Assembly (NCBI GenBank): GCA_016928835.1
Contig: JAFGJW010000006.1
Location: forward strand, 180,191 to 244,190
Direction of reading: 5' to 3'
Source of the DNA: Candidatus Woesearchaeota archaeon
GTDB lineage: Archaea > Nanobdellota > Nanobdellia > Woesearchaeales > GW2011-AR15
DNA: 64,000 bases
This document shows positions 1 through 64,000 of the stretch, in pieces. The notes beneath the pieces were generated by a model, which saw only the letters and a program-made list of their open reading frames with translations, searched no databases and was not told the DNA's origin. The number at the start of each line of letters is the position of its first letter. The first letter of the stretch is position 1. The position numbers and the translations under genes were made by a program.

Positions 1-131
1 AAGGAGACATTATGCGCTACTATGGCAGCTATGAAAAGGCAAAAGCCCTACTAGGATGGCAGCCAGAGTTTTCATATAAACAAGGACTAATAAACACAAT
101 TAAGTGGCAGAATAGTCAGCTTCTAAAATAA
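1..131 (+). CDS. 3-prime end of an NAD-dependent sugar epimerase/dehydratase-like gene (5-prime part lies outside the window)
   Basis: Frame 3 reads GDIMRYYGSYEKAKALLGWQPEFSYKQGLINTIKWQNSQLLK with stop TAA at 129-131. The KA..LGW.P...GL..TI.W pattern is typical of SDR epimerase C-termini. It overlaps the convergent gene by 16 nt. Confidence 0.5.
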   Translation, partial: GDIMRYYGSYEKAKALLGWQPEFSYKQGLINTIKWQNSQLLK

Positions 132-796
132 TATCTAATTATATTTACTAAAAATTCAAATATGGATATAATTCTGACATTTGATTTTCCCTTTTTTCTT
201 TTAAGATATTCTCCAGGAATTTCTTTAATGTCCATACCTAGTTTCTTCGCCTTGATAAGCAGTTCAGTGTCAATAAACCAGTCTTTGGATTCAAGAGTAA
301 TGTGTTCCATCAGCTTCCTCGGAAATAGTTTCGGTTTTGCGTTAATATCCTTGCTGGATATACCAAAAAGCAGTTTAACAAGTGAATTAAAAATAAAGCT
401 GAAGAATTTTCTTTGTATACCGTCTTCTCGTAAAATTCTCTTCATCTTACACACGGAGTTGGGATTGCTTACTGCACATTTATATAGCTTAGCAATAATG
501 CCAGCACTTACCTGAGCATCGCCATCTCTCCAGCCAATTATTTCTCCATTTGCCTTTTTTAATCCCTCAGCCACACCATAACCATAACCAATATTATTCT
601 TGATAGTTATTTTCTTGATTCTCTTATCCTTAACAAACTTATCAATAAGGCTTGCAGTGTTGTCCGTAGAACCATTATCAACTGCAATAATCTCATATTT
701 AATATCAAGAGTATCAAGTGATTTAATATTGTCCATTAAGACTTTCTCGACATTTTTTTCTTCATTATAGAAAGGGATTACAAGTGTAAATTGCAT
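116..796 (-). CDS. Family 2 glycosyltransferase (dolichyl-phosphate sugar synthase-like)
   Basis: N-terminus VIPFYNEEKNVEKVL and IIAVDNGSTDNT, followed by GDAQ. This is the classic GT2 (GT-A fold) signature. Confidence 0.85.
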   Translation of the reverse strand: MQFTLVIPFYNEEKNVEKVLMDNIKSLDTLDIKYEIIAVDNGSTDNTASLIDKFVKDKRIKKITIKNNIGYGYGVAEGLKKANGEIIGWRDGDAQVSAGIIAKLYKCAVSNPNSVCKMKRILREDGIQRKFFSFIFNSLVKLLFGISSKDINAKPKLFPRKLMEHITLESKDWFIDTELLIKAKKLGMDIKEIPGEYLKRKKGKSNVRIISIFEFLVNIIRYYFRS

Positions 797-935
797 ATAA
801 CTATGGAAAATTTAGATTGGTATAAATCTTTTCTTTTTAATTGGCCAGTTATTGGGTATTAATACTTGTAGTGTTACAAATCAATTTGAACCTATAACAA
901 AATTTAAATAATAAAAGCTTAACATAAAGTATATT

Positions 936-2315
936 ATGAAGACAACGAATAAGATAATTACATTATTATTGTTCTGTATTCTATTTAGCCAGGTTGTGTT
1001 TGCAGACGGGATGATTCATATCTATGATAAAGATATGTGGAGTCTGTATCCTGAAGAACAGCAACTGGTTGCCATTAATTATGAAAATGGCTATGAAAAC
1101 ATGCTCATCTCAATTAATATAAATGAAGACATCTATGGAGAAAAAGCAGTCTGGGTATTTCCAGTGCCAGCTGAGCCGGAGAAGGTTGTTATAGATATTT
1201 ACAAAGGATTTCCAAGATTGTATGGAAAAGATGTTGACAGTGAGTTTAAAGATACAATTAGGACTGTTGGCTGGTCCTTGGCGGGGTATTCAACTTTCCC
1301 AATTGGATTATACTTTGTATTATTTGGGAGGGTAGCATACTGGAGGGGTTCTAGTGCTATTGCCCAGGAATTGAAGTTAGATGATGGCATCACAATACAT
1401 GAGACTGTTGAAAAGATGGGGATTACATCAGAGCTAATAACAACAAAAAACAGAGCGGCATTAGACAGCTATTTACTTAGCAAAGGACTCGAGTTCCCAT
1501 CAGACTCGATGTACATAATAGAAGAATATGTTGGCGAGGAATATTCATTTGTCATATCCTATATCAGCAATTTGGCTGAGTTCAAGCAACAGACCCAAAT
1601 AAATTATGGAACAAGATACGGCTCTGTCACTGAATTTCCATTAGGTGTCTTTGTTAAGTTCCCCTGTGAGAAGATATATTTCCCATTAAAGCCGACAAGT
1701 GTTTATGGAAGCCAGAGAATTCCAATTCTAATGTACGTTGTTGGGCATGTGACCCCAATACTTTATAAGGAAATAAAACAGGATGCAGATGTAGTTTATT
1801 ATATGCAACAGAGCTATTATCCTGACAATAATTTGAAGGATTTTTTCAATAATAAGGACAGAATTGAGAATTTTAAGTATACAAAAATAAAGCTGAATCC
1901 GCCTTCTAAATACCTTGTGGAAGACCTATGGATTAAAAGATCTGCTCCATTAACAATCAGCACCAAAAATTTCTTAATAAAGACAGCTTGGTATTGGGGA
2001 ATTCTACTGTATGTTTTGCTATCTGTTGCTGCCAGCCTCCTATCTGGCTTTTTAAGTTTTATGGACCAACCTTTGTCAAGAAAAAAATTAGTATTATTTG
2101 GTCTCTGGAACTGCTTAACTTTTGCTGGGTTTGGAATAGCATCTTTATTCCTAAAATCAAAAAAACTTGATCCTTCAATAAAAGAAGAACTAAAGCAAAA
2201 GGGGATTGATGTTACTGTCAGAGATCCTAGGAAAATATTATATGTTTTTTTATTTTATGTATTTTTCCTTGTATTCTTACTGTTTACCTTCCTACTCCTT
2301 TATTTTGTTATATAA
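936..2315 (+). CDS. Secreted/membrane-anchored protein, possibly DUF2330-like
   Basis: Signal peptide MKTTNKIITLLLFCILFSQVVFADG. The motif EEQQLVAINYENGYENMLISI...AVWVFPVPAEP resembles my recollection of DUF2330. There are several C-terminal TM helices. Confidence 0.55.
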   Translation: MKTTNKIITLLLFCILFSQVVFADGMIHIYDKDMWSLYPEEQQLVAINYENGYENMLISININEDIYGEKAVWVFPVPAEPEKVVIDIYKGFPRLYGKDVDSEFKDTIRTVGWSLAGYSTFPIGLYFVLFGRVAYWRGSSAIAQELKLDDGITIHETVEKMGITSELITTKNRAALDSYLLSKGLEFPSDSMYIIEEYVGEEYSFVISYISNLAEFKQQTQINYGTRYGSVTEFPLGVFVKFPCEKIYFPLKPTSVYGSQRIPILMYVVGHVTPILYKEIKQDADVVYYMQQSYYPDNNLKDFFNNKDRIENFKYTKIKLNPPSKYLVEDLWIKRSAPLTISTKNFLIKTAWYWGILLYVLLSVAASLLSGFLSFMDQPLSRKKLVLFGLWNCLTFAGFGIASLFLKSKKLDPSIKEELKQKGIDVTVRDPRKILYVFLFYVFFLVFLLFTFLLLYFVI

Positions 2316-2355
2316 ACTAGAAAAGATTATTAATCTAGGGTGTTTTTATTTTTTT

Positions 2356-3957
2356 ATGAAGAGAGAGACTATCTATGACATTCTCGTTCTGGTTCTGTTT
2401 CTAATTAGTTTTTTTATCCGCATCAATGTAGACAAGATCTATCTTAATAATCCCGGTAATGTTAAGGCATCTGACCCCGCCTATCATGTGCTGGTAGCAG
2501 ATTACATTGCTGAATCTGGAGTAATAGGCAAATCACCGCCTTACCTTGCACAAGGCCATACTAATGTAGTAGATATTGTGCCTCCGCTTCAGGCAATTAT
2601 CTCTGGCTCCTTAATACATTTCTCTGGTATAGAAAGCTGGAATATTACTTATTTTGTACCATGCTTGTTAAATTCTTTGGCTTTAGTCATCATCTATTTG
2701 ATGTTCAGCAGAATATTCCGCTCTAAAGAAATTGGGATTATGGCAATGGCGCTCCTTGTCGTTCCATTCAATGCAAGAAGATGGTGGTACTTTCTTTTTA
2801 TAGGGGTATGGCCAAATATTAGTGTATTGACATATGTGGTTTTCAATATTTATCTCATGTTCCTCTTTTTTGAGACAAAAGAAAAGATATATTTATACTT
2901 ACTTGGGGCTTCATTAAGTGCGTTGTATTTACTACATTATTCTGAAATAATACTCCTACTCCCTCTTCTCATATATTTACTCTATTGTGTGCTTAGAAAT
3001 GATTCGTTGGTTCAAAAAATTATTAACTTTGCCGCAATCGGGTTTCTGCCTTTTATTATGTTTGTATTAACCATAACCTGGCTCATTTTCAGCAGGGAAG
3101 GTAGTCTGCCTTCTGGAATCCAAGTCCACATTCCACAGTACACAAATTTTCCTTTTGCAGTAACAGTCCAAGACATAGGAATTGTATATGGACTTATTTT
3201 TTTTATAGGGTTCATCCTACTATTGACAAATTATAAGAAGTACAAGAATTTGATTTTCTACTACTTTTATTTTTACACACTTACATTTATACTGCCTTTC
3301 TTAGTGAAAGGAGAGTATTATCTACTCAGACTCAGACCGTTTACAATATATTTAATTGCGCCTATGGCTGCATACGCATTATATTATCTAATAGTGAAGC
3401 CATTACAGAAAGCAGGCATTCCAAGTCAAGTTTCTGCTGTTATACTTGGATTTTTATTTGTTATTGCTGCGGTTCCTGGCTACAAGCAACTCCAAAGTGG
3501 TGTAGATTATATTAATATTCCTGAAATAAGATACCAGGCATATGACTGGATAAATGAAAACACTGCTAAAGAGGATGTAGTTTTCTCTTTTGGAGATGAT
3601 AGCCAGAATATTGACTGCTTCATGAAGAGAGTTAAGTACAGGGTTTATCTGCAGCCTCTAAGAAACATAGGGCTCAATGAGAATGAGAGCTTGCCTCTTA
3701 TGTATGAAGGATATTGGGTGCAGTTTTTCTGGCACCAAGGAGATTATTTGAAGAATATATTTTCAGTAGCAAGAGTCACGCCAAGAGCTATACCAAATTC
3801 ATTGCTTGAGTTTGATTATGTGTATTTTGAGCATATTGATCAACAAATAGCTCAGTTCAATGTCAAATTGGCTAAACAGTTGATTGAAGATAATGGGTTT
3901 AGTGTAGTCTTTAACAATAATTTTGCGATTGTGTTAAAAAATGAAAACCAACAATAA
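2356..3957 (+). CDS. Polytopic membrane protein, GT-C type glycosyltransferase-like (ArnT/PMT/AglB-like architecture)
   Basis: ORF 2206-3957. I chose the ATG at 2356 (MKRETIYDILVLVLF) because the upstream part overlaps the previous gene. It has more than 10 hydrophobic helices and a roughly 150-aa soluble C-terminal domain. No diagnostic motif was confirmed. Confidence 0.5.
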   Translation: MKRETIYDILVLVLFLISFFIRINVDKIYLNNPGNVKASDPAYHVLVADYIAESGVIGKSPPYLAQGHTNVVDIVPPLQAIISGSLIHFSGIESWNITYFVPCLLNSLALVIIYLMFSRIFRSKEIGIMAMALLVVPFNARRWWYFLFIGVWPNISVLTYVVFNIYLMFLFFETKEKIYLYLLGASLSALYLLHYSEIILLLPLLIYLLYCVLRNDSLVQKIINFAAIGFLPFIMFVLTITWLIFSREGSLPSGIQVHIPQYTNFPFAVTVQDIGIVYGLIFFIGFILLLTNYKKYKNLIFYYFYFYTLTFILPFLVKGEYYLLRLRPFTIYLIAPMAAYALYYLIVKPLQKAGIPSQVSAVILGFLFVIAAVPGYKQLQSGVDYINIPEIRYQAYDWINENTAKEDVVFSFGDDSQNIDCFMKRVKYRVYLQPLRNIGLNENESLPLMYEGYWVQFFWHQGDYLKNIFSVARVTPRAIPNSLLEFDYVYFEHIDQQIAQFNVKLAKQLIEDNGFSVVFNNNFAIVLKNENQQ

Positions 3958-4354
3958 GGAGTTGGCAGTTTTTGTATTGGTGGAAATAGTTACAATATTT
4001 GTAATTGGGTTGGCTTTTAAGGGAATTGAAAGGGCTATACACTTTGCGTTTGCGTATCTGTTTGTCTATTTTTTACCATATCTGCCTCTCTGGTTTAGGT
4101 TCAGAAAGAGGTCAATTGTCGAGCAATTTGTATTAATTAATGTGATTGGTCTGTGTATAAGCCCTGTAGTATTTTTTCTTGTAAGTTTTTTAATTGCCCC
4201 GTTAAGCAACACATTATTTATGGCATTGCCAATAGTACTTCTTTTTTTCAATCTCCTTCTCAATAGGCCGGAAATCAAATTATATTTTGGAAAAAAAGCA
4301 GATAAAGAGAGTAAAAAACAGGATAAGGAAAGAAAGAAGACGAAGAATCAGTAA
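3941..4354 (+). CDS. Small integral membrane protein with a Lys-rich tail
   Basis: ORF with 4 hydrophobic segments and the C-terminus KKADKESKKQDKERKKTKNQ. It overlaps the upstream gene by 17 nt, suggesting an operon. Confidence 0.45.
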   Translation: MKTNNKELAVFVLVEIVTIFVIGLAFKGIERAIHFAFAYLFVYFLPYLPLWFRFRKRSIVEQFVLINVIGLCISPVVFFLVSFLIAPLSNTLFMALPIVLLFFNLLLNRPEIKLYFGKKADKESKKQDKERKKTKNQ

Positions 4355-4448
4355 GTTTTATAAATTACCTGTCTTTCCTGTGGTATAAAAAGCCCGAGTT
4401 CAAATGAGCGATTTGAGGGCCGGTGTTATTCTCGGGTGTTTTAACAGA

Positions 4449-4919
4449 ATGGAAAAAATAAGACATATTGTAAGGATCGGAAATACAGATATAGAAGGTC
4501 ATAAACCAATTCATCTTGCTCTCACAAAGGTAAGAGGTATTGGAGTAATGTATTCAAATCTTATCTGTGCAACTGCTGGACTAGATAAAAGAATGAAGGC
4601 AGGAGTATTGTCCTCTGACCAGATAGAACGAATAAATGATATACTGCAAAACCCAGAAAAACATAAAATCCCAAAATGGATTATGAACAGGAGAAAAGAT
4701 TACAATGATGGGGTTGCCAAACATCATACTGGAGGAGATCTCCAGTTCTCCCAAGAAGGGGATTTAAGAAGAATGAAGAAAATCAAATCTTACAGAGGAT
4801 GGAGGCATATACTTGGGCTGCCTGTAAGAGGGCAGAGGACAAAAGGCAATTTTAGGAAAAATAGAGGTAGAGTTGTTGGTGTAAAAAAGAGAAAAGGAGT
4901 GAAAGCAGGTAGAGTATAA
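4449..4919 (+). CDS. rps13: 30S ribosomal protein uS13
   Basis: MEKIRHIVRIGNTDIEGHKPIHLALTKVRGIGVMY is a typical archaeal S13 N-terminus. The ATG at 4449 is preferred over the ORF-track start at 4404. The stop overlaps the rps4 start (TAATG). Confidence 0.9.
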   Translation: MEKIRHIVRIGNTDIEGHKPIHLALTKVRGIGVMYSNLICATAGLDKRMKAGVLSSDQIERINDILQNPEKHKIPKWIMNRRKDYNDGVAKHHTGGDLQFSQEGDLRRMKKIKSYRGWRHILGLPVRGQRTKGNFRKNRGRVVGVKKRKGVKAGRV

Positions 4920-5461
4920 TGGGAGATCCAAGCAAATTAAGAAAGAAGTATTCAAAACCTTCGCACCCATGGCAAAAGCTGAGAATCGAAGAAGAAAAAG
5001 TACTTTTGAAGGAGTATGGGTTTAAAAATAAAACAGAACTCTGGGTTCTTAATTCAAAGCTAAGAGATTTTAAGAAACAGGTCAAAGATCTGGTGCCCAG
5101 AAGAGATGAGCAGGCTGAGAAGGAGAAGAGGCAACTGCTCACAAAACTACAGTCACTCAATCTTATTGGGAAAGATGCAATTTTAGAGGACATATTGGCG
5201 CTTGAACTTAAGGATATATGTGAGAGAAGGCTACAGACGATAGTGTTCAGAAAAGGACTTGCAAAATCAATTAGACAATCAAGGCAATTTATTGTCCATG
5301 AGCATATCACAGTTGGTAATCATGTCATAACCTCACCTTCATACCTTATTAGCACAAAGGAAGAACCCCTAGTAAGCTTTGCAAATAATGCTCTTTTTAA
5401 TAATGAAGATCATCCAGAAAGGCAAAAAATGACACAAACAGCAGAGGTTAAAAATGAATAG
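4919..5461 (+). CDS. rps4: 30S ribosomal protein uS4
   Basis: [20 protein letters not shown] is an archaeal S4 N-terminus, and an S4 RNA-binding domain follows ([27 protein letters not shown]). Confidence 0.9.
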
Positions 5462-5846
5462 GGGAAGATGGGGAATATGCCACATTTATTCATCATATAA
5501 TAATACAATCATACATATTACCGACATCACCGGGAGTGAGACTATTGCAATATCCTCTGGAGGACAAATTGTAAAGGCTGATCGTCTGGAGAGTTCTCCA
5601 ACTGCTGCAATGGCAGCTGCAAAGAAAGTTGCTGAGATAGCGCGAGAAAAAGGACTTGATGGCATTCATATTAAAATAAAGGCACCAGGAGGCCATAATG
5701 GTCCGAATAACCCCGGACCAGGTGCTCAGGCAGCAATTAGGACCTTATCAAGAATGGGATTAAGGATTGGAATGATTGAAGATGTAACCCCCATACCCCA
5801 TGATGGCTGCAGAAAAAAAGGAGGAAGAAGAGGAAGACGAGTATAA
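5454..5846 (+). CDS. rps11: 30S ribosomal protein uS11
   Basis: [25 protein letters not shown] and the C-terminus [20 protein letters not shown] are typical of S11. Confidence 0.9.
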
Positions 5847-5847
5847 A

Positions 5848-6627
5848 ATGGTCGAACTTAAAAGTCTATCAAAAAGAGATAACATCCATAGTTTTGCATT
5901 AAATGATAGCTCACCTGCTTATAGTAATGCTTTGCGAAGAATTATGCTTAATGAAGTACCTGTTTTAGCTGTGGAGGATGTTGAATTCAGAAGGAATAGT
6001 TCATCTTTATATGATGAAATGATTGCACACAGATTGGGACTGATACCTCTTACTACGGACCAAAAATCTTACGAGTTTAAGAACAAGTGCAAATGTAAAG
6101 GTGAAGGATGTGCTAAATGCACTTTAAAATTTACTCTTAAAGAAAAAGGACCAAAAACAGTATACGCATCTAGCCTTAAGTCAGCTGACCCAAAAGTAAA
6201 ACCTGTTCACCCTAAAACAATAATTGTTAAACTCTTGAAAGACCAGGAAATAGAATTGGAGGCTACAGCTGTTTTAGGCAAGGGAGAGGAACATGTTAAA
6301 TGGTCTCCTTGTCATGTTTATTACAAGTCAATGCCTGAAATTAAAATTCAGGAAAATAAAATCAAAGACCCTAAAACTGTGGCCGAATCATGCCCTGCTA
6401 AGGTATTTGAGGTTAAAAATAATAAACTACAAGTTAAGAATATATTCAATTGTCATATGTGCAATGCTTGCGTTGAGGTTTCAGATAGTAGTGTGCAAGT
6501 ATTACCTAGTAAAAAGGATTACATATTTTACATAGAATCCTGGGGCCAATTGTCGCCAAGAGAGATTGTAATTGCAGGAACAGAGATACTTGATCAAAAA
6601 CTTATGGAATTAGAAAAAGCTCTATAG
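5848..6627 (+). CDS. rpoD: DNA-directed RNA polymerase subunit D (Rpo3)
   Basis: ATG at 5848, 1 nt after the rps11 stop. ALRRIMLNEVPVLAVEDVEF and EMIAHRLGLIPL are RpoD/RPB3 motifs. It also has the Cys cluster CPAKVFEV...CHMCNACVE. Confidence 0.9.
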   Translation: MVELKSLSKRDNIHSFALNDSSPAYSNALRRIMLNEVPVLAVEDVEFRRNSSSLYDEMIAHRLGLIPLTTDQKSYEFKNKCKCKGEGCAKCTLKFTLKEKGPKTVYASSLKSADPKVKPVHPKTIIVKLLKDQEIELEATAVLGKGEEHVKWSPCHVYYKSMPEIKIQENKIKDPKTVAESCPAKVFEVKNNKLQVKNIFNCHMCNACVEVSDSSVQVLPSKKDYIFYIESWGQLSPREIVIAGTEILDQKLMELEKAL

Positions 6628-6649
6628 CTCTAGGTATCCCGAGGATAAA

Positions 6650-6802
6650 GCGGGGGTGCCGGAGAACTCACTAATGTTTGTACTCCAACACAGGTAGTGT
6701 GTCCGGAGTGGTCAATTAAGAGATATGGCTCTTAGACCAGACGGGCATGGTTGAGGTCCATGTGGCTTAGTGCCTGCGCGTGTTCGAATCACGTCCCCCG
6801 CA
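6650..6802 (+). tRNA. tRNA-Leu(GAG) carrying about 69 nt of extra sequence in the D-loop (apparently two non-canonical introns)
   Basis: Acceptor GCGGGGG/CCCCCGC with discriminator A. T arm GCGTG-TTCGAAT-CACGT. Anticodon arm CATGG-TTGAGGT-CCATG (6746-6762). Long variable arm TGGCTTAGTGCCTGC. The D arm CCGG-AGTGGTCAA-ACGG can only be assembled after removing about 44 nt (6665-6708, flanked by a CCGGAG repeat) and about 25 nt (6716-6740). The mature length would be 84 nt. Confidence 0.7.
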
Positions 6803-6810
6803 TAAATAAA

Positions 6811-7158
6811 ATGAGAAACATACAAATACAATCGCTGATAGAGAACCTAAAGAAAACATCTATCGAGCAGAAGGTTAATATTTGGAAGAGAATTGCTTGT
6901 GAGTTAGAAAAACCTACAAAAAAGAGAAGAGCTGTTAATCTGTCAAAGATTAATAGGTATATTAAGAACAATGATACAGTGATTGTACCAGGCAAAGTTT
7001 TAGGTATGGGTGAACTAGACAAGAAGGTTACTATAGCTGCTTATACTTTCTCAGGGCAGGCCATAAGCAAAATCCTAAGCTCAGGTTCACACGCAGTATC
7101 TATTGAAGAATTGTTAAAAAAGAATCCAAAGGGATCAAAGATAAGAATAATAGGATAA
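6811..7158 (+). CDS. rpl18e: 50S ribosomal protein L18e
   Basis: The ATG at 6811 lies 8 nt after the tRNA. The protein reads MRNIQIQSLIENLKK...RRAVNLSKINRY...VIVPGKVLG, which looks L18e-like. The ORF-track N-terminal extension overlaps the tRNA and was discarded. Confidence 0.85.
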   Translation: MRNIQIQSLIENLKKTSIEQKVNIWKRIACELEKPTKKRRAVNLSKINRYIKNNDTVIVPGKVLGMGELDKKVTIAAYTFSGQAISKILSSGSHAVSIEELLKKNPKGSKIRIIG

Positions 7159-7169
7159 AAACAATTAAA

Positions 7170-7592
7170 ATGATAATAATAGACGGAACAGAGTTGATAT
7201 TAGGAAGATTAGCTAGTTATGCTGCAAAGCAGCTGTTGCTAGGTGAGAATGTACATATAATTAATTGCGAAAAGGTTATTGACACTGGATCTAAACAGCA
7301 AATTCTCAAAAAATACAAAAGGAGAATGGAGAGGGGAACTCCCAGGAAAGGTCCTTTTATGCACAGAATGCCACACAGAATAGTTAAAAGAACTGTTAGA
7401 GGCATGTTGCCGTACAAAAAGGCAAGAGGCAAGGATGCTTATAAAAGGTTAAGATGTCATATTGGGATTCCTGAAGAGCTACAGGATAAGAAGACAATCA
7501 GCTTTAAAGATGCCCATTTGTCAAAACTTCCAAATGTGAAATATCTTGATTTGAAAACAATCTCACACAGAATAGGTGCAAAAATTGAGTAA
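7170..7592 (+). CDS. rpl13: 50S ribosomal protein uL13
   Basis: MIIIDGTELILGRLASYAAKQLLLGENVHIINCEKV is a typical L13 N-terminus. Confidence 0.9.
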   Translation: MIIIDGTELILGRLASYAAKQLLLGENVHIINCEKVIDTGSKQQILKKYKRRMERGTPRKGPFMHRMPHRIVKRTVRGMLPYKKARGKDAYKRLRCHIGIPEELQDKKTISFKDAHLSKLPNVKYLDLKTISHRIGAKIE

Positions 7593-7983
7593 GATAATTC
7601 ATCAATCTGGAAAAAGAAAAACAGCAGTGGCCAGAGCTACATTACAAGAGGGAAGCGGTTTAATAAAAATAAATAATATTGCTCTAGATGTTTTCCAACC
7701 CAAGTTATACAGACTTAAAATCAGAGAGCCTTTACTTCTTGCAGGAGACATTGCTCAGAAGGTTGATATTGATGTAAATGTGGAGGGCGGCGGAGTGATG
7801 GCCCAGGCAGAGGCAGCAAGACTTGCGATTGGAAGAGCATTAACAGATTTTGCCCCGAAACTCAAGAAAGTTTTCTTGGATTATGATAGGCAATTGCTTG
7901 TAGCAGATGTCAGATTTAAGGAGACTCATAAGCCTAACAAACACGGTAGTGCCAGGAGTAAGAAGCAGAAGTCATATAGGTAA
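7576..7983 (+). CDS. rps9: 30S ribosomal protein uS9
   Basis: GKRKTAVARATL and the C-terminus GSARSKKQKSYR are typical of S9. The GTG start overlaps rpl13 by 17 nt. Confidence 0.9.
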   Translation: MQKLSKIIHQSGKRKTAVARATLQEGSGLIKINNIALDVFQPKLYRLKIREPLLLAGDIAQKVDIDVNVEGGGVMAQAEAARLAIGRALTDFAPKLKKVFLDYDRQLLVADVRFKETHKPNKHGSARSKKQKSYR

Positions 7984-8111
7984 GTGGGGCTAATTAACTC
8001 ATTCAAAAACCCTCTTCTTGTGCGTGGGAGTAACTGGCTTAGTAAATTAAAATAGTAATTTCCTTTGTTATTGCATAATCATTATATACTATATTGTTGT
8101 CCTATACTATT

Positions 8112-9542
8112 ATGAAAAAATTCAAACTCTCACATTGGCACATCTTCTGGCTGATAATAGTTGCTTCTTTTATCCCTAGACTCTTGCTTGTGAATGACAG
8201 TCTTTTTCATTTTGATAGTGTAACCCTGGCTAATGCTGTGCAGAAATCATTGCAGGATAAGATACTTTACAGAGACCATGCATATAGTTATTTGAATGTA
8301 TTGGTTAATATGTTGTTTCACAAATTCTGGTGCTTGTTTGGGATAAATAATATTGAAACAGCATTAAAGCTAAATACAATACTATTTTCTTCTCTTTGCA
8401 GTGGATTTATGTTCCTATTCATAAAAAATAAGTACAATATTTCCACAGGAGTATTTGCTGGGTTAATCCTATCCTTCACGCCTGTTTTCTTTTCAGTCAG
8501 TACGTTTCCTCTTAATCACTCATTAGCTATCTTGTTCTTCTTGGTCTCATATTATTTTCTTCACAAGAAAAAGCCCCCCTATATTCTCTCAGGCATCTTT
8601 TCTTCGCTTGGCATTCTTATCCGGTTCGACTATGTTTTCTTCCTTATCCCATTAGTTTTCTATTTGTTAAAAAAGATGAATTATAAAAAAATAAAGAGTA
8701 GGCAAAATATAAGATTGCTTGCCAGTATTATTATCCCAACTATTGTCATGGTCTGCCGCCTATTGATTCAAGGAGAATATGTCTTTGGCACAATGGGGTA
8801 TCAGGGATTTTACTTCAACCTTTTTAATATATTTATAATATTCTCTTATTCAATCAAAGCTGTGACTATATTTGCTCTGATTTTCTCAATTTTTGGATTA
8901 TTGTATTTATCAGTCAAAAAGAGATATTATGATTTTTACTATTATCTCCTCTGGATTCTTATCCCCTTATTATATTTTAGTAATCTGGTAGGAACAAAGC
9001 CCAGGTACTTAATTCCTGTGTTCATACCAATGATTGTATTAAATGCACTTAGCATAGATGTTTTTTATAATAAATCCAAAAGGGCGGGTATTCTTATCCT
9101 AATATTCTTATTAGTACTTATGTTTTTATCCATTTATCCAACAGTGAGTTTCAGACACAAATACTCGACAGCAAAAGAATTTGCAAAGCTCATAAATAGA
9201 ACTACTGAACCTAATTCTGTTCTCATCCTTTACGGAGATGATGTGCCTTTAATGCATTTCTATGCTCAAAGAGAATATTTAGATTATGTCTACGGCAATA
9301 CTGAAAAAGACCTTATGAATTTCTTATCCAGCATTTTTCAGGCATTAGAATCAGGCAAGCCAGTATATTTATCTGAGACAGTATTTAATTTAGATTCAAG
9401 GGACAGAGGGATATATATCTTTGCTATGCTACAGAAGAACTTCAAGTTGACCCAAGTGGATACATTAATCTGGGAGAATCCTCATGCAGCCTCTGTTATG
9501 TCCCAGAAATTCAATGTCTCTTTAATCAAAATCGAGAGATAA
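8112..9542 (+). CDS. Polytopic membrane protein, GT39/ArnT-like glycosyltransferase architecture
   Basis: ATG at 8112 (MKKFKLSHWHIFWLIIVASFIPRLLLVNDSLFHFDS). About 11 hydrophobic helices are followed by a soluble C-terminal domain. The assignment rests on architecture only. Confidence 0.5.
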   Translation: MKKFKLSHWHIFWLIIVASFIPRLLLVNDSLFHFDSVTLANAVQKSLQDKILYRDHAYSYLNVLVNMLFHKFWCLFGINNIETALKLNTILFSSLCSGFMFLFIKNKYNISTGVFAGLILSFTPVFFSVSTFPLNHSLAILFFLVSYYFLHKKKPPYILSGIFSSLGILIRFDYVFFLIPLVFYLLKKMNYKKIKSRQNIRLLASIIIPTIVMVCRLLIQGEYVFGTMGYQGFYFNLFNIFIIFSYSIKAVTIFALIFSIFGLLYLSVKKRYYDFYYYLLWILIPLLYFSNLVGTKPRYLIPVFIPMIVLNALSIDVFYNKSKRAGILILIFLLVLMFLSIYPTVSFRHKYSTAKEFAKLINRTTEPNSVLILYGDDVPLMHFYAQREYLDYVYGNTEKDLMNFLSSIFQALESGKPVYLSETVFNLDSRDRGIYIFAMLQKNFKLTQVDTLIWENPHAASVMSQKFNVSLIKIER

Positions 9543-9544
9543 TA

Positions 9545-10561
9545 CTAAAAGGATATTTCTTTGTGCACCTTGTCAGAGTATCCTTTTAGCCCAAACACAA
9601 GGTCAAATTTCTTGCCGAATTCCAGGGCAAGTGCTGCTCTAATGAGACCAACAGGAGAGAAGAATCTATCTCCATAAAGGCACTTCTTTTCCTTGTCCTT
9701 GTGGTATTCTTCGTATTTCTCAAGCTCATTGTGATACTTATTAAGTATCGTTCTTAATTCTGCTATTGATCTAATATTTATTTTTCTAACCTCTTTGCTA
9801 AGACGGAAAAAACTTCTCTCCTCCTTTTTGTCCCACTCAGCCCCATACCAAGGAAAATATGTTTTTGAAAATTTAAAGAGGTTAAGGGCAGTTATTGTTT
9901 CTATATCCTTTATCTTTTTGCTAATAAGTTGTGAGAAGCCTGTCTGTATTTCTTCAAAAGTTGAATCAGCTACCTCAAACATTCCTGCAAGCGAGAACAT
10001 CTTCCTCAGCAACTCCTGGTCTTTCTCTTCTTTTGTTGTTTTATAGTTAAGGTAATGCTCAATCTCTGCCCATGCTTCCTGAAGCAAGGTCCTTATCTGG
10101 ATTTCGCATATAAAATCTTCTAGACCAGAAAATTCAATAAACATTGCCCTGTTCTTTGGCATCTTCACGAGCATGTGGAGAGAGAGGTAACCAAATTGGT
10201 CAAATTTTTTTGCAGTCTTTTTATTAGTCACTTCTATTACTTCAAACTCCTGTTCAATAATTCTCTTAAGTTGCTCAACCTGAGATAGGAAGAGACAAAT
10301 AATTCTACATCCAGCAATATCTGTACATTCTTTGAAAGGGTCTTTATAGCGTTTTCTCTCAATCTTTTCGAGAAAGCTTTGATAATCTTTTAGTCTCTGT
10401 GTTATCGAGTGGAGCTTAATTTCATGTTTTTCTATTGCAGCAGTTAAAATTATGTAAACAAGATGCAACAGTCTTTCGTATTTGGGTTTTCTCAAGTCAT
10501 AGAGCCTTCTTAACTCAATAGTATCTATGATTACCTCACCAATACTTGTCTTCTCTTCCAT
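9545..10561 (-). CDS. RelA/SpoT-domain protein (small alarmone synthetase-like) with a roughly 150-aa C-terminal extension
   Basis: Canonical synthetase motifs occur in the right order: QRLKDYQSFLEKIERK (R.K...S...K type), DIAGCRIIC, FGYLSLHMLV and EIQIRTLLQEAWAEIEHYLNYK. Confidence 0.8.
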   Translation of the reverse strand: MEEKTSIGEVIIDTIELRRLYDLRKPKYERLLHLVYIILTAAIEKHEIKLHSITQRLKDYQSFLEKIERKRYKDPFKECTDIAGCRIICLFLSQVEQLKRIIEQEFEVIEVTNKKTAKKFDQFGYLSLHMLVKMPKNRAMFIEFSGLEDFICEIQIRTLLQEAWAEIEHYLNYKTTKEEKDQELLRKMFSLAGMFEVADSTFEEIQTGFSQLISKKIKDIETITALNLFKFSKTYFPWYGAEWDKKEERSFFRLSKEVRKINIRSIAELRTILNKYHNELEKYEEYHKDKEKKCLYGDRFFSPVGLIRAALALEFGKKFDLVFGLKGYSDKVHKEISF

Positions 10562-10670
10562 AAAAAGTTAGAAAAGAAGCCCGTTTTTAATTTTTATGTA
10601 AAACAACAACAATATAAGAGAACAATGGCATTTAACTAATAGATAACCAAGTATTTAAAAGATTGGCTTA

Positions 10671-11246
10671 TTAAATTTTCATTATTTTGAGTAAAAACGA
10701 GGAAAAACCAGAAAATAAAATAAGGTTCCATATTATATTGCTTCCGCCGTACATTAAGATTTCAAAAGGATATAAGTTTGTGATATATTTTGAAACAAGA
10801 TAGATATAGGTATTGACAATAAGCACTGTAATAATACCTATCGTTACTACATTCATTCCTCTAAGGAGGTTAGCAATAACTGCGGCCATTACATAACCAC
10901 CAATCATAAAGAAATGATCTGCCCTGACATTTGCGTTGTACATCATAGCTCCAACTTTGGTTGCTATTCCTATGAAAATTCCCCATTTTAAACTAAAGGC
11001 TAACGTAAACAATATTGCTGCGAAAGTTGAGAATTCAATGTCAACAGGCATCTGAATGTATCTGTCAATTGACAGAAGTATTGCATTGGAAATAATAAAA
11101 AAAGATGCAAACAACACTATCTTCAAATTGATGAAGAATGAGAGGATCCAGCCAACTAGTATAAGGATCAGGACTCGCTTATCAATCTTCAGCTTCTTAT
11201 ACCTTTCTCTGAAGATTTTTTGCATAGGTACACGTTTTATTGGCAT
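10671..11246 (-). CDS. Integral membrane protein (paralog of 18675-19232)
   Basis: 5-6 hydrophobic helices. It shares the motif PVDIEFSTFAAILFTLAFSLKWGIFIGI with PVEIEVLTLGIILCTYSYGIKAGLFVAI in the other copy. Confidence 0.55.
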   Translation of the reverse strand: MPIKRVPMQKIFRERYKKLKIDKRVLILILVGWILSFFINLKIVLFASFFIISNAILLSIDRYIQMPVDIEFSTFAAILFTLAFSLKWGIFIGIATKVGAMMYNANVRADHFFMIGGYVMAAVIANLLRGMNVVTIGIITVLIVNTYIYLVSKYITNLYPFEILMYGGSNIIWNLILFSGFSSFLLKIMKI

Positions 11247-11317
11247 GATTGAAAAAAGTATAAAACCTTAGTTTATATATTTTTAGGAAAAATCCAGACA
11301 TATGAAAAAATACTGAA

Positions 11318-12610
11318 TTACTTTGCTATCTCCCAAGAAGAAGCATCAATGTCTTTGTGAATCCTTACTAAAGGTTCTCCCTCTTCTGCTTTAATATCCC
11401 ATACACCTTCCCATTTGACTATATCAATCGGAAGTTGGTTATGAAGCAATATTAATATTCCCTCTTTGTTCCTCAGAGAAAATTCAGGACTAACATTAAT
11501 AACAGAATCTGGTTCTAAAATCCCTTTTAATCGCTTGTTTGACTTGTTGTTGGATAAGGAGTAATAATCTAATATAATATTGGTTTTTTCTGTGTTTTTC
11601 AATATAACATACTCCTTATCTCTGTCATTTCCAACAGCATTATATAAAACACTTGATATCACAAGCTCATCAGCAGTGTCCGGTATAATTCCATAATCAA
11701 TATCCCACAAATAATTAAACTCTTTTGCAAACTGTCCTGCAATCTGCTCGTTATGGATAATTAACAGGTTCTCATCATTCCTCTCATTGGCATTTGCAGT
11801 TGGGTTATAGGAGCCCGTAATAACTGTCCTACTGTCAATGATAAACACCTTATGGTGCATTGTGTATTTATTGCTATCAGTAACTGAAAATTCTTTTAGA
11901 TCCTCAAACCTTGAATAATCTGAAATCTGTCTTTCTTCGAAAATACCTCTAACATCTAATCCAAGATATCTTTTGTTCCACAATAAGTTGCCAATATCCT
12001 TGTCAGTGAAGCTATAGGTCATAAAATGGATGGATTCGTTGGCTTTTTTCAAGGCATTAATTACTCTAAGCTTACAATTATCTTCAGGGCAGAAGTAGTT
12101 CTCTACTATTGTGTTTCCAAGCTGGATTACGGGGTTTTTTACAGTACTACCTTTCCCGTAAATATTATTTTTTAATTCATTAAATTCATCAATATAATTT
12201 TGTGCCAGATAGTTTGATCTGATAATTAAGATATTGTTGTTGTTATAGTAATTGCCCCTCTCTGTTGGGTTCATGCTTCCTGTGAATACTATGCTATTGT
12301 CAAATATGCAGAACTTGTTGTGCATTAATGCCGCGCTGTAACCAGAATAAAAATCATCAAGTCTATTAGAATCTTCAATAATTACTACAGCATTTTTCTC
12401 TTTAAGCTTAATAATTAAATCAGGTAAGTCAAGATCATAAAAAGCGCATTTGATCTCGTCAGAAGAATCAATTAAATCAAACAATCTTTCTTTACACATG
12501 TCTCTTGGACAGAAATAGACATAAATCTCTGAATCCGGTTCTTTAACCACATTTGAGGTTATTGTGCAAGAAGCCAAAACAAAAAGAAACACAAAAACTA
12601 GTTTTTTCAT
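11318..12610 (-). CDS. Secreted phospholipase D-family (Nuc-like) enzyme with a C-terminal lamin-tail-like domain
   Basis: The ATG at 12610 gives MKKLVFVFLFVLASC, a lipoprotein-like signal. Two HKD motifs are present: MHNKFCIFDNSIVFTGSMNPT and MHHKVFIIDSRTVITGSYNPT. The C-terminus ELVISSVLYNAVGNDRDKEYVILKN is LTD-like. Confidence 0.8.
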   Translation of the reverse strand: MKKLVFVFLFVLASCTITSNVVKEPDSEIYVYFCPRDMCKERLFDLIDSSDEIKCAFYDLDLPDLIIKLKEKNAVVIIEDSNRLDDFYSGYSAALMHNKFCIFDNSIVFTGSMNPTERGNYYNNNNILIIRSNYLAQNYIDEFNELKNNIYGKGSTVKNPVIQLGNTIVENYFCPEDNCKLRVINALKKANESIHFMTYSFTDKDIGNLLWNKRYLGLDVRGIFEERQISDYSRFEDLKEFSVTDSNKYTMHHKVFIIDSRTVITGSYNPTANANERNDENLLIIHNEQIAGQFAKEFNYLWDIDYGIIPDTADELVISSVLYNAVGNDRDKEYVILKNTEKTNIILDYYSLSNNKSNKRLKGILEPDSVINVSPEFSLRNKEGILILLHNQLPIDIVKWEGVWDIKAEEGEPLVRIHKDIDASSWEIAK

Positions 12611-12678
12611 TGTATCAAAAAGGGAGGCAACACTTATATACTTTTTTAAAACTTGAATAGAACATTTTTCTATTGAGA

Positions 12679-12912
12679 TCACAATACGTTTCTCGGGCAA
12701 TCTTGGAATTCGCAAGGTGCATTTAGTATATCACACCAGAAATCAATTTCTTCTCTTGTCGCTTTTTCTTTTCTATGTGGACATTGATCCCATATGAATT
12801 GCTTCCATTCCGCAACATCCTCAAACGCTTTCTTACCATATTTGCCTTTAATTACTTTCTCCAGCTCAAGCAGTTTATTGTAAATGTCCTCATTTGTTAT
12901 TTCTCTCTGCAT
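12679..12912 (-). CDS. Small Cys-containing hypothetical protein
   Basis: An internal ATG at 12912 (MQREITNEDIYNKLLELEK...) was chosen. The Cys residues are CPHRKEK...WCDILNAPCEFQDCP. It overlaps the upstream gene by 23 nt. Confidence 0.4.
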   Translation of the reverse strand: MQREITNEDIYNKLLELEKVIKGKYGKKAFEDVAEWKQFIWDQCPHRKEKATREEIDFWCDILNAPCEFQDCPRNVL

Positions 12913-13522
12913 TTTTTTTCTTAATTTCTTTATCTTTATAAATTTTTTTGAGCTGTTGCGTTGCCTGATAAAGACTATATTTAATTTCAGGAAATTCCTT
13001 TTCCAATTCGTCAAGTGAAAATTGAGTTGATAATCTTATGGTGCCTGGGGTTTTAAAGGAGACTTTATTAATCTCTGCATAGGTTTTGCTTTCCTCTTGT
13101 GTTATAGGAAGAAGTAGCTTTATATACAATTTATTACCCAGTTTGTAATGTCCAAGGTAGTGAGGACATTTGCCATTAAGGAGACATTCTAAATAATAAT
13201 ATATCTCATGATCTAAGGTCCAAGGTATGATGATTTTGTTATAAGTACTGTTTATAATGCCACCAAGAACAGAATATTTCTTTTTTTTTGTTCTAATGTT
13301 TGCAGGCAGACCCTTGATTATCTTTTTCAATAGATATATTGAGGTCTGAGCATTCAAAGAACCATCATCTAATACAAGAATTTGGTCGTTCTTCTTAATT
13401 AACCTCTTTAACCTAAGCTCCTTTCTCACTCTTTTCTCAATGGTTCTAGAGAAGCATGTCTGGCATAAGTGATTGTTCTGAATCCTGTATCCTGCCTTTT
13501 TACCACATTTAATACATTTCAT
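12890..13522 (-). CDS. Ncs6/TtuA-like Zn-ribbon protein with a degenerate PP-loop
   Basis: MKCIKCGKKAGYRIQNNHLCQTCFSRTIEKRVRKELR resembles the N-terminal zinc finger of PP-loop tRNA thiolases. The expected SGGKDS loop reads ILVLDDGSLNAQT instead. Confidence 0.45.
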   Translation of the reverse strand: MKCIKCGKKAGYRIQNNHLCQTCFSRTIEKRVRKELRLKRLIKKNDQILVLDDGSLNAQTSIYLLKKIIKGLPANIRTKKKKYSVLGGIINSTYNKIIIPWTLDHEIYYYLECLLNGKCPHYLGHYKLGNKLYIKLLLPITQEESKTYAEINKVSFKTPGTIRLSTQFSLDELEKEFPEIKYSLYQATQQLKKIYKDKEIKKKNAERNNK

Positions 13523-13616
13523 CTGTTACTACTCAAAAATGCTCTCAAATCGAAAGTTTTAAATATAAGTTATACCTATTTTAAAGTAGATACAAATATC
13601 CTTATCACCTCTTTTT

Positions 13617-13650
13617 CCCTGGAAGAATCTCTTCGGAGATTCTTCGAGGG
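13617..13650. other. Strong intergenic hairpin (10 bp perfect stem plus 4 further bp, UUCG/CGAA loop)
   Basis: CCCTg-GAAGAATCTC-TTCG-GAGATTCTTC-gAGGG, followed on the + strand by TTTTAT. It lies 3 nt from the stop codon of the minus-strand gene 13653-15335 (stop at 13653-13655). Confidence 0.5.
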
Positions 13651-13652
13651 TT

Positions 13653-15335
13653 TTATCCCCTTATAAAGTTATTTTTCATCCAGATAAATCCGAGTACAAA
13701 GCCGAATGCTATTCCTGCTACAAAGATAATTATATACTCTGATTTTATCTCAGGAATATGTACCTCTTTTCTCTCAAAATAGATATCCAAGTTGCTTAAC
13801 TCAAACGCATATTCAAGGTAAAGGAGAGCTGAATATGGGTCGCTTTCTTTGAGAGAGTTTGCGTATTCATAATAACTATATCCAAGTATCGGAAATACGC
13901 CTTTCCTATCCTGCCTGGCAATCATACTTTCAGCAATCTTCAACCTTTCATCGATGAGAGAGGGTATATGCTCTTCTGTAATAGCAATCGTGTCAAGAAT
14001 TAAATCTATATCCGCCTTAGCTATGCTTGCCCTGTGGAGGCACAAGTCATAATAACCTTTATTGTAATTTTTATAGGCATAGTCAATTTGTCTATTAATT
14101 TTATCAGGCAGCAATGGCAAGTATAAAACTGCATACTGTTTTCTCTCTTCTGCTTCTGCAATCTTATTAAGACAAGATTTTGCTAGAGAAGCTTTATCTA
14201 GGTTATACTGTTTCCCATCAACATTGAAAAATTTTGACCATGAAAAAGCACTGTTTAGTCTTTCAATTCCAAATGCAAGATTATAAAGACTAGCATTTGT
14301 ATCATTAAAGTTCTCACTTGCTTCAATGAAGAAATCTCTTGCATCAAGAAGTCTCTCATTAACTACAGCAAAGGTCTGAAGCTCTACTAAAGTAGTGATT
14401 TTCTTATTTTTAATAGTCCCTTCATATTCATCTGTCTTATTTTTAAACAGATTTGCTTTTTCAACAATTTCCTTGACTGTGATATTCTCATGAAGGAGTT
14501 TTTCATAATGAAACTTCACATTAGCACCGAAACAATAACTGGCTGCACTATAATATTGATTCATAAGCAGGGATTCATTGCCTTGCTTATATAGATCATA
14601 CGCATCTTTCTCATTTGCCGTGTTGTAATGTGTAGCCAACGAAGAAGTCCTTTCACAGAGAGAATGTGATATGTTCTGCATTGTCTCTTGATAAGAAGAG
14701 CTTATTATGAGATTTCCCTCTGTTCCATAATCCTTCCCTGTCAATTCAAAGAGGGCTTCTTTTAAGCTGGAAACTTTTACAATCTTTGTGTTCTCTCCAA
14801 GAGCAACGCTACTAATATTAGTATCATTGATATTAGACCATCGCGGAATGAGGACTTTTGTCAAATTCAATCTGCTTGCTTCTTCCAATTTTGAGATAAT
14901 CCCCCCAACAGGCCCTATTATGCCTCCAGAGTTAATAGTTCCAGTTATTGTAGCCCCTTCCTCCAGATTAATATTATCCAGCACAGAAATAGTGAGCACT
15001 GCAATTGCAGCACTTGCACTTGGCCCGCCAACAATTGGAGAATTGGCTCTTATTGTATAGAAAAAGTCAAGATTTTTACAGTTTTTACTTAGAAAATCAC
15101 ATGCTATCTCATTTGCAAATCTGGTTGAAATCTGGGTGTCAAGCTTTGTTAGAGGGAAGGTATCAATGTAAATCCTTCCTGTGCCTTGCTTCACCTCCAG
15201 GTATAAATCAGCACTGCTTCCTGTTTCTTCTTCTCCATACTCAGCAACTGCCAGCAATTTCATGTGAGCTGATTTTGCAGTAACAAGAGGCAAGATAAGG
15301 ACCAAAACTAAAAATAGGCATACTTTTTTAAGCAT
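13653..15335 (-). CDS. Secreted, membrane-anchored S16 (Lon protease domain) peptidase with a large helical C-terminal region
   Basis: Signal peptide MLKKVCLFLVLVLILPLVTA. The Lon proteolytic signature is IVGGPSASAAIAVLTISVL...ITGTINSGGIIGPVGGIISKLEEA. There is a C-terminal TM helix (IIIFVAGIAFGFVLGFIW). Confidence 0.7.
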   Translation of the reverse strand: MLKKVCLFLVLVLILPLVTAKSAHMKLLAVAEYGEEETGSSADLYLEVKQGTGRIYIDTFPLTKLDTQISTRFANEIACDFLSKNCKNLDFFYTIRANSPIVGGPSASAAIAVLTISVLDNINLEEGATITGTINSGGIIGPVGGIISKLEEASRLNLTKVLIPRWSNINDTNISSVALGENTKIVKVSSLKEALFELTGKDYGTEGNLIISSSYQETMQNISHSLCERTSSLATHYNTANEKDAYDLYKQGNESLLMNQYYSAASYCFGANVKFHYEKLLHENITVKEIVEKANLFKNKTDEYEGTIKNKKITTLVELQTFAVVNERLLDARDFFIEASENFNDTNASLYNLAFGIERLNSAFSWSKFFNVDGKQYNLDKASLAKSCLNKIAEAEERKQYAVLYLPLLPDKINRQIDYAYKNYNKGYYDLCLHRASIAKADIDLILDTIAITEEHIPSLIDERLKIAESMIARQDRKGVFPILGYSYYEYANSLKESDPYSALLYLEYAFELSNLDIYFERKEVHIPEIKSEYIIIFVAGIAFGFVLGFIWMKNNFIRG

Positions 15336-15394
15336 TATTCTATTAAAATATATTACCCCTTAAAAAGTTTGTTCAAATGCTAATAAATTAAAAG

Positions 15395-15751
15395 ATGAAG
15401 GTATACAAAGCTAAGCTAAAAAACAAGGGCAGATTAAAAACAAAGTTATACAAAGTGTTGAGCAAGATAAAAGTAATTGTTGCGTTAATACTTGACGGAG
15501 TTGACCTAATATTGGGGAATATTCCTCTTCTCAATTCAATATGGGACATAGTAACTGCAACTGTTTTACTTATACTATTAAGGGATAAGCGACTTGCCCT
15601 TGCTTCTAATATTGAGTTATTACTGCCTGGTCTTCCTCTACTTGGCCAAATTGATGCATTTATTCCAATTGCTACAATATTGACTCTAATGGATATAGCA
15701 AAAAAAGGTATTGAAGAAGACGAAGATATTAAAGTAATTGATATGGAATAG
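15395..15751 (+). CDS. Small membrane protein
   Basis: ORF with two hydrophobic segments (LDGVDLILGNIPLLNSIWDIVTATVLLILL). No family was recognised with confidence. Confidence 0.45.
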   Translation: MKVYKAKLKNKGRLKTKLYKVLSKIKVIVALILDGVDLILGNIPLLNSIWDIVTATVLLILLRDKRLALASNIELLLPGLPLLGQIDAFIPIATILTLMDIAKKGIEEDEDIKVIDME

Positions 15752-16366
15752 TTATCTCAGTTGATCTAATTCTCTCTTGCTGTTATCTATTCTCTCCTGC
15801 AGAATCTCATTAAGCGCTTTTTCCTTAAAATGATTCAGTTGCTTGTCCAGTTCTATCACAGAGTTGATATTATTTGTATATATTTTCACGTCAGCAGTAA
15901 TATCTGGTCCAGCAGATATATTAAAAGGAACGCAGCTTATATTGATATCAAATTCTGCTGGAAAGATCTGGATAAACTCTTGTAGGTCCTGCTCGCTCAT
16001 ACCATTATTTCTGTGTCTCATAATTAATTCAGACTGTTTTTTAATCCGCTCGTACTTGGTTATTTCGGATTTTTTTGCATCATATCTCAGCTGATTAACA
16101 AGAGACTTAATTTTTGGTGTCTTAGAGATTATTGGGATAATCCCCTCATTTATTGGCATATTGGGAGTCTCTTGAGGGGATTCAAGAAAACGAACACCAA
16201 ATGAGGAGGGATATACCTTATATCTTACCTCTAAACGGGGATAATTTTCAAGGCTTTGCGCCTCAAATTTTCTTAAGTCCTTAATATAATTAACCTCTTC
16301 TTGCACTTCTTCTTTCTTCCCCAACTTTAGCAATTTATTAATCTCACTAAATATTGGGTTATCCAT
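15752..16366 (-). CDS. Hypothetical protein
   Basis: A 204-aa ORF immediately downstream of topA on the same strand. No motif was recognised. Confidence 0.45.
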   Translation of the reverse strand: MDNPIFSEINKLLKLGKKEEVQEEVNYIKDLRKFEAQSLENYPRLEVRYKVYPSSFGVRFLESPQETPNMPINEGIIPIISKTPKIKSLVNQLRYDAKKSEITKYERIKKQSELIMRHRNNGMSEQDLQEFIQIFPAEFDINISCVPFNISAGPDITADVKIYTNNINSVIELDKQLNHFKEKALNEILQERIDNSKRELDQLR

Positions 16367-16397
16367 GCTCCCAGCAAAATAGAACTTATTAAAAAAG

Positions 16398-18671
16398 CTA
16401 TCTCTTGTTAGAAAAATCTTCTTTTATCGGCTCAGCAGGTATTTTCTGGACATATCTACATTTTGGAAACCTTGAACACCCAAGAAATTTGCCATAGACA
16501 GATTGTCTGACAACCATGACACCTTGTTTGCACCTTGGGCATTGCTCTTCAACTATACCCTTCTCCATTTCCTTTGCTTCTTTTTTTATTTCCTTATCTT
16601 TAATCTCTTTGCTCTTGCACTCCGGGTTAATACACACGATATGCCTTTTTTTATTGATTATCTCTATCAAAGGCAAATTGCAGTGAGGACATGTTTTCTC
16701 TGTTGATTTTATCTTGCCATTCTGTGGTATATTAAAAATTGTCTTGCACTTGGGGTATTTGTCACATGCAATAAACCTCTGTCTTGTCTTTTTTGAATGA
16801 ATAAGTCTAAGAGTTCCTGTTTTGCATTTTGGGCACTGGCCAATCTGGTTTTCCTCATCTAGTGTTTCCTTATAAGCTTGCGCAAGCTCTCTTCCAATTA
16901 ATACCTCTTTTTGCCTAAATTTTTCAAGAATCTTGGTCAATTCTTTCTCTGCGTTGTTAAGAACATTAGTGGGACTAACCTTATTATCTCTAATCTTTTC
17001 CATATCCTCTTCAAAGGTCCTTGTGAGCTCTTCGTCAATTATCTCCGGACAGTATTTATATAGTATGTCTATGGTCTGTATTCCCAATTCAGTTGCTTCA
17101 ATTGACCTATCTGTGATATAATCTCTTTGGTACAATGAATCAATTATTGCTGACCTGGTGGCTTTTGTTCCGAGGTTTCTTGTCTCTAGTTCCTTTATTA
17201 TCGATGCTGGCGTGTATCTTTTTGGCGGTTGAGTTTCCTTGTTGTGTTTAACAATCTTATCTACATCTACCTTATCACCCTGATTAACGCCTGGTAGGAG
17301 ATTCTCCTCTTGTTTAAGATATGGCTCATAGAACACATGCCAACCAGCCACAATCGTGGACGTTCCCTTAGCAATAAACATTTCACTGTTAATATCAATA
17401 TCCATCTTTATTGTCTGTCTCACTGCTGATTCGCCAAAGCAAGCAAAGAACCTTCTAACAACTAGATCATATATCTTTTTCTCCCCAGCTCTTAATTCCT
17501 TAATTTCCCCTGTTGGGTAGATTGCCGGGTGTGCCGGATCTTCTTTTGAGCCTTGTCTAGGATTTAGTGTTGTTTCTAGGAGCTTTTCTGTAAATTTTTT
17601 ATACTGCAATTGTTTTGAAAGTTCATTAAGGATTTTTTTAAACCCAAGCTTATAAGGCAGTTTCTGAGAGCTTGTTCTTGGATAGGAGATAAGTCCTGCA
17701 AGATAAAGCTCCTGTGCAAGAGAAAGGGTTTGTTTTGGTGAGATACCGAAGACTTTATAAGCTTCTGTCTGCAAGGTAGTAAGATCAAAGGGATAGGGCG
17801 GGAGTTGCTTTAATTTTGTTTTTAGTAGAGAGCTTACAATACCATTATGCCCTTTTACCTTTTTCATGATTTTTTTGCATTCCTCTTCATCCCAAAATTT
17901 ATTTTTTTCATGCCATGCTTCTATTTTATGATTCTTAATCTTTCCAAGTAATTGCAGCTGCCAGTATTTTTTTGGCACAAATTTCTGTATCTCTTTTTCT
18001 TTCTCTACTATTATTTTAAGGGCCGGCCCCTGTACTCTTCCTGAAGAGAGTGTCTTATAGTGTTTGGTTTTTCTGATTGCCAGTGTAAGTGCTCTACTAA
18101 GATTTATTCCATATAACCAGTCCAGTTTATGCCGTGTCTCCCCTGCATGAGCTTGGCCCCAGTCTAGATGTTTTTCCTTCTCGTTATAGGACTGCAATAA
18201 TTCTCCTTTGGTTAAGGTAGAGAATTTCATTCTTGCAGCATCTTTCTGCTGACAAGCATACCTAATACAGTTCAAACCAATAACCTCTCCCTCTATATCA
18301 TAATCACACGCAACAGTAAACGAGGCTGCATTTTTTGACAACTGCACAATCAGATCAAGGTATTTTTTAGAATATTTTGAACTTTTGTCAACCTTATAAG
18401 TAGGTTTCCAACCAATGTCAAATACAGGATAGGTAAATGTTTTCTTTTTCTCTGCTATTGTATAGAGATGGCCAACAGCACAACTAACAACTATGCTCTT
18501 ATTTTTATGCTTTATTTGATAATATGGGGCTCCTTTAAGATTCTCTTTTTTAAATCCATTGTCAGCAAGAGCTGTGGCAATCTTCAAAGCAGCAGAAGGT
18601 TTTTCTGTCACAATCAATTCATAGCCCATAAATGCTTTGGATTTAGAGAGAGTATAAAAAAGTTTCTGCAA
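16398..18671 (-). CDS. topA: DNA topoisomerase I (type IA) with C-terminal zinc ribbons
   Basis: TOPRIM segment LIVTEKPSAALKIA. The active-site region is LISYPRTSSQKLP. The C-terminus has several CxxC...CxxC zinc ribbons (CPKCKTG...CDKYPKC, CPHC...CINPEC, CPRCKQG...CSRFPKC). An alternative start at 18629 is possible. Confidence 0.9.
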   Translation of the reverse strand: MQKLFYTLSKSKAFMGYELIVTEKPSAALKIATALADNGFKKENLKGAPYYQIKHKNKSIVVSCAVGHLYTIAEKKKTFTYPVFDIGWKPTYKVDKSSKYSKKYLDLIVQLSKNAASFTVACDYDIEGEVIGLNCIRYACQQKDAARMKFSTLTKGELLQSYNEKEKHLDWGQAHAGETRHKLDWLYGINLSRALTLAIRKTKHYKTLSSGRVQGPALKIIVEKEKEIQKFVPKKYWQLQLLGKIKNHKIEAWHEKNKFWDEEECKKIMKKVKGHNGIVSSLLKTKLKQLPPYPFDLTTLQTEAYKVFGISPKQTLSLAQELYLAGLISYPRTSSQKLPYKLGFKKILNELSKQLQYKKFTEKLLETTLNPRQGSKEDPAHPAIYPTGEIKELRAGEKKIYDLVVRRFFACFGESAVRQTIKMDIDINSEMFIAKGTSTIVAGWHVFYEPYLKQEENLLPGVNQGDKVDVDKIVKHNKETQPPKRYTPASIIKELETRNLGTKATRSAIIDSLYQRDYITDRSIEATELGIQTIDILYKYCPEIIDEELTRTFEEDMEKIRDNKVSPTNVLNNAEKELTKILEKFRQKEVLIGRELAQAYKETLDEENQIGQCPKCKTGTLRLIHSKKTRQRFIACDKYPKCKTIFNIPQNGKIKSTEKTCPHCNLPLIEIINKKRHIVCINPECKSKEIKDKEIKKEAKEMEKGIVEEQCPRCKQGVMVVRQSVYGKFLGCSRFPKCRYVQKIPAEPIKEDFSNKR

Positions 18672-18674
18672 AAA

Positions 18675-19232
18675 TTAGTTCATGATACTAATTAAAAATG
18701 GGGCGATGTTGAAAAACAACAGTGTGTTAAGTACTATGTTTGATACACTGAAGCTAATGTTCTTTCCGAGGTGATACGAAAACACAAAGTGGTAGAACAA
18801 GAATAGAAATATGTTCTTAACTAATGTAATAATTATGCCAGCTAGTGTTAAATTAAATACTTGAGATAGGGGTGTAACAATAGCCACGAGTATGTAGCCT
18901 AAAATCATGGGAAGCATAAATGGAGAGATATAACCATATATGATAGAAGAAAGGACTGAGCCGAGTATTGCCACAAACAAACCCGCCTTTATTCCATAGC
19001 TATATGTGCATAATATTATACCAAGAGTGAGAACTTCAATCTCAACTGGAAAATCAATATTTTTTTTATATGATGAAACAAATATGTTTAACAGGATAAA
19101 ACCTGTCACAAAAAACAAAGCCCGCATCTCTTTGCTAAATAGAAAATATAATAATATGAAAATGACAAAATTACCTAAATAAGCACATAATAGATATTTT
19201 TCCTTCTTGGTTAATTTTTTCAGTCTATTCAT
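18675..19232 (-). CDS. Integral membrane protein (paralog of 10671-11246)
   Basis: It has the same length class and helix pattern and shares the PVEIE motif. It lies directly upstream of topA with a 3-nt gap. Confidence 0.55.
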   Translation of the reverse strand: MNRLKKLTKKEKYLLCAYLGNFVIFILLYFLFSKEMRALFFVTGFILLNIFVSSYKKNIDFPVEIEVLTLGIILCTYSYGIKAGLFVAILGSVLSSIIYGYISPFMLPMILGYILVAIVTPLSQVFNLTLAGIIITLVKNIFLFLFYHFVFSYHLGKNISFSVSNIVLNTLLFFNIAPFLISIMN

Positions 19233-19333
19233 GGACTAAGGTTAATAAATCTTAATATAAAAAGTTTATTAATGTAGTGAATTTCTTAATATGAATAATA
19301 AAGCTTAAAGCTAGACTCAATTTCCCCTGTTAT

Positions 19334-20323
19334 GTGAAAGAGATTGCGGAGAATATTCTAGAGAGAATTTCCCTGGAGAAAGAGGGGCAGGTATTTATTA
19401 GACCGGAATACACTGCAGCAAAGATAAATAACAGTGATTTTATTTCTATTAAAAAAATTCATTCGAATCAACAATTAATCTTTGTTGATGGGGGAAATGC
19501 GGAAATCTTTCACACACCCAATATCTCTCTTTATTTTAACAGGTTATATTATACTCTGTATAAAAATAATAAAAGAATAAAAGGCAAAATCCTTGAATTC
19601 AATTCGCTTATTACAACTATCAGCAAAAGCAATGATTTATTTTTTCAGGTTGAATTATTTCCTGCCAAAGAGGGAATAAGCTTGCCAAAATTAAGATTTA
19701 GTATTTCTGACAATACTTTAACATCAAATAACAGGCCAGCTGATATCAGCAGAGTTGGGGATGTTGTGAGAAGACTAGCTGAGTTAAGATTGGCTCAGAC
19801 AATAAAAGAGGAGGCAATTATTATTTTAGATGGATCTCTTGAACCTAAGTATACTTATGAAGAAGAATTTATTGATAATTTGAGTAGAAGCAAAAATATT
19901 ATTTGTGGACTTTCAAAAACATCTGCACTATTAACCTTAAGTGGAGACTCTCTAATTGGACTGTTATATAAAATATCGCCAAAGCAGAGTTGGCTTTACA
20001 AGATTGCAGAGTCAGCTGATTCTTACATGTTTTGTGTAAAGCTTAATGAGAATTCAAAACACATATTCCGTTTGGATGTTGCCAGCAAGGACATAAGTAA
20101 GGTAGGAGAGACTGTATCATTGTTATCTGAAAACAGCAAAGATCCAATTTTTCCAGGCTATCCCTATGGTCTTATTGAAGCAGACAAATTTGCACGAGTA
20201 TCCAATAGAGAAGCAGAGAGATTAAAAACACAGTTGCAGCTGAGTTTCGGCAAAGATTACAATAAAATAATCCCCTATCTCAATGCAGGCAATGCACACA
20301 GTATTCTAGATACCATTAGTTAA
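19334..20323 (+). CDS. nurA: NurA-like nuclease (tentative)
   Basis: GTG start, 329 aa, the size class of archaeal NurA. It has the segments LIFVDGGNAEIF and AIIILDGSLEP, which resemble NurA catalytic DGS motifs. Confidence 0.45.
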   Translation: MKEIAENILERISLEKEGQVFIRPEYTAAKINNSDFISIKKIHSNQQLIFVDGGNAEIFHTPNISLYFNRLYYTLYKNNKRIKGKILEFNSLITTISKSNDLFFQVELFPAKEGISLPKLRFSISDNTLTSNNRPADISRVGDVVRRLAELRLAQTIKEEAIIILDGSLEPKYTYEEEFIDNLSRSKNIICGLSKTSALLTLSGDSLIGLLYKISPKQSWLYKIAESADSYMFCVKLNENSKHIFRLDVASKDISKVGETVSLLSENSKDPIFPGYPYGLIEADKFARVSNREAERLKTQLQLSFGKDYNKIIPYLNAGNAHSILDTIS

Positions 20324-20357
20324 ATTTAAATAAGCAAGTTCTTTGTGTATTTTTGAA

Positions 20358-21338
20358 ATGTATGATGTTATCACAGTAGGAAGCTCAACTGTTGATGTTT
20401 TTGCAGATTCTGAATCGGAGCTTATTAAGATAAAATCTTCGAAGGAGACAGAGGAATTAATAGCATATCCTTCTGGGTCAAAGATTCTTATCAGAAACAT
20501 TAGTTTTTTGACAGGAGGTGGCGGAACAAATACTGCGGTAGCACTTTCGAGATTAGGTCATAAAGTTGCTTATCTTGGCAAGCTCGGGAATGATATAAAT
20601 GCGGATATGATCCTTAGAGAATTGAGAGAAGAGAAGGTTGATTTTATAGGTGTACAGGAAAAAGGCATGTCCGGGTATTCTGTTATACTTAAAAGCCTGG
20701 AGCATGACCGCTCAATACTAGCATACAAAGGTGTCAATAATAACTTAGGGTATGAGGAGATTGATTTAAAGAAAGTAAGAACCAAGTGGTTTTATTTTTC
20801 AAGTATGGTTGGTGAATCGTATACCACCCTTGAAAAATTGGCGCAGTTTGCCAGGGAACAGAAAATTGGTGTTGTGTTTAATCCCAGCAATTATCTTGCA
20901 GAAAAAGGGACTACATATCTTAATAAAATCCTATCCAGGACCAAAATTCTTATTTTAAATAAGGATGAGGCTCAGTTGTTGGTTGGCAGGGGCCAGTGCA
21001 AAGACTTAATTGATAAGCTTATGAATTGCGGACCAGATCATGTGGTTGTGACTGATGGAAAGAATGGAGCTTACACATTTTTTAAGGGAAAAGTGCTTCA
21101 TGTTCTGCCAAGCAATATTACCCCTTTTGAGACAACAGGCGCAGGAGATGCATTTGCTGCCTCATTCCTATCTGGAATAATTAAGAAAGGAGATGTTGAA
21201 TTTGCATTAAAGCTCGCCCAGACAAATGCTGAATCTGTTATCCAATTTACAGGAGCAAAAAATAGACTTCTTACCTACAGAGAGGCTTTACAACTTCTTA
21301 AAAAGCGTAAAATTAAAGTACGTAAGGGCAGCATTTAA
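20358..21338 (+). CDS. PfkB-family sugar/nucleoside kinase (ribokinase-like)
   Basis: ATG at 20358 gives MYDVITVGSSTVDVF. The motifs GGGGTNTAVALSRLG and ETTGAGDAFAASFLSG are PfkB signatures. Confidence 0.85.
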   Translation: MYDVITVGSSTVDVFADSESELIKIKSSKETEELIAYPSGSKILIRNISFLTGGGGTNTAVALSRLGHKVAYLGKLGNDINADMILRELREEKVDFIGVQEKGMSGYSVILKSLEHDRSILAYKGVNNNLGYEEIDLKKVRTKWFYFSSMVGESYTTLEKLAQFAREQKIGVVFNPSNYLAEKGTTYLNKILSRTKILILNKDEAQLLVGRGQCKDLIDKLMNCGPDHVVVTDGKNGAYTFFKGKVLHVLPSNITPFETTGAGDAFAASFLSGIIKKGDVEFALKLAQTNAESVIQFTGAKNRLLTYREALQLLKKRKIKVRKGSI

Positions 21339-21418
21339 ACTTTTTGGTTGAGTTTTATTAAACCCAATCTTTATATATTCCCAATTAGAGCATATAGATT
21401 ATTGAGGGGCAACAATAA

Positions 21419-21565
21419 ATGATGCAGTATTCCAGGCTGGGGATATATGATAATGTGCCGGAAATGAAGAAGAAGAAAACGGCTGAAGCAAAGTCGGTGG
21501 ACTGGATAAATATGGTTCTGTTTGGTTTGCTATTAATTGTTGTGATATTGTTTATTGTTACCTAA
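21419..21565 (+). CDS. Possible 48-aa tail-anchored membrane peptide (below the ORF-track size cut-off)
   Basis: ATGATG is preceded by a GAGGGG Shine-Dalgarno-like element. The peptide is MMQYSRLGIYDNVPEMKKKKTAEAKSVDWINMVLFGLLLIVVILFIVT. It overlaps the 3-prime end of the convergent gene by 33 nt. Confidence 0.3.
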   Translation: MMQYSRLGIYDNVPEMKKKKTAEAKSVDWINMVLFGLLLIVVILFIVT

Positions 21566-22435
21566 ATATTTGATATAGTCTTTCTTATATTTGAAACCGT
21601 GCTTCTTTGTCAATTTTAATAGTATCTTGTCAAAACCACTTCCATATTGAGCAGCTTTTTTTGGCCGGAAAGCGAATTCTTTTTTTAATCCGATTTCCAG
21701 GGCTATTTCTCGCAGAATGTATTTTTTTATGTGATTTTTTATCTTATATTTTGAAGGGGCTTTCATTGCGTCTTGAATTAAAGTTTTATCTAGGAAAGGC
21801 GTGAGAAAGGCTGTGTTTGTTGCTTTGCTTAATATATATTCTCGGATTAGGTCTCTCTGCCACATTTTCTGTAATCCTGTCCAGCATTCTTTGTTTATGT
21901 CTTTGCTTAGCTCATGCCTTTGATAGCCAGCAAAGATCTCTTCTGAGCCAAGGCCGGAAAAAAATGTGTTGATGTTATCTGATTCGGCGAGTTGAATGCA
22001 TGCCAGTTCAACACTTGCCACACCAACATTGACAACATTTGCATTTTCTCCTAGAATTGAGACAGACTGCTTAAGTATCTGATCTCCCTGCTCAAGAGTT
22101 AAGGTCTTATGTTTGAGTCTGAAGCTGCATTCTTTAGCAATTTTTTTTGCCCAAAATAAATCTTGTGAGTTCTCAAAACCAATAGTGTAGCAGAAGAAAT
22201 CATCTGAAAATCTTTTTAAAATGAAAGCTATTAATGTTGAATCTACTCCTCCTGAAAAGAAAACTCCAAACCCTTGTTTTGGGGTTCTTTTCTTGATTGC
22301 TTGTATTAAAGAATATTTTATGTCTTTTTTTAATAAGGCGTAATTGTTGATTATTTTTGTTTCTTTTCTAAATTTAGATATTTGCTTATTCCAATCTTGT
22401 TCTGTGATTAAGGAATTATTGATTATTATTTGCAT
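21533..22435 (-). CDS. Asparagine synthase-domain (N-type ATP pyrophosphatase) protein lacking a glutaminase domain
   Basis: PP-loop GVFFSGGVDSTLIA and SGLGSEEIFAGY are typical of the AsnB C-terminal domain. At 300 aa there is no N-terminal Ntn domain. Confidence 0.7.
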   Translation of the reverse strand: MQIIINNSLITEQDWNKQISKFRKETKIINNYALLKKDIKYSLIQAIKKRTPKQGFGVFFSGGVDSTLIAFILKRFSDDFFCYTIGFENSQDLFWAKKIAKECSFRLKHKTLTLEQGDQILKQSVSILGENANVVNVGVASVELACIQLAESDNINTFFSGLGSEEIFAGYQRHELSKDINKECWTGLQKMWQRDLIREYILSKATNTAFLTPFLDKTLIQDAMKAPSKYKIKNHIKKYILREIALEIGLKKEFAFRPKKAAQYGSGFDKILLKLTKKHGFKYKKDYIKYLGNNKQYHNN

Positions 22436-22493
22436 GATGATAGAGAAAAAGAAGGTTTGTTATAAGATTATTGGCAGAAAAGATATACGAATT

Positions 22494-22808
22494 TTAGTTT
22501 TTTCTTTTTTCCCTGCGTTGAGGTGCCCTCTTTTGCCAAAAAACTTCTCGTCCGCCCCCGCCATGTCGTGGAACAATTCCTAGTTCTCTCAGAATATCCA
22601 CTTCTAATTTCCTTTGTCTCTTTTGTTTCTTCCCCCGATTTGCACCTGCCGAATATAGCTGTGAACCAACACGGCCCATAGCAAGTGTCAGAGAATAAGT
22701 CTTACATGGTATGGGCATTCCTAGGTAATGGGAAACATTTGAATCAGAGAACAGTCTTTCATCCAAAACTCCATTTGGGGTATATTGCCTTCTTGTTAGA
22801 TAATACAT
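22494..22808 (-). CDS. Hypothetical small basic protein downstream of herA
   Basis: The ATG at 22808 lies 11 nt after the herA stop. The C-terminal tail is GANRGKKQKRQRK...PRHGGGGREVFWQKRAPQRREKRKN, and the 3-prime part is locally GC-rich. Confidence 0.4.
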   Translation of the reverse strand: MYYLTRRQYTPNGVLDERLFSDSNVSHYLGMPIPCKTYSLTLAMGRVGSQLYSAGANRGKKQKRQRKLEVDILRELGIVPRHGGGGREVFWQKRAPQRREKRKN

Positions 22809-22819
22809 TTTAAATCCTT

Positions 22820-24796
22820 TCAATATTTAACATCATACTTAACAATAAAGCATTCTCTCTGGTCCTTTATGGTTGTGAATTTAGAAAGCATCTCTTTTAC
22901 CTTGTCCAGGTTAGCCTTTGGTTCAAGCTTATTTTGGCAGTTTATTTTTAGGAATTTTATTTTTTGGTAGCATGCATTTTTTGATAGATGAGATAAGATA
23001 TATTTGTCTGAGAGCTTGTAATGCTCATCTTTTTGTATGAAACCTTTCTTAACAAGGCCATTTAAAGATTCTTTTATATCAAGACTCAGGCCCTGCTTAA
23101 TTAGATCTCCCTCTCTGAATTTCTTTAGCTTATATGCAAGCTGCAATATTCTTACCTCTTTCTTATCAAGTCTATCCAATTCAGGCAGTTTTCTAGTAGT
23201 AAATTGCTCAATATCCACCACTACCTCTCCCTCAACCATTTCAATCAAGATATTATACTCCTGGTCTTTTTCTGAGCATAAGAAAAGATATCCTGGTACT
23301 AGTGTGAGCTGTATATTTTCAATTTCCTTATCGCTCATCAACTCTATATCCTTAGGGGTAATCTTCGGCTTGATTATCGGCAACAATTCTTGCTCCTCAA
23401 ATTCCTGCACTTTTTCAAGGAATTTTTCTTCCTGCGCAACTTCTAATATCTGGGCAGCATGGCCTCCGTGCTGTGATTTTCTAGGGCGGATGTTAACAAA
23501 TAAAGGCATATCAACTATTCCTGTAATCAGAGCTGTGCCAATGGGCAGGTTTTTAACTTCATCTTCTGATTCTGCTGTTATTCCTTCAACACTATTTGAG
23601 ATGGCTTTTAAATCATTAGGATTAGTTACCTTGAGTATAATCTGGGTTGTGCATTGGCTCAATACAGATTTATCAACACGAGCCGGCCTTTGGCTTACAA
23701 TGCAGAGGCCTAAACCAAATTTCCTTCCCTCGCTGGCAATAGTTCGCATTATTTTTGATGAATGCCCTTCTCCAAAACTGCGTTCAGGAGCAAAATTATG
23801 TGCTTCTTCTATTACTGTGAAAAAGGGTGGAATTTTCTCTTTTTTTCTCAGTTCAAACAGATCCTTGTATAATTTATACACAATTAGTTCTTGTACATCA
23901 GGCGATATTCCTTTAAGGTTGATTACTGAGCATTTGCCTGGCTGTATTAGCTCATTATATGACAGAAAAGAATCTGTAAAAATATCCAGATTGTTAAGAT
24001 ACTCCAAATTATTAATCAATGTCCATTTTGCATTTGATTCTTCATGCTCCAATGCTAAGATTACATTTGTAAAATTCACTATATCTAAATGCTTTATTGC
24101 ACTATACATTAGACCCATCTGGGTATTACTTAACTTACCTGGTATTAATTGCACTAACTCATGGGGAGAGAATTGGTTGTTCAGTTTTAATGGTCTGACA
24201 CCTGGATTTAGATTTATATCACCATATTCCTGGATATTTGTATAGGCTTTTGGCTCGAGATTGAATTTAGCAAGCATCTCTTTTTCTTCTTCATTCTTGT
24301 ATTTCAACGAGGAGTATTCGCCATGCGGGTCAATTATAAGGGTAGGAACTTTCTTTTCAATTATCTCCTCTATTAACACACCCACGGTATAGCTCTTTCC
24401 TGCGCCGCTTTTTGCTAAGATTGCCACATGCTTTGTGAGGAGTTTTTTTAAGTCCAAATTAATGTCTATATCCCTTCCCTCTAATTTGCCAACATAAGCA
24501 CCTTGAGCGTCAAGCTTGATTATGCCTCTAATAAAATCATCATCTGCTTTCAACACTTCTGTGTTCTGATCAAACGGGATTCTAATAGGTCTTATTCTGC
24601 CTCTGTCATCTTTGTAGCCGATGACAATGCACTTTGCAATGTCCTTATCAGTCCTTTCTATCTCTAAAACCTGACATAAAACATAATCATACACCTTATG
24701 CGGTACTTGAATGAATTCAAACTTCTTAGTCTCTTTTTCTACGAGAAAATTGAAATGCGTAGTAGTTATTTTCCCAAAGATTTTGCCCAGAATCAT
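22820..24796 (-). CDS. herA: HerA/DUF87-type FtsK-HerA superfamily ATPase with a C-terminal winged-helix-like extension
   Basis: Walker A is AILAKSGAGKSYTV and Walker B is PPFFTVIEEAHNFAP, followed by RKFGLGLCIVSQRP. About 200 extra C-terminal residues contain KEVRILQLAYKL...GLVKKGFIQKDE. Confidence 0.8.
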   Translation of the reverse strand: MILGKIFGKITTTHFNFLVEKETKKFEFIQVPHKVYDYVLCQVLEIERTDKDIAKCIVIGYKDDRGRIRPIRIPFDQNTEVLKADDDFIRGIIKLDAQGAYVGKLEGRDIDINLDLKKLLTKHVAILAKSGAGKSYTVGVLIEEIIEKKVPTLIIDPHGEYSSLKYKNEEEKEMLAKFNLEPKAYTNIQEYGDINLNPGVRPLKLNNQFSPHELVQLIPGKLSNTQMGLMYSAIKHLDIVNFTNVILALEHEESNAKWTLINNLEYLNNLDIFTDSFLSYNELIQPGKCSVINLKGISPDVQELIVYKLYKDLFELRKKEKIPPFFTVIEEAHNFAPERSFGEGHSSKIMRTIASEGRKFGLGLCIVSQRPARVDKSVLSQCTTQIILKVTNPNDLKAISNSVEGITAESEDEVKNLPIGTALITGIVDMPLFVNIRPRKSQHGGHAAQILEVAQEEKFLEKVQEFEEQELLPIIKPKITPKDIELMSDKEIENIQLTLVPGYLFLCSEKDQEYNILIEMVEGEVVVDIEQFTTRKLPELDRLDKKEVRILQLAYKLKKFREGDLIKQGLSLDIKESLNGLVKKGFIQKDEHYKLSDKYILSHLSKNACYQKIKFLKINCQNKLEPKANLDKVKEMLSKFTTIKDQRECFIVKYDVKY

Positions 24797-24912
24797 AGGT
24801 TAGTAGAATGGGAAGGTGTTTAAATAGATTTCACCTAAAAATGCTGCTGCAATGAGTAAAACTTATATATAAGGTATAGCTAACCCCATAGAAATATTCG
24901 AAAGGTGAGAAA

Positions 24913-25422
24913 ATGACATATGGCCCGATAGGTATTCAAACCACAGGACACGAAAGATATGACAGACCGAGAGACCATGCATTAGAACAGTATGCCAGAA
25001 GCGAGGGACTTCACGTGGAGCAATTATACCACGATGCACGAGTCCAACAACCCAGTAGAAATCTTGGAGAGCTTATTAACACTTTTAATACCTATATATC
25101 TAACCTAGGTATTGGCACTAGAAGATTGCCTACAAGAATTGACAGGGCATTATATAGTATTAACCCATTTGTTAGAGGAGAAGAAGATATTGGACAGGAA
25201 GGACAACTTGTTCCAGTCGGTGTTAGTGCATCTCCTGCAATACACGGGCCCAGAGACGTATATGATTTGAATATTTATAATGCATCTGGAAGGACAGGAA
25301 CAAGAGGTAGAGAGCCTAGATTAAGAGGACCGAAACAACCTGGAGGAAGGTCAGACAGAGGTAAACAGAGCAGAAATGGGAACAAAGGTCCTCGCAAAAA
25401 AAGGAGACCTCATGAGCAATAG
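24913..25422 (+). CDS. Orphan Arg/Gly/Pro/Gln-rich protein with atypical composition
   Basis: The ATG is preceded by GGTGA. Two hand-counted 60-nt lines gave 48-53% GC. The tail is GRTGTRGREPRLRGPKQPGGRSDRGKQSRNGNKGPRKKRRPHEQ. No family was recognised. Confidence 0.4.
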   Translation: MTYGPIGIQTTGHERYDRPRDHALEQYARSEGLHVEQLYHDARVQQPSRNLGELINTFNTYISNLGIGTRRLPTRIDRALYSINPFVRGEEDIGQEGQLVPVGVSASPAIHGPRDVYDLNIYNASGRTGTRGREPRLRGPKQPGGRSDRGKQSRNGNKGPRKKRRPHEQ

Positions 25423-25553
25423 AGTTAACAATTGACTTTTTTCTTTCTTATTAATATTTAGTAAGTTTTTATTAAAATAGATAATAATAGACATCCCGGA
25501 AGCATAATTTATATATAAGATATGAAAAACATCCTGCATGAGCACAGATTACC

Positions 25554-25571
25554 AGAGAGAGAGAGAGAGAG
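25554..25571. repeat. (AG)9 dinucleotide microsatellite
   Basis: agagagagagagagagag read directly. It lies inside two overlapping short ORFs in different frames. Confidence 0.95.
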
Positions 25572-25783
25572 CGCTGTTTATCACAAATACTGGGAATGGA
25601 TTTGCGTTAACAGAACGGACTCCAAGACTAAGGGTATTATATAAGACAAGGCCAGAAGGGACTGAAGAGGTAAGTCAACATATTCTAAGAAGTCTACGAA
25701 GAGCATAATAATAGAAAAATAATTGTCCTTTCCAAAACAATTATAAACTCTTTTTTATTTAATTAATAAAAAAGGTGATTCTA

Positions 25784-26032
25784 ATGGCAGAACAAGAAGT
25801 CAGCAAAGATGAGCAAGTAGGCTTTCATAAGGGTTCTTTATCAACATTGGCCAAGGAAAGGCAAGAGCTTTTAAAAATGGTCAATATAGTAGAGCAGTTG
25901 ATGCAGATGCACGTAAAAGCATTACAGGAACTAGGAGTTGATTTGCAGAAGATGGCGGAAGAGGCAGAGAAGCAGCAGGGAGAGAAAAAGCCTATAGAAG
26001 ATATAATTAAGAAAGAGAAAAAGAAAGAATAA
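25784..26032 (+). CDS. Small coiled-coil protein
   Basis: GGTGAttctaATG, a Shine-Dalgarno element plus ATG at 25784. The protein is an 82-aa helical Glu/Lys/Gln-rich sequence directly abutting the next gene. Confidence 0.5.
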   Translation: MAEQEVSKDEQVGFHKGSLSTLAKERQELLKMVNIVEQLMQMHVKALQELGVDLQKMAEEAEKQQGEKKPIEDIIKKEKKKE

Positions 26033-26419
26033 ATGTTTACTTTTTCTATTTATGGCCACAAAAATATTCTGGGAACTCATCAAAAAACTATAGAATTTAC
26101 TAAGGATTCTGAAGTAAGCAGGAAAGGCGACTGCATTGTGGGAGTTAGAGCTGAGTATAGCCTTACGGAATTAAAGGATTATTTAAGAAATTGTAATGAG
26201 ATTAGTGTCATAATAGAAGCTGATAATTTAAAAGAAGAGATTATCTGCTATTATAATAAAGTATTTAATGATTTGCATGAAATTGTTGTTAGAAAGAGTG
26301 ACTTTATCTCGAGGAGGACTCTCGGAACAAATGCTAACAAGGCTGCTATAGATATTAGCAGGAGGCTTATAGACTACCTAAAAAATCCGAAAAATAAGGC
26401 CAAGGTCACGATAAGATGA
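26033..26419 (+). CDS. DUF371-like conserved archaeal protein
   Basis: IYGHKNILGTHQKTIEFTKDSEVSRKGDCIVGV matches my recollection of the DUF371 signature (GH.N..a.H..T.E.T.d...t..GDCI.gV). Confidence 0.65.
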   Translation: MFTFSIYGHKNILGTHQKTIEFTKDSEVSRKGDCIVGVRAEYSLTELKDYLRNCNEISVIIEADNLKEEIICYYNKVFNDLHEIVVRKSDFISRRTLGTNANKAAIDISRRLIDYLKNPKNKAKVTIR

Positions 26420-26868
26420 GGAAAATACTTCAGAAAAGCGAAAAAAAAGAATTAAATGAAAGGATACTTGGAGAGTATAGACTCGAGTTCATAGACAAGA
26501 AAGACAAGGTGGAGCTCATTGATGATGTTTATTTTAAAAATGATGAGCCTGTTTTTTTTATTCAGAATAACAAATTAATACCAACTCTAAAATTGATTTT
26601 GAAAAACAATTTTTTAAAGAATATCACAGTAGACATGGGTGCAGTGAAGTTTGTTGTGAACGGCGCAGATATTATGAGACCAGGTATTGTTCAGATGGAT
26701 GAAGATATTGAAGAAGGCGAAGTTATCTGCGTGATAGACACCACTCATTCAAAACCATTGGCAATAGGAATTGCCTTGTTTTCTGGCAGAGATATGCAGA
26801 AGATGAGTTCTGGAAAAGCTGTGAAGAATATGCATTGGGTGGGAGATAAAATCTGGATTTCCCATTGA
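26416..26868 (+). CDS. PUA-domain RNA-binding protein (MCT-1/Tma20-like)
   Basis: VDMGAVKFVVNGADIMRPGIV...GEVICVID...KPLAIGIALFS is a PUA-domain pattern. The start overlaps the upstream gene by 4 nt. Confidence 0.7.
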   Translation: MRKILQKSEKKELNERILGEYRLEFIDKKDKVELIDDVYFKNDEPVFFIQNNKLIPTLKLILKNNFLKNITVDMGAVKFVVNGADIMRPGIVQMDEDIEEGEVICVIDTTHSKPLAIGIALFSGRDMQKMSSGKAVKNMHWVGDKIWISH

Positions 26869-26924
26869 AAAGTAACTACAACCAAGATAATTTTTTATAT
26901 TAATTCTCTTTCAAACACCTAAAA

Positions 26925-28634
26925 ATGGAAGCGAGGGAAGATTTTTTTTCATGGCCAGACCTATATTCCTGTTTTGATGAATTTCCTGTTTACGAAAGCA
27001 TAATAGGGGAATGCCGGGACTTGGAAAGGCATTTGAATGATCTTGTTAAACAATACTGGGAAGATAAATCCAAAAAATCTCAGGTTCTTAATGATTTAGT
27101 TGAGATATATTTTAGGCATTTTGAGCATCTCAGGACAGAGCCAAATTATCTCACTCGAGAGAATTTATCAAAGCTTCTGAGAGCAGTAATAGAAGAATAC
27201 GGCACATCTTCTCGAGACGTCTCTTTGCCAGAATCAGGAGAGCATGACGGTAATCTGAGAATTTATTCTGTCGTGCATCCATTAGTAGTTGCTTTCTATA
27301 GTAGCGGGTCGTGGGTAGCACAGTCCTCAAAATGTTTGGAAAATGCTTTAGTCGCAGGATTATTGCATGATATTCCAGAAGACAGACTCAAGAGACACAG
27401 GGAATCTCATAGATTTTCATTTCAATCGCTTGAATGGATTGTAGAAGATGTTCTGGACATAGTTGAGGACAATATGGGCGAGGAAATGGGTGAGAGCAGA
27501 AGAGCAACAATTGCATCACTAAAAGAATCACTGATAGATTTGTCCCGAGTTTCAAAGGAAGAATATGACCACCACATAACAAGACTTTTTTTTGATAAAA
27601 GGTTGTCTTTTTTTTGGATTGATGAGCTGGAGTTTGGACCGATAAGTGTGCCATCTCCTTTGAGGATATTAAGGATACCAAAAAGAAGAGCTTGGCTTTT
27701 CGGCGAAAGAGCAGTAGATGAACTGGAGAGTTCTGGATTTGGCAGATTGCTTTCTCCATTCATTCGGTATTCTCTTAATCCAGAGAGCGTACTTATCCCA
27801 AATCTAATGGTCAAGTTAGGTGACCGGTTGCATAATGTGCTTTCAATGGGCGTTTTAGACTCAAATGAATTAAATGGGGCTGCAAACAATACCAGAGGCT
27901 TTGGCTATGGGAAGAGAATGGAGGTTATACTAAAAAACATGTACTTAATTGATGCCACTGCTAATTTTTTCAATTATTTAATGCTGCAAAATGAGGGCTT
28001 GCTTCCTATCAGATATGGCGGACCATTTAAATTATTTTGTCACTTGCATCATGCCACTCTGGGAGCAATAACAGAGATGATAGACTCTGTATGTGCTAGT
28101 TATTCAGAAGAAAGTGAAGAAAGAAGAGAATTTGAGCTGATTGACACAGCTCTAACAGAATATAAACAGGCAGGAGGATTGGCCAAGGCAACCCGTGGTA
28201 AAAGAGAGTTTGATTGGTATTTAAGGAATTGGACATCAAGAGCAGGAGTTGTGGAAAGGAGAAGAGGGCCCGGCCCTGTTGATCCTGAAATCTTTGACGG
28301 CACAATAGAAGCAATAAGAGCCAAGGTAGATAAACTGTTCAGAGGAGAGCTGTATGGTGGGTTGAATGAACCAGATAAGCTATACAAACTATATACGCAT
28401 TTAATTGCCATGAGGGAGTGCCTAATAGGTTATTTTGGCGATTATACGGAATCACCATTAGTTGCTGAAAAAAGATTAATAAAATTCAGGCACATAGAGG
28501 GGTTTGCAGACCTCCCCGCACCACACCTAATTAGAGAAACATTGGAACCAAGGTATGGAATAGTACGGACTTTTAGGAGAGAGGGCCTACTTGCTGCATT
28601 AAGATATGCAATGCCAAAAAGGCGTGCAGCCTAA
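26925..28634 (+). CDS. Large HD-domain protein with a RelA/SpoT-hydrolase (HD_4)-like signature
   Basis: The motif order is as in Rel/SpoT hydrolase domains: VVHPLVVAF (H118), AGLLHDIPED (H148, D149) and VKLGDRLHNVLSMG (D300). The HD-to-D spacing of 151 aa is much longer than canonical. About 250 further residues are unassigned. The gene is GC-richer and Arg-rich. Confidence 0.6.
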   Translation: MEAREDFFSWPDLYSCFDEFPVYESIIGECRDLERHLNDLVKQYWEDKSKKSQVLNDLVEIYFRHFEHLRTEPNYLTRENLSKLLRAVIEEYGTSSRDVSLPESGEHDGNLRIYSVVHPLVVAFYSSGSWVAQSSKCLENALVAGLLHDIPEDRLKRHRESHRFSFQSLEWIVEDVLDIVEDNMGEEMGESRRATIASLKESLIDLSRVSKEEYDHHITRLFFDKRLSFFWIDELEFGPISVPSPLRILRIPKRRAWLFGERAVDELESSGFGRLLSPFIRYSLNPESVLIPNLMVKLGDRLHNVLSMGVLDSNELNGAANNTRGFGYGKRMEVILKNMYLIDATANFFNYLMLQNEGLLPIRYGGPFKLFCHLHHATLGAITEMIDSVCASYSEESEERREFELIDTALTEYKQAGGLAKATRGKREFDWYLRNWTSRAGVVERRRGPGPVDPEIFDGTIEAIRAKVDKLFRGELYGGLNEPDKLYKLYTHLIAMRECLIGYFGDYTESPLVAEKRLIKFRHIEGFADLPAPHLIRETLEPRYGIVRTFRREGLLAALRYAMPKRRAA

Positions 28635-28801
28635 ACCAAATAGTTTAATCGTTAATAAACTTAACATTTAAATATAATGAAAACCTACCATACAAAATGC
28701 AAGAAAGGCACATTACTTTGTTACTGCATTACCTTATTTAGATTCAACACTATTTTCTCGCCTTCTGTTTACGTGCATCATATGAAGGCAGAGAGAGCTA
28801 T

Positions 28802-30931
28802 GTGAAGAAAATGGAAAAGGAGAGATGTTTTTGGGAGAGAGCAACTAATTTGGAAGAAAGATTAGTATCAATTAGAGAGGAAAGTGATATGGCTGCCATG
28901 CAATTATGTGATGGAAAACCTACACTGGAAGAGATTCAAGTAGTTAAAGGATTACAAATGGAACAGATATTAGATTCTGAAATTCTAGATTTTTATGAGA
29001 AATTATACTTTATTCAAAATATTTGTTCCGAGGAAAATTGGGAAGTGCAGGTTAAATCATTATTGGATAGATTGTCTCCAGGCGAATTAATTTTTGAATT
29101 AATGAAATTAGATGTTGTTCGTGTCGGAAGAGAAATGCATAGAGACTTAGATTTTAGTATAGCATTCAATGACCCTAGGTTTAAACTATATGAGGTCTAC
29201 CTCTTAGGAGACCTATCTAATTCAGTTTTTTGGCAGAAGGTTAATCACCTTGCTGAAGAAACAATGATGCAACGATATCAGGAAGGCCTAGCTCAATTCA
29301 ATTTTCTTCTACGCAATCTTCACCAAAGAACAGTCCCTATCCTGGTTGGAAAACCGCTTGTTGCAGCTGTTACAAGAGACGAATTGGACTATGTTGCTGC
29401 AGTAACTGATCTGATGCATTCCAATCGAACAAAATCCGGCTTTGATCGGTTTGATAAAAGATTAAAAGAGCAACTACATGAAGCACGAAGCGCCATTATT
29501 GCCGAATCCCAAAGCAAAAGCAAAACAAGAATTCCGCAATATCTCATGAAACTTAGAGAAAGAACTGTTACTGCACTTGTATTAGATTTTCCGGGCAACA
29601 CCGGAAAAGGGGAGATGGAAAGAGAAAGACCAATTTATGTTGCAGCAAGGGCAAAGACTTTACGCAGCGCCAGAGCCAAATGGGCTATTGCAGCATTAAC
29701 CTTTCTTGGTTTTTATTCTCCTGGAAGATATGATGTCTTATTAAGACAAATGCCTTATGTTGCTAAGACAATTCTTGAGGAATCATTAAAAAAGACAACT
29801 AGTGTTAGATTCCAACATGAACAAGCCTTACTAAGATTTAAAGGAGAATATGAGAAGTATAAAGGACTTGGAACATGGGATGCATTAAGAAAAGAAGGCT
29901 CTGATTTAAGCATAGCACATTTGACAGCCTTATGGAATATATTACCACAAAGCCTACGTTCAAGGATAATAGAGAGGATCAATCGAAGCTCAGAATTGCT
30001 TCCAAAAGAAGTATTAGAATCTGTTGGAAAATGGAACATAAAACAGGACCTTATTAATGTCGTCAATGATTGGTTCGGTATTACATTCATATATAACCAG
30101 AGAGGACAACAATTGGTCCACGCTTCTGACAAATTAATTGCATCATTTCTCGATAACCCGATAATTGCCTTTAATAGAGGTATCGAAGCAGAATTAATCG
30201 AGAAAGCAACAGGATATTCTGCAACTCATTTCCAATTACAAGTAAGAGGGAGTCCAAGAACATCATTTGGTGTAGATGCACATGTGATGGATTCTGAAAA
30301 ATTTGCTGGACAATTCTGCTTTGGAAGTTATGCTCATTATTTATATCACACTCAAAGAAGAGCGAGGATTTTAGAATGGGTTGGTGAGGAAGATTATCTA
30401 AATCAGTTTGAGGAAAGGTTAGGTTTACAAACAGCTGAAAAAGGTTTGATAGTATGTTTAAAAAGGATTTTTCCTGAATACCAGGAGATGATTAGAAGAT
30501 TATATCATAAAGGAGAAAGAGGATATGGTGGGAGACCACGAACAGAAGATGAAGATGATGCAAGTGTTTTAGAACGGATATTTGGAGGCAAGCACCCACC
30601 TGACTGGTTCCCCCCGTCAAAATTTAGGAGAGGTGAAATAATCGAGTCCTTGAGTCCCGGATCACCATCAAGATATTTTTTTATTGGCTACACTCCAACA
30701 GCAGACGGAGCAGGAGCTATGTATGGATTAACACCACTCCAGTTTAATACAGATGGTTCAATAAAACAGGAGATTATTTACGTAGATCCTGCCAAAGTTG
30801 AAGACCCCGCAAGATATAGAAGAGTAAGAAATACAAGTATTAATGGAGCCAATTTTTACGAACTGCCACCCGCATCAGTGGGCAACCGTTGTCCAGAACT
30901 GTTACGGTATTGTGATAAAACAAAGACTTGA
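28802..30931 (+). CDS. Large protein with a diverged RelA/SpoT-synthetase-like (nucleotidyltransferase) core
   Basis: GTG at 28802 (ATG at 28811 is also possible). Motifs are ARAKTLRSARAKW (R.K...S...K), NDWFGITFIY (compare DxxGxRxx), ATGYSATHFQLQV (compare GYxSxH) and VDAHVMD...YAHYLYH in place of EIQIRT...EH..YK. The gene is GC-richer. Confidence 0.45.
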   Translation: MKKMEKERCFWERATNLEERLVSIREESDMAAMQLCDGKPTLEEIQVVKGLQMEQILDSEILDFYEKLYFIQNICSEENWEVQVKSLLDRLSPGELIFELMKLDVVRVGREMHRDLDFSIAFNDPRFKLYEVYLLGDLSNSVFWQKVNHLAEETMMQRYQEGLAQFNFLLRNLHQRTVPILVGKPLVAAVTRDELDYVAAVTDLMHSNRTKSGFDRFDKRLKEQLHEARSAIIAESQSKSKTRIPQYLMKLRERTVTALVLDFPGNTGKGEMERERPIYVAARAKTLRSARAKWAIAALTFLGFYSPGRYDVLLRQMPYVAKTILEESLKKTTSVRFQHEQALLRFKGEYEKYKGLGTWDALRKEGSDLSIAHLTALWNILPQSLRSRIIERINRSSELLPKEVLESVGKWNIKQDLINVVNDWFGITFIYNQRGQQLVHASDKLIASFLDNPIIAFNRGIEAELIEKATGYSATHFQLQVRGSPRTSFGVDAHVMDSEKFAGQFCFGSYAHYLYHTQRRARILEWVGEEDYLNQFEERLGLQTAEKGLIVCLKRIFPEYQEMIRRLYHKGERGYGGRPRTEDEDDASVLERIFGGKHPPDWFPPSKFRRGEIIESLSPGSPSRYFFIGYTPTADGAGAMYGLTPLQFNTDGSIKQEIIYVDPAKVEDPARYRRVRNTSINGANFYELPPASVGNRCPELLRYCDKTKT

Positions 30932-30951
30932 TAGGTCTTCACCCCCCAATC

Positions 30952-31407
30952 CTAAATTCTCCTCTCTTTTGGCACATAATTCAGCAATTTCCCTCTTACT
31001 AGTTTGCCGCATCCCAATATGTCTTCTTCATATTTAATTATTGCAAAACCTTCAAGCTCAGAGTCTATTTCAAAGTCTTGGCCAGACATCCACTGTTTCG
31101 CCTGTTTCTTATTTAAATTAAGGATATTTTTATCAGCTGTTTCTGCAACAAACTGGGCCCCTTCTACACTTAGTCTTAGCTCTCTGTTTTTTATCTCTCC
31201 AAAATAAAGACCTAGGCTGTTTATTCTCAGTTTTCTGAAATCCAATCTATCAACATCCCTATTAATAATAAAGAGTTTGTTTTTTGGATTTGCAAAGACA
31301 ACATAATCTGTCAAATCAAAATCAGAGCCCCATTGTTTTTTAATTAAACCATTTATTTGTTTAATTCTTTTCTTATCCAGGATTGTCAGTCTACTCATTT
31401 TAAACAA
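30952..31407 (-). CDS. NIP7-like pre-PUA/PUA domain protein
   Basis: The architecture and the C-terminus FAIIKYEEDILGCGKLVRGKLLNYVPKERR are typical of archaeal NIP7/UPF0113 homologues. Confidence 0.6.
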   Translation of the reverse strand: MFKMSRLTILDKKRIKQINGLIKKQWGSDFDLTDYVVFANPKNKLFIINRDVDRLDFRKLRINSLGLYFGEIKNRELRLSVEGAQFVAETADKNILNLNKKQAKQWMSGQDFEIDSELEGFAIIKYEEDILGCGKLVRGKLLNYVPKERRI

Positions 31408-31431
31408 AGATTTAAAAATATATATAACTAT

Positions 31432-32034
31432 ATGAAAGCTATGAGAAAGATACTTTCTATTTTAATGTTTCTCATATGCTCTAGCACTATTTTTGCTTCA
31501 AATATAGAGCAAGCCACTATTAAGATAAGTGTTATTAATGAAGTTCCGCAGATTATTGATGTTTCCTTATCACCTTCAGAAGCCTATACAGATTCTATTT
31601 TAAACTGTAGTGTAAAAATCAAGGATGAGTTTCCTCAGGATGCGGTAGTTCATTTTAGATGGTATAAAAATAATATATTACTGTCTCAATCTGACAACTC
31701 CCTTAGAGGTTTTAGTGAAGGAGATAATATTAAATGTGTTGCCGTACCTGAAGACAGCGCACATCAGTTCGGAGAACCTCAAGAGGCAATTGTTGTGATT
31801 CAAAAAACTCCAATGAAAGCACAATTGTTTATGCCAGTAATAAGTCTCCTTGGAAGTGAGACAAGTACTGAAAAAATCATGAGTCAGAATCCAATGCAGT
31901 TAGTAACAGGAATGGTTGTCGGTGCAAATACGGGCAGCCAGAGTCTTGTTCTCATGCTATTGATTTTTATTTTAATAATTGTAAATATTAATTTACTGGC
32001 CAGATTATGGCCTAAGAAAGAAAGAATTGTGTAA
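31432..32034 (+). CDS. Secreted, C-terminally anchored surface protein
   Basis: ATG at 31432. Signal peptide MKAMRKILSILMFLICSSTIFA, a beta-rich middle region, and a C-terminal TM helix LVLMLLIFILIIVNINLL. Confidence 0.5.
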   Translation: MKAMRKILSILMFLICSSTIFASNIEQATIKISVINEVPQIIDVSLSPSEAYTDSILNCSVKIKDEFPQDAVVHFRWYKNNILLSQSDNSLRGFSEGDNIKCVAVPEDSAHQFGEPQEAIVVIQKTPMKAQLFMPVISLLGSETSTEKIMSQNPMQLVTGMVVGANTGSQSLVLMLLIFILIIVNINLLARLWPKKERIV

Positions 32035-32038
32035 CTAT

Positions 32039-33796
32039 TTAAATCCCCCAAACAGGATTTATGGTACGCATTATTTCTGCTATTTCTTTAAGGACTTCTA
32101 TCTCGCCTTGCGTCAAATATTTGGTTAGTTTTTTTATTCTCCTAAAATGCTCCTCTGGGATTATACTATACAAAATATCCCCTTCATCAACTTGTCTCCC
32201 TACACAGCATCCTTCCAGCGCAATTGCAACCTGCTTTCCCTTTGTAACACTCTGCAGGTTCTCTTTTTCTTCTTGTATACTTTTTACTGTAGCTATTGTT
32301 CTTCCTTCTTTCATCACATGTGTCCCAACTTTTATCTTGCCTTCAATAATATCCATCCCCACAATGGCAGGATTGCTCTGCCTGAAAACATAATTTGGTA
32401 TTATCTGCATTTTGCAGGGCCTAATCAATTTGTCCAATTGTCTAGCCTCAATTAGTTTCTGCTGCTGCTCTTTCCATTGCTCATATTCCTCAATTATCTT
32501 GTATATAATATCATGTGTTATTATCTTAACTCTTTCTGAGCTTGACACATCCTGCTCTCTCTCAACATTAAAGCCTAGAATAACCGCCTGGATGGGATCC
32601 TTCTCATAATTTGCCTCAGCATCTGAGATGTCCTTTTTTGTGATTCTGCCTATTGTAGCTCTTCTAACTTTTATGTCTTTTTCTTTCAAGAGGAAGGTTA
32701 ACGCTTCTAGACTGCCAAGAGTGTCTGCTTTAATAATAATACCTGTTTTTTCTGTCTTGATTATTACCTCTTCAACCTCTTTTTGGATCTTTGTTTCTAT
32801 TTCCTCCTGATTATTAGAATTGAAGCTTTGAAGTGGCATGCCCGGAATCACATCATCAATGTCTGAGGCAGATATTTTTACACCTGTAGCAGCAGTAGCT
32901 TTCCCAACAGGGTTGAATTTTGATTTTTTATCACGGATTTCTGCCAAGGGTACTGGCTCGAACATCGCCCTTACCTTTGTGACAACTGGTTTTTCTATAC
33001 CTCCTATAATAATATTATCACCTGTCTGAAGCATGCCGTCATAAATAATCACATCAAGTGTTGTTCCCAGACCAATGGTCTCTTTGACTTCAAGCACAGT
33101 GCCTTTAGCTTCTCCTAGAGTTTGTATCTTGAGGTTATGTTCAAGATACTTCTGGGCCAGGCCTGAAAGCACCATTAAGAGCTCTGGAATCCCGTCGCCT
33201 GTTCTTGCTGATGTCGGCACAATTGCAATTTGCTTAGTATACTCCTCAATCCTGTCAAATCGCTCGCTCTGCATACCGTATTCTGAAAGCTTTCCCATGA
33301 TAACATAGAGCTTATTATTGATCTCTTCCTGTGTATATGGGTCCTGCTTTGAGATATTTTTCAGCAGTCTCTTGTCTTCTAACCTGTACCCAGGTACAAG
33401 GTCAATTTTGTTAGCTGCCAAAACAAAAGGGGTTTTATATTTTTTTAGGATCTCAACTGCCTCTATTGTCTGCGGCTTGAATCCTTCATTGATATCAACG
33501 ACCAGAATAGCAATATCTGCAATATTTCCGCCTCTTTTTCTCAAATTAGAAAATGCTGCATGACCCGGTGTATCAATGAATAGCAGTCCTGGAATAGTGA
33601 ATTTCATCTTATCAGAAATCAAACCTGAGCATATCTCTCTTATTGTCCTAATTGGGATTATGGATGCTCCAATTGCCTGGGTGATGCCCCCTGCCTCTCC
33701 CTGTTGAATAGCCGTACCCCTAATCTTGTCCAATATTTTGGTTTTTCCATGATCAACATGACCAATTACGACCACTATGGGCTGTCTTAATTCCAT
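32039..33796 (-). CDS. infB: Translation initiation factor aIF5B (IF-2 family GTPase)
   Basis: G1 motif VVVIGHVDHGKTKILDKIRGT, G3 motif FIDTPGHAAF and G4 motif ANKID. The length of 585 aa is typical of aIF5B. Confidence 0.9.
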   Translation of the reverse strand: MELRQPIVVVIGHVDHGKTKILDKIRGTAIQQGEAGGITQAIGASIIPIRTIREICSGLISDKMKFTIPGLLFIDTPGHAAFSNLRKRGGNIADIAILVVDINEGFKPQTIEAVEILKKYKTPFVLAANKIDLVPGYRLEDKRLLKNISKQDPYTQEEINNKLYVIMGKLSEYGMQSERFDRIEEYTKQIAIVPTSARTGDGIPELLMVLSGLAQKYLEHNLKIQTLGEAKGTVLEVKETIGLGTTLDVIIYDGMLQTGDNIIIGGIEKPVVTKVRAMFEPVPLAEIRDKKSKFNPVGKATAATGVKISASDIDDVIPGMPLQSFNSNNQEEIETKIQKEVEEVIIKTEKTGIIIKADTLGSLEALTFLLKEKDIKVRRATIGRITKKDISDAEANYEKDPIQAVILGFNVEREQDVSSSERVKIITHDIIYKIIEEYEQWKEQQQKLIEARQLDKLIRPCKMQIIPNYVFRQSNPAIVGMDIIEGKIKVGTHVMKEGRTIATVKSIQEEKENLQSVTKGKQVAIALEGCCVGRQVDEGDILYSIIPEEHFRRIKKLTKYLTQGEIEVLKEIAEIMRTINPVWGI

Positions 33797-33821
33797 AAGT
33801 CTTGGAAATAGAAAACTGTTT

Positions 33822-34571
33822 TTAAAAGTTATCCTTCATTTTTTCATAAACATAATCTGCTATCTGCTTCAGATTTATCACATCTTCCTCATTGTACTCC
33901 ACCAGTAGTTTTAGATAATGCTCCTCTCCAGAGCCTTTAAACATCCTCCATAAAAGGTAAGGGTCTCCACCATAAAGCCTCTCCACTATCGGATTCTGTC
34001 TTTTTATCCCTAATGATCTTTCTACTTCTTTCAAACCGCCTGTCAAACCAAGCTTTATGCAGGCGTGCTTCAAGTCAAAATGGGGTATATTTGGCAACAG
34101 AGCCTGATATCTTTTCCTAATAAACGGAATGTCAAAAGAGCTTCCATTAAAAGTAACAATAAGCCTATAATTCTTTAATTCCTTTTTCAATTTATTAAGG
34201 TCAAGATTAATGTCCCTAACCATTATTTTTGTTTCCATCCCATCATATAAACCAAACACAGTAATGAAAGAACTCATGCTAACACCAGATGTTTCTATAT
34301 CAAGAAAGACAGATTGGTCTTCGAAAAAATCATATAAACGCCATACCTCTGCCGTCGGCAGTATCTTAGTGAAATAAGAGGAATTACCATTAAACAATTC
34401 AGTTCTTGCTTCTTTGATTTTTCTATTATAATACGATTTGGCTTTGTTAGAAATGCCTTTGATTTTTTCTTGTTCAAGAAAGTCCTGCCAGTCGTTTATT
34501 CCTTGCTTCCTTATGTTAGCCTCTTGCTTGGGCCCAATTCTATCAAGAAAGATAAAACTTCTTCTAATCAT
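33822..34571 (-). CDS. RNase H-like (YprB-type) predicted exonuclease
   Basis: FLDIETSGVS...IVTFNGSSFDIPFIRKRY is the DEDD-like pattern of the RNase_H_2/YprB family. Confidence 0.6.
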   Translation of the reverse strand: MIRRSFIFLDRIGPKQEANIRKQGINDWQDFLEQEKIKGISNKAKSYYNRKIKEARTELFNGNSSYFTKILPTAEVWRLYDFFEDQSVFLDIETSGVSMSSFITVFGLYDGMETKIMVRDINLDLNKLKKELKNYRLIVTFNGSSFDIPFIRKRYQALLPNIPHFDLKHACIKLGLTGGLKEVERSLGIKRQNPIVERLYGGDPYLLWRMFKGSGEEHYLKLLVEYNEEDVINLKQIADYVYEKMKDNF

Positions 34572-34617
34572 TATTATTCAAATAAAAAGTTTATTTAAAA
34601 ATCATATGCAAGAATGT

Positions 34618-35208
34618 CTAGTGCGGCACACAGACAAACATTGAATGGATGTATATCCCAGACCTAAAAATCATAGATTTATTAATTTTAAATTCTTTTT
34701 TAATCAAACGTTCCTGCTCTTTAAAGGGCCTAATATATTTTCCTTGATCCATGCTATACATTAATCTTGCCAACAGATTGTATTTTGGAGTAATGAGGTC
34801 TACAATTATGATTTTTTCCTTTGTTACTCGCTTTGCCTCTTTAAATACTTTAATTATATTGCTCTCATCTGCATGATGAAGAAAACTAAGCATTAATGCA
34901 ATATCAAATTGTCTATTTTTAAATCCGGTGTTAGATGCATCTTGGACTATGAATTTTTTATTTTTATCATTATAAGTTTTAATTGCATATTCTATGTGGT
35001 TTTTGTCCAGGTCTATTCCAGTATATTTCCCTTTGACAAGTGTTGAAAATTGTCCAGTGCCACACGCTATATCTACAATATTTTTGTCTTCTGTATTTCC
35101 GAGTTCTCTTTTAATATTTTTCTTTACTGTTATGAACCAACCCTCAGGTATATTCCGAAGCACATTGCTAAATATCGGATTTGTGCAAAGTCTGTGGATA
35201 ATGTTCAT
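34618..35208 (-). CDS. Class I SAM-dependent methyltransferase
   Basis: ATG at 35208 (an ATGA overlap with the pspC-like stop). Motif I is IVDIACGTGQFS. Confidence 0.7.
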   Translation of the reverse strand: MNIIHRLCTNPIFSNVLRNIPEGWFITVKKNIKRELGNTEDKNIVDIACGTGQFSTLVKGKYTGIDLDKNHIEYAIKTYNDKNKKFIVQDASNTGFKNRQFDIALMLSFLHHADESNIIKVFKEAKRVTKEKIIIVDLITPKYNLLARLMYSMDQGKYIRPFKEQERLIKKEFKINKSMIFRSGIYIHSMFVCVPH

Positions 35209-35399
35209 TTTTCCGGAACGACTGCCCATGCAATCAAATACATTATAACGCCTGGTGCTAAACCTGTCAGTAATACAACCAGAACCCATAGTAATCTGAC
35301 TAGAACAGGATCAAGGTTAAAATAGCCAGCGAGTCCTGAGCACACTCCAGCAATTACTCTATTTTTTTTGTTCCTGTAGAATCTTCTCGCATTTGTCAT
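35205..35399 (-). CDS. PspC-domain membrane protein
   Basis: ATG at 35399. RFYRNKKNRVIAGVCSGLAGYFNLDPVLVRLLWVL is the PspC domain signature. Confidence 0.7.
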   Translation of the reverse strand: MTNARRFYRNKKNRVIAGVCSGLAGYFNLDPVLVRLLWVLVVLLTGLAPGVIMYLIAWAVVPEK

Positions 35400-35403
35400 T
35401 TTC

Positions 35404-36033
35404 TTACCCCCCATGTTTATTTGGAAACTTGCAGTATTTAATAATTTTGCACTTATGGCATAATGGTCTTCTTGGTTTACAAACATTTTGTCCATGCTTA
35501 ACAAATAATTCATTTATCATAATCCAATATTTCTTAGGGATAATCTTCATCAATTCAAATTCAGTTGCTTCCGGGTTTTTTGTTCTTACTAAACCAATCC
35601 TGTTGCTTAATCTATGAACATGTGTATCAACCGGAATTCCTGGTTTATTAAATGCCTGTGTAATAACTATATTGGCAGTCTTCCTGCCCACACCACTAAA
35701 TTTCAATAATTCTTCTATTGTATCCGGCACTTTAGAATTATATTCTTCAACTAATATCCTCGAGATTTCCTTAATTGTTTTTGTCTTATTATTGTAGAAA
35801 CCTGCAGGATAAATCGCTTTTTTTATCTGCTCGTCTGATAAGCTCAGCATTTCTTTAGGTGTTTCAGCTAAACTAAATAGTCTTCTTGATGCTTTGTATG
35901 TTACCTCATCTTTAGTTCTTAAACTTAATATACAGGATATAAAGATGTAGAATGGATCTCTTTTAACTGTGGTTGGGAAATGCCTCCCAGGATATTCTTT
36001 TTTCAGCGTCTCAATTATGTTATTAATGTGCAT
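35404..36033 (-). CDS. nth: Endonuclease III (HhH-GPD DNA glycosylase/AP lyase)
   Basis: HhH motif LLKFSGVGRKTANIV, the segment VDTHVHR, and the C-terminal 4Fe-4S cluster CKPRRPLCHKCKIIKYC. Confidence 0.9.
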   Translation of the reverse strand: MHINNIIETLKKEYPGRHFPTTVKRDPFYIFISCILSLRTKDEVTYKASRRLFSLAETPKEMLSLSDEQIKKAIYPAGFYNNKTKTIKEISRILVEEYNSKVPDTIEELLKFSGVGRKTANIVITQAFNKPGIPVDTHVHRLSNRIGLVRTKNPEATEFELMKIIPKKYWIMINELFVKHGQNVCKPRRPLCHKCKIIKYCKFPNKHGG

Positions 36034-36065
36034 TAGAGCAATTAAAAATGAGAGGACTTAAAAAA

Positions 36066-36641
36066 TTATTTGCGCTTCTTAATCAATTCAAATGCAGTGT
36101 TGATTTTATAAGGAACTTCATCCAACATAAAATGAATCAATATTTCTTCTATTCTGCAGATTGTTGTAGAGAAAGCCAAGAAATCAAGGACATGCCCTGC
36201 TAATTTCATTTTATTAAAGAGCAGCACAACTGTTGCACCGAGATGCAAAACCACGTGGTTAATTTTGCTTAGGGAAAGACTCATTGGAATTTTTTGGGTA
36301 TGTCCCCTATAGGTGAAAAGAATAACTCTTGTCAGAAGGTAAATTATAAAAATATAAATGAGCGTTATCTTATTAGTAAGGATAATTTCAGGTCGAATGA
36401 GCAAGATACTAAAAAACAGGCACAGATTCATTATCTCATCAGCAATTGCATCAAGTCTTGCCCCTTCTTTGCTTTCAACTATAATCAATCGTGCCATTTT
36501 ACCATCAAAATAATCTGAGAGAACTGCACAAACATAGAACACTAAGAAAAGGCTTAGATGCTCAAGATATGCTGGAATAATCATTAACAAAGACAAGACT
36601 ATTCTTGCATAAGTAATGTAAAATGGGAATTTTTTATTCAT
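36066..36641 (-). CDS. CDP-alcohol phosphatidyltransferase (archaetidyl head-group transferase-like)
   Basis: The signature D..DG..AR......G..LD...D is seen as SDYFDGKMARLIIVESKEGARLDAIADEI. The protein is polytopic. Confidence 0.75.
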   Translation of the reverse strand: MNKKFPFYITYARIVLSLLMIIPAYLEHLSLFLVFYVCAVLSDYFDGKMARLIIVESKEGARLDAIADEIMNLCLFFSILLIRPEIILTNKITLIYIFIIYLLTRVILFTYRGHTQKIPMSLSLSKINHVVLHLGATVVLLFNKMKLAGHVLDFLAFSTTICRIEEILIHFMLDEVPYKINTAFELIKKRK

Positions 36642-37336
36642 CTAAAACCACCATGTTCATATTCTACTAATTCTTTATTTATGTCTCGGTTAAAAAATCT
36701 TACTATTTCTGGGTAGATAGCTTTCCACAGCCTTGAAACAAAACCTATTTTCTCAATTCTTCTGGGAGAGGTACAGATATAAAGATTGTGAATCACCCTA
36801 AACCTGCCGTATTTTTTAGCCCTGAGTGCATAATCATTTTCTCCTCCGTGTGTAATATTAAGTCTAAACCCGTTAACACAATAAAATATTTCCTTTTTTG
36901 AAAAGAAACACTGGCCGTGAACATGAGTATAGTGTTTCTGGAAAAGAAATACCCCTAAATTCTTAAGCAGATAAAAAAGACGTATAGAGAATTTATTTGA
37001 GCAAGGTCTAACAAAGCATGTTGCTAAATCAAGATTCTGCTTCTTAATACACAAGAAAAATTCTTGAAGAAAATTTTCTGGCAGGATGTCATCTGCTTCC
37101 AAGAATAAAATATCATATTTTGCCTTTCTTGCCCCGGCATCTCTGCCTTTATTTGGGCTTCCGGTACGCAGAATAACACTACAACCATAGTTACGAGCAA
37201 TTTCTCTTGTTTTGTCTTTTGAATATCTATCAGACACTATTATCTCATAGTTTTTGAAAGACTGTTTTTTTATAGATTCAAGCAGCAAGGGCAAATATCT
37301 TTCTTCATTAAAAGTTGGAATCACAATACTTATCAT
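36638..37336 (-). CDS. Family 2 glycosyltransferase
   Basis: ISIVIPTFNEERYLPLLLESI and LEADDILP (DxD-type). It overlaps both neighbours by 4 nt. Confidence 0.8.
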   Translation of the reverse strand: MISIVIPTFNEERYLPLLLESIKKQSFKNYEIIVSDRYSKDKTREIARNYGCSVILRTGSPNKGRDAGARKAKYDILFLEADDILPENFLQEFFLCIKKQNLDLATCFVRPCSNKFSIRLFYLLKNLGVFLFQKHYTHVHGQCFFSKKEIFYCVNGFRLNITHGGENDYALRAKKYGRFRVIHNLYICTSPRRIEKIGFVSRLWKAIYPEIVRFFNRDINKELVEYEHGGFR

Positions 37337-37896
37337 AGTTGCTCCTTTTTAATACCAAGGCAATAACCAATATATGAGAAGCTGATGTTAAGCAAAGGTG
37401 CGGTTAGTAATAAAAACAAGATATCTAGCAAATAATACCTTACTTTAATCCATGTAAAAATGATAACGCCTATTACATAATCTATCTGATCAAATGGGAA
37501 CCATGGGGCCCCTGGCTTTATATTTAGTCTTCTTTTAACAAAGCTTTTTAAAGAATCTCCAAAGAGGGCACCAAATCCCATTAGAAAACCAAATAACATA
37601 ATATTAAGTTTAGAGTAATCAAGTACGCTAGCCATTTTAAAAAAGGATATTGAAAAGAGAGCTCCTTGGCAGTAAACAACAGCTATTGCTGTTAATATAC
37701 CAAAAACAAAGCCCCTGATTGTCTTATTTTTACCTAAAAGTCTATTGCCGTTTAATTCAATATTAAAATCAGCAGGACAGTCTAATATATTCAACTTTCC
37801 GACGAGCATAGGCGCCATATTTGCACAATAAGCTGGCAGCATCAACCACAGCAATTTAAATATTCTCATCAAGTTAAGTTCACAAATAAAATTCAA
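37333..37896 (-). CDS. carS: CDP-archaeol synthase (CarS, DUF46 family)
   Basis: LWLMLPAYCANMAPML and LLGKNKTIRGFVFGI match the CarS pattern (PAY.AN..P ... G..KT.RG). Confidence 0.65.
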   Translation of the reverse strand: MNFICELNLMRIFKLLWLMLPAYCANMAPMLVGKLNILDCPADFNIELNGNRLLGKNKTIRGFVFGILTAIAVVYCQGALFSISFFKMASVLDYSKLNIMLFGFLMGFGALFGDSLKSFVKRRLNIKPGAPWFPFDQIDYVIGVIIFTWIKVRYYLLDILFLLLTAPLLNISFSYIGYCLGIKKEQL

Positions 37897-37911
37897 TAAT
37901 TATTAATTTTA

Positions 37912-38808
37912 CTATTTGATCTGTCTTCTCCAGCTGTCAAAATAGCCTGCTCTTCTTACACAGCCGATTGTACATTGTGCGGAGCAGGGTTTAGGGGCAT
38001 AAAATTGTGTTCTAAGATCTTTGATAGTGTAATCAATAAGTGGTTTTTTTAATTTGTTTCTCTTCTGCGAGCACCATTCAACATTGCCGAATTCATCAAT
38101 ATAGAGGTATCTGCTGCCTGCTCTGCATTTGAACCTAGCTTTCCCATTTTTAACCAGCTTTTTCTCAAAACACACAATGTCCCACCAGGGCTTATTTCTT
38201 GGCAAGGCAAAAACCTTTGTGCAATCTTCTCTCTCATAAGCATCAAGACACATCTGGCCTTCACCATCATGTTTTATTCCGTAGGTCTGGAATAATCCAT
38301 TGTTAAAACAATACTCAGTTAATCTAATGCTCTGCCCAATATTGCCTGCCCCCAGCACTGTGTTAACAACAACCTTAAATCGCGCGAAGTGTTTTAAAAG
38401 CAGTAATTTTGTTTCCAATTGTTCTAACGATTTTCTTGATTGTTTATTCTCGCTTACAAAATCTATACTTATTTGAAGCATGTTTAAACCAAGACCATTA
38501 AATTCTAATATTTTTTTTTTAGTTAAAAGGAAACCATTGGTTATTATACCCACAACAGAGATATTTTTTTTTGCTATCTTAATAATCCTCATAATATGCT
38601 CATGTAGTAAAGGTTCTCCTCCTGTCAAAGTAAGAGACCAAGTACCAAGTTTTTTTAGAACAGAAATTTGTTTTGCAATCTGAGACATTTTTACTGGCTT
38701 TGTGTTCTTGTCAAACTCATTACAGTATTCACATGCTAAATTACATTGCCGAGTAATAACCATCTGTACATTAAAGGGAGCAAATAATATCCTTTCAATA
38801 AAATTCAT
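37912..38808 (-). CDS. Radical SAM enzyme with a C-terminal SPASM/twitch-like Cys cluster
   Basis: CNLACEYCNEF is a CxxxCxxC motif and LTLTGGEPLL follows. The C-terminal cysteines are FKCRAGSRYLYIDEFGNVEWCSQ...PCSAQCTIGCVRR. Confidence 0.8.
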   Translation of the reverse strand: MNFIERILFAPFNVQMVITRQCNLACEYCNEFDKNTKPVKMSQIAKQISVLKKLGTWSLTLTGGEPLLHEHIMRIIKIAKKNISVVGIITNGFLLTKKKILEFNGLGLNMLQISIDFVSENKQSRKSLEQLETKLLLLKHFARFKVVVNTVLGAGNIGQSIRLTEYCFNNGLFQTYGIKHDGEGQMCLDAYEREDCTKVFALPRNKPWWDIVCFEKKLVKNGKARFKCRAGSRYLYIDEFGNVEWCSQKRNKLKKPLIDYTIKDLRTQFYAPKPCSAQCTIGCVRRAGYFDSWRRQIK

Positions 38809-38887
38809 ATTTGTTTCAAATAATTTTTAATATATAAACTAATTGAAATAGAGAAAATTTAAAAGCAGTTAGATATTTGAGTTCAGT

Positions 38888-39355
38888 ATGAATACTCCAC
38901 TTCATTTTTTGATAAATTATCTGGTGATTCAGCTGTTTTTAAAAAATGCGAATGAATATTTGTTGCCAATTGCATTTTTTTCAATGATCCTTGATTTAGA
39001 CCATATCAAATATTGGTGGGTAAACAGAAAAAAGGTTAAACAGATATTATTTTCAGAAGGAGTTGATTTTAAGAGCAGAAGCGCTGCCCACGAGTTAATT
39101 GGTTTTGGATTAATTGTCTTAATTGGGGTGTTTGGTTTTCTTTATGCAAACGACAAATTGCTTGTAGTAATAATTGTCTCCTGCCTTTGCCTGCATATAT
39201 TACTTGACTTTTTAACTGGCTCTGCGAGACCATTTTACCCGTTCTCAGGAAAGGTTGTGAAATCTCCTTTCTATATAGAAAAATGGAGAAATAGAGTTAT
39301 CTTTGAGGCAGTATTAACCATTTTCATGGGTTTTATATTTTATTCAAAGTGGTAA
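38888..39355 (+). CDS. Membrane-bound metal-dependent hydrolase-like protein (DUF457/YdjM-like, tentative)
   Basis: 4 hydrophobic helices with His/Asp residues at the helix ends (LDLDHIKYW, AAHELIGFG, CLHILLDFLTG). Confidence 0.45.
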   Translation: MNTPLHFLINYLVIQLFLKNANEYLLPIAFFSMILDLDHIKYWWVNRKKVKQILFSEGVDFKSRSAAHELIGFGLIVLIGVFGFLYANDKLLVVIIVSCLCLHILLDFLTGSARPFYPFSGKVVKSPFYIEKWRNRVIFEAVLTIFMGFIFYSKW

Positions 39356-39436
39356 GATAAGAAAACAAACTAGAGTTTTGTATAAAAAAATTTAAATAAC
39401 CTGTTGCTAAAAAATATATTTTAGATTAAAAATGAG

Positions 39437-39874
39437 GTGGTCAAAATCCAGCAGGCAACTGATGAACTTAGGCAAATAGATGATGTGTTGTTTGATGAAT
39501 TTCGCGAAGTGAGTCAATTTGAGGCAGAATTATTTACTCTGGAATACGAACTTGATGAGGAACAAAGACTTGTTGCGAAACTACATAATTCATGTCGTAC
39601 AACAATTATTACAATAAAGCATTTGCATTCGTTTCTGAGAAAGATGCACAAATCCAGGGAGGACAAATCCGTACCTGTCTTAAAGGATATGATAAAGAGA
39701 CAGTTAGCTAACCTAGACAAAGATATAGATGAGATTATGTCCAAGATGGACCAACTTTTCAATGACGAGAAGGCTGGAGAGAAGATGGTTGAGTATTGTA
39801 AGAGGGTTGAGACAATACTTCGAAACAAGATTAAGACATTAAAGGAGAGATTTGAGGCTATTGAAAAAAGCTAA
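39437..39874 (+). CDS. Coiled-coil hypothetical protein
   Basis: A 145-aa helical Glu/Lys-rich ORF with a GTG start. No family was recognised. Confidence 0.4.
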   Translation: MVKIQQATDELRQIDDVLFDEFREVSQFEAELFTLEYELDEEQRLVAKLHNSCRTTIITIKHLHSFLRKMHKSREDKSVPVLKDMIKRQLANLDKDIDEIMSKMDQLFNDEKAGEKMVEYCKRVETILRNKIKTLKERFEAIEKS

Positions 39875-40025
39875 AAATACGGCAGCCGGGACTTTCAAAG
39901 CCATGAGTTTGCGCAAAGACTATTTGAACCCGGATAACGACCTTTCTTCAGGTATATGGGAGGGTCATATCATGCCATTAGATCACTGCCGTGCAATTCT
40001 TGCTAAGAAAAATTGTTCTAAGTAT

Positions 40026-41018
40026 TTAATGCTTGCTCTTCCAGTTCCAGGGCAGTCCAAAATAAGATAGTACAATAAGACCAATTGCTGTTCTAAGGAT
40101 GTCTTTTATTCTAATAAGCAGACTAATTGCCAGGCCGACTTGGCTTGGCAGCTTAAGCAAAGATAGTGTAGACACCTGACCAAACTCAAGGACACCAAGT
40201 GCTAGGGGAACTGGCATTACATATGAAATAGCTACTGAGCTTAGAATAAGGAAAAGCCGGTGCAATGGAGTATTGTAACCCAACATAAGCAAGGCAGATT
40301 TATATTCTACATACATAAGTGACCATAATATCAGCTGAATAAGGACAATTTTAATAAAAACTCTCTTGTGATTCTTAAAAAAATCAATCATGTCTTTTTC
40401 TATCACTCTAAGGTCCTTTTCAAATTTGGAGGTAAATTTTATTTTATTTAGCCTTAATGATCTGAAAAGACTTGTGAAAAATGGAAGACCTCTTAGCAAC
40501 CTGTAATAGAAGCAGAAAATTAATAGCAGAGGTATTAACCCAATTAAGATACACAGAATTCGCAAAAGAGGGTCAAATTCAAGGTTGATGAGCAAAAGTA
40601 AGACACCGATAGAGCCGAAGAAAGTATCAGTAACAAGTATTAGAGATTTGTCAATAAGTATTGAAGACAGTGCAGTTTTAAAACTCATATGATGCCTTTT
40701 TAATAAAAGAGCTCTTACAGGCTCGCCGCCAAGATGCGCCTGGGGGGTTATATACCCAACTGCATATCCGGCCTCCTTGTACATTAAGAGGTTGGCAAAT
40801 GGAACAAACCGGTTCTGCTCTTTTAGTATAACATCCCATCTCACCACCAAGAAGATTTCAATTAGAATAATTGCAGCCAGATATACTGCAAGAACTTGCC
40901 AGGTAATGTTCTTAAAAATCGCTAAGACTTCCTTAATATTTATCTTAGTATATAAGAAAAGGAGCACCAAAACACCAATTAATGTTGATACAATGATTGA
41001 TACGCTATTTTTCTTCAT
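40026..41018 (-). CDS. Flippase-like membrane protein (UPF0104 / lysylphosphatidylglycerol synthase TM-region family)
   Basis: About 8 TM helices, and the segment GYAVGYITPQAHLGGEPVRALLLKR resembles the conserved loop of this family. Confidence 0.6.
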   Translation of the reverse strand: MKKNSVSIIVSTLIGVLVLLFLYTKINIKEVLAIFKNITWQVLAVYLAAIILIEIFLVVRWDVILKEQNRFVPFANLLMYKEAGYAVGYITPQAHLGGEPVRALLLKRHHMSFKTALSSILIDKSLILVTDTFFGSIGVLLLLINLEFDPLLRILCILIGLIPLLLIFCFYYRLLRGLPFFTSLFRSLRLNKIKFTSKFEKDLRVIEKDMIDFFKNHKRVFIKIVLIQLILWSLMYVEYKSALLMLGYNTPLHRLFLILSSVAISYVMPVPLALGVLEFGQVSTLSLLKLPSQVGLAISLLIRIKDILRTAIGLIVLSYFGLPWNWKSKH

Positions 41019-41096
41019 AATTAGGGTATAAAGAATGATAAGTTATATAAAAATCTTGATAGATTCACAGAGAATATATAAACAAGGTGACTAGAT

Positions 41097-41102
41097 AAAA
41101 AA
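41097..41102 (-). terminator. T6 tract directly after tRNA-Arg
   Basis: The minus strand reads ...CAGGCGCG-TG-TTTTTT. Oligo-T tracts are the usual archaeal termination signal. Confidence 0.4.
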
Positions 41103-41104
41103 AC

Positions 41105-41247
41105 ACGCGCCTGATGAGACAATCACTACACGCTCCTACTCCATTGGTAAGCCGTTATAGATTCGAACTCACGACCTAATGCTCTCTTCTTTTCATTAGG
41201 AGGCATTCGCTCTTTTTGGCAGATGTATCCAAACTGAGCTACAGGCG
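41105..41247 (-). tRNA. tRNA-Arg(CCU) interrupted by three putative introns (D-loop, anticodon loop, T-loop)
   Basis: The minus strand reads GCGCCTG-TA-GCTC-AGTTTGGATA-[catctgccaaaaa]-GAGC-G-AATGC-CTCCTA[atgaaaagaagag]A-GCATT-AGGTC-GTGAG-TTCGAAT-[42 nt]-CTCAT-CAGGCGC-G. All four stems pair only after removing inserts of 13, 13 and 42 nt. The mature length would be 75 nt. Confidence 0.75.
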
Positions 41248-41295
41248 CATGCAGAAATAGAAAAAATCTTATCTTAAAAACATTTCTTAAAAAAT

Positions 41296-42570
41296 ATGGA
41301 AAAAGTGAGTATTGGTATCTCAACAACATCAATGGGCAATGGCCACCTGATGAAAGCTTTTGCTGTTGCTGGTGCATTAGAAGAGATTAAAGAGAGGATA
41401 TCAGATTTGATTGACATAGAATACAAAGTCCTTGACGAGAAGGATTATTTTCATCCTTTTATGAGGTACAATAAGAGGTTTGTTGAGACAGTAAACAATC
41501 TAATCTCTAATTATGTCCCTTCAATATACAAGAGGATGACATTAAAATCAAATATCAATTTAATTAGGTTCTCTGAAGATTTGTTTAGAAAAATAAATTT
41601 TATGTCAAGACCTCTAAAGCTATATGATATCATAATCTCAACATATCCTCCTCTTGAGAGAATAGCCAAAATAGATAAGAATACGAAAATAATAAGACTG
41701 CTGCCTGATATTTTTGGTCACAGTTTTTACTTTATAGATACGTCTTCTAAATCCATTTATGTTGTTCCTGACAGTGGTTTGAGGTCACGGATTTTATCAG
41801 GTGGAGAGCCATATCTTGATAAATCGTTGATCCCCCGTAAAGAAGATATTTTTACTGCCGGCATCTTTGCCAGTAGGGAAAATTATCATAGCATTATAAA
41901 TAATAAACTCAAAGAAATGTTAAAAAAGAAAAAGCTAAACATCATGCTGCAATTGGGTGGTGCAGGCGCACAGCAGGATATATATATATCCACACTTGCA
42001 AAGATCAATCTAGAAAAGATTTCTCCATTATATGTTGCACATTCTAATAGAAAATTTTTCAACAGGCTTCTCAAAGAGGGCTACAGACTTGGATTAATGA
42101 GTAAAAAAGAGATAAGTCCAGCTATTAAGGAGCAGAAAGGGCTCTATAAATTTAATTCTGGAATAAGCATATTATATCATAAGAACAGGAAACTGGCAGT
42201 ACAGCTTCTGGAAAGGGAAAAATCAAACAATATCCTTAATGTTGTTAAGCCCGGAGACGTTACAAGCGGTTCAATTCCGCATTTGCTTCTCCCACCTATC
42301 GGAACTCAAGAAATTGAAAATGGGAATTGGGCTGTAGAAAAGGGTTTTGCCAAGTGGATTACAAATAAAAAATTGAGTGAAAAAGAATTGGGAGAACTGG
42401 CTGCAGAAACAATAAACAGAATTACCACAAGTGAGATTGAAGAGATGCATCTCAACTTAAAGAAGCTGGACCATAGTGGTGCTTATAAGACTGCAGCCAG
42501 GGCAATAGTAATGACAACCCCTAATAGGAATGTAAAGAATAGACTCTCAAGCTTTCTAAGCCTCAGCTAA
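41296..42570 (+). CDS. GT28-type glycosyltransferase (MGDG/diglucosyl-diacylglycerol synthase-like)
   Basis: N-terminus IGISTTSMGNGHLMKAFAVAGAL (compare S.GGGH). The C-terminus KPGDVTSGSIPHLLLPPIGTQEIENGNW corresponds to the P.pGQEe.N motif. Confidence 0.65.
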   Translation: MEKVSIGISTTSMGNGHLMKAFAVAGALEEIKERISDLIDIEYKVLDEKDYFHPFMRYNKRFVETVNNLISNYVPSIYKRMTLKSNINLIRFSEDLFRKINFMSRPLKLYDIIISTYPPLERIAKIDKNTKIIRLLPDIFGHSFYFIDTSSKSIYVVPDSGLRSRILSGGEPYLDKSLIPRKEDIFTAGIFASRENYHSIINNKLKEMLKKKKLNIMLQLGGAGAQQDIYISTLAKINLEKISPLYVAHSNRKFFNRLLKEGYRLGLMSKKEISPAIKEQKGLYKFNSGISILYHKNRKLAVQLLEREKSNNILNVVKPGDVTSGSIPHLLLPPIGTQEIENGNWAVEKGFAKWITNKKLSEKELGELAAETINRITTSEIEEMHLNLKKLDHSGAYKTAARAIVMTTPNRNVKNRLSSFLSLS

Positions 42571-42712
42571 CTCTCTTCATCCCATAAAGGGACTACTCCA
42601 TGGGTTCTTCATTGGCTATTTAGGCTTTTTCATTATGTAATATTGACTTATTTTTATCTTTTTCTAACTAAAAAGCTTTAAATAGTAGTTAGTCTATGAT
42701 AAATATAAAAAA

Positions 42713-43174
42713 ATGGTGGCTTTTGTTCCTGTTGCTGTTGGCTCTGTTCTCGGGATTGCGCTTGGCAGATACAGCTATACTAAAATCTTTAATAAAAAAG
42801 AGATAGATGTTCATCTTGATTTAAGATTTAATAAAAGAACAGAATTTCTAAAAAATTTTTATGATGATGTACACTCTTTTGTTACAGATGTAGTTTGTTA
42901 TACTGCAAACAGCGAACAGCAAGAATTGTTAGACAGAATGGAACACAACTATTTTAAGTTCATTGCATATTATCAGCCTCTTTTTAAGTTGTATTTTAAT
43001 GACACTAATCTTAGAAGGTATAGTAAAAATATGGTTAAACAGATCAAAGGCATTCACAAGAGACTGCCTTCAGCAAGCCTAAAAGATATTAGACAGAGAA
43101 TAGAGATTATCTCCCAAAACTATCAGCACCTCCATGACAAGATCATGGATACTGAAATGCTGCTATGGATATAA
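42713..43174 (+). CDS. 153-aa membrane-anchored helical protein (paralog pair, copy 1)
   Basis: N-terminal TM helix VAFVPVAVGSVLGIALG followed by a helical domain. It shares MEHNYFKFIAYY with FEQNFSKLTYFY in the next gene. Confidence 0.5.
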   Translation: MVAFVPVAVGSVLGIALGRYSYTKIFNKKEIDVHLDLRFNKRTEFLKNFYDDVHSFVTDVVCYTANSEQQELLDRMEHNYFKFIAYYQPLFKLYFNDTNLRRYSKNMVKQIKGIHKRLPSASLKDIRQRIEIISQNYQHLHDKIMDTEMLLWI

Positions 43175-43175
43175 A

Positions 43176-43637
43176 ATGTTTGACGCAATATACACAAGCT
43201 TCGGTGCATCGTTTTTTATTTCATTAGGTGCATTTCTCCTAAATTCCAAGATAAAATCGCTCAAATTTGATAGGGAGAAAGCGAACAAAGCAATTTTGAG
43301 ACGTGTGGAGCTTTTAGAAGATATAATTAGAACAACAAATTATTTTAGTCTTGATGCTGTAAAAATCATAAATCAAAAAAGTGAGGTGCCTCATGAAACC
43401 AAGGAGAGGTTTGAGCAAAACTTTTCAAAATTAACCTACTTTTACAATACAGACTATGCTTCCCTCGGTCTTGATGGATTGGAACCGAAGATAAGGAAGA
43501 TTCTTGATAATGCGATAGAAGCTCATAGCAAAATCATAAATATGTCAACAGAGCCTATTGATATAAATAAGATATTAAATGAGTGCTGGGCATTAACAGA
43601 TAAGATTAAAAATGAGAACATTCTGTTTAAGAGGTGA
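43176..43637 (+). CDS. 153-aa membrane-anchored helical protein (paralog pair, copy 2)
   Basis: The ATG at 43176 lies 1 nt after the previous stop. It has the same length and architecture as copy 1. Confidence 0.5.
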   Translation: MFDAIYTSFGASFFISLGAFLLNSKIKSLKFDREKANKAILRRVELLEDIIRTTNYFSLDAVKIINQKSEVPHETKERFEQNFSKLTYFYNTDYASLGLDGLEPKIRKILDNAIEAHSKIINMSTEPIDINKILNECWALTDKIKNENILFKR

Positions 43638-44461
43638 AAAAATTGAGCCAGGATCTATTTTATGATGTTGAAGAAAAATATGCCTTTTGGCTATCCACCG
43701 GGAAAAAAATTAGGAACCTAAAAGAGCTGATGATCGAGCTCCAAATCAATGGCCAAAATTTTTTTAACAACCACGTAAATGATAGTAAAAATGACTTTGC
43801 CAACTGGGTAAGAGATATTTTTAAGGACCATGTCCTCGCCAACAAGTTATATAATACAAAAGACCTAAAGAATACAATTGATATCCTCTACGTATGGATT
43901 AATGTTCCTAAACCAAAAAGCTTGAATTTTGACAGAATCTCTGTCTTACTAAGAGATCCTCCTTTTTCAGCTGCATATTATTTCCGAATGCTGGGAACCA
44001 AACACATTATGCTTAACATCCCAACTGAGTCTCTATTGGTATATGAAAGCAGACCTAATTTGGAAAGTATTTCAAATTTTCTCAAGGAAAAATCTTTTGT
44101 TACAAGAGACATAGTGGAAAAGAGTGAGATAAGTGAAAATATTGTTTTTGAGCCTGCTTTAAATGCACAAGAAAATCTGGAGAAACAGGAAGCTTCAAAA
44201 GATGCTGAAAAGGCAGAACTAGTTGAGGATACTTCATTATTTCAGTATATTGAGCAGATGAATACTGTCAACAGCAGCTTAAATGACCTCCTTGAGAAGC
44301 AAAAAACAAATCCAATGCACTATTATGACCAACTGCTCTTGGAAGTACCAAAACCAAGTAAGAATATCTTCACGAATTTTTCTGAGTTCGTTATAGCACC
44401 AATAAAAGAGAAGTATAGCAATTTCAAACGAAAACAGATGAATAAAAAATTTGTAAAATAA
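43634..44461 (+). CDS. Hypothetical protein with a DUF5752-like N-terminus (tentative)
   Basis: The GTG start overlaps the upstream stop (GTGA). FWLSTGKKIRNLKELMIELQ...HVNDSKNDFANWVRDIFKDHVLANKL resembles my recollection of DUF5752. Confidence 0.45.
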   Translation: MKKLSQDLFYDVEEKYAFWLSTGKKIRNLKELMIELQINGQNFFNNHVNDSKNDFANWVRDIFKDHVLANKLYNTKDLKNTIDILYVWINVPKPKSLNFDRISVLLRDPPFSAAYYFRMLGTKHIMLNIPTESLLVYESRPNLESISNFLKEKSFVTRDIVEKSEISENIVFEPALNAQENLEKQEASKDAEKAELVEDTSLFQYIEQMNTVNSSLNDLLEKQKTNPMHYYDQLLLEVPKPSKNIFTNFSEFVIAPIKEKYSNFKRKQMNKKFVK

Positions 44462-44491
44462 TTTTTATATTCTATGTAATTCTTTTCTTAT

Positions 44492-45481
44492 ATGTACAAA
44501 GTAAAACAGATTCCTGAGGATTTTATTGTTAATGAAATCTCAGCTACTAAGGTAAATAAGTCGGGCAGATACACTTATTTTAAGTTAGTGAAGAGAAATT
44601 ATACAACTGAGCGTGCAATCCAGACAATTGCGACTGATTTTCAAATTCCCAGAAAATGCTTTGGCTATGCCGGGAATAAGGACAAGCATGCTATAACTTC
44701 TCAGTTGTGCTCTGTTCTCGGACAAATAAAAACTCGAACATTGAAGGATATAGTTATTGATGTTCTTGGTTATGGAAATGTGCCAATATCACTTGGTGAT
44801 TTAGAGGGAAATCAGTTTAAAATTATTGTAAGAAATACTAAAAATAGCCCAACTCCAACTGATTTCATTGTCAATTATTTTGATGAGCAGAGATTTTCAA
44901 AAAATAATGTTCATATAGGAAGAGCAATAATTAGAAAAGAGTTTAAAAAGGCAGCAGAAGCCATCGATAACAATATTGTTAAAAAGCACCTTGAAGAATA
45001 TCCAAATGATTTTATTGGCGCAATAAAAAAACTTCCACACAAGACACAGACAATTTATATTAATTCTTATCAAAGCTATTTATGGAACAAGGTGGTTGAA
45101 TTATACATAAAAAGATATTTTAAAGATTATTTTACTGTAAAGTACTCGCTGGGTGAGTTTGTGTTTTTAAGATATAAAATAAAGAATTTTACAATACCTC
45201 TAGTTAGTTTTGATAGTGAATTTAGAAATCCCAAGGTGAGGGCCATTTACAACACACTATTAAAAGAAGAAAATATTGTTCTGAGGGATTTTATCATTAG
45301 GAAAATTAATTGGCTAACGCCGATGGGTTCTGAAAGGCCATTAATATCCGAGGTAAAAAACTTAAAGATATCTGATTTGCTAAAGGATGAGTTAAATGAA
45401 GGGATGAAGAAGGCAGTTGTTGAATTCTTTCTTCAAAAAGGGAGCTATGCCACAATAGTTATAAGGAAAATTTTTTATTAA
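44492..45481 (+). CDS. truD: tRNA pseudouridine synthase TruD/Pus7 family
   Basis: PEDFIVNE and FGYAGNKDKHAITSQ (the catalytic GxKD motif). Confidence 0.8.
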   Translation: MYKVKQIPEDFIVNEISATKVNKSGRYTYFKLVKRNYTTERAIQTIATDFQIPRKCFGYAGNKDKHAITSQLCSVLGQIKTRTLKDIVIDVLGYGNVPISLGDLEGNQFKIIVRNTKNSPTPTDFIVNYFDEQRFSKNNVHIGRAIIRKEFKKAAEAIDNNIVKKHLEEYPNDFIGAIKKLPHKTQTIYINSYQSYLWNKVVELYIKRYFKDYFTVKYSLGEFVFLRYKIKNFTIPLVSFDSEFRNPKVRAIYNTLLKEENIVLRDFIIRKINWLTPMGSERPLISEVKNLKISDLLKDELNEGMKKAVVEFFLQKGSYATIVIRKIFY

Positions 45482-46106
45482 TATTTAGTAGCTCACATAA
45501 CCTGGAATGTATTTCTTTAATAGAAGGAGAAGCATCAATATTTGTTAAAATATTTTTTCTTAAATAATACTCTATAAGGGGTTTTGTCTTCTTTTGGTAT
45601 TCTTCCAGCCTTTTTTTTACTGCTTCTGGTTTATCATCAGGTCTCTGGAAAAGTTCTCCACCGCAGTTATCACAAACTCCCTTTTTTTTGGGTGGGTTGA
45701 AGTTAACATGATAGCTGGCCTCACAATTCATACAAGTTCTTCTTCCAGAGATACGTTCAACGATTTCCTCCTCTTCAAGTATTAAGTTGATTACAATATC
45801 TATCTTAGCAATAGCCTCGAGGAACTCTGCCTGATTAACTGTTCTTGGATACCCATCAAGGATAAAGCCTTTTATGCAGTCTTGCTGCTTTACCCTCTCA
45901 GCAACCATTTCATTAGTCACATTGTCTGGAACCAACTGGCCCTTGTCCATATAATCCTGGGCAAGTTTACCTAATTCAGTTTTGATCCTTATGTTCTCTC
46001 TAAAGATATCTCCAGTTGATATTTGCGGGATATCGAGTTTTCCAGATAGGAGCTGTGCCTGTGTGCCTTTCCCAGATCCGGGCGGCCCTAATAATATCAG
46101 TTGCAT
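45459..46106 (-). CDS. adk: Adenylate kinase, bacterial long type with a Zn-binding lid
   Basis: P-loop LLGPPGSGKGTQA, ILDGYPRT, and the lid CMNCEASYH...CDNCGGEL. It overlaps the truD 3-prime end by 23 nt (convergent genes). Confidence 0.9.
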   Translation of the reverse strand: MQLILLGPPGSGKGTQAQLLSGKLDIPQISTGDIFRENIRIKTELGKLAQDYMDKGQLVPDNVTNEMVAERVKQQDCIKGFILDGYPRTVNQAEFLEAIAKIDIVINLILEEEEIVERISGRRTCMNCEASYHVNFNPPKKKGVCDNCGGELFQRPDDKPEAVKKRLEEYQKKTKPLIEYYLRKNILTNIDASPSIKEIHSRLCELLNINKKFSL

Positions 46107-46107
46107 T

Positions 46108-46581
46108 TTAACCTAGATAGCTTAAATCTTCTTTTATACTGCTCTCAGTATCCCATGATTTCTTCAATCGGGAGAATATTATCTGCAGTTCTGGTTTTAA
46201 TTTCTGCCAGTCTTTATAAAATTCATTTACGAACACTGCATTTTCTTGTTCATTGTCAGAAAAAGAGACTTCTGAAGAGTAGCGTAGATATCTCACCAGC
46301 TGCTTAAATATTTTATATATCTTCTCCTTATCTCTGTCCTCTATATATTTTGATTCATACAGCCCAGTGAGCGAGGTTGTGGGATATAATATGTCTTCTA
46401 ATAATTTGACAATTGTTTCTATCTTCTCTGTAATTTTTCTACAAATACGCACCAAAAGAAAATCTTCCTCTTCAATATTCTCAATATTAAAGTCTCTATT
46501 CAGCTCATTATACTGAGGTAAGTTATGAACCTTGCTTATTTTTGAGTAATCTTCTTTTTTCATTTTTGAAATTAATTTCAA
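46108..46581 (-). CDS. Hypothetical protein
   Basis: A 157-aa acidic helical ORF abutting the adk start. No motif was recognised. Confidence 0.45.
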   Translation of the reverse strand: MKLISKMKKEDYSKISKVHNLPQYNELNRDFNIENIEEEDFLLVRICRKITEKIETIVKLLEDILYPTTSLTGLYESKYIEDRDKEKIYKIFKQLVRYLRYSSEVSFSDNEQENAVFVNEFYKDWQKLKPELQIIFSRLKKSWDTESSIKEDLSYLG

Positions 46582-46611
46582 TAATAACTCTTAATAACTC
46601 TTACTAGATAA

Positions 46612-47235
46612 ATGACAATTTTTATAAAACTTCCGCTCTTTCTTAGGATTATGATTTTCACGCTAAGGGAACTAATCGATGCTGTTATGATGACATTGTT
46701 CATTGGATTCATATTCTCCAGATACTTCAGGAGGAAACCTTTAGAAGATTACGATCCTTTAAGACATTATAAGAAAAGTAGTTTATGGGAAGATATAAAG
46801 TGGGGCGCATTAGTTGCAGCTCCCGCAGTGGTTTTGCATGAATTAGCACATAAATTTGTGGCAATGGCTTTTGGAGCCCAAGCAACTTTATATGCTCCGA
46901 GCTTATTTGGGATACCTTATGGGATGTATATCTTTGTAATTCTGCTAAGTTATCTGCAGTTCCCAATAGTATTTTTTGTTGGTGGCTATGTAGCTCATAC
47001 CACTTTGCCCCCGCTTCCTTCTGCTCTCGTTGCACTGGCAGGCCCATTAATGAATTTGATTTTATGGCTGTTCTCAATATTAGTGATAAAGTATGGATTG
47101 ATTAAGAGGAGATATTGGGAGGCAATCACTTTAGCTGGCAAGCTAAATATGTTTTTATTTGCATTTAATATGATACCTATTCCTGGGTTTGATGGTTTTG
47201 CTTTTATCACAAGCCTTGTCAAAGCTGTTTTTTAA
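46612..47235 (+). CDS. M50-family (site-2 protease-like) membrane metalloprotease
   Basis: HELAHKFVAMAFG (HExxH inside a TM helix) and NMIPIPGFDG (the NxxPxxxxDG motif). Confidence 0.7.
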   Translation: MTIFIKLPLFLRIMIFTLRELIDAVMMTLFIGFIFSRYFRRKPLEDYDPLRHYKKSSLWEDIKWGALVAAPAVVLHELAHKFVAMAFGAQATLYAPSLFGIPYGMYIFVILLSYLQFPIVFFVGGYVAHTTLPPLPSALVALAGPLMNLILWLFSILVIKYGLIKRRYWEAITLAGKLNMFLFAFNMIPIPGFDGFAFITSLVKAVF

Positions 47236-47236
47236 A

Positions 47237-48052
47237 ATGGGAAAAAAGATTGGTTTATTACTAAGCGGAGGCGGGATTAGAGGTTTTGCCCATATTGGGG
47301 TTTTAAAGGTTCTTGATAAGAATAATATTAAAATTAGTGCAATTGGCGGAACAAGCATTGGTGCAATCGTAGGCGCCCTTTATGCTTCTGGTTATACGGG
47401 GAATCAAATTGAAGAAATCGCTGTAAAACTTAAGAAGAAGGATATGTTGAAACTAATTGATATCTCCTTAGGAAGAGAGGGACTAGTCAAAGGGGATAGA
47501 CTTATTCAATATCTAAAGGGACTAATTCCTGTGAATGAGTTTAGCGAATTAAAAATACCTTTGGTAATAAATGCAACAGATTTGACAAATAAAAAAGAGG
47601 TTGTCTTTACACAGGGTTCATTATTTAACGCTATTAGGGCAAGCATTTCCCTACCCGGTGTTTTTACGCCCTATCATGAGAAAGACAGAACGCTAGTGGA
47701 TGGTGCAATAACTAACCCTGTATGCCTTGGATTGCTAGATGGTTTGGATATCGGTTTCTACATTGTTGTGAACGTAGCAACAAATTTTCATTATGATCCA
47801 AACTCAAAATTAGGTATCATTAAGCAGATGCAATATTCAATGTATATGCTACAAGAGGAGATTATTAGACTCAAATTAGAGCCGTATAAAAGAAGATATG
47901 TTATGATAGAGCCTGATGTACATAGACTTAGGCTCTTGGAGTTCACAAATGTGAAAGATGTAATAGAGAAAGGAGAAAAAGCTACTATTCAGAATATTAC
48001 TCTAATTAGAGATAAAAGCAAATACTTTCTTGAGAGGGTTTTCTTGAGATAG
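47237..48052 (+). CDS. Patatin-like phospholipase
   Basis: ATG at 47237. LLSGGGIRGFAHIGVL is the oxyanion GGxR motif, GTSIGAIVGAL is GxSxG, and DGA is the catalytic Asp motif. Confidence 0.85.
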   Translation: MGKKIGLLLSGGGIRGFAHIGVLKVLDKNNIKISAIGGTSIGAIVGALYASGYTGNQIEEIAVKLKKKDMLKLIDISLGREGLVKGDRLIQYLKGLIPVNEFSELKIPLVINATDLTNKKEVVFTQGSLFNAIRASISLPGVFTPYHEKDRTLVDGAITNPVCLGLLDGLDIGFYIVVNVATNFHYDPNSKLGIIKQMQYSMYMLQEEIIRLKLEPYKRRYVMIEPDVHRLRLLEFTNVKDVIEKGEKATIQNITLIRDKSKYFLERVFLR

Positions 48053-48053
48053 G

Positions 48054-48284
48054 TTATTCCTTTTTTTGGATAAGAGAGTTCATCTCCTTAACCATCTTTT
48101 CAATCTCTTTCTCAGAAAGGCCGTGGGCCTTTGCTCCCTGCTCAATAGTTTCATGTGTCGCAACATGGCAACCAACACAATGCAACCCATATCTCATCAT
48201 GATATAGGCTGTCTCTGGAAAGCTCTTTACCACATCACCTAGAAGCATACTTTTTGTTATATCTCCCTTGCTCTTGTTTTTCAT
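48054..48284 (-). CDS. DUF1858 (hybrid-cluster-protein-associated redox disulfide) domain protein
   Basis: ITKSMLLGDVVKSFPETAYIMMRYGLHCVGCHVATHETIEQGAKAHGL. A GGAGGT Shine-Dalgarno element lies upstream. Confidence 0.7.
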   Translation of the reverse strand: MKNKSKGDITKSMLLGDVVKSFPETAYIMMRYGLHCVGCHVATHETIEQGAKAHGLSEKEIEKMVKEMNSLIQKKE

Positions 48285-48427
48285 TATATACTACCTCCAA
48301 TTTGTTCTTCTATCAAATCTGCCTCTGTTTCACATACAACATCTACTTCTTTACACGTTTTTAAGACCTTTTCTTTAATTGAGTTCTCATCCCAGCATTT
48401 TCCTTTTTTACATTTTATCTTTTGCAT
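48284..48427 (-). CDS. Unlisted 47-aa Cys-rich peptide inside the isc operon
   Basis: My hand translation gives MQKIKCKKGKCWDENSIKEKVLKTCKEVDVVCETEADLIEEQIGGSI. Its ATG overlaps the iscU stop (TAATG), and its stop overlaps the next ATG (TAATG). Confidence 0.55.
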   Translation of the reverse strand: MQKIKCKKGKCWDENSIKEKVLKTCKEVDVVCETEADLIEEQIGGSI

Positions 48428-48828
48428 TATTGCCACCCTTTTTTCTTTTCATAATTTTCAATTGCTTTGTGCAATCCGTCTGCTGCAAGATTTGAGCAGT
48501 GCATCTTGATTTTTGGCAAATCTCCGAGTGCATGAGCAACGTCAAGGTTAGTTATTTCTTTTGCTGCTTTAAGTGTCTTTCCTTTTGCCAAGTCTGTGAG
48601 CATTGAGCTTGTTGCTATTGCAGCCACACAACCAAAGGTTTTAAATCCAATATCTTTGATATATTCTTGGCCATTTTTGTTTTTTCCGACTTTGATATAT
48701 ATCCACATAAGATCTCCACACACAGGATTCCCCACTTTTCCGATGCCGTCTGCATCGTGTAGCTCCTTCATGTTGTGAGGGTTTCTGAAGTGCTCCAATA
48801 CTTGCTCTGAATACATTTTTAACACCAA
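48427..48828 (-). CDS. iscU: Fe-S cluster scaffold IscU/NifU N-terminal type
   Basis: GNPVCGDLMWIYI, FKTFGCVAAIATS and HCSNLAADGL carry the three conserved Cys motifs of IscU. Confidence 0.9.
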   Translation of the reverse strand: MVLKMYSEQVLEHFRNPHNMKELHDADGIGKVGNPVCGDLMWIYIKVGKNKNGQEYIKDIGFKTFGCVAAIATSSMLTDLAKGKTLKAAKEITNLDVAHALGDLPKIKMHCSNLAADGLHKAIENYEKKKGWQ

Positions 48829-48833
48829 TATTG

Positions 48834-50009
48834 CTAATTCTGTTGTTTGCTTTTTGTATATTTCAATCCTGGTTTCAGCGGGCTCATCTGCCTTAGTTTT
48901 ACTACACCTTCTTTAACCTTTTTTATTGTATAGTCAATTTCCTCTTTAGTCGTGTATCTGCTTAAAGTAAATCTTATTGTTCCATGAGCAATTTCATGTT
49001 TTAATCCGATTGCCAACAGTACATGGCTTGGCTCAAGTGTGCTTGAGGAACATGCTGAACCTGTCGATACTGCAATTCCATTCATATCAAGATGCATTAA
49101 TAGGGATTCTCCTTCAACAAAATTAAAGGAGATATTTGCATTATTGCATAACCTTCTGCCAGGATGGCCGTTAAGCTGTGTATGAGGTATTCTCAGCAAT
49201 CCTTTAATTAGATAAGCTCTTAATTCTGTCATTTTTTTTATGTCCTCAGGCTTATGGGTCTTAACACATTCACCAAAGCCAACTATTCCTGGAACATTGC
49301 TTGTACCTGACCTAAATCCATATTCGTGGCCACCACCATGAAGCAGAGGAGCGAGTCTTATTCCTTTATGTATATAAAGTGCACCAACCCCTTTTGGTCC
49401 ATGAATCTTATGAGCATTAAGTGTCACTAAATCAAGATTCATCTTTTTCACGTCAATTTCTGATTTGGTGAAACTCTGGCATGCATCTGTATGGAAATAA
49501 ACTCCTTTTTCTCTGCATATTGTACCATAGTCCTCTATGGGGAGAATTGAGCCTATCTCATTATTTGCATGCATAATCGAAACAAGAATGGTGTCTTTTC
49601 TAATACTTCTCATAAGTGACTTTGGATTAACAAGACCATATTTATCAACATCCAAATAGGTAACATCAAATCCTTGTTTTTGAAGCCACTCGCTCGCTTT
49701 TAGGACACAGTCATGCTCGATTTTTGATATAATTATATGGTTGCCTTTAGCTTTGTTTGCAAAGGCAACACCCTTGAGTGCAAAATTATTTGATTCTGTT
49801 CCGCCCGATGTAAATATTATCTCTTGTGGTGAAGCATTTATTTTTTGTGCTATAATCTTTCTCGCATGTTCAATAGCTTCTTTAGCTTCCCTACCCAGCA
49901 TATGAAGGGATGCTGCATTACCATAATTAATGTCAAGATAAGATCTCATTGCCTTCACTACTTCATCTGCTACTTTTGTTGTGGCTCCATTGTCTAAGTA
50001 GATCCGCAT
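48834..50009 (-). CDS. iscS: Cysteine desulfurase IscS/NifS
   Basis: YLDNGATT, TSGGTESNN, NAHKIHGPKGVGALY (the PLP lysine) and STGSACSS (the active-site Cys). Confidence 0.9.
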   Translation of the reverse strand: MRIYLDNGATTKVADEVVKAMRSYLDINYGNAASLHMLGREAKEAIEHARKIIAQKINASPQEIIFTSGGTESNNFALKGVAFANKAKGNHIIISKIEHDCVLKASEWLQKQGFDVTYLDVDKYGLVNPKSLMRSIRKDTILVSIMHANNEIGSILPIEDYGTICREKGVYFHTDACQSFTKSEIDVKKMNLDLVTLNAHKIHGPKGVGALYIHKGIRLAPLLHGGGHEYGFRSGTSNVPGIVGFGECVKTHKPEDIKKMTELRAYLIKGLLRIPHTQLNGHPGRRLCNNANISFNFVEGESLLMHLDMNGIAVSTGSACSSSTLEPSHVLLAIGLKHEIAHGTIRFTLSRYTTKEEIDYTIKKVKEGVVKLRQMSPLKPGLKYTKSKQQN

Positions 50010-50371
50010 TTTTTTTCACCTTCAAGGCACACAGTACAGCATCTTGGCACATTATCATGCTTCCTATGTATCTTACATAAAAAACCTGTTTTCTTAACTA
50101 GATTCATAATCTTTTGTATTTCAAATATATGACAGCTCCTGTCTTTGAGCATATTGTCTGCCGATTTTCTTATGGCTATCAGTATTTCATTTGGCAGTTT
50201 TATTGAACGGGCTCTTTTGCTGCGTAAATACTGGCTTACCGCCGCTTCTGTAACTCCAAGAATTGAAGCGATTTGCTTTTGGGACAACTTTTTCTTCTTC
50301 AATGCCAGAGCAAGCTCCCTTCTAATGCTTGGCAATATATACCACACACTGATTTCCTGCGGCGTCTGCAT
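49994..50371 (-). CDS. HTH DNA-binding protein with a C-terminal Cys cluster (candidate Fe-S-sensing regulator of the isc operon)
   Basis: KKLSQKQIASILGVTEAAVSQYLRSKR is a helix-turn-helix. The C-terminus carries CHIFE...CKIHRKHDNVPRCCTVCLEGEKKC. It overlaps iscS by 16 nt. Confidence 0.6.
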   Translation of the reverse strand: MQTPQEISVWYILPSIRRELALALKKKKLSQKQIASILGVTEAAVSQYLRSKRARSIKLPNEILIAIRKSADNMLKDRSCHIFEIQKIMNLVKKTGFLCKIHRKHDNVPRCCTVCLEGEKKCGST

Positions 50372-50383
50372 CTTAACTATCGT

Positions 50384-50403
50384 TAATTAACAATTGTTAA
50401 TTA
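50384..50403. promoter_or_regulatory. Perfect 20-bp palindrome, candidate operator
   Basis: TAATTAACAATTGTTAATTA, 13 nt upstream of the regulator ATG, sits between TATA-like TTTATAAA elements of a divergent intergenic region. Confidence 0.4.
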
Positions 50404-50455
50404 TTTATAAATTTTTTGGTTAGATTTATAAAGCTGCTTAAATAACCAAGGTTAT

Positions 50456-50902
50456 ATGAAGTTGTTCAAAAAGTCAAGAAAGAGAATTGACAAGGTATTT
50501 AAAAAGGATAAGAGTGTATTTCCCCATATTTTAAAGGATTTTATTAAGGACATTGAAGAGATATGGGAAGAAGCAGAGGATTTTTTTGAGGACCTTTATG
50601 CGAGCATTTTTCATAAGAAAAGTATTAAGATTAAGCAAGTAAGGAGAGTTACTCTATATGGTCTATTTGTAGGTGTAAGACCAGCTTATGCATTTGCAGA
50701 GAGGATTGAGAATATGCTAAAGATTGTGTTTGGCGTTTCCATCTTCATGTCCGGTATTTTAGCTACTTTCTGGGGATTTACCAGAACATCTGACCTCCTT
50801 GAAGCTTTAATCAAATCTCTTGCAGGCAGAGCCATTATTGTAATAATTGGAATTAGTTATTTTCTTCTTGGTGTCTGGAAGCTCTTGCATATAAAAAGTT
50901 GA
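50456..50902 (+). CDS. Hypothetical membrane protein
   Basis: A 148-aa ORF with a basic/acidic N-terminus and 2-3 hydrophobic helices. Confidence 0.4.
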   Translation: MKLFKKSRKRIDKVFKKDKSVFPHILKDFIKDIEEIWEEAEDFFEDLYASIFHKKSIKIKQVRRVTLYGLFVGVRPAYAFAERIENMLKIVFGVSIFMSGILATFWGFTRTSDLLEALIKSLAGRAIIVIIGISYFLLGVWKLLHIKS

Positions 50903-50917
50903 AAGTAGAAATTATCA

Positions 50918-51118
50918 CTATGAGTTAATTTCCACAAATTTTTTTATGGATCTGTCATATGTTTTTTCAATATCGCCAGGAAAGAAACATGCAGGCAATT
51001 CATTATTTGACCTATGATATACGATGCACTCGCAACAAAGCCCTTTTCTGTTGCAGGGTTCATAGGTGCAATTACATATTTTTAGATTCGAATTTTTTTT
51101 ACATTCCATTCTGTTCAC
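50918..51118 (-). CDS. Small Cys-rich protein (DUF6485-like)
   Basis: [32 protein letters not shown]....LPACFF. It overlaps the upstream HD gene by 20 nt. Confidence 0.55.
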
Positions 51119-51731
51119 CCTGAATATGTCCCCGGAAATAGGTCACTTGTTTCTTGGAGAGAAGATTTACCGCGTTGTCAAATAGTTCAAGAAGTGCTTT
51201 ATCCTTTATCTTCTGCTTAGACATTTTGTCAAGTGATTTCCTGAAATCATCTAGTCTAGCACCAGGTGTATTTAATCCCTGCACTAACGCATCTAAAGTA
51301 TCAGCAAGTTTAACAATTTGGCTCTCAACGGTTATAAGATTAGTATATTCATCAAACAAAGATATAAGCTCCTCCTTATGTGAAAGGTTCCTTACCAATA
51401 GTCCAAATGCCTTATTTTCAACTTTCTGGAATTCCCCTTTTGCTAGAACTTTAACCCATGTTCCAACATCGCCGGTTATAGCCTCCCCCATATCATGCAG
51501 AAGAGATATTTTAAGTACCTTATCTGGGTCAATTTCCATTCCGCCTGCCTTTAATTCTCTGGCCAGTAGATATGAAAATGAAACAACATTGAAGGAATGC
51601 GCTGCAACTGAATCTGCATCATTCCTTTTGAACCCTGAATAAAGGAATCCCTGTCTCGGCAATTCTTTTGTAACTTGCAGAGTGAGAAATACTTCTAAAA
51701 TCTGCTTCAATTTATCTTTTTTCATAGGCAC
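51099..51731 (-). CDS. HD-domain phosphohydrolase, YfbR-like 5-prime-deoxynucleotidase
   Basis: [18 protein letters not shown] and [15 protein letters not shown] resemble the YfbR pattern (H...HD...GD). Confidence 0.7.
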
Positions 51732-51756
51732 AGGAATTCATTACAACTTTATATTT

Positions 51757-52452
51757 TTAATTAAGGTTGAGCTCTACTTCAGTGAAATAGGGCTCCAAGA
51801 TATTTCTAAATCCTGAGAGCTCTTCTTTAGAGAAGGGTTTGAGTTTGGTAAATGAGGGATTTAGTGTTTGTTTATTTCTAAACTGCTGCAGCACAAATCT
51901 ATTTGCACCTTTCAGCCACATACCTATTTCCGTGATATCCTCGGCCCCGATTAATTTTGGTACAACTGTAATTCTGAACTCATACATGATTGAAGAATTT
52001 CTTATTATATCAATACTTCTCTGAATATCTTCTTTATTTGTTTCTACCTGTGTTATTCTATCATACTTCCCAATAGGTGCCTTAATGTCCATAGCAATAT
52101 AATCCACCAATTTATTATCAATTAATCCTTTAATTTGTCGGGGATTTGAGCCGTTTGTATCCAATTTAACCAGATAGTCCATTTTTTTAAGTTTTGTAGT
52201 AAATTCTGGCAAATCACTGTTTAAGGTTGGCTCTCCTCCTGTGATGCATACTCCCTCTAGCCATTTTTTCCTTTTCGAAAGAAAATTAAAAATCTCGTCT
52301 TCTGGAATGCTCTTCAATTTGTCATATCCCAGCACAAGCTCTGGGTTTTGACAAAATGGGCAGAGAAAATTGCAGCCGCCAACAAATACTGTGGCTGCTG
52401 TATAAGGTGCATAATTTAATAAATCAGTTTTTGTTATCCCTTTTATATCCAT
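51757..52452 (-). CDS. nrdG: Anaerobic ribonucleotide reductase activating radical SAM protein
   Basis: VFVGGCNFLCPFCQNPEL (CxxxCxxC), then GVCITGGEPTL. It lies directly downstream of nrdD. Confidence 0.85.
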   Translation of the reverse strand: MDIKGITKTDLLNYAPYTAATVFVGGCNFLCPFCQNPELVLGYDKLKSIPEDEIFNFLSKRKKWLEGVCITGGEPTLNSDLPEFTTKLKKMDYLVKLDTNGSNPRQIKGLIDNKLVDYIAMDIKAPIGKYDRITQVETNKEDIQRSIDIIRNSSIMYEFRITVVPKLIGAEDITEIGMWLKGANRFVLQQFRNKQTLNPSFTKLKPFSKEELSGFRNILEPYFTEVELNLN

Positions 52453-52454
52453 AG

Positions 52455-54887
52455 TCAGCCAGCCAAAGCAGATTTTAATTGGTCAATATCAGTAACAACT
52501 CTAATCAGTTCATTGTCACTGCCATAAAAAAGAATAGTTGGAACAGACAAGCTACCATCTTCATTTCTCTTTATTTTATCCTTGACCTCTTTATAATGCT
52601 TTCTGAATTCTTTCAAATCATTATCGTCGCCAAGGTTAATTATTCTGCCCTTAAGCCTAGCATCTGAAAGCAATGTCTTTGCTGCCGAACACTTATTGCA
52701 CCCTGGTAACACCAATACTTCATAGTGGGAGATTTTATTTGTCTCTGGGTCAATTCCATCTCCTTTAATGTTATCTTTGTCTTTAACTAATATCAGATCT
52801 CTTGAGAAAGATTTTTCTTCACTGTATTCAAGTCTCTGTTTAAACTCCTCCCTCTTGCCTAAGTTCCATTGGTTTATTGGTCTAAAGTATCCCACTATCC
52901 TCGAGTAGACTTCGCAGTTGCTCTCGCATGTCGGGCAGGTGAAGTGTTCTCCAGCAATATATCCGTGATTATCACAGATGCTGAATGTTGGGGTTATTGA
53001 GAAATAGGGTATCCTTGTGTTATAAGCAATCTTTTTAACCATTCTTTTGCAGGCTTCTGCATTTGTCACTCGTTGACCTAGAAATGTATGGAACATTGTG
53101 CCTCCTGTATATAAATATTGTATATCGTTCTGATGCTCAAGCGCTTCGATTATATCATCAGTCTTATCCACAGGAAGATGTGTTGAATTTGTGAGATAAG
53201 GGACTTTATCTCCTGCAGTCATTATATTAGGATGTTTTGATTTATCCAATCTCCCAAATCTATAGGCAGTAGACTCTGCAGGAGTTGCCTCGAGATTGTA
53301 GATGTTACCTGTCTCTTCCTGGAATTTTGTGAGAAGGGTTCTCATAAAATTAAGTGTTTCGATTGTAAACTCCTTCCCTTCATGGGTTGAGATGTCTTTA
53401 CCCAAAAAATTTAAACAGCATTCGTTCATCCCGCATAAGCCTATTGTCGAAAAATGGTTTTTTAATGTCCCTAGATATATTCTTGTAAAAGGCATCAGGC
53501 CGTTATCCATATTTTTCTGCACCACTTTTCTTTTTACTTCCAAAGACTGCTTCGCCAAATCCATGTAGTACGCCAATTTTTTAAAAAACTCCTCTTTGTC
53601 TTTAGCTTCATAGCCAAGTCTATTCATATTTATTGTAATGACACCCACGCTTCCAGTGCTGTCCCCCATTGCAAAGGTATGTCCTGGCCGCCTTACTAAC
53701 TCTCTTAAATCAAGGTTAAGCCTGCAGCACATTGCCCTGATTGACCTTGGGTCCAAACCAGAGCCAATGTAATTCTGGAAGTAAGGAAGACCAAATTTTG
53801 CAGTGACTTCAAAAAGAAGGTCTGCATTTTCGCTGCCCCAGTTGAAATCTCTTGTTAGATTATAAGTAGGAATTGGAAAAGTGAATATGCGGCCTTTTGC
53901 GTCTCCTTCGCGCATGACCTCTAGAAAGGCTTTATTTATCAAATCCATCTCTTTTTGGCAGTCTCCATAAGTAAATTTTTGTTTTCTACCAGCGACTATT
54001 GCCGGTTCATTCTTCAAGTCTTGTGGAACAACCCAGTCAAATGTCAGATTTGAGAAAGGGTATTGAGATCCCCATCTTGAAGGAATGTTCAAAGAGAAGA
54101 CTAGTCTCTGCATGTTTTGTCTTATCTGCTTGTAGCTTAATTTATCTGTTCTTACAAAAGGTGCCAAAAAGGTATCCACGCTGGAAAATGCCTGGGCACC
54201 TGCCCATTCCATTTGTAAGCACCCAATATAGTTAACCATTTGGGAAACAACAACATCCATGTGTTTTGCAGGTTTGGCATCTACCTTATTTTTTACCCCT
54301 CCAAATCCCACTTCCAGCAATTTTTTCAATGACCATCCTGCACAATATCCTATAACCGCATGACTTAAATCATGGATGTGTATGTGCCCTGATCTGTGGG
54401 CCTCGGCAATTGGACCAGCGTACATCTCGCTGAGTGCATAATTTTTTATTAGCTCTCCTGCAGTATAAAGTAATAGACCAGAAAAAGAGTATTGCTCATT
54501 GCTGTTTTCATTTACATTAAAATGTACTCTGTCAATATATTCATTAATAACATTTCTTACGTCAACGAGTGTGCCTTTTAATTCTCTCATATTCTTATGC
54601 TGTTGTCTGTAGAGGATATATGCTTTAGCTGTTCTATAATGGCCGTTTTCGACAAGGATATATTCAACAATGTCCTGGATATCCTCCACATTTGGAATTG
54701 TATGCCCATCATATCTCTCTTCAAGAAGATTCACAACTTGATCACATAATTTTTCTGAAAGCCCTCTGTCTGTGCCTCCGACCGCCTGAGCTGCTTTAAA
54801 AATTGCATTGGTTATTTTTTCATGGTCAAACGGCACAACCCTTCCATCTCTCTTCTGAATTTTTGTTATTGACAATTCCCCAGTCAT
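52455..54887 (-). CDS. nrdD: Class III anaerobic ribonucleoside-triphosphate reductase fused to a C-terminal glutaredoxin/NrdH-like domain
   Basis: N-terminal ATP-cone (ITKIQKRDGRVVPFDHEKITNAI). The zinc ribbon plus glycyl-radical motif is CPTCESNCEVYSRIVGYFRP. A linker and 92 aa follow with VLVLPGCNKCSAAK (CxxC) and SVPTILF (the cis-Pro motif). Confidence 0.9.
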   Translation of the reverse strand: MTGELSITKIQKRDGRVVPFDHEKITNAIFKAAQAVGGTDRGLSEKLCDQVVNLLEERYDGHTIPNVEDIQDIVEYILVENGHYRTAKAYILYRQQHKNMRELKGTLVDVRNVINEYIDRVHFNVNENSNEQYSFSGLLLYTAGELIKNYALSEMYAGPIAEAHRSGHIHIHDLSHAVIGYCAGWSLKKLLEVGFGGVKNKVDAKPAKHMDVVVSQMVNYIGCLQMEWAGAQAFSSVDTFLAPFVRTDKLSYKQIRQNMQRLVFSLNIPSRWGSQYPFSNLTFDWVVPQDLKNEPAIVAGRKQKFTYGDCQKEMDLINKAFLEVMREGDAKGRIFTFPIPTYNLTRDFNWGSENADLLFEVTAKFGLPYFQNYIGSGLDPRSIRAMCCRLNLDLRELVRRPGHTFAMGDSTGSVGVITINMNRLGYEAKDKEEFFKKLAYYMDLAKQSLEVKRKVVQKNMDNGLMPFTRIYLGTLKNHFSTIGLCGMNECCLNFLGKDISTHEGKEFTIETLNFMRTLLTKFQEETGNIYNLEATPAESTAYRFGRLDKSKHPNIMTAGDKVPYLTNSTHLPVDKTDDIIEALEHQNDIQYLYTGGTMFHTFLGQRVTNAEACKRMVKKIAYNTRIPYFSITPTFSICDNHGYIAGEHFTCPTCESNCEVYSRIVGYFRPINQWNLGKREEFKQRLEYSEEKSFSRDLILVKDKDNIKGDGIDPETNKISHYEVLVLPGCNKCSAAKTLLSDARLKGRIINLGDDNDLKEFRKHYKEVKDKIKRNEDGSLSVPTILFYGSDNELIRVVTDIDQLKSALAG

Positions 54888-54888
54888 T

Positions 54889-55350
54889 CTAGTTACCTCC
54901 TTTTTTCAAGAGGGCAGCCAATTCCTTCTGGAATGACTCCACATCTTTGAAATCCTTATATACCGATGCAAACCTTACATAGGCAACCTGGTCTATCTTT
55001 TTTAACCTGCGCATCACCATATTACCTATTGTTTTACTTGGAATCTCGGTTGATTTTTTATTAAGCAAGCGTATTTCAATATCATCACATATCTGCTTAA
55101 TTTTTTCTCTTGGGACCATTCTTTTTTCACAAGCCTTGAGCAATCCTCTCTCAAGCTTGGTTCTGTCAAATTGCTCTCTCCTCCCATCCTTCTTAATGAC
55201 AGTGAGGTTAATTACCTCAATCCGCTCGTAGGTGGTGTATCTTTTTTGGCATGAGAGGCAAACTCTTCTTCTCCTTATAACACTATCGTTCTCCGTGTTT
55301 CTTTTATCAAGCACTCTGCTCTTTGAAGAGCCGCAGTATGGACATTTCAT
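54889..55350 (-). CDS. nrdR: Transcriptional repressor NrdR
   Basis: [17 protein letters not shown]...[17 protein letters not shown] is the zinc ribbon, followed by an ATP-cone ([20 protein letters not shown]). Confidence 0.9.
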
Positions 55351-55354
55351 CGTG

Positions 55355-55370
55355 ACACAATATTTTGTAT
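55355..55370. promoter_or_regulatory. Candidate NrdR box 1
   Basis: ACACAATATTTTGTAT matches 14 of 16 positions of the remembered NrdR-box consensus acaCwAtATaTwGtgt. It lies 5 nt upstream of the nrdR ATG. Confidence 0.5.
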
Positions 55371-55386
55371 GCTCTTACTTAATTAT

Positions 55387-55402
55387 ATACAAGATGTAGT
55401 GT
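55387..55402. promoter_or_regulatory. Candidate NrdR box 2
   Basis: The minus strand reads ACACTACATCTTGTAT (13 of 16 positions). The centre-to-centre distance to box 1 is 32 bp. An AATTATATA TATA-like element lies between the boxes and overlaps the edge of box 2. Confidence 0.45.
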
Positions 55403-55555
55403 TTTTCTATAAATTTTAATGCTTAATAAATATTTCGCTTTTTTGAAATAATATTAATAAACCATATAACAAAAAATAAATAATTTAAACCATGTTTTAC
55501 CAAAATCCAATAACTACAAAAGATTTATTAAGTAATACCCACCAAAATATATATT

Positions 55556-55744
55556 ATGGGGCAGCAAGAGGTCTATGATTATCTAAAAAGAAATCATACC
55601 AAATGGTTTACATCGAGACAGATTGCCCAGGGACTGCGCGTTTCTTTAGGCTCTGTTACAAATAATTTAAAAAAGCTTAGAAAGACAAATTCTGTTAAAT
55701 ATAGTCAGGAAGGCAACCGGTTTAAATATAAGTTTAAAAAATAG
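55556..55744 (+). CDS. Small winged-helix DNA-binding protein
   Basis: The 62-aa sequence MGQQEVYDYLKRNHTKWFTSRQIAQGLRVSLGSVTNNLKKLRKTNSV follows a wHTH pattern. Confidence 0.5.
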   Translation: MGQQEVYDYLKRNHTKWFTSRQIAQGLRVSLGSVTNNLKKLRKTNSVKYSQEGNRFKYKFKK

Positions 55745-55762
55745 TTAAACTTTCTAGTCTTT

Positions 55763-56419
55763 ATGTTGTATGTAGTTGCTACACCCATAGGCAATTTGGA
55801 GGACATTACACTTAGAGCATTGAGAATCTTAAAAGAGGTAGATGTAATTCTTGCAGAGGACAAAAGGAGAACAGGCAAACTGCTAAAAAGATACAACATA
55901 AAGAACATCCAGCAAATCTATAATGACCATAATAAAGAGAGAAGGACAAAAAATATTATTCAGATGCTTAAAAAAGGAAAGGATATTGCTCTCGCAAGTG
56001 ATTCTGGAACCCCCGGAATCAATGACCCGGGATTCTATTTAATACGTGCCTGCATAAAAGAAGATATTAAGGTATCTCCTGTGCCAGGCCCAAATGCGGC
56101 TATTTCTGCACTTGCAGCTTCAGGTCTTCCAACAGACAGATTTACCTATTATGGATTTGTGCCAAAAAAAGAAAAAAAAGCAAAAGAATTATTTAAGAAA
56201 ATTAAACTCCTAAAAGAGAGTGCAATATTCTATGAATCTCCTCATCGGATAAAGAATACATTGAAAATTATGTCAGAAATCGCACCCACTAAGCAGATTG
56301 TTATTGCCAGGGAGATAACAAAGAAGTTCGAAGAATTCATTAGAGGAGAGGTTAAAGAGGTAGAAGATAGATTAAAAAATAGAAAAATAAAAGGAGAACT
56401 TGTGATTATTTTAAATTGA
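55763..56419 (+). CDS. rsmI: RsmI-type tetrapyrrole-methylase-fold rRNA 2-prime-O-methyltransferase
   Basis: MLYVVATPIGNLEDITLRALRILKEVDVILAEDKRRTGKLL and SDSGTPGINDPG are characteristic of RsmI. Confidence 0.8.
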   Translation: MLYVVATPIGNLEDITLRALRILKEVDVILAEDKRRTGKLLKRYNIKNIQQIYNDHNKERRTKNIIQMLKKGKDIALASDSGTPGINDPGFYLIRACIKEDIKVSPVPGPNAAISALAASGLPTDRFTYYGFVPKKEKKAKELFKKIKLLKESAIFYESPHRIKNTLKIMSEIAPTKQIVIAREITKKFEEFIRGEVKEVEDRLKNRKIKGELVIILN

Positions 56420-56461
56420 TAGCTCTCATTGTTATAAATAATAAAAAAGAAAGGAAGAGCA

Positions 56462-56635
56462 GTAGGCCCTGTTTCTAGCCATTCGAACTTTTTACGTGAG
56501 TAACATAGTTCAAGAGCTTGCTTTCAAACCGGCATTAAGCCAAAGATCTTTTGAAAGTGTTGCTCACGCACTTTTTCAAGCATAATTGGCATGGGCTCAG
56601 TTAAAAAGTGCCGCTCTTTGATAAACAGCGCCTAC
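56462..56635 (+). ncRNA. Candidate structured RNA of unknown class
   Basis: A locally GC-rich block in a 300-nt intergenic gap. The closing helix is GTAGGCCCTGTTT/AAACAGCGCCTAC (12 of 13 bp). Inner helices are CGTGAGTAACA/TGTTGCTCACG (11 bp including one G-U that exists only on the + strand), CTTTCAAA/TTTGAAAG and CACTTTTT/AAAAAGTG. Confidence 0.35.
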
Positions 56636-56719
56636 CACCCCCACGTCTTGTACAAGACAATATAAACTATGATTTCTGGCTATAAATATATTTATATTCT
56701 TCAAGATATATCTTAAAAA

Positions 56720-57904
56720 CTATTTTTTTAGAAAGAGGCTTGCATCAACAACTGTCTGGACTTCTGTCAGATCTGATTCATTAACCTGCTTTCTTAATTC
56801 TAGTCTTGCTCTAGCTTTGCATAACCTGATAATGCCAACAACCAACCTTGGTGTCAGATCAAATAAGAACTTGTCTTCATTTTTCTTCAGATTCTCAACA
56901 TAGTCAAGCACTTTCTGCTCCAATTCAAGAGGAAAATCCACCTCTTCCTGCTCGGCATTTTTTATGTAATCATGAATAAAAGCAACATCTCCTTGACTAT
57001 GTTCTTCTTCTTTACCTCTTACTATCTTTTTTGCGATATTTAGGAAGCCATTGACTCCAGGTTTCCTAATCAGAAAGATCAAATGAAATCTCGAGATAAG
57101 GGCTTGTTCAAAAGGAAGCTGCTGTTTGAGAACCTCTACTGTTCTTCCCACAAACTTATCTCCTTTTGGATTAGCTGTTGCGATAATCCTCACTTTAGCA
57201 TCAAGCTTAATGTGTTTGCTTGCTTTATCATAAGCTATATATCCTTTCTCCATTGCAGAATAAAGATATGCATATTCTGTTTTTTTCATCAGGTTGAGCT
57301 CGTCTATGCAGCATATCCCGTTATTTGCCTTTGGAAGCAATCCTTCAACGATAGTATCTCCTTTTACCATCACACCCAGACCTGCCTTGCTTGTCCCGGA
57401 GCCAAGACCGAAACTTGAAACAGGAAACAATTTTTCCACTGATTTGAGAATGTCAGTTTTCCCTGTTCCTGGATCTCCAAGGAGGAGTATATGAACTGTT
57501 TCCCTAGAGAACAGCTGCATTAAAACAGCCCTTTTAACATATTCAAGACCATAGATATTTGGTGCAATTAGTTTGGCAATTCTTGAGTATGCAATAGCAG
57601 CAAAATCCTCAAAAGCTTGCTTTTTCACCTTTTTAAGAATGATCTCATTAACTTCCATGACAAATTCATGCGATGCTTCGTCTTTCCGTTTTAAAATTAG
57701 ATTTGGATAAATCTTGTCTTCAAACAATTTTCTTGAGACACCAAGTTTCCTAAAGATAATATCAACCTTACCTAACCTATATAGATAATTTATCTGCTTT
57801 AGAGTATTTTTATCGACAAAACATTTGACACTTGTCAGTTTCATATGCTTTTGCCTTGTGAGAGGCATTATTAGTCTTACTAAATCAATTATTACACGTA
57901 CCAT
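56720..57904 (-). CDS. MCM-family AAA+ protein lacking the canonical N-terminal OB/zinc-finger domain (mini-MCM)
   Basis: IAPNIYGLEYVKRAVLMQLF, Walker A LLGDPGTGKTDIL, Walker B GICCIDELNLM, IIATANP, and the arginine finger SRFHLIFLI. Only about 110 aa precede the AAA+ core. Confidence 0.7.
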   Translation of the reverse strand: MVRVIIDLVRLIMPLTRQKHMKLTSVKCFVDKNTLKQINYLYRLGKVDIIFRKLGVSRKLFEDKIYPNLILKRKDEASHEFVMEVNEIILKKVKKQAFEDFAAIAYSRIAKLIAPNIYGLEYVKRAVLMQLFSRETVHILLLGDPGTGKTDILKSVEKLFPVSSFGLGSGTSKAGLGVMVKGDTIVEGLLPKANNGICCIDELNLMKKTEYAYLYSAMEKGYIAYDKASKHIKLDAKVRIIATANPKGDKFVGRTVEVLKQQLPFEQALISRFHLIFLIRKPGVNGFLNIAKKIVRGKEEEHSQGDVAFIHDYIKNAEQEEVDFPLELEQKVLDYVENLKKNEDKFLFDLTPRLVVGIIRLCKARARLELRKQVNESDLTEVQTVVDASLFLKK

Positions 57905-57906
57905 TT

Positions 57907-58770
57907 TTATCTAAAGACTATACTTGCATAACTCACAGAATTTCTGTAATCCCCGAGGATATCTCCAGAGGTGTAATGCATAAGCAACTCTGCTGTTGGT
58001 TTCTGTTCAAACTGTTCTATTATGCTCAAAACTATTAAAATAGGCATATATCCACAAATAGTAATGCCTGTCTCGTTGATATAGTCCGCAAAGCCTTTGG
58101 CATCTATCTTCTTGATTAGTTCAATAGCTCTTTTATCAAGCTCATTTAATCTATCTGGAATCTCAAGAGTGAAAGGAACATAACCATAGTTTGGACCATA
58201 ATGAGTAAAGTCACTGCTGACGATAAAAACCACTTTTTTATTTTTCACAGTAGCAAGTATCTCTTTGCCAAGGCGCCCATATTCAATATCTCTACCAATT
58301 GTTATCGGAACAATTCTCAAATCCTGTATCCTGTCCTTTGAAACAAACTGTAAAAATGGAAGTTGAACCTCAAGTGAGTGCTCATATTTGTGGGCAGATT
58401 CATTTATTCTAAGGTGTGTATTTTCTTTTAGGGCAATTATCATATCTTTGTCTGTTTTAATTAAACCAAAGGGGGTTCTCCAATCCTCAATAGACAAACC
58501 AGAGTTAGAGCCTTGGTGGTTTGGCGCAAGGATAACATAACATCTAGGGAAATCTGATTCTGCAATCTCCTTATAGGCCCAAGCCGCACATGCTCCAGAG
58601 AATGAATAGCCTGCATGTGGGATGATGGCTGCGGTAAGCCTTTGTGTTTTCCTCTTCACTGGAAGCTCTCCTGGACCTTTTTTGGAATTGAAGCACTCCT
58701 TTATCTGTTTGTCCAGCTTATCAAAAGTTGATTCATAGAATTGACCTGCAACAATAGCTTCTCTCACCAT
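57907..58770 (-). CDS. Memo-like protein (AmmeMemoRadiSam system protein B family)
   Basis: REAIVAGQFYES and AAIIPHAGYSFSGACAAWAY, then SSDFTHYG. This is the classic Memo/AmmeMemoRadiSam-B signature. Confidence 0.8.
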   Translation of the reverse strand: MVREAIVAGQFYESTFDKLDKQIKECFNSKKGPGELPVKRKTQRLTAAIIPHAGYSFSGACAAWAYKEIAESDFPRCYVILAPNHQGSNSGLSIEDWRTPFGLIKTDKDMIIALKENTHLRINESAHKYEHSLEVQLPFLQFVSKDRIQDLRIVPITIGRDIEYGRLGKEILATVKNKKVVFIVSSDFTHYGPNYGYVPFTLEIPDRLNELDKRAIELIKKIDAKGFADYINETGITICGYMPILIVLSIIEQFEQKPTAELLMHYTSGDILGDYRNSVSYASIVFR

Positions 58771-58802
58771 AGAGTAGATAAAAGAAAGTGGCTATAAAAA
58801 GA

Positions 58803-60275
58803 TTACTCTTTTTCCTGTTGTTTCAACTCGTCGATTTCCTTGTCAAGATCAGAAGAGGGGGATCTTGTCATAATATATGCTACAATTAAAAATATCAGTA
58901 ATAGAACCCCTCCAACAATCAATATTGTCTTAAGTTCGATTTCTGGAAGTTTAAAGAGTCTTTTTTTGTCTGTATCTGTCTGTGCAGTTGTGGCATCCAA
59001 TTTCTTGCTTTCAGTTATGGTAGGAGGATTATACATAAAGTTAAGCTGCTGGCCATATTGGGTCAGATAAGTGATTTCTATCGGGCTTAATTCCGGAAGT
59101 GTAAATTCTTTGTAATGTTTTGGTTTTAACTCTTCAATATGATAGCTACTATCTGGTGTACTAAGAGAGATATTGTAGAAGGTATACAAAGTCGGATTAG
59201 TCACTCTTATTGTTGCTGGATTGGCTTCTGATAATATTAAAATATCAAAAACCTCAAGGCTGCTTCGGAGATAGAGATTAGTTAGCTGTTTTTCATTCCA
59301 TGTTTTAAGAGAACATTGCGTGGAATAGTTAACTACAAAATCGCCAGTGTAATTTGTAATTAGGGTTATATTAAGTCCCTTTTTTGTTTCCTCTGTTCCT
59401 GTGAATTCAAAACTATTTTTTTTATTCTTAAATTCTGTTGAGTAATCCAATATCATAAACTCTTCAGGGAGATTGAGCGTTAGATTATACTTGCATTCTG
59501 TAAATGCCTCCACAGAAAGGTTGAGCATTGTAATTTGGTTTGGCTTAATGCTAATATTCAGTGCTGTTGGAGTAAAAGAACATGGTCCTTTTACTTTATA
59601 TGTGTTGGTCGCTGTCTTGAGTGAAGACCTATCTAGATAAGTATAGTTTACATATAGATTATTTGTGTGGGTGCCCTGCTCTATAGCCTTAAGTATAATG
59701 TCGCAGCTCTTTGCTCTATTCTCCTTCAAATCACCAAGCCAGCTCACATATTGGCCTTTGATTTCACATCCTTCTGCAGAGACAATGCTAAAGCCCGGAT
59801 AGCTGTCTTTCATGATAATATTCTCAGCAGTCAGCTCACCAATATTCTTGATATTCAAGTTGACATTTGCTTTTTCCCCCAGGAATAGCTCTGTTTTGTC
59901 AGTTTGTTTTTCTAAAAAAAGCTCGGCATTTGACGAATAAATCTCAATTTGCACAGAAATATTCAGGTTTCCTTCGTGCGCATAATAGGGGACTTCTCTT
60001 GCACCACGATAGTACTTCACATCGCCTGTGCGGCAAACCTTATATATCCACTCTACTGAGCAGGTTTCATTGCTATAAATCACATCCTGGATGTCATCGG
60101 GGTAGTATACCACAGTCACATTAGTCTCTCTTATATAAACAACCTCATATGTCTTGTTATTCACTACAAAAGGCTCGTCGCTCCATACCTCCCCTTTGTA
60201 AATTGTTTCATTATATAATGAAAATGCAGAAGGAATAATAACTAGACATAATATAAAGATGAAAATTTTTTTCAT
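58803..60275 (-). CDS. Secreted, C-terminally anchored surface protein with DUF11/CARDB-like beta domains
   Basis: The ATG at 60275 gives the signal peptide MKKIFIFILCLVIIPSAFS. LGEKANVNLNIKNIGELTAENIIMKDSYP is CARDB/DUF11-like. The C-terminal TM helix is ILIVGGVLLLIFLIVAYI. Confidence 0.55.
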   Translation of the reverse strand: MKKIFIFILCLVIIPSAFSLYNETIYKGEVWSDEPFVVNNKTYEVVYIRETNVTVVYYPDDIQDVIYSNETCSVEWIYKVCRTGDVKYYRGAREVPYYAHEGNLNISVQIEIYSSNAELFLEKQTDKTELFLGEKANVNLNIKNIGELTAENIIMKDSYPGFSIVSAEGCEIKGQYVSWLGDLKENRAKSCDIILKAIEQGTHTNNLYVNYTYLDRSSLKTATNTYKVKGPCSFTPTALNISIKPNQITMLNLSVEAFTECKYNLTLNLPEEFMILDYSTEFKNKKNSFEFTGTEETKKGLNITLITNYTGDFVVNYSTQCSLKTWNEKQLTNLYLRSSLEVFDILILSEANPATIRVTNPTLYTFYNISLSTPDSSYHIEELKPKHYKEFTLPELSPIEITYLTQYGQQLNFMYNPPTITESKKLDATTAQTDTDKKRLFKLPEIELKTILIVGGVLLLIFLIVAYIMTRSPSSDLDKEIDELKQQEKE

Positions 60276-60312
60276 ATTATAAAAATAATCAGACAGATTA
60301 AAATATTTTTTG

Positions 60313-60780
60313 TTACGACGCGACACCAGTAATATAACCCTTGACAATATGGGTTATTCCGGTATTCTGGTTAACATACGAGAATATTATCTCTGTTCTG
60401 CTCCTTCCTTGCTCTAATCCCGGACAGTCAATAGTAAGCTTAATAATATTGTTGTTTTCAATTAGTTGAGGCGGTGCAAGATTATTAATATGGAGAAGAG
60501 ATGCTGGAATACTGCAGCCTTCGCTCACATTCAAATAATCTGTAACATTAATTACGCTTCCGACATTGTTTCTCAATGCAATAGTTATCTGATCATTAGC
60601 TGCATCAATAACAGGCATATCAACACATAATGTGCCCACAGGGAATGTACAGGATCTTGGCGTGAATCTTGAAAGATCAAGTATGCCAAAATAGGCAAGT
60701 GCCGCAATTGCCAACACCAAAATAAGTAAAGCCCAGCTGTATGTCACTAAAAACTCCATCGCTGACTGTCCTCTTTTCAT
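60313..60780 (-). CDS. Archaeal type IV pilin-like protein (class III signal peptide), copy 2
   Basis: MKRGQSAMEFLVTYSWALLILVLAIAALAY has the G-Q-S-A-M-E-F-L prepilin cleavage motif followed by a hydrophobic helix. Confidence 0.75.
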   Translation of the reverse strand: MKRGQSAMEFLVTYSWALLILVLAIAALAYFGILDLSRFTPRSCTFPVGTLCVDMPVIDAANDQITIALRNNVGSVINVTDYLNVSEGCSIPASLLHINNLAPPQLIENNNIIKLTIDCPGLEQGRSRTEIIFSYVNQNTGITHIVKGYITGVAS

Positions 60781-60850
60781 AAAAAAAATATAATCAAGTG
60801 CTTATAAAAATTTTTTGAAAAAATAAAAGGAAGAATAGAAGAAAAAAAGT

Positions 60851-61324
60851 TTAGACTCTTCCTCTGACAACACCCACCGCATGATGGACCAGTGTTGTTT
60901 CGTTATTTCTGTATGTTACAGTAAAGGTTTCAGAAAACTTGCCAGCCTCTATGCTGCTACAGTCTATAACAACTGTTGCAAGGTCATTGTTATTAATAGG
61001 GGTTTCAGTCTGCGATGCTCCGCCGTTTATAGCCCAATCAGTAACAACGCAACCATTAGTTGTCTGTGAACTATTCACATCTGTTATATGTATCTTAAAG
61101 CCGACATTGTTTCTTAATGCAATGCTCACTTCAGAGTTATCGATGTCAAATGCTGCTTTATCAATACAATCCATTCCTGGAGGGAACTCGCATTTCTCGG
61201 GCAGCAACCTGCTTGGATCCAAAACACCGAAATAGGCGAGTGCTGCGATGGCTGCAATAACAACTAGGATGGCCCAGCCGTAAGTCATCAAGAACTCCAT
61301 TGCTGCTTGTCCTTTTTTGTTCAT
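60851..61324 (-). CDS. Archaeal type IV pilin-like protein (class III signal peptide), copy 1
   Basis: MNKKGQAAMEFLMTYGWAILVVIAAIAALAYFGVLD. It aligns along its length with the downstream copy (ALRNNVG is shared). Confidence 0.75.
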   Translation of the reverse strand: MNKKGQAAMEFLMTYGWAILVVIAAIAALAYFGVLDPSRLLPEKCEFPPGMDCIDKAAFDIDNSEVSIALRNNVGFKIHITDVNSSQTTNGCVVTDWAINGGASQTETPINNNDLATVVIDCSSIEAGKFSETFTVTYRNNETTLVHHAVGVVRGRV

Positions 61325-61437
61325 CTTTTCACCTCTTAAGTTAGATAAAAATATCTACTTATTGTTAATTTATGTAACAGGTAGTATATAAATGTTACGC
61401 TCAAGTATACTAGTATCTAATTTTGATAATAAATTGT

Positions 61438-63150
61438 CTAAAATGCAAAAAATCCTGACAAAAGTATACTTAGCAAAGTAGATGCAATGAGGTATATTAC
61501 AATTCCTGCCCCGACAAACATAGGTATCAATTGCAGATCTTCTTTTATCTCTCCTTTCCGTATTATTGTTATTAACAATGAGGAAAAAAATGTTGTAATA
61601 ATTATGCATGTCACTGCAAAAATTTTATAGTCATGAATTGAAATTGCATCCGGAGAAGCAGTGAGCATACTTCCTATACCACCAAAGCTTTGTGTATTAC
61701 TCCCAAGATTAAGGCTGCCTAAGATTGATTTCATAATGATAACAAGTTGGGTTGAGAGCCCAAATAAAAATGGGGCGCCGACAAGAGATGCAAAACCAAT
61801 AAAAATAACATAAGTAGTGACACTGGCTGCCATCTCTTTCTTAATAATCCTTGTTTCCTGTATATTGTTTGCTATCCTGTTTAAAAGCTCTGCCAGCTCT
61901 CCTCCGGCATCCATTCCCTCTAGCAGTAGATTAATAGATCTCTGGACAATGAGTGAGTCATATTTTTTAGCAAATTCCTGCAGTGCAGTGCTTAATTTCT
62001 CACCCACAAGAGTTTTCTTTGCCACTGACTCCATTTCCTTTGCTAAGACACCAAATCTTGGCCTTACAGCAAACCAAAGAGCTCTGTCAACGGTCATTCC
62101 AGAACTAATATTAGCAGAGGTGAGTTGGAGGAAGTCAGGGAAGACTTCTTCAATCTGTTTCCGTCTCTGAAAGATCCTTACATCAATCAAAATAAAAAAT
62201 AAAGCCCAGAGCAGAAGCAGGAGCAGAATTACGCCTAACAACCACAAAAGTATGGTGACTACAACTGTAAAGAGAATTTTAACGTAGATAATATTTACAG
62301 AAAAGTTGGAGTAGGCGTAGAATAGGTATATATTAAGTACTATATTGACAAGCACAGAGAACTTGAGAAGGCTCTTTCCAATAGACCTATAATCTATTTT
62401 TAATAAAGAGGATTTTCCCCCCTTGTTTCTAAGGTTCCTAATCAGAGCAACTAAAAAGTAAAGGATGAAGATAATAATCATTATGCCAAGGAACCATGTA
62501 AGGAAGAAATGAACCATCTTCCCAAGTAATTCTTTTTCAAGAACAAAGAACCTGTATAATAAATAGAGAGAAACTCCAAGGTTGAGCAGGAATGCCACAT
62601 TCATAATTTTCCCAGGCACTTCTTTTTCATTTACCTCAATCCCTGCTTTGTCAAGGTAGTCTTTCAAGTGGGGAATTGATATTCTGTTTGTTAGAACAAA
62701 AATTAGTTTATTTAGGAAATCACTGGTTTTTTCACGAATATTAACCGGCGCTCTTTTTTTAGTTTTAACTTCTTTTTTCTCCCTCATCCTTAGAGGAGAT
62801 TCTTTATTCAGCTCATTTTGCGTTAAGAACATAGCAACCGGGCTAATAAAGAACCAGAGTAAAAATAATAGTATGTGGTTTAATTGTGTAACTTCTGCAG
62901 TTGCCTTTGAAAAACGCCAGAAAAAATAAAGATATACAAGGAAATTAATGCCCGGAACCAAGAATAAAAAGATCAATTTCTCATTTGGGGCTTTTGCACT
63001 ATGATTTCGAATATCTTTGGTGGTTTGATAGATCCAATAAAAACCATAGATACCCATTGTTAAGATAGACAGGAACACCACAAGAAGAGGATTCCTTCTT
63101 TTGAAGGTAGTTTCTCTGCTTGTTGTTGGTGATTGGGATTCTAATTTCAT
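61438..63150 (-). CDS. Type IV pilus/archaellum platform protein (T2SSF, FlaJ/TadC-like) with a long N-terminal membrane extension
   Basis: The C-terminal half FPDFLQLTSANISSGMTVDRALWFA...LLEGMDAGGELAELL is a T2SSF domain. The N-terminus contains LTMGIYGFYWIYQTTKDI (DUF4234-like) and about 6 extra TM helices. Confidence 0.65.
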   Translation of the reverse strand: MKLESQSPTTSRETTFKRRNPLLVVFLSILTMGIYGFYWIYQTTKDIRNHSAKAPNEKLIFLFLVPGINFLVYLYFFWRFSKATAEVTQLNHILLFLLWFFISPVAMFLTQNELNKESPLRMREKKEVKTKKRAPVNIREKTSDFLNKLIFVLTNRISIPHLKDYLDKAGIEVNEKEVPGKIMNVAFLLNLGVSLYLLYRFFVLEKELLGKMVHFFLTWFLGIMIIIFILYFLVALIRNLRNKGGKSSLLKIDYRSIGKSLLKFSVLVNIVLNIYLFYAYSNFSVNIIYVKILFTVVVTILLWLLGVILLLLLLWALFFILIDVRIFQRRKQIEEVFPDFLQLTSANISSGMTVDRALWFAVRPRFGVLAKEMESVAKKTLVGEKLSTALQEFAKKYDSLIVQRSINLLLEGMDAGGELAELLNRIANNIQETRIIKKEMAASVTTYVIFIGFASLVGAPFLFGLSTQLVIIMKSILGSLNLGSNTQSFGGIGSMLTASPDAISIHDYKIFAVTCIIITTFFSSLLITIIRKGEIKEDLQLIPMFVGAGIVIYLIASTLLSILLSGFFAF

Positions 63151-63152
63151 AT

Positions 63153-63851
63153 TTAAAACTCCACACTTGGTCTTGACGAATTAATTATTGCTAAAAACAT
63201 AAACTGCACAAAGCCTATCATGCCTGCTATTACCAATAAGACTGCCAGCGATAATTTAAGCCCAACAAAAATCGAGATTATTGTTAACATTGTTACTCCA
63301 AGACTTGGCACAATGATTGCCACAAGCATATAAAACATTGCTAAAGGATTCAGTTTGCGGCCGTACTCCCCTACTTCTATCTGCTGTTCTTTTATCAAGG
63401 TCTCAACAACATTGTACAAGGGCTTAACTAAATCAGAGCCTGTATTAAGGCTATTTGATATCTGCCACAACACTTTTCTTAATTCATCACTCGGAACTAC
63501 TTCTAGGCTTTCATTGATGGCGTCTTCTAGCGCAGTCCCTATATTTACCTTCTCAACAATCTCCCTAAAATAAGCTCCTACAACCTGATAGCTTTTGCTC
63601 ATGTTATTTAATGCATTATATAAGGAGACTCCGGACTCCAGCTCTACAATAAGGAACCTGCCTGCAAAAATCACTTCTTTGTTTATCATCCTTTTTAATT
63701 TTTTAATTTTTACATGGACCAGCTTAAAGAAATAAAAGAACAAGATAATAAATAGTAAGGGGAGAGATATAATAAGAATAAAAAAGAGTGAACTTTTGTC
63801 AATAAAAGAGGCTAAAAACATAAAAAGAATAAATACCATGCCCAAAGCCAT
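63153..63851 (-). CDS. Type IV pilus platform protein (T2SSF, TadB/FlaJ-like); the true start probably lies upstream of the first ATG
   Basis: T2SSF pattern FLIVELESGVSLYNALNNMS...ISNSLNTGSDLVKPL. The frame stays open upstream to 63974 and encodes LELRQANLTYSPEEYIRRTFLSAGY with no ATG/GTG/TTG. Confidence 0.65.
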   Translation of the reverse strand: MALGMVFILFMFLASFIDKSSLFFILIISLPLLFIILFFYFFKLVHVKIKKLKRMINKEVIFAGRFLIVELESGVSLYNALNNMSKSYQVVGAYFREIVEKVNIGTALEDAINESLEVVPSDELRKVLWQISNSLNTGSDLVKPLYNVVETLIKEQQIEVGEYGRKLNPLAMFYMLVAIIVPSLGVTMLTIISIFVGLKLSLAVLLVIAGMIGFVQFMFLAIINSSRPSVEF

Positions 63852-64000
63852 GTATCCGGCGCTGAGGAAGGTCCTTCTAATATATTCTTCTGGAGAATAG
63901 GTTAAATTGGCCTGCCTGAGCTCTAGTTTTAATCCTGGAAATTTCGAGGCAAGAATCCTAAAAAAATTAATTTTTTATCACCCCAGTTTTTTGCCCTGCT

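Follow-up and report, generated by a model that had tools for sequence, protein, structure and literature searches.

Two adjacent genes of a Candidatus Woesearchaeota archaeon, here termed P1 and P2, encode what we take, on balance, to be fast-evolving descendants of an RSH hydrolase and an RSH synthetase, inherited vertically in a fixed genomic slot and acting as a lineage-specific eraser/writer pair for a pyrophosphorylated nucleotide or RNA end. Both lie on the forward strand of the 64,000-nt stretch that was analyzed (contig JAFGJW010000006.1; “the window”). P1 (26925-28634) is an open reading frame (ORF) encoding 569 residues with a predicted RSH-type HD (pyrophospho)hydrolase domain followed by an all-helical C-terminal half. 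P2 begins either at a GTG (28802-30931, 709 residues) or at an ATG (28811-30931, 706 residues), the latter being the start in the public gene call. As the original prediction stated, the two co-oriented ORFs sit between PUA-domain genes, one on the P1 side (26416-26868; PF01472, E 1e-21) and one on the P2 side (30952-31407; PF13636, E 6e-14), and each protein is about three times the size of typical SAH or SAS proteins, with large regions lacking RSH-domain matches. The count of three RSH-family genes in the window also stands: the gene at 9545-10561 encodes a true RelA_SpoT protein (PF04607, E 8.8e-24), which PADLOC assigns to a defense type (PDC-S33, E 1e-19).

Judged by its sequence, P1 is predicted to be an RSH-type HD hydrolase, and the homology is solid. 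Its catalytic core (27270-27836, + strand) contains the Rel/SpoT hydrolase motifs in the order originally read, namely, VVHPLV (residues 116-121), LLHDIPEDR (146-154), and KLGDRLHN (297-304), all of which align to SpoT-type proteins; the HDxxED and KxxDRxHN motifs are held apart by an insert of ~140 residues. The catalytic residues (H118; H148, D149, E152, D153; K297, D300, N304) are invariant in seven family members at only 22 to 33% identity. Comparison with residues 1-200 of E. coli SpoT by hhalign gave a probability of 93.6% (P 2e-7) and a score of 56, against a maximum of 22 in 80 shuffles, and the only PDB matches of the family profile were the SpoT-type entries 7QPS and 7QPR (E 7e-4). 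Matches of P1 to the HD, HD_4, and TIGR00691 profiles were all below threshold, the last (spoT_relA, E 3e-4) covering the KLGDRLHN stretch. The conserved, all-helical C-terminal half (~325-569) matched no RSH domain.

P2 very probably harbors a RelA_SpoT synthetase domain that has been heavily remodelled and is interrupted by a helical insert. A helical N-terminal region (~1-255) precedes the RelA_SpoT-like nucleotidyl/pyrophosphotransferase core (~275-520), and a C-terminal extension (~600-709) was not found in the homologues and is unique to the source genome. Neither terminal region matched RelA or SpoT. Motif 1 (29648-29680, + strand), the stretch RAKTLRSARAK at residues 283-293, reads R283-x-K285-x3-S289-x3-K293, and its R and both K residues are family-invariant. 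With the N-terminal piece aligned alone by hhalign, it falls on the canonical RxKxxxSxxxK, and in the AF2 model it forms the helix after strand 1; in canonical RSH synthetases, this motif is the ATP-phosphate-binding helix. Motifs 1 and 2 are divided by the helical insert of ~115 residues (~309-421; 29726-30064, + strand; helices at 55-169 of the AF2 core model), which is common to all family members, while canonical SAS and Rel proteins lack an insert of this kind. Motifs 2 to 5 (30065-30361, + strand) align motif to motif with 10 canonical RelA_SpoT domains: NDWFGIT (422-428, including D423) with DxxGxR, its R replaced by T; GYSATH (471-476, Y472 and H476) with GYxSxH; VDAHVMD (491-497, D492 and H494) with ExQxRT; and AHYLYHTQRR (511-520, H512) with WxExxHxxYK. 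In motif 4, the E-to-D change is confined to P2, the Q-to-H change is family-wide, and the R has become M, T, or L. D423, H476, H494, and H512 are invariant across the family, and all five motifs are conserved in it and collinear with the canonical order. It is possible that the changed canonical residues have led to a lost or altered activity.

An RSH-synthetase fold of P2 is probable, on lines of evidence that converge and are each weak alone. Against the 10 canonical domains, hhalign gave P 0.0077 for the full P2 family alignment and 0.0027 for its C-terminal core, and removal of the insert improved the former value to 3.2e-4; the hhalign probability did not exceed 39%, and the score was reached in none of 80 shuffles. 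Among the proteins of related contigs (L numbers), L004_S340 bridges the two groups (P 3e-4 to the P2 family, 0.018 to canonical SAS), with its LEIQLMG aligning straight onto the VDAHVMD of P2. In L005, the protein in P2's slot has a genuine RelA_SpoT domain by both Pfam (E 2.3e-16) and hhalign (P 2.6e-11), and the counterparts in L006, L003, and L024 each weakly match the correct canonical motif. The AF2 core model (pLDDT 61, pTM 0.52), built on a six-sequence alignment, has the topology strand-helix-(insert)-strand-helix-four strands-helix. In a Foldseek search of the PDB, its top six matches were RelP, RelQ, and RelSeq (E 5.5e-3 to 0.16, probability up to 0.9), and the best match of the same model in BFVD was a phage RelA/SpoT protein. 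The predicted reading of P2 as synthetase-like with altered motifs is thus upheld by hhalign, Foldseek, the bridging homologue, and the L005 SAS together. Its structural side fared less evenly: RelP, RelQ, and Rel rank first, but none reached E <= 0.001 and TM-scores were low (0.3), and P1 was modelled with low confidence (pLDDT 40.6). Likewise, of the two expected Pfam families, HD_4 was recovered for P1 below threshold and RelA_SpoT was not recovered for P2.

We consider it quite unlikely that P2 is instead another nucleotidyltransferase-fold or a nonenzymatic protein with convergent or chance motifs and P1 a stand-alone HD phosphohydrolase acting on another substrate. The five motifs, in canonical order, are the very invariant columns of the family, the shuffle controls never reach the observed score, and two separate structure libraries, queried with one and the same AF2 model, each place RelA/SpoT proteins first; L004_S340 ties the family to canonical SAS, the L005 protein at the equivalent position clearly belongs to RelA_SpoT, and the partner that stays constant is an RSH-type hydrolase. 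Set against this are the lack of any P2 match in Pfam, NCBIfam, or PADLOC (no family member exceeds a Pfam or NCBIfam threshold), the modest hhalign probability, Foldseek E values that all exceed 0.001, in a ranking where polymerase-beta and MenT nucleotidyltransferases come close below RelP, RelQ, and RelSeq, and the loss of the canonical Q and R residues. The P2 family profile also found no match among PDB sequences. A precedent for non-alarmone substrates of RSH hydrolases is MESH1, which acts on NADPH (cited in bioRxiv 10.1101/2021.04.30.441581).

The pair had been described as a GC-rich island, a description that did not survive measurement. Gene GC is 0.402 for P1 (+1.5 SD) and 0.376 for P2 (+0.6 SD), where genes in the window average 0.358 (SD 0.029); several other 1-kb segments equal or exceed the pair (e.g., 0.403 at 33001-34000), and the adjacent gene quoted at 28% GC measures 32.9% (31357-32034). 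Since GC3 equals the mean in P1 (0.333) and falls below it in P2 (0.266), the small excess comes from the first two codon positions and mirrors amino acid content. Tetranucleotide distance across 25 to 31 kb is ordinary (z 0.3 to 0.95), and the synonymous codon usage of P2, which is AT3-rich, deviates more than that of any other gene in the window. Amino acid composition alone is unusual, as claimed (rich in Arg, Glu, and Leu; poor in Lys, Ile, and Asn): the K+I+N shares of P1 (0.135) and P2 (0.151) are the lowest in the window (gene mean 0.246, SD 0.042), and R/(R+K) is raised (0.67 and 0.58 versus 0.35). The pair is not compositionally foreign. A recently acquired GC-rich island of bacterial origin would be in keeping with the slightly high GC, the atypical amino acid composition, and the attribution of DPANN RelA/SpoT genes to transfer from Bacteria (PMC8407392); it is nevertheless extremely unlikely, recent acquisition being refuted by GC3 at or below the host mean, tetranucleotide z values below 1, occupation of the slot in all related contigs recovered, and the absence of bacterial homologues of the pair among 1.84 billion representative proteins and in a genome scan of 185,579 species.

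The shared syntenic slot in related contigs shows that the pair is vertically inherited in one Woesearchaeota lineage, inside a translation-gene cluster. The gene order is RIO1, a small conserved ORF, DUF371, PUA (Tma20/eIF2D-like), HD, synthetase, PUA (Nip7/RsmF-like), and, further on, aIF5B. As looked for in relatives, the HD-then-synthetase pair occupies this slot in 10 or more related contigs, and other relatives have at least a synthetase-like gene there; the slot was seen in L003, L004, L006, L008, L024 to L029, L038, and L040 to L043, from different samples and databases, and aIF5B is only 55 to 70% identical among the relatives sharing it. Of the plainer alternative named at the outset, a vertically inherited pair of known function, the first half therefore holds and the second does not: neither family was detected by Pfam, NCBIfam, or PADLOC, and the 1.84 billion representatives include six P1 and five P2 relatives (about six cluster representatives per family).

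The content of the slot varies, from the pair to a lone synthetase in L005, an 838-residue synthetase-like protein in L024, and an unrelated 344-residue protein in L002; L002, L005, and L007 have lost the pair or carry something else in its place. Where neighbors are 44 to 84% identical, P1 is 22 to 34% and P2 25 to 26% identical or undetectable. The pair evolves far faster than its neighbors, and its active sites appear to be under purifying selection despite this divergence. The rapid evolution could equally mean a conflict system. Decaying relics, that is, pseudoenzymes of a former RSH system under relaxed constraint in a reduced DPANN genome, might show such extreme divergence and repeated loss, the Glu-to-Asp change and missing Q and R of P2, and its AT3-rich codon usage, which is consistent with low expression. 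This is very unlikely, however: intact ORFs of 430 to 840 residues are kept in all lineages, in both families it is precisely the catalytic residues that are invariant, DNA-level conservation extends to the promoter and leader, and 4 kb has been retained, while reduced genomes usually shed useless DNA.

A TATA-like box read from the sequence, TTTTATAT (26893-26900, + strand), lies ~30 nt 5' of the P1 ATG; by archaeal promoter geometry it is a putative P1 promoter, and its spacing implies that the P1 mRNA would be leaderless or near-leaderless. Just past the P1 stop, a TATA box, TTTAAATATAA (28667-28677, + strand), may serve as a separate P2 promoter; it is kept in the aligned P1-P2 spacers of the window, L038, L024, and L042, and with one mismatch in L027, and occurs three times in the window versus 0.4 expected. 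In the structured P2 5' leader (28695-28820, + strand), a pyrimidine tract (28750-28765) pairs with a purine SD-like block (28784-28798), and the stem reaches over both candidate starts; a second purine block (28697-28710) could compete for the tract. The window leader has a minimum free energy of -32.5 kcal/mol (z -2.97), equalled by 0 of 200 shuffles. RNAalifold recovered the same 9-bp helix weakly across five loci (-5.06 kcal/mol, four pairs with double changes), and single folding gave it in L024, L027, and L042, while in L038 the 5' purine block pairs with the tract instead. Covariation lends little support, the other loci give weak z-scores, and the leader has no Rfam match. We infer promoter function for both boxes and a regulatory role for the leader.

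In ATfaRel/FaRel, an SAH gene lies upstream of an SAS gene (bioRxiv 10.1101/575399), and P1 likewise lies immediately upstream of P2 on the same strand. The pair could thus be a type IV toxin-antitoxin or anti-virus module of the toxSAS/SAH kind, fixed in the chromosome, in which P2 would arrest growth through (pp)pApp or tRNA CCA pyrophosphorylation and P1 would neutralize it, as in FaRel/ATfaRel. We regard this as unlikely, and as less likely than a lineage-specific writer/eraser pair. The analogy, already drawn in the original prediction, holds for gene order, and SAH enzymes can reverse tRNA pyrophosphorylation (bioRxiv 10.1101/2021.04.30.441581); evolution outpacing that of all neighbors is typical of conflict genes, and the variable slot (L002, L005, L024), a hydrolase that would be constitutive beside a tightly leader-controlled synthetase, and the defense-type SAS in the same window point the same way. 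A classical mobile module is, however, argued against by the fixed housekeeping position in a translation cluster, seen in every contig recovered and across such diverged relatives, the absence of integrase, transposase, and phage genes among the neighboring genes, the ~170-nt spacer of the window's subfamily, which has its own putative promoter and is no tight operon, and the large protein sizes. The host-like composition and the lack of a PADLOC match for the pair also weigh against it.

In the eraser/writer pair that we favor, P2 would be the writer, moving a pyrophosphate group from ATP onto the 3'-OH of its acceptor by means of metal-binding acids (D423, D492), an ATP-phosphate-binding basic helix (R283, K285, K293), and a Tyr/His acceptor loop (Y472, H476). 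Because its acceptor pocket appears remodelled family-wide (ExQxRT to ExHx[T/M], DxxGxR to DxxGxT) and the protein carries the insert in addition, the product may not be classical (p)ppGpp; candidates are a (p)ppApp-like product and an RNA or tRNA whose 3' end is pyrophosphorylated. P1 would be the eraser, removing pyrophosphate at an intact Mn2+-type HD site (H118, H148, D149, E152, D153, D300, N304). Separate TATA-like promoters would drive the two genes, and the conserved structured leader of P2 (~110 nt) could occlude the ribosome-binding region, which suggests a synthetase held off until a signal and a hydrolase made constitutively. Enzymatic activity and substrate are proposed here from the conserved motifs, and the gene neighborhood only suggests a link to translation. 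Weighing against the reading, no (p)ppGpp was found in those archaea that were examined (PMC8646023). To our knowledge, archaea are generally thought to lack their own system for making and breaking ppGpp; given that presumed lack, diverged relatives of the ppGpp enzymes in a tiny DPANN archaeon matter.

Two co-oriented genes, which we call P1 and P2, lie between PUA-domain genes in a cluster of translation-related genes. P1 (26925 to 28634, + strand) is an open reading frame (ORF) of 569 aa. P2 (28802 to 30931, + strand) encodes 709 aa from a GTG, or 706 aa from the ATG at 28811 used in the public gene call. The two ORFs are in different reading frames and are separated by a spacer of 167 to 176 nt. 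Upstream of P1 are a DUF371 gene and a PUA/DUF1947 gene (26416 to 26868; PF01472, E = 1e-21), and a convergent gene for a pre-PUA/PUA protein follows P2 (30952 to 31407; PF13636, E = 6e-14). We refer to the place between the two PUA-domain genes as the slot. Genes for aIF5B, NurA/HerA, a topoisomerase, CarS, and other archaeal housekeeping proteins are found farther from the pair, and the window contains no tRNA genes.

Word-indexed searches with P1, P2, or a P2-family alignment recovered nothing beyond the proteins of the window itself, and nothing was found in a genome-collection scan with P2 (185,579 species) or in metagenome scans seeded with P1 plus its closest homolog, P0003, and with a subset of the P2 family. 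When 1.84 billion representative proteins were searched exhaustively with HMMER, six cluster representatives proved to be relatives of P1 (best E = 1e-54, 38% identity) and five to be relatives of P2 (best E = 4e-31); the apparent "ORFan" status of both proteins was therefore an index artifact. A combined P1 and P2 query against the same 1.84 billion representatives gave no match covering both halves, so that no fused version is known. One P2 relative, P0013 (340 aa), had looked like a minimal form of the protein and proved to be a contig-end fragment.

All relatives with a readable contig occupy the same slot, and these contigs come from independent samples (Logan, ENA, JGI, and NCBI). P1-like genes directly follow the PUA/DUF371 genes, with RIO1 upstream, and P2-like genes directly precede the convergent PUA gene; in all related loci the hydrolase-like gene directly precedes the synthetase-like gene in the same orientation (P1 then P2, + strand in the window). 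With one-genome-per-species contigs anchored on aIF5B, we found the nearest genomes (70% aIF5B identity) to be Woesearchaeota (DPANN) MAGs, in which the order aIF5B, ORF, PUA, slot, PUA, DUF371, small ORF is kept. The slot holds an HD-motif protein of 484 aa and then a synthetase-motif protein of 470 aa in contig L003, proteins of the same two kinds with 516 and 395 aa in L006, and another such pair in L004, where the HD protein is cut by the contig end. L008 has a synthetase-motif protein of 416 aa, with the contig end about 250 nt past it, and L005 a single protein with an unambiguous RelA_SpoT domain (PF04607, E = 2.3e-16). In L002 an unrelated 344-aa protein is present, and L007 has no slot at all. 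Pairwise BLAST and phmmer comparisons of P1 and P2 with the L003, L005, and L006 slot proteins were not significant on their own, and profiles alone linked them. Synteny, exhaustive HMMER searching, and profile-profile comparison thus recovered a family that word-indexed searches had missed entirely. This conserved arrangement shows that the pair is syntenic and vertically inherited.

Several other proteins of these loci deserve mention. The 344-aa protein of L002 (12829 to 13863, − strand in the locus), a close relative with 70% identical aIF5B, has no detectable similarity to P1, P2, RelA/SpoT homolog (RSH) domains, or Pfam families, and carries a GS...E-V-type stretch (VGSDARYENWASRVEVVLL) that recalls the motifs of nucleotidyltransferases. 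In L024 (9667 to 12371), the relative that carries P0003, a 63-aa ORF separates the P1-like gene from the gene for an 838-aa protein that has a near-canonical synthetase motif (GGEIQGRTDQSQWVAEIGPRKHKQVYK) and no match to the P2-family profile; even the closest lineages thus differ in their synthetase partner, by divergence or by replacement. The slot synthetases of L005 (13165 to 14367) and L006 (12213 to 13400) have N-terminal CxxC...CxxC zinc-ribbon-like motifs that P2 lacks. Evidently, the noncatalytic parts of slot proteins are swapped freely between lineages. An 85-aa ORF of the window (25775 to 26032, + strand), always located just upstream of DUF371-PUA, has no significant Pfam match, is 66 to 84% identical in all related loci, and exceeds aIF5B in conservation among the closer relatives; this protein of the translation cluster is under strong constraint.

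P1 is a predicted HD hydrolase of the RSH type. In the seven members of its family (22 to 33% identity), residues H118, H148-D149, E152(-D153), and K297/D300/N304 are invariant and correspond to the HP, HDxxED, and KxxDRxHN signature, and both HMMER and hhalign put these catalytic residues on the same motifs of SpoT-type proteins. The family aligned with residues 1 to 200 of E. coli SpoT in hhalign with 93.6% probability (P = 2.1e-7, score 56, against a maximum of 22 in 80 column or block shuffles) and with full-length SpoT at P = 1.5e-6; there was no match to RelA, which has a degenerate HD domain. Searched against PDB sequences, the family profile found only 7QPS/7QPR (E = 7e-4), deposited as "ACT domain protein" and corresponding to A. 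baumannii SpoT, in an alignment that crosses the hydrolase motifs. It also recognizes the slot counterparts in L003 (20 bits over ~320 residues), L006 (13 bits), and L027 (40 bits). The likeness to Rel/SpoT hydrolases, as originally predicted, is thus borne out at the profile level, while P1 as a single sequence stays below threshold for HD (E = 0.0024, 18.6 bits versus 22) and for HD_4, PF13328 (E = 0.17, 12.1 bits versus 27.2). A match to TIGR00691 (spoT_relA; E = 3e-4) falls on the KLGDRLHN stretch and has 19.2 bits against a cutoff of 499; other family members have no Pfam match.

At 569 aa, P1 is far longer than Mesh1, PbcSpo, PaSpo, and other small alarmone hydrolases (SAHs) of ~180 to 200 aa, with which it shares the full HP, HDxxED, and KxxDRxHN signature. 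It adds an insert of ~140 residues between HDxxED and KxxDRxHN, and its C-terminal half, conserved and helical over ~240 residues, has no match. We rejected a TGS/ACT-like region in this C terminus (no Pfam match; hhalign against full-length RelA/SpoT, P ≥ 0.07), and a single-sequence AF2 model of P1 was unusable (pLDDT 40.6).

P2 and its five relatives gave no Pfam, NCBIfam, or PADLOC match, and the P2-family profile found no PDB sequence at E ≤ 10. The invariant columns of the family form five collinear blocks. The first, R283-x-K285-x3-S-x3-K293, is the canonical RxKxxxSxxxK without change, with R283, K285, and K293 invariant and S289 present in P2. In the second, D423-x-x-G-x-T, the Arg of DxxGxR is replaced by Thr (Thr/Ser in the family); D423 is invariant, and G426 is present in P2. 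The third, Y472-x-x-x-H476, retains the Tyr and His of GYxSxH. The fourth, E/D492-x-H494-x-[T/M], corresponds to ExQxRT with Gln changed to His and Arg to Met, Thr, or Leu, and its catalytic acid is kept as Glu, or in P2 alone as Asp (DAHVMD). The fifth, H512-x-LYH-x-x-R, is a remodeled WxExxHxxYK. Every motif quoted in the original prediction, for P1 and P2 alike, was found where it had been placed.

As a reference we aligned ten canonical RelA_SpoT domains (the window's own small alarmone synthetase [SAS], the L005 slot protein, E. coli RelA and SpoT, and six plasmid SASs). The P2 family aligned with them motif to motif in hhalign with P = 0.0077 as a whole, 0.0027 for the C-terminal core, and 3.2e-4 (probability 39%) with the insert removed, all of which lie below the usual confidence; none of 80 column or block shuffles per construct attained the observed score. 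The N-terminal block alone was also placed on the canonical RxKxxxSxxxK. The synthetase-like slot protein of L004 (L004_S340) acts as a bridge, with P = 0.018 to canonical SASs and P = 3e-4 to 1.5e-3 to the P2 family, and its LEIQLMG aligned directly on the VDAHVMD of P2. Matches to the canonical motifs were also obtained for the slot synthetases of L006 (L006_S395, P = 8e-4) and L003 (L003_S470, P = 0.04) and for the 838-aa protein of L024 (P = 0.035, at GGEIQGRTDQSQWVAEIGPRKHKQVYK). The slot counterparts of P2, oriented like P2 with respect to the PUA genes on either side, include the L005 protein with its PF04607 domain and the L006 protein, for which the PF04607 E value is 0.011.

A moderate AF2 model of P2 residues 255 to 605 (six-sequence MSA; pLDDT 61, pTM 0.52) begins with a strand and the helix that carries motif 1, continues with the helical insert of ~115 residues, and ends with a strand (motif 2), a helix, a run of four strands bearing motifs 3 and 4, and a last helix, which is the order expected. 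Among 350,542 PDB chains, the top six Foldseek matches were RelP/SAS2 (6FGJ and 6EWZ), RelQ/SAS1 (5DEC), and RelSeq (1VJ7), with E = 5.5e-3 to 0.16, probability of at most 0.9, and TM of ~0.3; polymerase-beta and MenT nucleotidyltransferases came next. In a viral library (BFVD) the best match was a phage protein annotated as RelA/SpoT (E = 0.03). The ranking of RelP, RelQ, and RelSeq first, the order of the motifs, and the profile match obtained without the insert speak for the synthetase-like nature with altered motifs that had been predicted for P2; on the other side, no Foldseek match reached E = 0.001 and no Pfam or NCBIfam threshold was passed. Weighing profiles and model together, we consider an RSH-synthetase origin of P2 likely, and it is rather improbable that P2 is not an RSH synthetase at all. 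Two further candidates were rejected, namely, a degenerate RelA-like HD domain at the N terminus of P2 (hhalign against SpoT, RelA, and the P1 family, P ≥ 0.15; N-terminal region against full-length RelA/SpoT, P ≥ 0.07) and a TGS/ACT-like region at its C terminus (no Pfam match; hhalign against full-length RelA/SpoT, P ≥ 0.07).

With RelQ (5DEC) and RelP (6FGJ and 6EWZ), its best structural matches, the P2 core has in common the RxKxxxSxxxK motif, the Asp of DxxG, the Tyr/His loop, and an acidic residue on the following strand. It differs from them in the 115-residue helical insert that separates the first helix from the second strand, in the replacement of ExQxRT by ExHx[T/M] (DxHxM in P2) and of DxxGxR by DxxGxT, in ~255 extra N-terminal and ~190 extra C-terminal residues, and in being undetectable by PF04607. 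Because the Gln and Arg of motif 4 are replaced, the Arg of motif 2 is Thr, and the insert is large, the substrate or product of P2 may be something other than (p)ppGpp.

Both genes change far more rapidly than those around them. Where aIF5B is 66 to 71% identical, as in the closer loci, the small upstream ORF is 71 to 84% identical and the PUA and DUF371 genes are 44 to 60% identical, whereas P1 is 22 to 34% identical or undetectable and P2 is 25 to 26% identical or undetectable. P1 and P2 are too diverged for domain databases and RSH surveys, yet their catalytic residues are preserved; that they are decaying pseudoenzymes is very unlikely.

The original prediction had also described the two genes as a GC-rich island. 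Gene GC is 0.402 for P1 (+1.5 SD) and 0.376 for P2 (+0.6 SD), against a mean of 0.358 (SD 0.029) for 68 window genes, and other 1-kb windows equal or exceed the pair. GC3 is 0.333 for P1 and 0.266 for P2 (mean for window genes, 0.333); since GC3 is not elevated, the small GC excess sits in codon positions 1 and 2. It results from a protein composition rich in Arg, Glu, and Leu and poor in Lys, Ile, and Asn, a part of the prediction that holds: the K+I+N fraction is 0.135 in P1 and 0.151 in P2 versus a window-gene mean of 0.246, and R/(R+K) is 0.67 and 0.58 versus 0.35. Tetranucleotide distances in 2-kb windows over 25 to 31 kb are ordinary (z = 0.3 to 0.95), as is the synonymous codon usage of P1 (rank 16 of 68). 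The codon usage of P2 is the most deviant of the 68 window genes (chi2/df = 1.92), toward AT3-rich codons, and its GC3 is the lowest among the long window genes, the opposite of the claimed GC richness; these two features may reflect low expression. With GC3 and tetranucleotides host-like, gene GC slightly raised, and the same slot filled in relatives, the pair is not a GC-rich island. Nor is it compositionally foreign; it always occupies the slot of the RIO1-DUF371-PUA/PUA-aIF5B cluster, and recent acquisition is effectively refuted. A 169-aa ORF between HerA and the conserved small ORF (24913 to 25422, + strand) has a composition like that of P1 and P2, with an extreme Arg bias (R/(R+K) 0.82, K+I+N 0.142, GC 0.429) and no Pfam match.

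A hydrolase gene followed by a synthetase gene is, as had been pointed out, the order of toxic SAS (toxSAS) pairs, and P1 and P2 do share it. In Cellulomonas marina, ATfaRel, a PbcSpo-type SAH, is likewise a separate RSH hydrolase encoded immediately upstream of a co-oriented synthetase, the toxSAS FaRel, whose product it is presumed to reverse. This gene order and the rapid evolution of the pair fit a chromosomally fixed toxSAS/SAH-like toxin-antitoxin module, although the sequences have probably diverged too far to be assigned to a toxSAS subfamily (FaRel, FaRel2, PhRel, PhRel2, or CapRel). Such a module is doubtful in view of the invariant housekeeping location, the host-like composition, the large size of both proteins, and the lack of a mobile or defense signal: there are no mobile-element genes within 10 kb of the pair, no PADLOC match, and a single, borderline PHROG match to a family of unknown function. 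The bacterial ATfaRel/FaRel proteins are small (~200-aa domains), patchily distributed, and detectable by RSH HMMs, while P1 and P2 are 2.5 to 3.5 times larger, in agreement with the size difference from SAH and SAS proteins noted originally. They also have extra domains, a synthetase core with a 115-residue insert and altered acceptor motifs, a putative promoter of its own for each gene, and a fixed place in an archaeal translation-gene cluster. Fission of a long RSH was raised by the authors as a possible origin of ATfaRel/FaRel (10.1101/575399). The catalytic half of long RSHs (Rel/SpoT; RelSeq 1VJ7, 7QPR) has the same HD-then-synthetase order with opposing activities expected, and P1 aligns to the SpoT hydrolase motifs as the P2 model matches 1VJ7. 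Long RSHs are, however, one polypeptide, whereas P1 and P2 are two, in different frames and ~170 nt apart, and none of the TGS, helical, ZFD, and ACT regulatory domains was detectable in P1 or P2 by Pfam or hhalign (P ≥ 0.07). Of all the readings, the one with the most support, which we somewhat favor, is a lineage-specific, vertically inherited RSH writer/eraser pair that is tied by position to the translation apparatus.

Putative promoter elements precede both genes. A TATA-like box (26893 to 26900) precedes the P1 ATG by ~30 nt, and the P1-P2 spacer contains, in order, a TATA box (TTTAAATATAA, 28667 to 28677), a 5′ purine block (28697 to 28710), a pyrimidine tract (28750 to 28765), and a purine-rich, Shine-Dalgarno-like block (28784 to 28798). 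Comparison of five spacers (window, 28635 to 28820; L038, 5847 to 6000; L024, 9678 to 9854; L027, 7831 to 8000; L042, 4858 to 5000) showed this DNA to be unusually conserved relative to the flanking proteins, which are 25 to 34% identical. The P2 leader of the window folds with −32.5 kcal/mol (z = −3.0; 0 of 200 shuffles as good), in a stem that spans both candidate start codons. RNAalifold found a helix between the tract and the Shine-Dalgarno-like purine block across the five loci, with weak energy and covariation; single-sequence folds gave the same helix in L024, L027, and L042, and L038 pairs the 5′ purine block with the tract instead. The hairpin can sequester the ribosome-binding region or give way to an alternative pairing, and the leader is probably a translational gate on the synthetase. 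The spacer, which has no Rfam family at the gathering threshold or at E ≤ 1, may be a new cis-regulatory leader of the synthetase gene. A conserved small ORF in the spacer (28677 to 28805, 42 aa) is unlikely; its N terminus resembles one in L038 and none in L027 or L024, and its ATG falls within the TATA box and precedes the expected start of transcription.

The window carries a further RSH gene, and its identification in the original prediction is correct: the gene at 9545 to 10561 (− strand) encodes a canonical RelA_SpoT SAS (PF04607, E = 8.8e-24). It has a C-terminal extension of ~160 residues, matches the PADLOC phage defense candidate PDC-S33 (E = 1.1e-19 over residues 31 to 285), and has Bacillus and Bacteroides RelA/SpoT-domain proteins as its nearest plasmid relatives. 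It is probably defense-type or toxSAS-like and unrelated to the P1/P2 pair.

Starvation signaling in bacteria is centered on RSH enzymes. Archaea have been described as lacking long RSHs and as having only sporadic SASs and SAHs, attributed to horizontal gene transfer (Atkinson et al. 2011, PMC3153485), and (p)ppGpp was undetected in Haloferax or Sulfolobus (PMC8646023). In a survey of DPANN archaea, RelA/SpoT genes were counted in 41.7% of Woesearchaeota MAGs and ascribed to Bacteria (PMC8407392). These are of the Pfam-detectable kind, such as the SAS at 9545 to 10561. Canonical SASs of this kind belong to the same superfamily and organisms as P2, and in L005 one holds the slot of P2; they are recognized by Pfam (E = 1e-16 to 1e-24), whereas the P1 and P2 families are invisible in such surveys. 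We found no description of a divergent split pair like P1/P2 in the open-access literature. In contrast to the earlier picture, a whole Woesearchaeota lineage keeps a hydrolase-like and a synthetase-like gene at one fixed site among translation genes.

A more specific proposal, which as a whole we regard as speculative, is that the pair would be a split Rel native to this archaeal lineage and inherited vertically, a counterpart of the stringent-response machinery encoded in the translation cluster next to aIF5B. P2, with a putatively remodeled acceptor pocket (ExHxT for ExQxRT, plus the 115-residue insert), would pyrophosphorylate an acceptor other than GDP/GTP, for example, a tRNA 3′ end or an adenine nucleotide, and so throttle translation; P1 would be the dedicated eraser, and the structured leader would gate synthetase production. 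If true, this would be the first lineage-wide RSH signaling in Archaea not derived from horizontal gene transfer, with chemistry or targets unlike those of bacterial (p)ppGpp. If P1 and P2 are active, the RSH superfamily would gain a new sequence and architecture class, including a natural example of a "split Rel," an arrangement discussed and unsupported for FaRel/ATfaRel, and DPANN archaea would have a concrete candidate for nucleotide- or RNA-pyrophosphate signaling.
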